Part shown: one piece after another, positions 1 through 64,000 of the stretch | How the letters are laid out: each line of letters opens with the position of its first letter | Numbering within the stretch: the stretch's first letter is position 1 | Origin: Paraspadella gotoi | Taxonomy: Eukaryota; Animalia; Chaetognatha | Direction of reading: 5' to 3' | Assembly (NCBI GenBank): GCA_051294375.1 | Contig: CM119264.1 | Span: forward strand, 6,764,804-6,828,803 | Length of the DNA: 64,000 nt | Notes under the pieces: model-generated | The model's database searches: none | The model's input: only the letters and a program-made list of their open reading frames with translations | Told to the model about the DNA's origin: nothing | Program-made: the position numbers and the translations under genes

Positions 1-50
1 TTGGTCTTAGCCTTGGCCTTGGTCTTAGCCTTGGCCTTGGCCTTGGCCTT
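1..50. repeat. Short tandem repeat (TTGGTC/TTAGCC/TTGGCC hexamer variants), cut by the window start
   Basis: ttggtcttagccttggcc occurs twice, followed by (ttggcc)n. Confidence 0.85.
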
Positions 51-535
51 TTATTGGTCTTCCACACGAGAAGATTTTGGCTCAGGATTTTTGCAGTCGA
101 ACAAACAAGTCAAACATCGCAGGAAAAGGTTCTGAGGGAGAAAGACGATGACATGACAGGTGAGAATCAAAAGCATGGCGACAACAACAACAACAACGAC
201 GACGACGATGACCACCACGAAATCCACAAACAAAATTCCGAAAAAAAAGAAAACGACGCCAAAATCCCGACTTCGTGGAAATTCTTAGATGGAATCGTGG
301 GTTGGAATCGGCGGCTGGAACGGGTCACTGCTCCTCCCCGAGAGAGGGGATTAAAGCCCAGGGGGATCAGTGACGCTGCCCCCCAGGCCCCTCTACGTCC
401 CCCCCTTGACCCGACTTGATTATGAATCAGAAAGAGTGCGTGAGAGAGAGATGACTGCTCATCCTAATAAGCTCAGAGGGTTAGTTTTGTTTATCCAAGG
501 ACAGGTTTGAAGAGAGAAATGTTTTCCAATCCATA

Positions 536-649
<114 letters not shown>

Positions 650-2275
650 ATAACTCGGGAGGCCCGCTTCTTCTTCGCGGGAAAAGGAAGTTATTTTTTT
701 GTGTTTACGATTTCTTCCCAATCGGTTTTCTTCCCCGATCGGCCGTCATCGCCGCGAGAAATCGACCCCAGAAAATCTCCCTCCTAAAACCCCATAAAAA
801 CAAAACATCAAACGGGGAAAGAATCGTTTCGTGCGGTCGGCCGCCCCTGTCGTCGTCATCGTCGTCGTCGTCGTCGTCNNNNNNNNNNNNNNNNNNNNNN
901 NNNGATAAGTGACCGTGTCAACCGACGCTTGGCAAAAATACGCAGACAGACGTGACATTTTAACAACCAAGTGGCTGAAGAGAGAGAGATACGGGAGAGA
1001 GATGAAGAGAGAAAGCCAGCAGAGAGAGCACGGAGAGAGAACGAGAGCAGAGAGAGGAGATGAGAAGAGACGCATGATGAGAGAGACAAAATAAAGAACA
1101 ACCAGAAACTAACAAAAAAAAGAAAGAAAGAAAGATAGGAAAAGAAGAAAGCAAAGAAAGAAAGAAGAAAAAGAGAAGAAGAAAAGAAAAAGGAAAGGAA
1201 AGGGAAAAAAAAAAAGACTAAGACTTAAAGAAAGAAAGGATAAAAGAATAAGACAAGAAAGAAAAACAAAGAAAGAAAGGGAAAAAGAGATGCTGACGAT
1301 GACAGAGAGAGAAAGAAAGATCAGATCAGATCGGTTATTCTTGGGACTCAATAACGCGAATGGACGGAATCGTTGCCCCGCCAAAAGCCGAGGGTCAACT
1401 CGAAAGAAGTAGTTCTTAGATGGAGTTATTCGCGGCGAAAAAATGACGGCGACGATGACGACGCTGATGTCAACAACGACGACGACGAAAACGACGACGA
1501 TGACGACGCTGATGTCAACAACGACGACGAGTCATGGGAACCGCCTCCGTCTCCGAGCGGCCAAATCTTCTTTGACGCGGATTTTCGGAGGAGGAGAAAA
1601 ATGAAAGGAGCGACGTGGAGTTTGACGGGGAAAATATGATAATGTGATAATGTGACATTAAGATATTAAGATATTGTGATAGCGCGAAAACAATGGGATC
1701 GCGAAGTGACCAAGGAGTCCCGACGTGAGAAAGGCTGGGCGACTTCGACGACGACGAAAACGACGACGATGGCGACGACGATGTCCAAAGTCAGGAGGCA
1801 ACACTGCTTGTTTTATTGTTTTAATAAGTTTTATGAAATTAATGAAAAAGTTTATTTTGGTTGTATCAATTTAATAGAGAGGATATGCGCTGGCCCAATG
1901 CCCATATTCTCGTTGGTAAATTTTTTTTTACCTTTCTTTTATTTTTCGTTGTTATTTTTCAATTAATTATTAATTTATTATTATTATTAATTATATTATT
2001 TCAAATATATTAATATATTAATTATTATCTTATTAATGCCAAAATAGCTAAGAAAAAATACAAGCAGTTTTTCCTCTCATCGGTGGTGGCAACCTCCGCT
2101 GATATAATTTCAATGTCGGGCATCTCTAATTCTCTACAACCACTTTGGGAGTTTGTCACTCCATTATTCAAGGAATCATCATCGTGATGGCTGTGAAATA
2201 TGTCACACCTACTGTTCACTCTCACTCCGCTCTTCAATCAATCCAGTCTTATATATACATATATATATATGAATT

Positions 2276-2327
2276 TGAAATTGGTACAACCAATATAAAA
2301 TTATCCATTCATTTAATAAATAAGCTA
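2276..2327 (-). repeat. Dispersed AT-rich repeat with core TATTGGTTGTACCAATTTCA
   Basis: Near reverse complement of 12370-12422. Shorter variants at ~1855, ~52960-52988 and ~57770-57792. Confidence 0.7.
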
Positions 2328-4234
2328 AATCTTTCCCCCAAAATTGAATACTTCGACGATAGCTCAACCTTTTCAACCTCGGCTGGAGGAAATTGTCTTT
2401 TTCATCTTTGAAAGGCCACCGGAAAAAATACAACGACGCAAAACCACTTTTGTTAAAACTTTTCAAAATTTAATTAACAATTTAAAAAGTCTAAGATTAT
2501 CTCTCTCTCTCTTTCTCTCTCCTCTCTTCTCTCACTTTTCCACAATAGAGGGCACTGTGCCGAAATCCGAGCGAGCCACGGACAAGCTGGTCGCGTCGAA
2601 GGAAGGGGGGGAGGAAGGAGGAAGAGGAGGAGGAACGGGAGGAAGAGGAGGAGCGAGAGGAAGAGGAGGAGGAGATATTCTTTTCCTGGTAATTCATTGC
2701 GCAGATGGTAAATGAGAAAAGAAATGTCGGGTTCGGGCAAAAATTAAAAAAAGAGGCACATAAAGGCTCATTTCCGCTTCCAGGTTCACAGGTTTGTGAG
2801 GATGTGATGAGAGAGAGAGAGAAAGAGAGAGAGAGAAAGAGAGAGAGAGAAAGAGAGAGATATTTTTTTGTACCAGAGAAAAAGTGTACTACGTACTTTT
2901 TACTAGTTATAAAATGTTTTTGTGTCCCAACATCTCTGATAAGTCGTTAAGAGTACATTAAGAAATCCCAATTTAATTTTTACATCTTTTAAAAAGATAT
3001 CTGACAGTGAGATTACATAAATAAACAAAGACTATTACGAAAATTAACCGGATACACAGAGGATGCAAGCATTGCACGATAAATTTTTCTACTTGTACAT
3101 ACTTCATTCTGAAATATCGCAATAACTTTTGAATAAATCTGGCAGTTTGAATTAAATCAACAATTCAACATGAAACGACAGAGTTGACAAAAATAATTTA
3201 AATATCTTTTGTTTCATACTAAACGAAATATCGTCAGATGGCAGGAAGAATCGCATAAAAAATTAAACATAAGAACGTTAATTTGAAAATTACACATTTA
3301 ATGAAACAATTGATCCATAAAAAATTTAAAATTTTTTGGAGATGTTAGTGTTGTCTTCTGGAAATGTAGGATTCATATATTATAGAGCTTAGCAGCCTTG
3401 TATCCTGGACAATTCCTATTATGTGTTGTTGCTCCTTTTTTTTTTGCATTGTAGTTGAATGATTCAAGAGCATAACCCTGTGGGTAATTGTACTTTTGTT
3501 TGGATTAGATTACTGGATTTTAACGTAAACGTTGTCATTTCTCTAGTATAACCTTTGTCAAGATTACTCCTCAGAGCATATTTTTTTTAATGTTTAAAAA
3601 TGATTTAAAACACCTAAGCAATTCTCATCTTACCTGTTAATCACCACAAACTGATGCGAAAATTTTATATTTGATAAAACATTATTTACAAGTAATGCAC
3701 ATCAAGGTAACTAGCATAAAGCTTAATAATCGTAACCAAATATCTATCACAAAGACTGAGCTGAAGGTTTTTGTGATAGCATTCGTTACTGATTTGGGTT
3801 TTCTGAATAATGTTGTGAGATTTAAAATTGATAAGTGAAAAAAAAACTGGATTCGATGAAAAAAAAAATTCAGGCGCATGCTTGCAAATATACATTAGTA
3901 ATAGGAATAATTCGGGTATTTTTTTAACTGAAACTATATATATTGCTATCGCCGGTGTAGGGAAACATTTGTTTTTAAAACTACAACTAATTTTTTTTAT
4001 GGAATAGCTATGTTTTTTTTTGGTGTCGTTCGCCAAGAGTTTTGACCAGAAAATCGAAAACGAGATCAATGACTCGTTGGTAAATATGAATGACTTTTAT
4101 TTAAACATTTTACGTGAGCCCAAAAATGGCTGCGGCGAAAAAAGGAGTTTTCAATTAAATGCATATGAAATGTCTGTTCTAATGTATCCGATTTTAAAAA
4201 GGATGGAAAGTGGGGAAAGTGGGTAGTGGGGAAC

Positions 4235-4344
<110 letters not shown>

Positions 4345-4461
4345 TTACACCAAATCGATAAAATATATCCCTCCCCGAAAAATTCCGCATTTCATTTCAG
4401 CAAATCCTTTCTTTTTTTTTCTTTTTTATTCTTTCTTTTTTTCCTTTTTCTTTTTTTTTCT

Positions 4462-8624
<4,163 letters not shown>

Positions 8625-10342
8625 TTTTTACTCGTGATCTTCACCCGATCCTTTCGCCTTCGTCACATCCGTTTCGTTCATTTCCGTTTCGCTTTGGTCG
8701 CCTTCGCTTCGTCGTCGTCGTCGTTGTTATTTTTGTTTTTTTGCTCGACGTCGTCGTCGTCGTCGTCGTCCTTGTCGTGGATCAACGAGAGGAAAAGGAA
8801 TTGGTTGACATGGAAGTTTTGGCGACGAGTCTCGTGTCACTGAGCCCGGAGCAGGGACGGGCCGACGCGCCGCAACAACGGATTAGACGACGCCGGGATG
8901 GGTAGGGTGACGCTCCTAATCCATATCGAGAACGCCATTTATCGAGGCGGTTCGCATGTCAAACGACGCGACGAACGAACGAACGATGGATTATGTCATA
9001 ATGTCATTATGCATGCCAGTCGGGAATGCTTCGTGCTTGGTTAAAATTTGATTAAATAACTATTTAAAAAAAAAATATGACGATAACTTGCGAGTTGAAT
9101 GCGACGCACAACGGACCCACAATTGACGGATGACGATAACCCCGGGATCGCTTAGGCAACCGACACGCATGACGTAAAAAGAGCCAGCCGTGACGCCGTG
9201 ACGCCGTGACGCGAGAGGCCGACCGCGTTGACGCGAGTCACGCTCTTCGACGCCTAACCAGCGCCATAGCAATTGATGTCAACGAGAGAGGCAAGACCTC
9301 GTTCCAGTGTGACAACGCGACGATGACCGAGCGAGGCGTGGGCGCCTGATGGTTGCAGCGAGGGGCGACCAGGTGACCTATAGAGATGAAAGGATTGAGA
9401 CAGAAATACGTCGGTTCATCTCATTCTCGCGCGACGATGACACGTTCACCTTCAGATTATGATTGTGATTAGTTATTGGTAGATGGACGAGGTGACGTGG
9501 GCTTGGGAAATGGCGCGAAGCGGTCGCCTTGCCGGGTTATATGCAGATGCCTGTATGTCCTTCCGTCGTTTTGTTGATGTTTGACGAAACAACGAAATAG
9601 TTTTATATAATTAATTATGGCGTTATTTGTAGCACCCGAATGTCGTTAATCGTTGTTTGCAAAGTCGCATTCGTGTAATCTTTTGCGCTATAACGGGGCT
9701 GCTGGTGACGCTGCTACGAAGCGGCTGAGGCGGAGGCCACGTCTAGATCCAGGACGCGTGCGACGGGACGAAGACTGACGTTACTGGAAAGAGTAGGAGC
9801 AAAGGGCGTGGAGGGTGGGGGGTTGGGATAGAGGTGGAGCAATTGCTGGATTGAGCAATATAAGATTATTTGAAGTATGATCGGGATAAAACATAAAACC
9901 AAGCATCGAATTGCGGCATAGTTAGTTGAAAACTACAATTCTATAAAATTATGAAATTGCGGATTTGAGCGAATAGGATTAAAAGGATTTTCAGTCCATT
10001 GAGACGATGGCGGAATGCGAGAATCCAGGCCTGATGGCGCCACGCCAGCGCAAGCCTTTTTTTCATCGTCGATTTTTGGCCCCGAAACATTTTTTTACTA
10101 TTTTTTGATTCTATTTTTCTTTTTATTTTCCTTGTTTTTTTTATCGCCACTCTCACTCCGGTTTTTTTTATTCTTCCAAATTTTATTCCTCCACGGAATT
10201 TTCTCTCGACTCTTTTCCTTCACAAACTTGCTCCGTTTTTTTTTCTTTCTCTCTTTTTCCCCGGGGCGTTTATTTGGATTTTCCCTCTTTCTCTCTCCCG
10301 CTCTCCATTATTTTTTATCTTGGAATCTTGAGAAGGAGAGTC

Positions 10343-10462
<120 letters not shown>

Positions 10463-11466
10463 GAACGACTGTTTTTTCTTACTCGCACCGGAGAGAAATT
10501 TGGTTTTACGCGTTTTCTGAAGCAAAAAAAGAAATGTTGTGAAAAAATGGGGTAGGAAATCATTGAAGAGATAAAAATGAGGAAGAAGTTATTAGAAATC
10601 GTCTCAGAGGTCGATGAAGGAGGAAATTAAAGAGAAAGATGTGAAATTGAGAAAAGAAATAGGAGGGCTTGTATTCGTGAGTTCCGTCGGGCAAGGGAAC
10701 TAGAAATAGGAAATTGGGAAAATGAGCGACCACGACCAACAAAGGAGCGCGTTATTGCCAACGTCGGGTCTTTCCTAAATCCGATTCATTCGCAACGGTG
10801 GCCAACTCCACCGGCATTGTGTTATCACGATCACATCGCAGGCCGCGAACCAGCCGGCAGGCCGCCGCCGCCGCAGACGATTCCTTCTCTAACCTCCTTC
10901 AACGGCTAACCGGCAGCGGCGTCCAGCTGATTCCGAAATCCATTTGCGACACAAAAAAAAAAAAGAAAAAAAAAAGTAATGAAAAAACAAAAGATTTTTT
11001 TTCTCCCATGTGAGAAGTTTTCCTCCCTTTTGGCCGCCGCCTCGTTTCGTCTCATTTCTCTTTCCATTTCTAAATCTTCAATCACATTTAAACGTAGTTA
11101 GTCTTTTTTTTTTCTTCTTCCTCTCTTTTCTTCTTTCCTTCTTCCTCCTTCCAATCGCTAATAAACTTATTTCTTTTTTCCCTTTTCCCCTCTACTCACT
11201 CCCTCTCGCGATAAAAGCCTCATTTTTCTTATTTCCTCTTTTACTCCCTTCACCGTTTCTTAACAGAACCGCGAGAAAAAAACTTCACTTCCTCTCGCTC
11301 CTTTTTTTTCCTTCCGCCCGCCAACATTCTTTGCTCCATTAGAAAACGTAAGACAGAAACTTTCGAGACTTTAAAACCTTTAGCTTTAAAACGATAAAGA
11401 CTTTATTGTGTAAATGTGAATCTGGGAATTCAACCTTTTTTTTCTTTCTTTCTTTCTTTCTTTCAT

Positions 11467-11554
<88 letters not shown>

Positions 11555-11904
11555 TCATCTTTCTTTCTTTCTGTTTTCTTTTTTACTTTATATTTTCTTT
11601 TTTTCCCTTTTCTTCAAATGATTGAAAATCGGAAATCTATCTCGAATTTTCCATGTCGCCACGTCTGCTCTCAATCAGGAACGATGTAAAAAAAAACAAA
11701 CAAATTTTCAGATTCACTTAAATATTGTTTCGTATGAAGAATAGATTTTCAAGCTTTTAACTCGACGACGACGACGCCAAAAACGACGACCATGACGACG
11801 ACGACGACACCGGAAACGCCCAGTGTCAAAAGGTCGAAAGAAATCAATCAGAATCATCTTATCACCTGAAACCCGTTTCTAGCTCATTTGTCACTTTCCC
11901 TTTA

Positions 11905-12021
<117 letters not shown>

Positions 12022-14972
12022 CCAAGGGACACAAAAGGCACAAAAGAGACTTGACATCAAACAAAAGGTCAACGGATGTTGATGTCTTCTTTTCCAGTTT
12101 CGAGTCATCGCGACGCCAACAATCCTTTCGGGCTTTTCGGGTTTCATTCAAGGATCCCTATGGGGGCGTCGACGACGACGACGACGACGACGACGAGGAC
12201 GACGACGATGTGGACGACGACGACGACTTCGACGACGAGGACGACGACAATGACATCTTTGCGGACGGAGAAAACAAATTTAAAGATGACGATGAGGAAG
12301 ACGAATTTGATGACTTAAAATTATAATAACTACAAATATACTATAAACCATATAAAGTTAGGAGCAAGATAGCTTATTTATTAAATTAATGGATAATATT
12401 TATATTGGTTGTACCAATTTCATATAAGTATGAGATCCCATATGATGGGATTCAAATTAACACTCTCTTCTCTCATTCACCATCTACAACAAACTCACAT
12501 CATTTCGCACTACTTTGGCATTTGCGTCACCAATGACGTCAAGAATTTTTGTCGTTAGACGTGACGTCATTAATTGCGCCATCACGTTTGGTGCCATTGA
12601 AACAGTAACTACATTCTCACGCGCAAAGGATATCTTATCTTATGAACGGAAATTCTTGTTTATTAATTGTTGTTTGTTTAGTAATTCTGTATATACGTAA
12701 TCTGGTATGTTAAAATAAGTCCGTAGATATCTTGTTGAAAGGACCAAATTAATTTAAATAAAAACTCGCAATTAGCAAATGTTTAATACAATGTTTTAAA
12801 AACCTTAGCTTCTTTAATATTTGGCTCATTCCTTCACGGAATCCTGGTGAGGGGAGGAAGCTTAATCACTTTCCTCTGGTAAACCCCTCAAAGGCAATTT
12901 TAGACCCATCAACACAGGGAAAAGNNNNNNNNNNNNNNNNNNNNNNNNNNNNNNNNNNNNNNNNNNNNNNNNNNNNNNNNNNNNNNNNNNNNNNNNNNNN
13001 NNNNNNNNNNNNNNNNNNNNNNNNNNNNNNNNNNNNNNNNNNNNNNNNNNNNNNNNNNNNNNNNNNNNNNNNNNNNNNNNNNNNNNNNNNNNNNNNNNNN
13101 NNNNNNNNNNNNNNNNNNNNNNNNNNNNNNNNNNNNNNNNNNNNNNNNNNNNNNNNNNNNNNNNNNNNNNNNNNNNNNNNNNNNAAAAAAAATCTTCGAA
13201 ATAAAAATAAACCGACGACAAAAGTTGATTCAGAATGATTCGGTTTACGCTCGTCTGTCAAGGGAATTTGGGAATTATTCTCTCTCTCTCTCTAAAGGGA
13301 AGAGATACGGTCATACATACTCATGTATTTTTGTTCTTTATTTGGTTCTGAATAATTTACTTGAGAAAACCGTAAATTACTAAAATTAAATTTTAACTCG
13401 TATGATTAATTATATACTATAACCCATAGTATTAATTAATCTTCTATGTTGGTTCATCCAAAACGCGTGAGGACGAAAAAACGAAAAGAATTATTAGTCT
13501 GGAAATTTTTACGGCAGAGAGAAGGTGGTCTCTGCTCTCTTTCTCATCTCTCTTCTCTCGCCCTACTTGGTAAATCCTATCTCTCTTCCCTCCTCCCTCA
13601 ACCCTCCATCCTCTCATGTCTCGCTCGGAATACTTCTTTCTTACTCATCAGTCGCATCCACTCCTCATCTCTCCAGATTTTGGGATCTAAATAAATTGTA
13701 ACATCCCAAAGAACGAAGAGAGGACAAAAACGCACAGTATGGGGTTGTCCATAGTTTTACTTCCTAGAGAAGGACAAACAGTAGATTTTTTAAGAGGATA
13801 CGAATCTTTGACTCTCGCATCGTCGCTACGTCTCATCGCTCTCGATCCCGTCACCTGAGCTTCAGAGGTCAGTCAGGACATCGGATACGGTCTCAATCGT
13901 CAGCTCAACTCTCATCCTCTATCATCTGCTAATCTCTCGTACTCGATCTCTCTCTCTGGACTCGTCGTCAGAGAACGAGTACGCATCGATGAGCTACGAG
14001 GAGACTCTCTCAACAATCATCTCGTCCTCTCTCCTTCCTCTCGTCTCTTCGCATTATAATTTTCCAAATCTCTGCGTTTGCGGTCATTTGACGCCGACAT
14101 TTGAGAGACGGAGGACTTTTTAGGCCACTGAGTAACTATAATCGCAGTGTTCATAATCAGAAGGCCCCGCAGAAAAAAGAGTAAAGAGAAGCGAAGAGCG
14201 TGCCCAGGTCCCCCTAATCCGGGGAGATTTTTCATTCATTCAATTCTCCTCGTCTCTCCTCTCCTTTCGCCTCCCTCTCTCCCCTCTCTCTCTCCCTCTC
14301 TCCCACCCTCCTCTCTCTCTCTCTCCGTCTGCCAGCTGGCTAAATAAGAGAGACGATCACTGTGCCGCATGTTTTCTCCAAGGCGTCGTTCAGCCGCGAT
14401 TAACATCGCCTTCCAATGTTCTCCACCGATTGCTCATTCGTGATATGAACCAAACTGATCTATCACTATTAGTCAACGATTTGCCAACTTTATTATGTTC
14501 TTATCCCTCGTCTATTTCCATTTATCCTCCTTTCCTCCCATTATCCCGATATTATATATATTTTCTTTCCCCTTTCTCTCTCGAATAATGAAACTAACCC
14601 GGATTTATGTCGCAGTCCGTCTGTCCGCGCCCAGCGGGCAACCGTATGCCGGGACAGATCCCCCAAGAGTTGTTTCTGCCCAGTAAGCTAGTCTGAAATT
14701 CGTTCTCTGTAATTCAAAGAACATCACATGATACATAATCGACTCCATTCAGCGATAAGAAGGCTCGCTTTACTTTCTTCACCTGAGAGGGAGAGAGAGG
14801 GAGAGATGGAGAGAGAGGGAGAGGAGGGAGAAAGGCGAGACAAGGGCAAGGGTGTGGTTTTTTGTTGGTGGTTGTTGGGTTTGGTTGGGGTGTGTGTTGG
14901 TTTTTTTCGGGTGTTTGTGTTTGTGTTGGTGTTTACGGCCGCTCGTCTGTCAGGGATTTGGGATTATTCTCA

Positions 14973-15003
<31 letters not shown>

Positions 15004-15218
15004 TCTTCTCTCGCTCTCTTATCTCCGATGTCGTGTTCTCGTCTGCTCGCTCTAGGCAGCTGCGGTCCGCGGTCTGTAGTTCTCTCTCTCTTCGTCTTTC
15101 TTCTGACTTCAAACTANNNNNNNNNNNNNNNNNNNNNNNNNCTCCTCCCTTCCATCTCCTCCTCTCTTCTCTCGTCTTCTCTCTCTCCTTCCTCTCTCTC
15201 TCTCTCTCTTTTCTGACT

Positions 15219-16252
15219 TGTTAAGAGGAGTGTTTGACTTCAACGTCCGAGAAGAAGAAGTTTGAGCGTCGCCAGAGTCAAAATCGGTGGTTGTCGGTGA
15301 CTGGGGTTAAGATGAAATCTCAGGGGGGCGACGCACGAGGAGGTAAGAAGGGGTAGTGAAAGAAAGAGGGTAAAGAGAGGAAAGTGGAAGAATGAAGTGA
15401 AAGGAAAGTGGAAAGAGAGAAAAATTTGAAGCAAGGGAAATGATTTCGTTGTTTGAATAGGGGTAGTCCAGCGTACAGCAGACGATGGGGAAATAAGAGC
15501 GGAGCAGACGACGAAAGAAAATAGAGAGAATCAGGCGACGGAGGGATAGAACGAGGAGAGGGAAAAGAGGAAAGCGGTAGAATCAGATAGGGGAAGAACC
15601 TGGACGAGACCGTGCAAGACTGGGAAGCAACCGGGAAAGACAGAGAAAACCAGCTGGATCAGGCGACGGAGGTAAACAGCAATTTCAGAGCAATCGGGTG
15701 AGACAGGGGAAACAGGCCGTCGTGGAGGAAATGGCAAGCGATGGGGTAAAGCAAGGGAGCAGGCGACGGGGACGAGAGTGACAAGCGTCGTTGATTAAAT
15801 TCCGTTAAGGAGAAAAAACGATTTGCAAGAAGCGGAAATAGAGTTTCGCGACTCAAGAGGAAATACAATGCCGATCGGCGCAAAAGTGGCTTCATGCAAA
15901 ATAAAAACGAGAAAGTGGAATATATGTGTTTTTTTTTTTTTGTTTTTTTTTTACGTGGCTGCCTTTTCTGTTATTTAAAAATTGCTAAAAGCTTTCGTGA
16001 CGAAACTGAGAAAGAGTGAAGAATTTCAGTCTTTGCGCCGGCGAAAAAAATCAAATTAAGGTCAAGGTCGTCTCGCCGAACCTTGGGGAAAAAACGGAGG
16101 CGTTGTTTTCATTCTGTCTTAAAATGTCGGCCTGTATGTCAGTCTGTCTTAAAATAAGTGTATATACAACTGTTTTGGCCATTTGAAGCCAAGGTCCTTT
16201 TAAAATTGACCTTAATTTTGTTGAATGATATTTTTCTGTGCACTCTCTCTTT

Positions 16253-16296
<44 letters not shown>

Positions 16297-17693
16297 TCTT
16301 TACTTGTTAAGAGGAGTGACTTCACGCCAAGAGAGAAGTTTGAGCGTCGCCAGAGTCAAAATCGGTGGTTGTCGGTGACTGGGGGTTAAGATGAAATCTC
16401 AGGGGGGCGACGCACGAGGAGGAAGAAGGGGGTAGTGAAAGAAAAGAGGGTAAGAGAGGAAAGTGGAAGATGAAGTGAAAGGAAAGTGGAAAGAGAGAAA
16501 ATTTGAAGCAAGGGAAATGATTTCGTTGTTTGAATAGGGGTAGTCAGCGTACAAGCAGACGATGGGGAAATAGAGCGGGAGCAGACGACGAAGAAAAATA
16601 GAACAAGAAAAGAGGAAGCCAGTAGAATCCAGATATGGGGAAGACCTGACGACCGTGCAAGACTGGGGAAGCAACCGGGAAAGACAGAGGAAACCAGCTG
16701 GATCAGGCGACGGAGGTAGACAGCAATTTCAGGCAATCGGGTGAGACAGGGGGAACAGGCGTCGTGGGAGAATGGCAGGCGATGGGGGTAAGACAACGGG
16801 AGCAGGCGACGGGGGAAGCGAAGTGACAGCGTCGTCTGATTAAATTCCGTTGAGGAGAAAAACGATTTGCAAGAAGCGGAAATAGAATTTCGCGACTCAA
16901 GAAGGAAATACAATGGCCGACGGCGCAAAAGTGGCTTCATGCAAAATAAAAACGAAGAAAGTGGAATATTGTACAAAAAATAAAAAAACACATATATTCC
17001 ACTTTCTCGTTTTTATTTTGGCATGAAGCATTGCGCCGATCGGCATTGTATCCTTCTTGAGTCGGAAATCTATTTCGACTTCTCGCAAATCGGTTTTTTT
17101 TCCCTTGAACGGAATTTAATCAACGACGCTTGTCACTTCGCTTCCCCGTCGCCTGCTCCGTTGTCTTACCCCATCGCTTGCCATTTCCACGACGCCTGTT
17201 TCCCCTGTCTACCCGATTGCGCTGAAATTGCTGTCTACCTCCGTCGCCTGATCCAGCTGGTTTTCTCTGTCTTTCCGGTTGCTTCCCAGTTTGCACGGTC
17301 GTCAGGTTTCCCAATTGGATTCTACTCGGCTTCCTCTCTTGCTTTTTTCTCGCTTTCTTGCTTTTCCTCTCTGCCTCGATATTTCCCTCGTCGCCTTTTC
17401 TCTATTTTCTTCGTCGTCTGCTCCCGCTTATTTCCCATCGTCTGCTTGTACGCTGACTTACCCTATCAAACAACGAAATCATTTCCCTTGCTTCAAATTT
17501 TCCTCTCTTTCCACTTTCCTTTCACTTCATCTTCCACTTTCCTCTCTTACCCTCTTTCTTTCACTACCCCTTCTTCCTCCTCGTGCGTCGCCCTGAGATT
17601 TCATCTTAACCCCAGTACGCCAACCACCGATTTTGACTCTGGCGACGCTCAAACTTCTCTCTCTCGGCGTTGTAAGTCACTTCTTAACAAGTC

Positions 17694-17695
<2 letters not shown>
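15219..17695. repeat. Triplicated ~0.7 kb unit: direct copies 15219-15927 and 16304-16970, inverted copy 16985-17695
   Basis: The same sequence (aagtttgagcgtcgccagagtcaaaatcggtggttg...gaaagtggaatat) appears three times with many small indels. Confidence 0.9.
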
Positions 17696-17741
<46 letters not shown>

Positions 17742-18779
17742 GAGATGGAAGGAGAGGAGAGAGAGAACGAACGAGAGAGAGAATAATTCCCAAATTCCCT
17801 TGACAAGACGAGCGTAACCGAATCATTTCTGAATCAACTTCGTCGTCGGTTTATTTTTATTTCGAAGATTTTTTTTCTTGGTATAATACATATTTGTCAA
17901 TTCCAAATCTGCTCGCAACCGCCCACTTCGATCACCACCCGGCCATAATAGAGAATGGCCTTCGGTGATTGCGAGGCCTCCCTTGTTTGAGTATACTTTA
18001 TCATTCATTCTCTTCTTCTCTTCTCTCCTCGTCTCCCCTTCTCTCTCCCTTCTCCTCTCTTCTCTCTTTCTCTCTCTTTTCCTGTGTTGATGGGGTTCTA
18101 GAAATTGCCTTGAGGGGTTTACCAGAGGAAAAAGTGTAATTAAGCTTCCCTCCTCACGCAGGATTCCGTGAAGGCATGACGCCAAATATTTTAAAGGAAG
18201 CTAAGTTTTATAAAACATTGGCAGTGTTCTACGAACGCCTTTCTTAACATTGATTTAACTGTAAAATTGAACTATTTTTAGTGTCTCGTTTGTTTCTTTG
18301 GGTCATTCTGATTTAAAATCGTGTTTGGGAATGTTATTCACTATCATGTAAGCACAACGCGATGTGCTTATTCTAATGCTTCCAAATTCGCTACGATAAA
18401 AAGTTCTTTTCAAAGTTTTTGAACTAATTGAGTTGAAAATCTATTTCAACTAGTCGAGTTAACAAAAATACGTAAACTATTGTTAAAAAAATGGAAAATT
18501 TTACGCTTTTCGTGAGCAGAAATGGAGCGTAGACACTCTCACGGCTTAGCAATTACAAATACAATAACAATTACAAATATTAAAAAAATATGATATCTGA
18601 AATTTAAATAATTTTTTTTTTTCTAAGAAATTATCTTTCTCGGTTTCATTTTTTTCCCATAGACCTCAAGACGTAACTATATTAATCTCCAGGCAAGCCA
18701 AAGTATTTTAATTAAAATTGGCAGACTGAAATTAAAAATTAAGTGAAATTGTTTGTTTTGGCTGACAGACAACGGAATT

Positions 18780-18811
<32 letters not shown>

Positions 18812-19153
18812 GGAGAAAAAGTTTTTTCCATTAAGAATTGAGTAAAGGATAGTGAAGGAGTTAAGATTGGGGACAAGTTAGTCTGCCGAGAGAGAGAGTG
18901 TGAAAGAAATGAAATACATGTAATAATTTTACTAAAGATAGAAAAATTAAAATAAAGATTTGAGGTTTAATAAGAAAAGTGAAAGATAAGAAAAGAAGTA
19001 TTGTGCAAAAGTCGACTCTTTCTTTTTCGACCTCTTCTCTCTTTTCTCTTCTTTCTCTCTCTTTCTCTCTTCTCTCTCTTTCTCTCTCTCTTCACGTCTC
19101 TCCTTCATCATAATGTTTTGGTAAAAATTTTTATAAATTCACATTGGTCGTTT

Positions 19154-19189
19154 CTGATTAAGACTCGAAAAGAGTCGAAACATTTCCGT
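19154..19189 (+). ncRNA. Degenerate hammerhead ribozyme copy, related to 7361-7400
   Basis: CUGAUUA-A-GACUC gaaaa GAGUC-GAAAC-AUUUC-CGU. Core G8 is changed to U and stems I and III are disrupted, so probably inactive. Confidence 0.5.
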
Positions 19190-19466
19190 AAAAAAAATGT
19201 AAACTCGTTGTTTTGTAATAAAAACAGAAACTTTGTCTTCTTCTCCATTTTTTTAAAAAATGGGTTAACTTCATTGAATCCTTCGACCATTTCCTCTCTC
19301 CTTTTTCAATTGCCACTTTCATCGCGAAGCCGATTTTTTGTCATCCTTCGCCGCGAAGGTGACTTTTTCCTAGGTCGGTCGCTCCTCGCCGGGGCCGACG
19401 TTTTCCGGGGCCGAATCTCCGGTCACGGCGTTTTTACCCCTGTAAAATTCTCCATTTTTCTCTTAC

Positions 19467-19632
19467 CCTGTTTTCGCTCGATTGATCGGCGTCGAGGGGG
19501 TGGGGGGGGGGGGGGGGGGGGGGGGGGGGAGGGGGGGGGGGGGTTGTTGTGGGTGTGGGGGGTGGGGGGGGGGGGGGGGGGGGGGGGGTGGTGGGGGGGG
19601 GGGGGGGGGGGGGGGGTTGTGTGTGGTGTGGG

Positions 19633-19685
<53 letters not shown>

Positions 19686-20091
19686 GACGTAAGAGTCGCG
19701 TGCCCGGCGCCGCAATCCTTGTGCCACGTTTTGCCGCGCTATGTTAATGAATGACTGTAAGTTTTAATGCTAGGGACTGAGCAACTGTCTAGATGTAGGA
19801 CGAAATATTGAACTAACAAAAATGCATTTATTCTTTGAAGTAGACAATAGAGTTTTGAAGTAAGACATCACGTGTGTAGTTTTTGAATTCTGGTTCTGTC
19901 AAATCTAGGAAAATGAAGCGGGAGAATATTTTAGTAAATTAATTATTTTAATTAATTTATCACAACGACTTACATCGTTTGGCCCCTCCGGGATTTAGTC
20001 ACAACATAGGAAATATCTTTTCTCCACGCCGCTTTCGAAATCGGTGCGCGGGAAATTATCGGAATGCTCCAGAAACGGTAGAAGGACGTTT
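19467..20091 (-). CDS. Possible exon pair of an unidentified gene (20091-19974 and 19754-19467), low-quality sequence
   Basis: TAG|..|GTAAGT and CAG|..|GTAAGA boundaries. Phase-compatible reading NVLLPFLEHSDNFPRTDFESGVEKRYFLCCD*IPEGPND|SFINIARQNVAQGLRRRARDSYVT-(poly-Pro)-PLDADQSSENR. Contains one in-frame TAA and an unreliable G-run. Confidence 0.3.
19497..19684. repeat. Poly-G / G-rich low-complexity tract
   Basis: ~190 nt of almost pure G with occasional T. Confidence 0.9.
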
Positions 20092-21509
20092 CTATCGAGG
20101 TGTTTTGTAGAAAAAAAAAAAAAAAATTTTTTTTAAAGGAAACATAAAAACCACAAAGGGATTCGTTATTGCATCCCCGCAATGACCCCGAGCTGTATGA
20201 GTCGACTTGTTAGGCTCTTCAAAACTCCCCGCATTTAGGAGTGAAAATATTACAAATATTGTAAAGTCTAAATAAATCGGAGCCTACTAAAAGAGTGCCT
20301 CTTCCCTAATAATGAATTTAATATTTCAATCAGGATCTTTGGGTTTCCCGCTGCTATGTGAATTCCGGTTCCACCCCCCGCTTCTATAAGATTTTCCGTT
20401 CTCTCTTTTCCTTCCCCTTTCCATGTTCTGACTGCAGTAACTGCCGTTGTTTTTGGTTCCATCTCCATTTTCGGTGCCGGCTCCCGCGCGTCGGCTCCCG
20501 CGTCGGCGCTGGCGTCGGCAGTCTGCATCTGCTTTCCCCGGTCGGCATCTGCTTCTGGAAGATCTCAACGGGTCTCGGTCACCATGGAGTTTGATAACAG
20601 GAATGATATAGGATTTGTTCACGGAACGATAAATATTTGTAATTCTGTACTCGTATTGGTGAAGGTTGGGTTTTAGGAAGTGGTGGTTCTGGTAATATTT
20701 TTGGTTGGGGAAGGGTAGTTTAGGATTTAGTTCTGGAGCGGATAAGTTTGGGGGGTGAAGGAAATAGAGGGTAGAGTTTTGGAGGATGATTTTGGGTAAA
20801 CACGGGGAAAGTCCGGTAAAGGGTGGTTTGGTAAAGGGAGGTGGGGAATTTGGGGGAGATGGGATAATTTTGGGAGGTGGGGTGATGGTCCGGGGGGGCT
20901 GCGGGTAATTCATTTCGTAAATTGAGTATTTCCTCCCCTTTAACGGTGAAACAAATATATAACGAGTACATTGCTATTGAATATTTTCGACTATTTACTA
21001 TTGAAATGACAGATGAATTGTATTTTAATATTTTATTTATAATAGATTATTCTCGTGTTCAAATTGTAATTTATTTGAAACAGGTAAGTGAGTGTAATTG
21101 ATAACTCAAGTATGAGTTTCGATGTACAATTCAGTCAAGAAAAATTATTTATTTTTTAAAATGAATTATTGACGAATGTAAATAAATAACAATTTTTTAT
21201 CGTTTTTAATGCTGGACTTTACGGGGTGGGGAATGATTCGGGGGATTTTCGTCATGTGTTTTTTTGATAGATGGGTGGGGGATCAAAAGAGGGGAGTTGG
21301 GGATGAACGTCTTTATTAGGTATCATTGGTACTTTAAAAAGGTGCACTCTATTGGTCGGGGTTTTTGGGAGAATGCAGATAATGATTCTTACTCGAACTG
21401 TTTTTTTTGCTGAAGAATAAGCCCAGACGACGACTTGAACGTATTTTAGGGCATATGAGCTTCGCCACGACTTTATTCGTGGNNNNNNNNNNNNNNNNNN
21501 NNNNNNNAA

Positions 21510-21512
21510 AGA

Positions 21513-21556
<44 letters not shown>

Positions 21557-22216
21557 AAAGAGAGAGTGCACAGAAAAATATCATTCAACAAAATTAAGGT
21601 CAATTTTAAAAGGACCTTGGCTTCAAATGGCCAAAACAGTTGTATATACACTTATTTTAAGACAGACTGACATACAGGCCGACATTTTAAGACAGAATGA
21701 AAACAACGCCTCCGTTTTTTCCCCAAGGTTCGGCGAGACGACCTTGACCTTAATTTGATTTTTTTCGCCGGCGCAAAGACTGAAATTCTTCACTTTTCTC
21801 ATTTTCGTCACGAAAGCTTTTAGCAATTTTTAAATAACAGAAAAGGCAGCCACGTAAAAAAAAAAAAAAAAAACCAAAAAAAAAAAAAAAAACAATTTTT
21901 TTTTACGTGGCTGCCTTTTCTGTTTATTTAAAAATGCTAAAAGCTTTCGTGACGAAACTGAGAAAGTGAAGAATTTCAGTCTTTGCGCCGGCGAAAAAAA
22001 TCAAATTAAGGTCAAGGTCGTCTCGTCCGAACCTGTGGGGAAAAAACGGGAGGCGTTGTTTTTCATTCTGTCTTAAAATGTCGGTCTGTACGTCAGTCTG
22101 TCTTAAAATAAGTGTATATACAACTGTTTTGGTCCATTTGAAGCCAAGGGTCTTTTTAAAATTGACCTTAATTTTGTTGAATGATATTTTCTGTGCACTC
22201 TCTCTTCTCTTCTCTT

Positions 22217-22260
<44 letters not shown>
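21510..22260. repeat. Fold-back palindrome (arms ~21510-21856 / ~21903-22260); a third copy of the arm lies at ~15952-16300
   Basis: aggcagccacgtaaaa...ttttacgtggctgcct around an A/T-run centre. Arms are near-identical apart from indels. Confidence 0.92.
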
Positions 22261-23666
22261 CTATGATTCTTTATACATATTAAACAATTAAAATGCAAAA
22301 TTATTTGGAGGTATAGAATTTGGCAAAAAGGAGACGGAAGCATTTGTTGTTTTGTTTTGTTTTCAAAAACAAATAAATTTAAAGTCGAAAAGAAAAATTA
22401 ACTAAAATCACAAAAAATCACAAATTCAAAGACTTCTTTTAAAATTATTTTTAAGAAAACACATGAAGCTCATTTCTTTATATTGCAAATATACAGTCCG
22501 GTGCAAAAAAAAGCGCCACTTTATAACTTTAAATTCCAGACGCTCTATAAAGACATTTTTAAAAATTATATATAAAAAAAAAATATTTTAAAAAAGGAAA
22601 CAATATGACTAAATTTTATTACGATCGGTCAAGTCGTTTAGGAGATATGATTTTTTAAACTTGAGTATTCCAAAACCAAATGGGAAAATCGTTTGAATTT
22701 TTGAAATTCGATAATGCCATTGATGAGCTAAGAAAAGTAAGAAAGTAAGCAAGCCGGACTAATGGGAGTTTAAAAATAAAAAACGTCAGCAATTTTTTTA
22801 CCAGGGTGCAAAATCTGAAGTCGTTTTATGAGATAATTTAGCGACAGTATTTGATCATTTCATTTATCTCCCATTTGCCTCTGGGAAAGATGTGCATAAT
22901 GATAAAAAGACACCATTCCCGAAAACTCCATAAAAAAAGAAACATTATCAAGTTGTTTGGAGGAAGAGACGTCCATCTATAAATTCCCAAAAGGAGCTAA
23001 TGTAGAGAAACTTTGGCCTCTCAGAGTCAAATCGCTGGGGAAAACAGAGAAGAGGATGAAAAAAACAGAAGAAAAAACAAGAAAACAAATAAAATAAAGA
23101 ACGAAAAATTAAAAAAAAATGAAAGCAGAGAGAAAACAGAGAAAACAGTGTATCAACGAAAGANNNNNNNNNNAAAGTTACTGTATAAACGCAGTGAAAA
23201 ACAGAGACACGAAAAGAAACAAAATCACAAAAATAAGTAAAAGAGAAAAGTAAAGAAACAGAACGAGAGGCGAAAAGAAATGAAATAGAACAAAAACGGC
23301 TGGGAGAATTGGAGAAAAAAAAAAGAAGGAAATAAGAGGAAAAAGAAAATAGAGGAAAAAAGAAAAGGAAACCGTAGAATGAGAAGAGAGATTGAGGTGA
23401 ACGAAAAGACGGCACGCCTTCACACCTTTTGGAACGTGAAGGCGCTGAGTTAAAACGGTCGACGAATTTTCGCTGACGTCAATGTGTCAAAATTAGTCAA
23501 ATTCTGTCAACTAGCTATTTTAAAAGAAACCAAAAAAAATATTAAAGGGGGAAAATAAGGAAGAAAAAAGGACGAATAAAGAAAGAAAGAAAATAAGGAA
23601 AGAAAGAAAAACTGAAAAGAAAAAAATGGTAGAACAAAAGAAAGCGAGAAAGAAAGAAAAAAAGAG

Positions 23667-23757
<91 letters not shown>

Positions 23758-23930
23758 AAATAAATAAATAAATGACATCTGATTTTCTGTCGCCAATAAA
23801 GGTTTCAAAATTTAAATAGTAAAATCTTCAGACGGGCACGAGCGCGCGGGAAGCCTTAACGAAAGAAAAGAAAAAAAAATAAAAGAGAGATTAGACCATA
23901 AAAAGTAGTGGTGAAGGGGAGTGCCATAAA

Positions 23931-23980
<50 letters not shown>

Positions 23981-24049
23981 AGACAATAAAGCAGAAAGGG
24001 AGGGAGAGTCGAACATGTGTCGTTTGATTTTGAATTTGAATTTTAGAGC

Positions 24050-24727
24050 GGACTCGCGACTTAGAACTCACGACTCAGGACTCACGACTCAGATCTCGCG
24101 ACTCAGAACTCACAACTCAGATTCTCACGACTCAGGGACCTCACGATTTCAGAACTCGCAACGACTCAGACTTAAGCTCACGATTCCAGAACATTCTACT
24201 GATGCGCTCAATCTCACGACTCTGAACTCAGATTATTAACTCACGACCGTTCTCGACTCAGGAACTCATGACTCAAATCCCTCATGACTCAGAACTCCAC
24301 GACTCAGACCTCACGATTCAGATACTCGCACTCAGAACTCACAACTCTAGACTCACACTCAAACTCACGAGCTCAGAACCTGGAGTCATATCGCGTCAAG
24401 ACTCAGAACTACGATCATGACATTCATAACTCACCGAGCTGCCAGAATCAGACTTCATGAACCAGAACCTCATGAACGATCCACGACTCAGAACTCACGC
24501 CAGCCACCGTCAGAACTCACGACTCAGAAACTTCAACAACTCAGAAACTCCACAACTCAGAATCACGACTCACGAACTCATGATTCAGATCTCAAGACTC
24601 AGAACTCACACACATACAAGACTCACGATTCAGAACTCACGACTCAGAAATCAAGACTCAGAACTCAAGACTCAGAACTCGCGACTCAGAACTCACGACT
24701 CAGAACTCACGACTCACGATTCACGAC
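24050..24727. repeat. Minisatellite with 14-bp unit ACTCAGAACTCACG (two 7-mer halves)
   Basis: Clean units at 24655-24720; degenerate or noisy units upstream. Confidence 0.9.
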
Positions 24728-24960
24728 CGTCCAACACAATTAAATTAATGGACTCTCCGAGCTTTATTTAATTCAAAATGCAACTTTTAACATCTTCCAT
24801 CCTACATTTTCATAATTTGGCCCTTCGGAAAAATCATTTTTAGCCAATTCAACCCTTTTTTTAAACAGAAATAAAAGCTTAAATAAGAATTATTTCAGAT
24901 TCTTATTTTTATCAAGAGATCGTTCTCGAACAATAAAAATAATCTATAAACAAGAGTTTA

Positions 24961-42096
<17,136 letters not shown>

Positions 42097-42949
42097 ATCT
42101 CTCTCNNNNNNNNNNNNNNNNNNNNNNNNNTTCATTGTTGAAAATACCCGTATAGAAATCACTGCCTATAGTTTCGCAGTATTATTAAATTTACATTTTA
42201 TAACAATTATTATAATTCGTTTTCGTTATCTCTTTAAAGAGGAAAGTCGGAAATGGAATTACACATTGGGGAATTTTCGACGACAGCTGCGACCACAGGG
42301 GCCTTAACTCACAATTGTTCTGGCAAGGTAACTCACCCTTTCAATGTGACGAGTGGGAACCTTCCTTTTTTTTTGGATTTCGCATTGAAGCAGACTGTAC
42401 CGACAGTTTATTCAAAAGTACAACTGTACAGATTAACGTTAAACAATGACGAACTTCCGCTTCCGGGAGGGTGCACCATAGGATGATGTTGAGAAAATTA
42501 TGTTTGTAGTAAACGACCAAAAAAACTCTTGAACCTAAAAAACATTTCACGCTTAAAATAGAAAAAAAAATCTGCGCAGTAAATTCGCTTTTAAATAGAG
42601 TAGAAAATGTTGTGTACGACTACTGTTTTCAATAGGAGCCTGAAATAAAGCTTGCTCAATGGGAATAAGCTTGGTGAATTCTCATCCCAGTCAAACACTC
42701 CATCACATTCCACAACTCGTGCTCATTGCTTGGTAGTCAGTACCTACGATTACCTACCAACCACAACTAAAGAATCTCTTTTCCTCCACATGCAGGGTCA
42801 CGACGACCCCACTTCCGTCCTCACCCACAACCGCCCACCGACGCAAAATGCCCACGCCCGGTTTCGCTTATGGAGCGGGGCGGCTGGGCCGCCCGCGCGT
42901 TTCCCTCTGCCTCCCGCCAAACGACGAAGGCTTCCGGACGCTGGCTCCA

Positions 42950-43002
42950 TTATTTAAATCGGAGTCGAGGATCCCGGGAAAGTCTCAAGGCCGAAGGGGG
43001 GG
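42950..43002 (+). repeat. Dispersed repeat shared (inverted) with ~52708-52767
   Basis: ttattta..cggagtcgaggatcc.gggaaagtctcaaggccga..ggggggg matches the reverse complement of the 52.7 kb segment. Confidence 0.65.
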
Positions 43003-46000
43003 GAGGAATGAGGGAATTATTAAAAGAAAAGCGCGCGAGTGAGGGTAGGGGGAAACGAAGAGGAAGAAATGTTCAGAGGTGATTTAGGGGGACATGAGAC
43101 GAGAAAAAGGGGGACGTGGGAAATTAGTGCGAAAACAAAAGGGAGGAAATGAGGAAAATAATCAGAAAGTTCAGCCGAAGTTAATGCAATTTGTATTCTT
43201 TCTGTCTCTGTTGCTTAGATTAACATCTTACAAATGATTAGAATGGATTATATAAAATAATATTACTATATATTATACAACACTCTGCATTAAAAAGTAA
43301 GTTTATAAAGAATTTTCCGCCCATTTTGACCCTAAGCAAAAATAATGATGAGAAGAATAACATGCAAAATGGGCTCTTATCTCCATCTCTCTCTCTCGTC
43401 CGATTCTCATGTCCTTCCTTCTTCACTCATCTCTCAGTCACTCTCCCTCGCTGTTCCCTCTTCTCATCTTTCCATTCTCCTCTCTCATCTCTTCTGCCCT
43501 CCTCCTCTCTCCTCCCTTGACTCCACCACAAAAGGAAGTGCGTTCAGGAAGAAAAAGGGTGGCGAGAACTAGTCAAGCGGAAGCAGGACAAAGACAGTAA
43601 GGGTGGTTAAGTAACAGAGGGGTGACTGCAGAGGCAAGGAAAAGTGTGTGAAAGGGGCAAAGGTCAGGAAAGGTGAGGGCAGGCCACTAAGTATACGTAT
43701 AGTTAATAGGAAGTGTGTGAGGCAGAGACAGTGTGTAAAGGTTTGGTAAGGTGTTTGGTAAGGTGTTTGGTAAGGTGTCTTGAAGGGAGGGAATAGCCAG
43801 ATAAACTGTGTAGGAGCAAAGGAAGTCTAGAGACAAAAAAAAATGGCAAGAGTGAAGATGAACTGAGGCAGGGGAGTTGATGCGAGATGGGAGGAATAGA
43901 AAGAAAGTCAAATGATTACGAAGAAACGAGAAAAAGGAAGGGTCAGCCGTGAAAGGGGGAAAAAATTTGAATAGAAATGTGGGTGTTTATCGCACCGATA
44001 TTGTAAGGGGGAAAAGAAAACTAAAAAGCTTCTCGGTGGACAATAGAGAAGGAAGAGTGAAAACTTAGGAAGAGGAAAAAGAGAGATACGAATGGGAAGC
44101 AAATCGAATAAAGAGGTAAGAAGGTCACGCGAGGTTACTTTGGCTAATGGAAGATAGAGACAGAGAGATCATAGTAATAGAGTTAAGGAGAGAACGAGGA
44201 ACAGAGAGAGAGAGATAGATTGTTAGTAAAATGCAAAAGACTTGGTTTGAGAGAAAAAGTAAAGAGTCGGTAAAAAATTTTAAAAAAATATACGATCATT
44301 ATTGATTATAAAATATGCTAATTAGAAAAATAATAAAACAAAAATTCAAAAAAAAATAAATTTATGATTATCATTAAAGTAAAAGTTATTAGTTATGAAT
44401 AAAAATAAATAAATGAAGGAAAAAAATTGAATGATAAGGAAAATGTCATGCTTGTGGCTTTTCAGTTGGATTTTCTTGACCATTTAATGATTTGGTTTTA
44501 GCAACTGTATATTTTAGACTTTTAATAGAACCATTTTGGCTTATATCTTTATTTGATGTGATTTGATAAACTGATAAATTGATAGACCGACAAACCAAAT
44601 GAAATGTGGCGCTTACTATAAAATCGAAATCAGGATCTAAAACGACGGGAGATTGATGGAATTGAGAATCGTGGGGGGAGGGCGGGATGGAGGGGGGGCG
44701 TGGGTTGGAGGAGGGGTGAGCGTGAAAAAAAGGGCGAGCTCGTGAAATTGAGGGAAAACGGATTCAACTTCGACATCTGTCTTTTTTTGTTTTTTTTTTA
44801 TGGTATTTCCCCCACTCGAGTAATTACCTATTTATTTATTATTTATTATCACTCTATAGTTTTTGTAAATATCAGTTTTGTTTTGTTTACTTCCTTTTTT
44901 CAACGTAATGTTTGTCGTTTAAGAAAAAAGGGACATGAAGTGTGTTTTTGTTGTTGGGCCGAAAAAAAAAAGCGGTTGTAGCAAAACAACAGAGTCGTTA
45001 ACCCAAACAGAAGGGAACAAAGAAAGCGGAAAAAGTGTCGCAATTTTCGGGCGAAATTACCGATTTCCATTTTGTACTCCGCCCTGCGGGTCGGTTGACT
45101 TTGCTCGAGACTTTAGTGCTCCAATATTCTGTGGAGGACGGTGGTCTCAGCGATTAATCTGTTCCAGTTGTTCCCTACATTTTTTTTACAGTTTTTATTG
45201 TCGTTTTAACTTCCGTATAATCCAGCCCCTTATGTAACTTTGTAGTTTTTTTAATTAAAACTTAGAACGTTTGAGTTTAGGATAAACAATGATTTTTATT
45301 TATCGTTGTTTATCCTAAAATTAAAAGCACAACGAAAAGAAAGGATTTCCTATAATTACAACTTAAAATGGGGCCAAGATGTTGAATAACGATGAGCAGA
45401 AATTCTGAAATCCTTTAAACCTCATACATTTCTCACTTAAATACTTTAACGAATGTCTAATGTCAATAAAAACTGAATCACGAACGCGCAAAATTTAGGA
45501 TTGTTAAGATTACACAAGTTAAGCTCCTCCAAGGCTCCTCAAGGCTTGGCTGCCAGGGGGTTTAAACGTGGAACAGAAAAGGAAGCTTGAGAAGGAGGCG
45601 TGAGGGTGGCGCTCGGAAGGGACACATCCGGCGCCAACTCAATTGAAGCAAAGAAAAGAAAAAAGTGTCTTCTTGTTAACTTGTGAAAATTTCATGAGTT
45701 TTTTTTTTTCTCCTTTCCCGGATCTTTCCGCCTATTTGCCAAGAATTGGGGTTTTGGTTCTTTTCTTTTTTCATTTTTTTCTTACAGTTATATAATATAT
45801 ATATTCTTGGAACGGAATAATTATGTATAATAATAATAATAATTATGTACTGTGGCGGTTATTAATGTCACATTCGAAAATTTTTGACTTTACCCAATAC
45901 CATCACCGAGGCAAAAAGGATTGGAATCAAGCGAACGACGTTTTTAACGGGACTTTGCCTTTCCTTAACCATTTTCATTATTTTTTCAAGAACTCAAATC

Positions 46001-46285
46001 TCGGTATATTTACGTATGCGAATATTGAGCATGCCTTATGCATTCGATTCATTCCAATTAGTTCAGAGTTTTGACAAGCTAAGTCGTGACTTTTCTCAAT
46101 GACGGTTGTTATTAAAAAAAAACAAAAAAAAAAACAAATAATTGTCGATCCGATTTAAGCCCCTATGAAAAAAAAAACGGAAGAAGAAACTGTTCCTGTT
46201 TGGGAACAGAATTGAGAATCGGAGAGATTTTTAATGTCATTACAGATTCGGAATCCAGGGAAAAAATTCAAAACCAAAAAAAAAA

Positions 46286-49200
46286 ATGTTTTTCTTCATG
46301 TTTTTCGTCGTGTTTTCTTCGACGACGTTTTCTTCTTCGTCCTGTGCCAACGAAACGACGCCACCGTCCTCTCCTCCGGCGTCGCAGCTCAACGAATCGT
46401 CTTTCGGCGTCTTTTGGAACGCGCCGTCGGACTCCTGCGCCCGACGCGGCGTCAAATTAGACTTGGACAAATACGAAATCAAGCACAACCCGAACTTGGA
46501 ATTTTTGGGTAAAAATTTGGGGTTTTTTTTATTCGAAGTAAAATATCGGAAAATATATAGACAATAAAATATTGGCTTCTGGATCAAGAACTTGGTTAAT
46601 AGTTATTTTTGATTTTACCAATAAAGTCACCGCATCATGGCTTCCGAATTTGACATCATATTCGTCATTTCATCTTTCAAAATATCAAAATATTATGCCT
46701 CAAGGGAATCGTCAACTTCATATGATGTCACTCAAAATATTTAGCGAATCTAAGAAAAGAGAATCCAACAGAATTCCGTTTTTCTGAGCCAAAATGAAAT
46801 TTCACGATTATCATAAAAATTGCCTGACTGTCGGTCAGCTTTTTCGTTGTATTATTGTTGGCAGCAAAAAAAAAAAAAAACATTTTGAAACAGGTGTTAG
46901 TTCGTTAACCTTTTGTGAAAGAAAATAAACTTTAAATTCGAGGACCCGTTATATCCTTGTTTTACGCCGACTTCACAAACTTCGGGGCTTTCCCATATTT
47001 CGACTCTCGAGGAAAACCGGTTAACGGAGGAATACCTCAGCTCGCCAACCTTACCCTTCATTTACTGAGGGTAATTAATTCTTATAATTTTTTCATATTT
47101 GAAATTTAACATGTGACATATATTCAAATATAAAATGACTCCGCTTGTTTTTTCTCGTGAAACAGATACGAGATCACGTGACGTCCGCCTTGACGCCCGA
47201 TTTTTCCGGTTTAGCGATCATCGACTTTGAACAGTGGCGCCCGACCTTCGATCGTAATTGGGACAAACTCAAGATCTACAAAGACAAGTCCGTCGAATAT
47301 GTCAAACGACGATATCCTCAAAAGTCCGAGGAGCAAGCACTGGTAACGAAAAATTGTTTGTCTTTATTCTCATTTGCATATTGAAGTAATTTTTGTAACA
47401 AAATCTTAAAAGAATTACCTAAAGAAATTTGTTCCGGTAGAGACAAATTAGGCGCGATAAAAAGGAATTATTTAGATTGTTAATAAATTAATTTAATTAA
47501 ACTCTTGTTATGGCGTTAAAATTATTTATATATAATAAGCTTTGAATATTTGACAAAACGAAATGTCGTTTAAAAAGACAAAAGTAAAGTATAAAAAGGC
47601 GAAAAGAAGCTTTTTCATCACAAGAGGCGGTAAGCTCATCTAGGGAACCACTTAACGGTCGTTCTGGCCGAACCTTCGTTCCCGAGAAGGTCTGAGAATG
47701 GATCGTCAACCCTCTAGAAGGGGGCGCCTTTAAGGGGCGGTGAGAGCACCAGAAATACGGCCCTACCCGTTGCCAATGCGCATGACTCCGAGCTCCCTTG
47801 GAGCGAAGAGGACGCGGCAGTCGGGTCAGGTTGTGAAGCTCTCATGATCCGCGAACTGAAGCACAATTGGTGAGATCCTCGCCTGTGAGGAAATTCAATT
47901 CAGACTACTCTGCCACCTCTACCTTTTTATATGTTTTATAAGTCTTTTAGTCTAATTTGCATATTCCGGGAGGGGAACAAGATTAGTTTTTCTCTTTAAC
48001 TCAGCTTTAAAAAAGGAGAGAGTACGACTTAATTTATTCATACGACTCTCATATTGCACTCTCTTCTTTTAATCTCATTTACATATTGCAGTGAAAAACT
48101 AATTTACTTTTCACGGAAAAGTTGGGACATTTCTATTTAAATTCATAATTTGTCACCGGTTAATAAAAACTAAACAATAAAAATATTCCGATAGTTTGTC
48201 ATTAAAAAAATACTCACTAACTCAAAATATAAATTTCACGTAAATTAAAGAAAGGCTTAAGGAAACGGATCTCGATTACCCATCTGAAAGGAGCATTTAT
48301 AAACGATACGATCCGTCGATATTCGTTGTAGCCGCGAAGATCCAATTTCGGAATCACACAATAGCACACCGTTGCTACATATCATTCCGGAGAAATTCCC
48401 TGCATCTCTGGTAGAAAGTACTGACCGTAAAGGTGAAATTCCGGCGGCAACGTGCGTTCATTGGCCATGACCTCGTCAGAGGGAGCCGCGCAGCCCCGGA
48501 ATCATGAGAGCAAAGAAATTTGGATGCGACGCTACGGCGGCGTACTAGAACAGGGATTACTCTCGCGCTACTCACTTTTTACCTCATTTTTCGAATTTGT
48601 TTAATACGTGTCCTTGGTTTGTTTATTTTTACGTACTGTACTAGCTCTGATGCCATATTACGTTTATTTCCACGGAGTCGAGAATTACGGGTGTGATAAT
48701 TTGTACTTTGGCGGTTGTATAACGATAATACCAACGTCGTACATATTTTATTCGATTTTACTTTATTAGTAATAGTGTGATCCTTTTTTTACTCGGACGA
48801 ATATTCGGGCAAAGCGAAAATTTCGATATTTTCTCGAAAAATTGTTCTCTTTTGCAAATCCCCACGGTTTCGAGGTTTGACCCCATCTGAGCATTTGTCC
48901 TTTTCGAAATAAACGACTTTGGATTCGGCAGGGTCTCGAGAGATCTTGCAGGGAAACTAATAGTGGGGATGCAGGGTCCCCTCAAATAGTTATTTCGAAA
49001 GTTTTTAGTGACAATTTATTCTGGGAATCTCTGCAGGCTGCAATGATAGGAAATTTGCTTCGATCTTTGTAGAAAACCTAATCTAAATCTTTGCAGGTAA
49101 CCTTGTAGATAAGTTTTAATGGCAAATATCTCTAAATGGAATTAAACAGATATTTTGGCAAGGATCTCGGCAGGGTATCCACAGAGATCTCGGTGGGGAA

Positions 49201-49414
49201 ATCGTTAGAAACTCATCATCTGTCTCCCACCTCCCGATTCCGTTGAGAGGAGCGAAAAAGTTTCTCCTTCATCCCCAGGGACAAAAGACTCATCTTCATC
49301 GTCATTCTCAGAAACGATTCTCTCTCTCTCTCGTTTCTTTACGTCTCGCTCACCGTCTCTCCGTCTCTTTCTCACTATTCATTTCTTTCCTTTTTATTTT
49401 TCCTCCATCCCTCG

Positions 49415-49510
<96 letters not shown>

Positions 49511-50833
49511 CCCAGGCGTTGCGCGCCAAGAATGGACCGCCAGCGCCGCCCGGCTTCTCAAGCCACCCTAGAGACGGCGGCGGGGCTTCGACCCAACGCG
49601 CGATGGGGATTCTACAAATTCCCCGACTGTTACGACTACGACGCTCAGCGGACCGTTTGCGACGGATCTGTCGGTAAGTTACTGTCTTGGGAATACTGCG
49701 AGGGGAATACCGTTAGATCATAACTAAGTAATACTTAATAAAGTTAAAATTATCTTTCGCCGTCGATTAAGCTTCATTTAAATATCTTTCAAACTCCTGC
49801 AATCTACACAAAGTCCGCAAATACATATGTTGCCTTCGTCCCGTGAGTTTGAGAGATGAGATCACATGCTCGCAATGTATGTGTTTCTCTAACGTTGATT
49901 ACAAAAAACGAAGCTGTATCTTTTCAGCCCTCTCATTTGTCAATTTGCTTCTCATTTTGCTTTTCTATCATATCACCCTCGCTCGACAGTCTGGTACAAC
50001 GACCAACTGAGTTGGCTTTGGAACGCTAGTTCAGCCCTCTACCCGTCCGCCTACTTTGGCGCCAACTTCCCGCCGACCGCCTGGCAAAAGCGGAACTACG
50101 TTCGCGCCCACGTCAACGAAGCGGCGCGCGTTGGACGTCGCGGCGCCAGCTCGCTTCCGGTTTATCTCTACGTCAGGTCAGTAATTGGGTGAGAGTTCCT
50201 CCGTTCCTTTCCTCTCCTCCCTTCCTTTTTCATTTTCCTCCTTTTCTCCATTCCTTTCTTTCTTCCTCCTTCCCTCCCTTCCTCTTCACCATAACTCTTT
50301 CCTTTTCCTCCTTTTCCCCATTCCTTTCTCTCTTCCTCCCTTTCCTCCTTTCCTTTCCTCCCTTCTCCTCCCCATCTCCTTCCTCCAGATATTCCTATTC
50401 CCCCACCTCCTTCGCCTCCGCCTCCGACCTCGACGCCGCCGTCAGACTTTCGGCGGATCTCGGTGCCGCCGGCGTCATCCTTTGGGACGCCTCGGCGCCA
50501 TTCGGCGACGCCGCCTATTGCGGGCGCCTGAAGGCGGCGTTGGAGACGACGCTGGGGCCGCTGGTCAAGCGGGTCGTCGACGGAGCGAGGGAGTGTTCGA
50601 GGAAGGAGTGCGGGGGGAAAGGGAGGTGCGTGGTGGAGGGGGAGGTGGGGATGGAGGAGGAGGAGGAGGAGGAGGAGGAGGAGGAGGAAGAGATCGATGA
50701 AGAGTGTGGCAATGTGATGGAGGAGAATGTCACCCTGATGGAGAGTGCAGAAAGAGACAAAGTTTACGATCCGTCGACGAAGTGTCGTTGCTTTTTCGGG
50801 TGGACGGGAGATCGTTGTCAAGACCCAGCGTGA
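46286..50833 (+). CDS. Hyaluronidase-like glycoside hydrolase family 56 (~439 aa); exons 46286-46508, 46943-47070, 47166-47342, 49516-49673, 49990-50176, 50389-50833
   Basis: Family motifs in order: hydrophobic N-terminus, FGVFWNAPS, NGGIPQLANL, GLAIIDFEQWRP (catalytic DxE), RPNARWGFYKFPDCY, NDQLSWLWNASSALYPSAY, LGAAGVILW, and a C-terminal EGF-like domain (CSRKECGGKGRC...CRCFFGWTGDRC). GT-AG introns. Phases are consistent once two missing bases in exon 4 are restored. Confidence 0.95.
47556..47597 (+). promoter_or_regulatory. Candidate type 3 Pol III promoter of the RNase P RNA gene (PSE-like 47556-47572, TATA 47590-47597)
   Basis: TATAAAAA ~30 nt upstream of the RNA. AAACGAAATGTCGTTTA resembles the motif at the same offset upstream of the MRP gene. 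Confidence 0.55.
47623..47921 (+). ncRNA. RPPH1: Nuclear RNase P RNA
   Basis: CR-I GAGAAGGUCUGAG (47684-47696) pairs with CR-V AAUUCAGACUAC (~47898-47909) to form P4. P1 AGAGGcGGUA/UGCCaCCUCU, 5' AAGCUCAUC as in metazoan H1 RNA, P3 GGGAAC/GUUCCC, P10/11 UGAGAGC/GCUCUCA with CR-II CAGAAA and CR-III UGUGAA. About 300 nt. Confidence 0.95.
47924..47928 (+). terminator. Pol III oligo-T terminator of the RNase P RNA gene
   Basis: TTTTT directly after the 3' strand of P1. Confidence 0.7.
48263..48303 (+). promoter_or_regulatory. Candidate type 3 Pol III promoter of the RNase MRP RNA gene (PSE-like 48263-48278, TATA 48298-48303)
   Basis: TATAAA 27-30 nt upstream of the RNA; AAACGGATCTCGATTA starts 35 nt upstream of the TATA. 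Confidence 0.55.
48325..48575 (+). ncRNA. RMRP: RNase MRP RNA
   Basis: P1 GUAGC(C)GCGA/UCGCGCUAC; P2 AUCCAA/UUGGAU; P3 CGGAAU/AUUCCG. CR-I GAAAUUCCCUG (48392-48402) pairs with CR-V AACAGGGAUUAC (48549-48560) as P4. MRP-diagnostic GARAR pentaloop on P8 (GGUA-GAAAG-UACU, 48410-48422), P9 ACC-GUAAA-GGU, P10 AUUCCGG/CCGGAAU, P19 ACGC/GCGU. About 250 nt. Confidence 0.88.
48576..48580 (+). terminator. Pol III oligo-T terminator of the RNase MRP RNA gene
   Basis: TTTTT directly after the 3' strand of P1. Confidence 0.7.
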
Positions 50834-51473
50834 TAGAAGTCTTGCATAATTCAAAATAATTCATAAAATAATTTTTTTTTTTCGTATTTCACTATCTGAT
50901 TATTAAAATGCAATTACACAAGTTTTTCTGAAAACTTTGTTTATCATGAAGATATTAAAGCCGGCAAAATTAGATTTGGAGTATAATTTTTTTATTTCAT
51001 TCGAAATTACATACCTTGTGCTATATACATGGTATATACATGTTCGTAGTATGTATTATATGTACGAGAAGCGAGGGCTGCTCTTTTGTTTTGAAATTGT
51101 GAGAGCGAAAGAGAGCGCAACCTAACCTTATGTTGAAATGATTGCACTGTTAGAAAACAAAAGCTCAGTTTAAGACGTATTAATATAATCAGTTCTACTT
51201 CTAGTCAATTTCGCAGCATAACCGGTGGGTAAGCCAAATAATATGATTTATAGTATTATGGTATTAAATTATTAATACCTTTTTATGGCCACTCAAACAG
51301 ACACGAGCATGAACTTATTTCCAGCATTACGGAAAAGACGTCCTTCTCAAAATGCCAAAAAAAAAAAAATAGAGAAAGGAGAGAAAACGGGGAAACGTTT
51401 TGGCGTCAAAACGCAGAAAAAGAAAGACACTACCGCCGCAGCCGCAGCCGCAGCCGCCGCCGTCGCCGCCGCC

Positions 51474-52242
51474 TCAGCAATGCTCTCTCATCGACGACGA
51501 CTATTTTGCCCCCAAAAAAATCCCGAATTAATTTTAGCGATGTTTGCCAAAGGGCTAACTGATGGCAGGGCGCAGGGAGTGGTCGGTCGATCTGTCATCA
51601 AACTCCGTCCATCGTGCATCCATGAAAAAATTTGATTCCACCAGAAAACATCGAACGCGATTCGATCGTCAGGAGCGTCAAAGTCGATAATTAAAATAAT
51701 AAATAAAAGGAAAAGAAACCTGAGGAATTCATCTTACAGCAGTCAAATCAAGGAAGAAAGATTAAAGAAAAGAAAGAAAGAAAGAAAGAAAGAAGGACCG
51801 AATGGATTGCTCTGAAATTCCAACAAATTCTCGCGTCAAAGCCTACGTGTCGCTTCTCTCCAGACCTCAGAATTCAGCCGGCATTAAAAAAGTAGCAACA
51901 TTCAGTATCATACGACGATTGACGAGATGAAAGACGACTGCTCTGGTACGTCGAGTGACGACGAGCTCGACCGCAGTGACAGTCCATAATACAGCCTCTC
52001 CGCCGCCTTCCCGGGGGCGGTGATAGAAAAAAATGGTATCGGAAACTATATAAACTTTCCTCTCCCCTACGGAACGGCGGAAATCGCAGCAATAAGAAAC
52101 CGATCCCGTATACTAATGGTTTCGTCAGATAGTTCAGAAACCATTCTATCTTTCGTGCTCTCTTGCCTACTCTTACTCTTCTTCTATGTCTCTCCTTCTC
52201 CCATCTTTCTCTCTCCTCTCTTCTCTCTCTCTCTTCTGCTCT

Positions 52243-52281
<39 letters not shown>

Positions 52282-52366
52282 CTCTCTCTCTCTCTCTCTC
52301 TCCTCTCTCCTCTCTCTCCTCTCTCTTTGTTTCTCTTCTTCTCCCTTCTCTACTTTCTCTCTCTTT

Positions 52367-52406
<40 letters not shown>

Positions 52407-55400
52407 CCTCTCTCTCTCTTCCCTCTTTTTTCTTTCTCTTCTCTCTCTCTTCTCTCTTTTCTCTTCTCTCTCTCTCTCTCTTCATGGGGGTTGGTCCGAT
52501 CGTCAAATACGAACAGAGGTTTCCGCGGCGGTATTACAACCCAATCATAGGTGCTTTCCCCACTCTGTGTTCCGTCCTCCCTCTCTTCTCTTAACCGCGC
52601 GCCCCCCGTCTCAAAGTCTCGGGTCCAGTCCCGCCTTGTTCGCTTTTAGGCTGTACTCATCCGAAAAAATGATCGAGCATCCCTCTTCTCCTTTCCTCTA
52701 TCCCTCGCCCCCCCCACGGTCGGCCTTGAGACTTTCCCCGTGGATCCCTCGACTCCGTAAATAATTGGGCGCATCGTCGTCGGGGACTCTCAAGCGCTGC
52801 GAATGACGTCTCGCAGAAGTACTGCTTCAGCAGGCTTCTTTTTCTCTCTCTTCTCTCTAAATGTTTTCTCCTTAGTTTTTCGCTTTTCACTCTTTGTACA
52901 ATATTTTCCTTCATGTAATCAAAGAATAACAAAAGTTATTATAGAGATGTATCAAGATGAATGGATAATTTTTATAATTGGTTGTACTAACGTTCTATAT
53001 TTAATAATTTGTAATTTAGTAATTTCGTTAGTTCGTCTCGTGTATTTGAGGCACAATATGGTTTGTGTGTTCTCTACAACGAATTTTCTCTCTATTTTTG
53101 GAACGGATCGTTCTGGCTTTGAGTTGCAAGCCTTCTTCAAATTGTTGACGGCTGAAGGAAGGCCTTGCAACTATAGCGAAACATTTCCGTTTTTTCTATG
53201 AAAAATAAAAAAAAATTTGTGTTGTAAAGACAAGGAAAACCAGTTTCTGCGCTTCAATATTTATAAATTGTGAGGCGTATATTAATATATATTACCATAC
53301 ATTCACAGCTGTATCCCAATGGTACTTGGTCGGTATTACATTGGTAGCTACTGGATATTGAGAATGTATAATTGTTGGGTCGGTAACGCATTGTCAAAGA
53401 TAAGTCTTTACCATTCTCTGATTACTCTATTCTTTGAAATCATTATACTTTTTATTAAATTTTTGGATTTGCTTTTTTTACTTATAAAATTAAGAATTCT
53501 TTTATTATCAAATATTTAGTAAAAATAGTTTTAATAATATGAATTATTTAAACTTTTAATTTTGTAGATAATAAGTGGATTAATGCAAAACTTAATATAA
53601 ACAATATTAAACAAAATATATAAAAAATATAAAAACATTGCTAATTAATTGATATTAAATTTTATTTGAAGTTGATGAGCGACGTATTGAATCATTAAGC
53701 CAGAACAAAATGTTGCTATTTATTTTCAGATAAATTATACACTTTAAATACAACTTAAAAAAAGTAATAGCAAATGAAACAAGGCGTAAGTTTACGTAAT
53801 TGTATTGTTATAAAGTAAGGAATTAACTGTGCAGTGAATGGTGAAAAGCTCTTGGAGATAAAATATGAGGTAGTTTTCTTACTTGTGCTCACTGCTCTAT
53901 AAAAAGCGAGAAAATATTTCAGAAAACCATTATTGAGTTTATCACAATATTAGATATAATAAATATATTGATCACAATAATATAAAATTTAGTAGCTTAA
54001 TTTAAAAATGAAACAAATATATCACTTACAGATTTTTTTTCAACACATTTTATGTAAGTTACACTTACATGGTTTTCCTTTATTCAATTTTGTTTAAAAT
54101 TTAGCTATCATATAAAATAGGTCCTACATCTATGTGCATAATTTCATTTAAAATGAATTAAAAGTTTTTCGATCTGAGTATAGAAGGCAGTAAGCTTTCT
54201 TAACAGACATTATGCGTCATATTGAACAAAACTTTTGTTTTACTTTTAGTCCTTTTTTCGAAGCGACCTCTCTAAACACTGTTGCAGCATTCCACAGACA
54301 AAAGACAGTGAAACTTGCACCAGATGTCAGACTGCTGCGAAGAGACTAGTAACCTGGATTAAGGGCTAAGCATAATTAAATTATTTAATGATTATAGGAA
54401 AAAATACCTTGAGTTATTTTTATCTTCATTAAATTACATTTTTTTAAACTTTTTAATATCGGGGGATCAATAAATATTTTCATGGAATGCCGGTATGCTC
54501 ATGAAAAAAAATAATTTTTTATGTTTACTTTTTTTATTCAAAAACAACCTGATTGACATAATTTGACGAAAAAAAAATGCAAAGCGTTCAAGCTTAGCAT
54601 TTTTTCCCTACTTTTGCAATATTTGCACATTTGTAGAAAAGTACTTTATACTCACGAAACTCTATAGTAAATCATTAATTTCTACAACTCCGAACACATT
54701 GTTAGAAAGTGTATTGATAAGGATCCGCGAATGAGGATCGAAGAGGGAGACATGCGCCGAAAGAGGATTTTTGTATGTTCACGAAGGAAGAGAATCCTCT
54801 TCCTTTTCGCCGGCAATAGTTACTTAAGCGATGTGATAACCCATCATGGTATACGGTGTTCACAATGCACGTCTCTCCGTCTGTGGAGAAGGTCTGGCTG
54901 TACTAAACTAGCGATCAATTTTACTTCAACAGTCGCTGGACTTGACACTGATCCCTCTCGCAGCTTCGCCAAGCGATCCATGCTGCCGCGATGCAGCTCA
55001 CTACGCGGACACGGGTTCGTCACTTTCTACGATCCATCTCTTCTTACACTCGGCATCTTNNNNNNNNNNNNNNNNNNNNNNNNNTCAGCAATGCTCTCTC
55101 ATCGACGACGACTATTTTGCCCCCAAAAAAAATCCCGAATTAATTTTAGCGATGTTTGGCCAAAGGGCTAACTGATGGCAGGGCGCAGGGAGTGGTCGGT
55201 CGATCTGTCATCAAACTCCGTCCATCGTGCATCCATGAACTAATTTGATTCCACAGAAACATCGAACGCGATTCGATCGTCAGCGTCAAAGTCGATAATA
55301 AAAATGATAATAAAAGGAAAGAAACCTGAAGGGAATTCATCTACAGCAGTCAAAATCAAGGAAGAGAAAGATAAAGAAAAGAAAAGAAAGAAAGAAAGAA

Positions 55401-55625
55401 AGAAAGACCGACAGATTCCTACTGAGTCCAACAAATTCGGTCAAGCGACGTCGCTTCTCTCGACGCCAGAATCCGGATTAAAAACAACATCAGTCAACGA
55501 CGACGACGACGATGAAGACGACGACGATGAGGACGACGAGAACGACGACGACGACAACAACAGCCTCCGCCGCCTCCGGGGGCGGGAAAAAAATGGATCG
55601 AATACATAAACTTTCCCTCTCCCCG
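51474..55625. repeat. Direct duplication of ~550 bp (51474-~52065 noisy copy; 55085-~55625 cleaner copy just after a 25-N gap)
   Basis: Both begin tcagcaatgctctctcatcgacgacgactattttgccccc. The first copy accumulates insertions towards its end. Confidence 0.9.
53102..53191. ncRNA. Pair of degenerate hammerhead-like motifs in inverted (divergent) orientation
   Basis: Plus strand: ACGG-CUGAAGGAAGGCcuugcaacuauaGC-GAAAC-AUUU-CCGU (53148-53190). 53102-53139 is an imperfect reverse complement of it. Confidence 0.45.
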
Positions 55626-55658
55626 GAATCGTCCGTCTAATGGGTCTAATAGTCGAAC

Positions 55659-55702
<44 letters not shown>

Positions 55703-56136
55703 CTCTCTCTCCCTCCTCCCTCCTCCCTCCATCCGACATTGATGTGGAATCCTTGAGATGAGAATCGAGACAGCGACGACTCAGTAGCCAAAACGGCATT
55801 CTAATGGCATGGGTTCTGATTGGTCAATTCTCATTGCACAATGCTCTTTTGTCATTGGTCAATGCTCATAGGTCAACGGTCTTTGGTCAATCTTTAAGCT
55901 TCTCTCGTCCATCTTTTTTTTTTTTTGCAATTTGCTCATTTGTTTTGACTTCGTTTCATGATTGTCAATTCGTTTCCCGATTGGCCGAAATCTTTTTCTT
56001 CTTTCTGATTGGACTTGTCCTAGGCGGACATTCTGATGTATGGCGTTTTTAAAGGAAAACTGAAAACTGACCCTCTGTGGAAACTGGAAAGTCATGGAAA
56101 GGCGGCGAGAATATTAGTCTCAGACACTCTAACATT

Positions 56137-56246
<110 letters not shown>

Positions 56247-56722
56247 AACTAAAGGCGCTTAAACAAAAGCGAATACGTATAGACGAAATACCAAATCCAA
56301 ACGCCAACGTTTGAGGCAAAACAAAAGGTTTTTTTTCCGATTGAGCAGTATTCCGTTTCACAGAAATACAATACAGTATAAAGCAGCAAAAATCTCGAAC
56401 CTGAAAATAGATAACATCTGCGCCTTCTACATCAGAGTGTTTCGAAGGCAAAGTTAATTAATAGCAAACCATTCTTACATTATAATTATAATATTGAGTT
56501 TTTTTTTACTAAAGAGTATCGATGGGAATGGGTAAGATTTCATGATTCGTTATTTAATGTTGAGGTACAAAAAAGAAATATAATTTAAAACAAGATCGGT
56601 TCATCCAATGTTTTGCGCCGCAGTGACTTTATTTTCACGTGTATTTCTCGTGACATGACATGACGTGATCTGGCATGACATGACTACAATTACCTTCTTT
56701 GCCCATATATTTATGACACACA

Positions 56723-56801
<79 letters not shown>

Positions 56802-58214
56802 GAGAGAGGATCAACGAATCGTCGTGATACGTAGTCATTGCTCATCGTCATAGTCGTCCTCTTTGTCCGTTGCTTTGCCTTCGGAAAAAGTTTCGTTCTT
56901 TTCATGATAAAAACCATTAATAAACGAAAATCCCGACTTTTTAAACGTTAAGAATTGCGAAGAAAAAGGTCTTTTGACAAAAAGTTAAAAGATTTAATGT
57001 TTGTCGAAGTATATATATTAGTTCTGTAAAGGCAAGGTTAAAAAAATACAGTCGACAAACAAAATATCGTTAACCGTTGACGTGTCTCCGTCAAGTCTTG
57101 CAATCTGACTTTTATTAACGCGATATCATTTCGAGGCAAAGGTCACGTTGACTCATCAACGAATCGACGAATGAGAAATCGTCATTACTTTTCTTCTTTT
57201 TCTTCTGACGCGCACCGGGTGGATTCGTCTATAAATTGATAAATTATATGCCAATTAAAAGATTAAAACGATACTAATGGAAGATATATATTCATAAAAG
57301 GGAACCAATAAACAAAACGATACTTTACCTTCTTAATAAGTACTTATGTTCCTAAATTCATATAATGTAACTTTTTAACTCGAGCTTCAAAACTGGATTC
57401 AAGAATTTCGAAATAAAAAAAATAAAAAACTCTTTTTCAAAATTCCATCTCCGCGATTCTGATATTTATTGATTCGGGGTCGAAAGCGACGATCGACCCC
57501 TTGTATGCGGAGGGAATAATGATGTCAACGAGTGGAATAGACTTGAGTCGCGAATCCAACCCCAAATTCCGTCTCTCGATTTCGTCGCAGAAAAATCCAA
57601 AAAAACTATCCACAATATATCCTCTAAGTAAAACATACTGGCGCAAATAACTGCATTCAATCCTCATAGTTTTATTGAAAAAAAGTTTTCCATATTTTTA
57701 TTCGTCGTAATACCTTTTTCCCTGCGATCCCTGCGATCATTCTTACTCACCTTTTACCAAGTCTTAACTATATTAGTTGTACCAATTTCATAAGACTCAG
57801 CAATAGTTTTCACTCCATTCTTCAAGATCTCTCCTTTCTAAGAAATCAGCGCGTGACTGTTTAATCCCTAAAAAACTTTTTTTCAGTTTTCTTTTCTCAC
57901 TGTACCTATGTCGTATCACGTAAATCTCCCCTTTCAACATCAATACAATTTCGTTACCCTTCCCCATCTCCTCTCCACCCGCCCCTCCATACCCCATCAC
58001 CGACACCATCTTCTCCCTCTCTCCCTTCCCGACCCCCGGGAGGCGGCAATAAACGTTCAGGGATCAAGAACTTGACTCGTGCTTCCCTCGGTTTCGACTC
58101 CCGGTCATTTCCCATCGCGTGTCCCCGTCACATTACCACAAAACATATTTGTCTCCGATTCGGAGTCGCAATAAAAAACCGGGAGCCTCTCTCTCTTCTC
58201 TTCTCTTCTCTCTC

Positions 58215-58276
<62 letters not shown>

Positions 58277-58706
58277 CTCTCTCTCTTCCAAACTCCTTTC
58301 CTCCTTTTTCTGTTGGGAGAAAAATAAATTACTTGTTTCTGAAACTTCGATCCGCTGAAACGTTTTCATTTTGAAACTTTTACTTGGGTCCTTGAATATT
58401 AATTCGCGTCATTAGTCAAGCCATCTGTTCCAACTCCCTCCGCCTTTTCTGCCCTTTCCTCTCTTTCCTCGTTCCTCTCCTCTCTTTCCTTTCCTCCACT
58501 TTCCTCTACCGCCTCCCTTTCCTTCCTTCTTTCTCATCCAAACTCCATTGCTCGACCCACATTTGATCATAAAATTGCGCGCGGAACTTTGCTTAGTCTT
58601 TTTCCTTAATTGCTTCCGATTCTTCGAATCTCCTTGTTTTCCTTTGCTTTTATATGGCTGGTTTCTACTCTCTCTCTCTCTCGTCTTCTCTCTCTCTCTC
58701 CTCTCT

Positions 58707-58778
<72 letters not shown>

Positions 58779-59440
58779 GGATATAGCGCAGCCGATCTGT
58801 TTAATGGTTCCTCCCTTTCCTTTCTACCACAATTGAAACAGCGTTGAAGACTTAATCTTTTCCTTTTATTTCTTTTTTTCTTTTCCTCGAAGATTCTCGC
58901 GCCAATTGTTTTGTTTTTTTCTTTTTAAATCCAGTTATATTCAACGTTAATGTATTTACAATTACATTCTTGTCTTTGTTACCCAGGCCTCTCTGAAAAT
59001 CAAAATGGCAACACGAACAAAAGATTTGTTTGCTTTTTGATGATCGACTGTCAGTTGGCTACAGTTACGGAAGGGAAATGACCTACACAGTAGTGAAGCT
59101 TTCTACAGAGATTCGATGCTCAGAACGAATAGCCTCGCTGGCCACGCCCAGATTCGTCGACGTTAACCCCATTTCCTCGTTAATTCTATCCAGTTCATGA
59201 ATTATCTTCATTAAATATTGGGCATTTTTTAATCATATTTTTTTCCATATTCTCTGCCTCTCTCGAACTTTATTGTTCTTTTTTTTTCACGCGATTAGTT
59301 TAACTCGGTTTTTTTTATCTAAGTCCCTCACTCACCAACATCCCTACCTCCCTACCACCTTTTCCCACACCCCCTTCACCCAGGAGAGGCGTGGGTGGGG
59401 GATAAATCGTGGCTCTCGTGCGTGACGTCATAACTTGTGA

Positions 59441-59524
<84 letters not shown>

Positions 59525-61080
59525 CCGGCGTCGAAACCAAATGAGCGACGGAAAACTCATTTCGCTGGAAAAAATCGATCTGGGGGTTTGGGGTTTTTTT
59601 TTGGTTTCCCCGCGTTTTAATGTTTACCATTCATTAAAATTTTGTAGATATTTATTCTTTTTTTTAGTTATAAAAATTTTAAAAGTGAAGGTTTAGTAGA
59701 TACAAAACGGAACAGTTGTAATTAAAAGAAGGTCGGTGGTATTGACATACATAATTGAAAAATATGCTTATTCAATGTTTTTTTTTTCAAAAAAATATTC
59801 AATGAAACTACTATGTTGTTTGCATTATATAAATCTTGTCTGTTATTTGTTAATTTTTCCCCCCAAAAAGTACCCAGTGAAATAAAGAATTTTTATTGAA
59901 GAAACTGGACAGCAAGATCAATAGCGAAACTACTTACTACCCTTATTCCCTTTAGCAAGATTTGAATTCCGACTATAAACGAACAGACGACATTTTAATC
60001 CTTTGATGTCGACCTCAGCTGAATCATTTATCTCTCAAACTTATTCGAATATATTTGGTGGAGGAACATCTTCATTTTCGCGAGAAAGAAGAGGAGGAAG
60101 AGGAAGAAGAGGAAGAGGAGAAGGAAGAGGAAGACGAGTCGATTGTGAATCGATTTTTGTTCTTACTTCTAGAACCATTAATCTCTGGAAGAAGAAGAGA
60201 AAGCGAAGGCTCTCGCCCGAGGTCGTCGCATCCTTTTGGTGCCTCATATCCTCGAGGCACAGGGAGTTATCCAGAAGCGGCTCAAGACTCGAGAGCCTTT
60301 GAGCGCCTCATACCACCTGATGACGCGCTTTTTTCTCTATCGGTACTCAAAAGAAGATTTTGGTCGCTTGACATCTGGTGGTAGACGCCCTAAAAACCTA
60401 AAAAACTTGGGACATCAAGGACTCGAGAGATCATCATTTTCTCGGGTTTGCCAATATGCACGGTGCCCCACGACCTCTTGGAGTCAAACAAAAATTGAAT
60501 TCAATATCAGTCTTTTGGATTTATTTCTGAAACGTTTCATTTTGAATTTTGAGTCAGTCTCAATATATTAAGTCTGTTCAGCCCCGCGGCGACGGTTCCT
60601 CTGCAACCTGCAATCTAATTTTCAGTCACTCTGCGACGCTTCGCAGTTCACCCCATAGATTCAACCATCGCGGGCGTTCAACTCCATCTCGCTTTTCTTT
60701 CCCAAGCTTTTTTGATCGTTTGCCAAATCCTGGTTGTTTGGTTTCGCCGACGAGTCGACGACAACAATAACGACGACGACCAGATACCAAGGTTGACAAG
60801 AAACGAACACAAATGTCGTCACCCTTTTTTCCTCCGCCTCCTTTTTTTTACTTACCCTTTTCTCCAGCTCAACCTTACCTTCAACCTCCAACGCGCGTCT
60901 CGTGGGAAGTGTGAATTTCGTACTCCGTCAACTTTTCTTTTTCTTTTTCAATTTTTTGTTTTTCATTTTAAAAGGTTTTAGTACAAAAAAGCGTCTTTTT
61001 TAGATCAATGACAATGCTTTCTATTTTCTTTATGTTATTCTTTTTTTTTCTTTTTCATTATTATATTTATTTTTATTTTT

Positions 61081-61144
<64 letters not shown>

Positions 61145-62525
61145 TATTTCTTTTTTCTTTCTTTCCTTCTTTTTTTTCTCTCCTTTCTTTCTTTCTTTCT
61201 CTCCTTCTTTCTTTCTTTCTTTTTTTCTTTCTCTCTTTCAATTATTTTCTATTTCTTTTTCTTTTCAGTTTTTTCTTTCTATTTTTTCAAATCCCTTCGC
61301 TCTCTCCCTCAAGACTTTTCAGTTTGCATGACCATCATCATTTGCCACTTTCAACGGAAAACCAAGAAAATCCAAGGTGGCGGAATTAATACCTTTTTTT
61401 TCAGATTTATTCTTTTTTTTCCAAAAACTAAATTCGCGAATTTTTATTATTTTTAGCTTTTAGCATCGATCACAAGCTTCAAGGCGATTTCCCGCCTTGG
61501 ATTTAAACTCATAAGAAAAATTAGATTTGCAAATTTTGAGATTTTTCGTTTTCTTTTAACGCCTTGAGAAAACTCTTGGCTCGATTAGAACTAAAAAAAA
61601 AATAATTACCGGATATTTCAAACCCCCAAGAGAAAACTCTCCAACTGCCTGAATATGAATCCTACAAATAAGTATTAACAATAAGTATTCAAACATTTTT
61701 TAAAAGATTTAAGATACTAAAAATTTAAAAAAACAATTGCTATTTTGTTGAAGTGCATGTGCAAGTAAAGATCTAGTGGGTACCGATAAAGTTGATTTTG
61801 AATGTTGTCGTAAAAAAAAGCTTCCTTTTTTGTAAAGCCCTCAGCTATAAGTGGTTCTAATTACTCCCCTCTATTGTCTCTCACAAATCTACGTGAGGGA
61901 CTAAAGTCCCACCCAAAAAGTAATGTAGAAGACGAAAATATACAAGGTTAAGACCTTGGTAAGTCGCAAAGAAGAAGATCACTAGAATTTTATTCTTTGT
62001 TCTTGGTAACTTTCCTTACTCGTCGCAAAGAGTTCATGCCGTAAAATTTTTAATTTTCAATTATTTACCGGCAAAGTTGTTTAAGAACTTTTAATAGTTT
62101 TTTTTTAAGCAGAAATGAAATAAATTTAACGTTGGCGATGCCCTTTTTTTTTCTCCAAAAGTGGGACAAATGAAGTTATACCTCTTTATACGGCGGAAAA
62201 ACCAACTACTTAGGTATTTTTTTCAAAATATGCAAATAAACTTGAATAGGCTTCGAAAGCGAGGCGCGTTATCTTTTGTTTAAAATTTTAATTCTTTCCG
62301 CGGGGAAACTTATTCTTTTTTTTATTCCCCGTTTAATATATATATCTCGAACCGTTCACCGTCAACCGTACACGCACTTCACAATTTGTAATATTCTCAA
62401 GAATATTCTATTTTTCTTTTATTTACGAAAAAAAAGTTCTCGACAAATTCAGATTTAAAATAGAAAACTTAGAGAAAACCAATTTTTTTTAATTTTTGTT
62501 ACAAAACGATTTTTGTATTTGGCAT

Positions 62526-62572
62526 AAAGCAGAACATGTTTCGGCTCTAATTCAAGCCTTCATCAGCGCTTT
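62526..62572 (-). ncRNA. Minimal type I hammerhead ribozyme (Penelope-like element type)
   Basis: Minus strand AAAGCG-CUGAUGA-A-GGCU ugaauuag AGCC-GAAAC-AU-GUU-CUGCUUU: intact core, palindromic ACAUGU, stem I AAAGC/GCUUU. Confidence 0.75.
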
Positions 62573-63217
62573 TTACATACAAAGGATTAAACCATGAATA
62601 GAAAACTATAATTATATAAATTTTATAATTTCTAACCATTACACAAAATTGGGATCGACCCCACTCAACCTAACATAACTCCCTGCATTTTGCTTATATT
62701 TATTGTTAACAACAATCATGAAGACGTGATATTAGATGAAAAAATGAAAATACGAAACGCGTTGAGGGGAAAATAATGAAAAAAAATTGACGGCGTCTTT
62801 CCTATGCGTCAGAAAACCTTACGACTTCTACTTCCCGTCCCCAAGAAAGCAGGCACCGAACGAAGCGGAAGTTTTTATTGCCGGTGCCAGCTCATACTGT
62901 CATCTGCCACATCTATCAGACCTCCACGCCTTTTCTGCCCGCCATTCTCTTCACGTCTGCACGGGTTTCTCGACACATCTCCCGCATTCCGGTGTCAGTT
63001 CTACTTTGATATGACAGTAGTAAATTCCGGCAGAAACGAACATCTTCTTCAGAGTTTTTAGCCGGATATATGCTAATAGCAGATTCCGGCTCGATGATTC
63101 ACTTTGTTGGTCCGTCGGTCCATCCCCACGATCTTGTTGGAAAATCACTTACATAATCTGAAAACATCAAATTATGGTAAATTATGAAAAAAAAACAAAA
63201 AAAACAAACAAATACAA

Positions 63218-63390
63218 TGTCCGTCTGTCCAACCGTCTGTCTGTCCGTCCGTTCATCTGTCCGTCACCTCTTCGCTTTGATTGCCAATTAGTAATAAGGA
63301 TGGGGCGATTAAGTTGAAATTTTTTTTGTGGGTAAAGAATGTGTGATTGAGCGAGAAATTAAGTTTTAATGAAATCGTCCAGATGGAAAT
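63218..63390. mobile_element. Possible non-autonomous Helentron/DINE-like fragment
   Basis: Only a (GTCY)n tetranucleotide microsatellite (tgtccgtctgtcc...) typical of such elements. No termini identified. Confidence 0.25.
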
Positions 63391-63811
63391 GGAAAAAAGT
63401 ATGAGCAAACCGGCTAAATAAAAAAAAATGTTCTATTTTTTTCTTATGCTTTTTTTCCTTTTATATTGAATGTAAATAAAAGTACTCTAACTACAACAGT
63501 TATTTAAATAATTAATTAATAATAATAACAAGTTTGAGCAAACAATGCCGTATCTGCTCATGATTATTAGCAGTAAGATTAGCTGCTTAAGGTTAATTGT
63601 TGCGAGCAGATTCGACATTGATAGCTCTAACTTGTTTTTACTTTTTAGAGTGCTTTCTCAGGAGGCCGCTAGATGGTACTAGTGTGTCCTATATGCGTCT
63701 GGTCCTACTATTTTTTTAAAATTATTAAGGACTTTCGGTTCGTTGCGTTTGAATGTAGAGAAAAGAGAAAAAAAATTTGTTTTTGTTTTTGTTTACATAC
63801 AACATTATTTT

Positions 63812-63851
63812 GCGCTGATGAAGGCTAAGAACCTAGCCAAAACATGTACGT
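63812..63851 (+). ncRNA. Hammerhead ribozyme copy with core mutation (GAAA>AAAA)
   Basis: GCG-CUGAUGA-A-GGCUA agaacc UAGCC-AAAAC-AU-GUA-CGU. Confidence 0.6.
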
Positions 63852-64000
63852 TTTATCTTTGTCAATTAAATTATGTTGTATTAAAAAAAATTTTTTTTAA
63901 AAATCTTTTCTCTATATTATTTACCTCAAAACCTTAAAGAGTATATTCAAACCATATAAATTTAAAACATATTCTGGTCTTGACTAACAACAAACTTGTG

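Follow-up and report, generated by a model that had tools for sequence, protein, structure and literature searches.

RNase P and RNase MRP RNA genes in tandem, with predicted Pol III signals, within one intron of a hyaluronidase gene

RNase P, which cleaves pre-tRNA at the 5' end, and RNase MRP, which cleaves pre-rRNA, are related essential enzymes that share Pop/Rpp proteins and are each built around an RNA core. To our knowledge, the human genes for the two RNAs are unlinked. In the window, that is, the whole stretch of 64,000 nucleotides of DNA analyzed here, genes for both RNAs are found next to each other within a single intron of a hyaluronidase gene. This arrangement raises the question of whether the pair is genuine and, if so, whether the two RNAs are made from promoters of their own or from the transcript of the host gene.

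Two RNA genes in the third intron of a hyaluronidase gene

The host gene and the two RNA genes comprise the following features.

46286-46508, + strand: exon 1 of the GH56 hyaluronidase gene, with the ATG, a hydrophobic N-terminus and a WNAP motif (PF01630, E 1.3e-5; intron 1 is skipped in the X9 contig)
46943-47070, + strand: GH56 exon 2 (PF01630, E 2.9e-8; joints present in the X9 contig)
47166-47342, + strand: GH56 exon 3, with the IIDFEQWRP motif (PF01630, E 2.8e-16)
47343-49515, + strand: intron 3, 2173 nt, GT-AG, which holds both RNA genes and their predicted promoters and is missing from the spliced X9 contig
47624-47919, + strand: nuclear RNase P RNA gene, 296 nt (RF00009, putative CR-I to CR-V, P4 pairing)
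48326-48572, + strand: RNase MRP RNA gene, 247 nt (RF00030, putative mCR-I and mCR-V, GARAR loop, P4)
49516-49673, + strand: GH56 exon 4, whose open frame lacks two bases (PF01630, X9 contig)
49990-50176, + strand: GH56 exon 5 (PF01630, E 1.1e-13; joint present in the X9 contig)
50389-50833, + strand: GH56 exon 6, with a C-terminal EGF-like part, a poly-Glu run and the stop codon (PF01630, E 7.3e-8; weak PF23106)

A covariance-model search of the window, the check proposed in the initial annotation, placed both RNA genes above the gathering score. The P gene matches RF00009 over its full length (model positions 1-301 of 301) with 125.4 bits (gathering score 28); its P4 helix pairs 47690-47695 with 47900-47905, and the motifs at 47686, 47748, 47831, 47859 and 47896 are those that we take to be CR-I to CR-V. 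The MRP gene likewise matches RF00030 over its full length (1-266 of 266), with 71.9 bits (gathering score 50) and an E value of 2e-19 when a 2.3-kb stretch is searched with permissive filters or 5.6e-18 on the whole window, on which the default fast filters of Rfam miss the gene. In the MRP RNA, mCR-I and mCR-V are presumably located at 48389 and 48549, and P4 pairs 48394-48400 with 48553-48558, with one bulged U. The L8 GARAR is represented by GAAAG at 48414, in the P8 loop; mCR-I, mCR-V and GARAR in loop L8 are the features by which MRP RNA is recognized in the available part of PMC4287351. The fold of the MRP gene has a z score of -2.27, and the GC content of the P and MRP genes (0.56 and 0.52, respectively) compares with 0.24 and 0.30 in the stretches that precede them. 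All three substitutions that distinguish X4, a run from another study, inside the RNAs (47673, 47675 and 48449) affect positions that the Rfam alignments leave unpaired. In the X5 run, a 4-nt insertion is present after 47700, in the 5' strand of P7 of the P RNA.

The host gene (46286-50833, + strand) consists of six exons separated by five introns, all GT-AG, of 434, 95, 2173, 316 and 212 nt. All six exon pieces match PF01630, in profile order and over positions 3-332 of the profile, and the IIDFEQWRP motif of exon 3 presumably contains the catalytic D-x-E of GH56. The initial annotation delimited intron 3 at 47343-49515 and described it as far longer than the others, in agreement with the 2173 nt measured here against 95-434 nt. 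A contig of 1101 nt from the X9 run, which we guess to be an RNA run, joins exons 1-5, the start of exon 6 being its loose end; it skips introns 1, 2 and 4 and goes on from 47343 to 49521 through five intervening letters, which indicates that intron 3 is spliced out, with both RNA genes inside it and in sense. X9 does not cover P or MRP, an absence that counts neither way.

In the window, exon 4 would need two more bases to have an open frame (site 49516-49561; the spliced model has 1318 nt), a defect that is absent from the initial annotation. Both X5 and X9 carry one extra base at one site, and the five letters of X9 against four in the window imply one more base at the start of exon 4. Given these extra bases, the frame gaps are probably assembly errors of the window and the host gene is probably intact; a pseudogene host was rejected.

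An exhaustive search for relatives of the host protein gave 257 matches at E 0.001 or better. Among the best 150 of these 257, the nearest relatives, at 45-53% over about 400 aa, form one clade; the next-best matches among those 150 are at about 30-40%, and the named ones are from animals. In a tree of 33 hand-picked rows, including one insect, the host protein falls inside the nearest clade (support 100/100); the position of that clade beside nematodes (93/79) is weak, possibly reflects long branches and is not trusted. The organism is likely to be an invertebrate. A search with exon 3 for longer proteins found none, and no locus of the host gene was found in the prokaryote genome contigs. 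One member of the hyaluronidase clade (P0021, P0151) has a kringle domain at its C-terminus, together with an Asp-rich tail.

The two RNA genes are arranged head to tail, both in sense to the host, and are separated by 406 nt (47920-48325); the claim that full genes for P and MRP RNA lie about 400 bp apart in one sense-strand intron is thus borne out, both being full-length matches. One X1 contig spans 46295-49409 with a single difference from the window, X1 being possibly the window's own source. In X4, exon 3 and P are on one contig (47166-48227) and MRP is on another (48200-49409) that overlaps it, and in X5 a chain of overlapping contigs leads from P to MRP. An assembly chimera was ruled out on the strength of the spanning X1 contig and the overlapping X4 contigs. 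The initial annotation had asked for sequences that span both RNAs and the flanking exons: contigs do join exon 3, P and MRP, but no single DNA contig of the runs compared crosses the CT microsatellite that precedes exon 4, and the gene order across this microsatellite rests on the window and the spliced X9 contig.

In X1 and X4, the depth over both RNAs equals that of a single local contig, which means that no other contig at least 88% alike matched at either RNA. These comparisons suggest that the P and MRP loci are single copies, within what such contigs, which cannot prove the absence of diverged copies, are able to reveal, and the two genes are likely to be the working copies of this organism. 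The P and MRP genes share a local match of only 16 nt, so neither is a recent copy of the other.

Predicted promoters and terminators

Within intron 3, each RNA gene is accompanied by a similar set of predicted signals.

47363-47387, + strand: distal element of the P gene, predicted DSE, at -261, with the octamer ATTTGCAT at 47372
47556-47572, + strand: possible PSE of the P gene, with a weak likeness to 48263-48278
47590-47597, + strand: TATA box of the P gene, at -34 from the model start, with a 26-nt gap to the RNA
47924-47928, + strand: T5, predicted Pol III terminator of the P gene (sequence run)
47951-47966, + strand: second octamer-bearing copy, in the spacer, with ATTTGCAT at 47955 (sequence match)
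48068-48092, + strand: distal element of the MRP gene, predicted DSE, at -258, with ATTTACAT at 48077
48263-48278, + strand: possible PSE of the MRP gene, weakly like 47556-47572
48298-48303, + strand: TATA box of the MRP gene, at -28, with a 22-nt gap to the RNA
48576-48580, + strand: T5, predicted Pol III terminator of the MRP gene (sequence run)

The published description of Pol III-type genes in the available part of PMC4287351 places the TATA box 21-27 nt ahead of the RNA and includes a run of 4-5 T, and both genes have the TATA box at this spacing as well as the poly-T run at the 3' end, where T5 starts 3-4 nt after each RNA end. Neither RNA gene contains an internal run of four or more T, an A box or a B box. 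In the introns of the host, the background of such TATA and T5 placement is 0.020 and 0.047 of positions, and the joint chance for two genes is about 9e-7, with ranges that were chosen after the sites had been seen. Among other eukaryotic P loci, 13 of 33 have TATAWA at -32 to -39. The spacer between P and MRP contains six T4-T5 runs, including the T5 after P, which argues against read-through from P to MRP.

The distal elements, which the initial annotation did not include, are identical at 22 of 25 nt between the P and MRP genes. A match of this quality was reached in none of 3000 shuffles in register and in 8 of 2000 at any position; when real segments of the window served as controls, with position ignored, 2 of 442 matched the P side equally well and none of 442 the MRP side. 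The vertebrate MRP promoter is described as consisting of TATA, PSE and an octamer-containing DSE (PMC1796607, available part), and by analogy we infer that the 25-nt element is a distal enhancer common to snRNA-type genes. Similar stretches of about 34 nt occur on at least six other X1 contigs, as well as on contigs of X4 and X5, where their flanks recur. Copies on other contigs are as expected of a promoter element common to snRNA-type genes; the element may also be a short dispersed repeat. These contig matches cover 47350-47396 and 48070-48103 and may mark other snRNA-type genes of the organism.

The PSE-like motif common to the two genes, which is located 34 and 35 nt before the TATA boxes of P and MRP, respectively, has no statistical significance in the shuffle test, its score being reached by 1838 of 2000 shuffles (161 of 2000 in register).

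The distal element of P starts 20 nt after the splice donor, and 281 nt of intron 3 in all precede the P gene. The great length of this intron is largely due to its holding a compact two-gene cassette, in which little beyond promoters fits into the 281 nt ahead of P or into the spacer of 406 nt.

Alternative modes of expression

Having a TATA box, a T5 run and a distal element of their own, the two genes are most likely Pol III genes rather than genes of the insect type that depend on Pol II transcription of the host. Judging from these predicted signals, it is quite probable that both RNA genes belong to the type-3 Pol III genes (the U6/7SK/H1 kind) and, although nested in a Pol II intron, work independently, each expressed from its own predicted promoter and terminator. 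The relocation of a Pol III cassette into an intron, one of the possibilities raised in the initial annotation, fits the TATA box, T5 and distal element found at both genes. The likeness to insect and crustacean P genes, which was drawn there as well, does not hold, given that those genes lack Pol III signals (PMC4287351, available part) and both genes here carry them. If the two genes are independent, Pol III would start about 25-30 nt after each TATA box and stop at each T5, yielding one RNA of about 300 nt and one of about 250 nt, their ends already mature, both of which would join the shared Pop/Rpp proteins. Pol II would transcribe both genes as part of the host pre-mRNA, and their copy in the intron would be discarded.

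The sense orientation of both genes and the splicing of the host would also agree with a dual route, whereby the Pol III promoters work and some of the RNA is, in addition, trimmed from the excised host intron, as in Drosophila; there, intronic RPR is trimmed with Xrn2 and the exosome, nucleases that are described as conserved (PMC6797745, available part). However, the complete Pol III signals make a second route unnecessary and, judged by its identity as a hyaluronidase, the host is unlike the ubiquitous, highly expressed hosts suggested for insects in the available part of PMC4287351, and we regard the dual route as quite unlikely. The same sense-intronic position, shared with insects (PMC4287351, available part), could be taken to indicate full dependence on the host, with both RNAs coming from the Pol II transcript only and the TATA boxes and T runs being chance occurrences or relics. 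Such dependence appears very improbable: Pol III signals are found at both genes, with a joint chance of about 1e-6, a distal element is common to the two, and MRP has Pol III signals in 26 of 26 insects surveyed (PMC4287351, available part).

The location of the two genes on the same strand, 406 nt apart, is what would be seen if Pol III made a single dicistronic transcript of P, spacer and MRP that is then cut; yet a T5 lies four bases after P, five more T4-T5 runs follow in the spacer, and MRP has a TATA box and a distal element of its own. This reading is barely credible and was rejected on account of the spacer T runs and these MRP signals. Another alternative is that one or both genes are redundant or in decay and that the functional copies are located elsewhere. 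The moderate MRP score (71.9 bits), the 4-nt insertion in the P gene of X5 and the inability of the contigs compared to prove the absence of diverged copies all speak in its favor. Against it, the conserved regions, the P4 pairing and the promoters are all intact, and no second contig at 88% likeness was found on either RNA in X1 and X4, so that decay or redundancy of these copies seems highly unlikely.

The reading of two independent Pol III genes can be extended to a combined proposal, namely that the cassette is a conserved, co-regulated unit across the whole animal lineage concerned and that, at the same time, the P gene is an intermediate of the Pol III-to-Pol II switch seen in insects, its promoter being still intact and both RNAs being able to mature from the excised intron as well. 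We consider this combination unlikely. Starting from a sense-intronic P gene with an intact promoter, the loss of that promoter could by itself give rise to the insect Pol II allele, and the locus is for this reason a natural test case. In addition, its predicted type-3 promoters form a nearly minimal pair, and its MRP gene is one that the default filters of Rfam miss. Should the pairing turn out to exist in one species only, it would be a curiosity; if kept across the lineage, it would point to selection on making the two RNAs in step, as they compete for shared proteins.

Precedents and P-MRP linkage in other genomes

The arrangement was initially presented as one not recognized as described, which overstates its novelty. 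In Auricularia, the nuclear P and MRP genes are located together with SRP and U14 in the rDNA IGS1, with no further copies in two genomes, and introns are a known site of P and MRP genes in Caenorhabditis and Drosophila (both PMC9849065, available part). What stands of the novelty claim is that no tandem of P and MRP in an animal was found in the literature, in the parts available, where supplementary coordinate tables could hold unremarked cases. The accessible portions of PMC2770079, PMC11067881, PMC5006418, PMC1796607, PMC2655684, PMC4180458 and PMC10085805 make no mention of P-MRP linkage, and those of PMC12390755 and PMC3342880 contain nothing relevant to it.

Auricularia resembles the present locus in that nuclear P and MRP genes are physically linked and seem to exist in no other copies, but it is a fungus, and the genes there are part of a repeated rDNA unit with SRP and U14 and are not in an intron (PMC9849065, available part). 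For Caenorhabditis and Drosophila, the same portion of that paper does not say that the intronic P or MRP genes are together, nor does it give their orientation or promoter type.

The insect and crustacean P genes, like the P gene here, lie within an intron of a protein-coding gene and in sense to it (PMC4287351 and PMC6797745, available parts). They are described as sense-intronic genes devoid of the Pol III signals, that is, PSE, TATA and terminator (PMC4287351, available part); of the two hallmarks of this Pol II type, the sense-intronic position is found here and the absence of Pol III signals is not. Unlike them, the P gene here has a TATA box, a T5 and a distal octamer element, and its partner is MRP.

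In Tribolium, one intron also contains two RNA genes, which are two copies of P (PMC4287351, available part). In the same survey, as far as its available part goes, animal P genes of the Pol III type are intergenic, except for that of the centipede Strigamia, which is antisense intronic. The latter gene resembles the P gene studied here in its type-3 Pol III signals and its location inside an intron, and differs from it in being antisense to the host; none of the P genes surveyed is reported in that part to be beside MRP (PMC4287351). Each element of the arrangement has a precedent, and for their combination in an animal none was found in the literature searched.

We also assessed the linkage of P and MRP in other eukaryotic P loci. 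Metagenome contigs scanned with a 16-nt CR-V motif gave at least 120 loci, and a CR-I-like motif was found in 61 of those listed. The scan covered 36 of these 61 and left out the 25 whose flanks did not exceed 300 nt; the addition of 2 of 59 genome-contig loci resulted in a 38-locus control. In this motif-biased set, P genes were found in all 38 loci and MRP beside P in none of the 38. Among the first 34 control loci, 26 are distinct, and at least 700 nt are available downstream in 17 and upstream in 22. The same search mode recovers the MRP gene of the window in 64 kb. The absence of MRP beside P in this control indicates that P-MRP adjacency is not the rule. The possibility that the pair is a relic of the original P/MRP duplication was discarded: the 38-locus control lends it no support, and P and MRP would have had to separate independently many times. 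The P/MRP pairing is probably a lineage-specific relocation.

Two records filed as bacterial contain nuclear-type P genes, L143 at 2993-3306 (159.9 bits) and L167 at 2993-3313 (80.1 bits), and are likely to be eukaryotic contigs; RF00030 was found in neither of the two.

Elsewhere in the window, none of the 149 other ORFs scored above the curated Pfam cut-off. A match resembling the Type-P5 twister ribozyme is present at 25487-25563 (+ strand), with 30.7 bits against a gathering score of 37.6 (E 0.018). A stretch of roughly 280 nt is duplicated 3.6 kb apart, at 51474-51750 and 55085-55415; the second copy starts right after a 25-N gap, and the duplication is probably an assembly overlap. Repeats are also apparent in the ORF text, between about 30900 and about 35850 and between about 29300 and about 37600.
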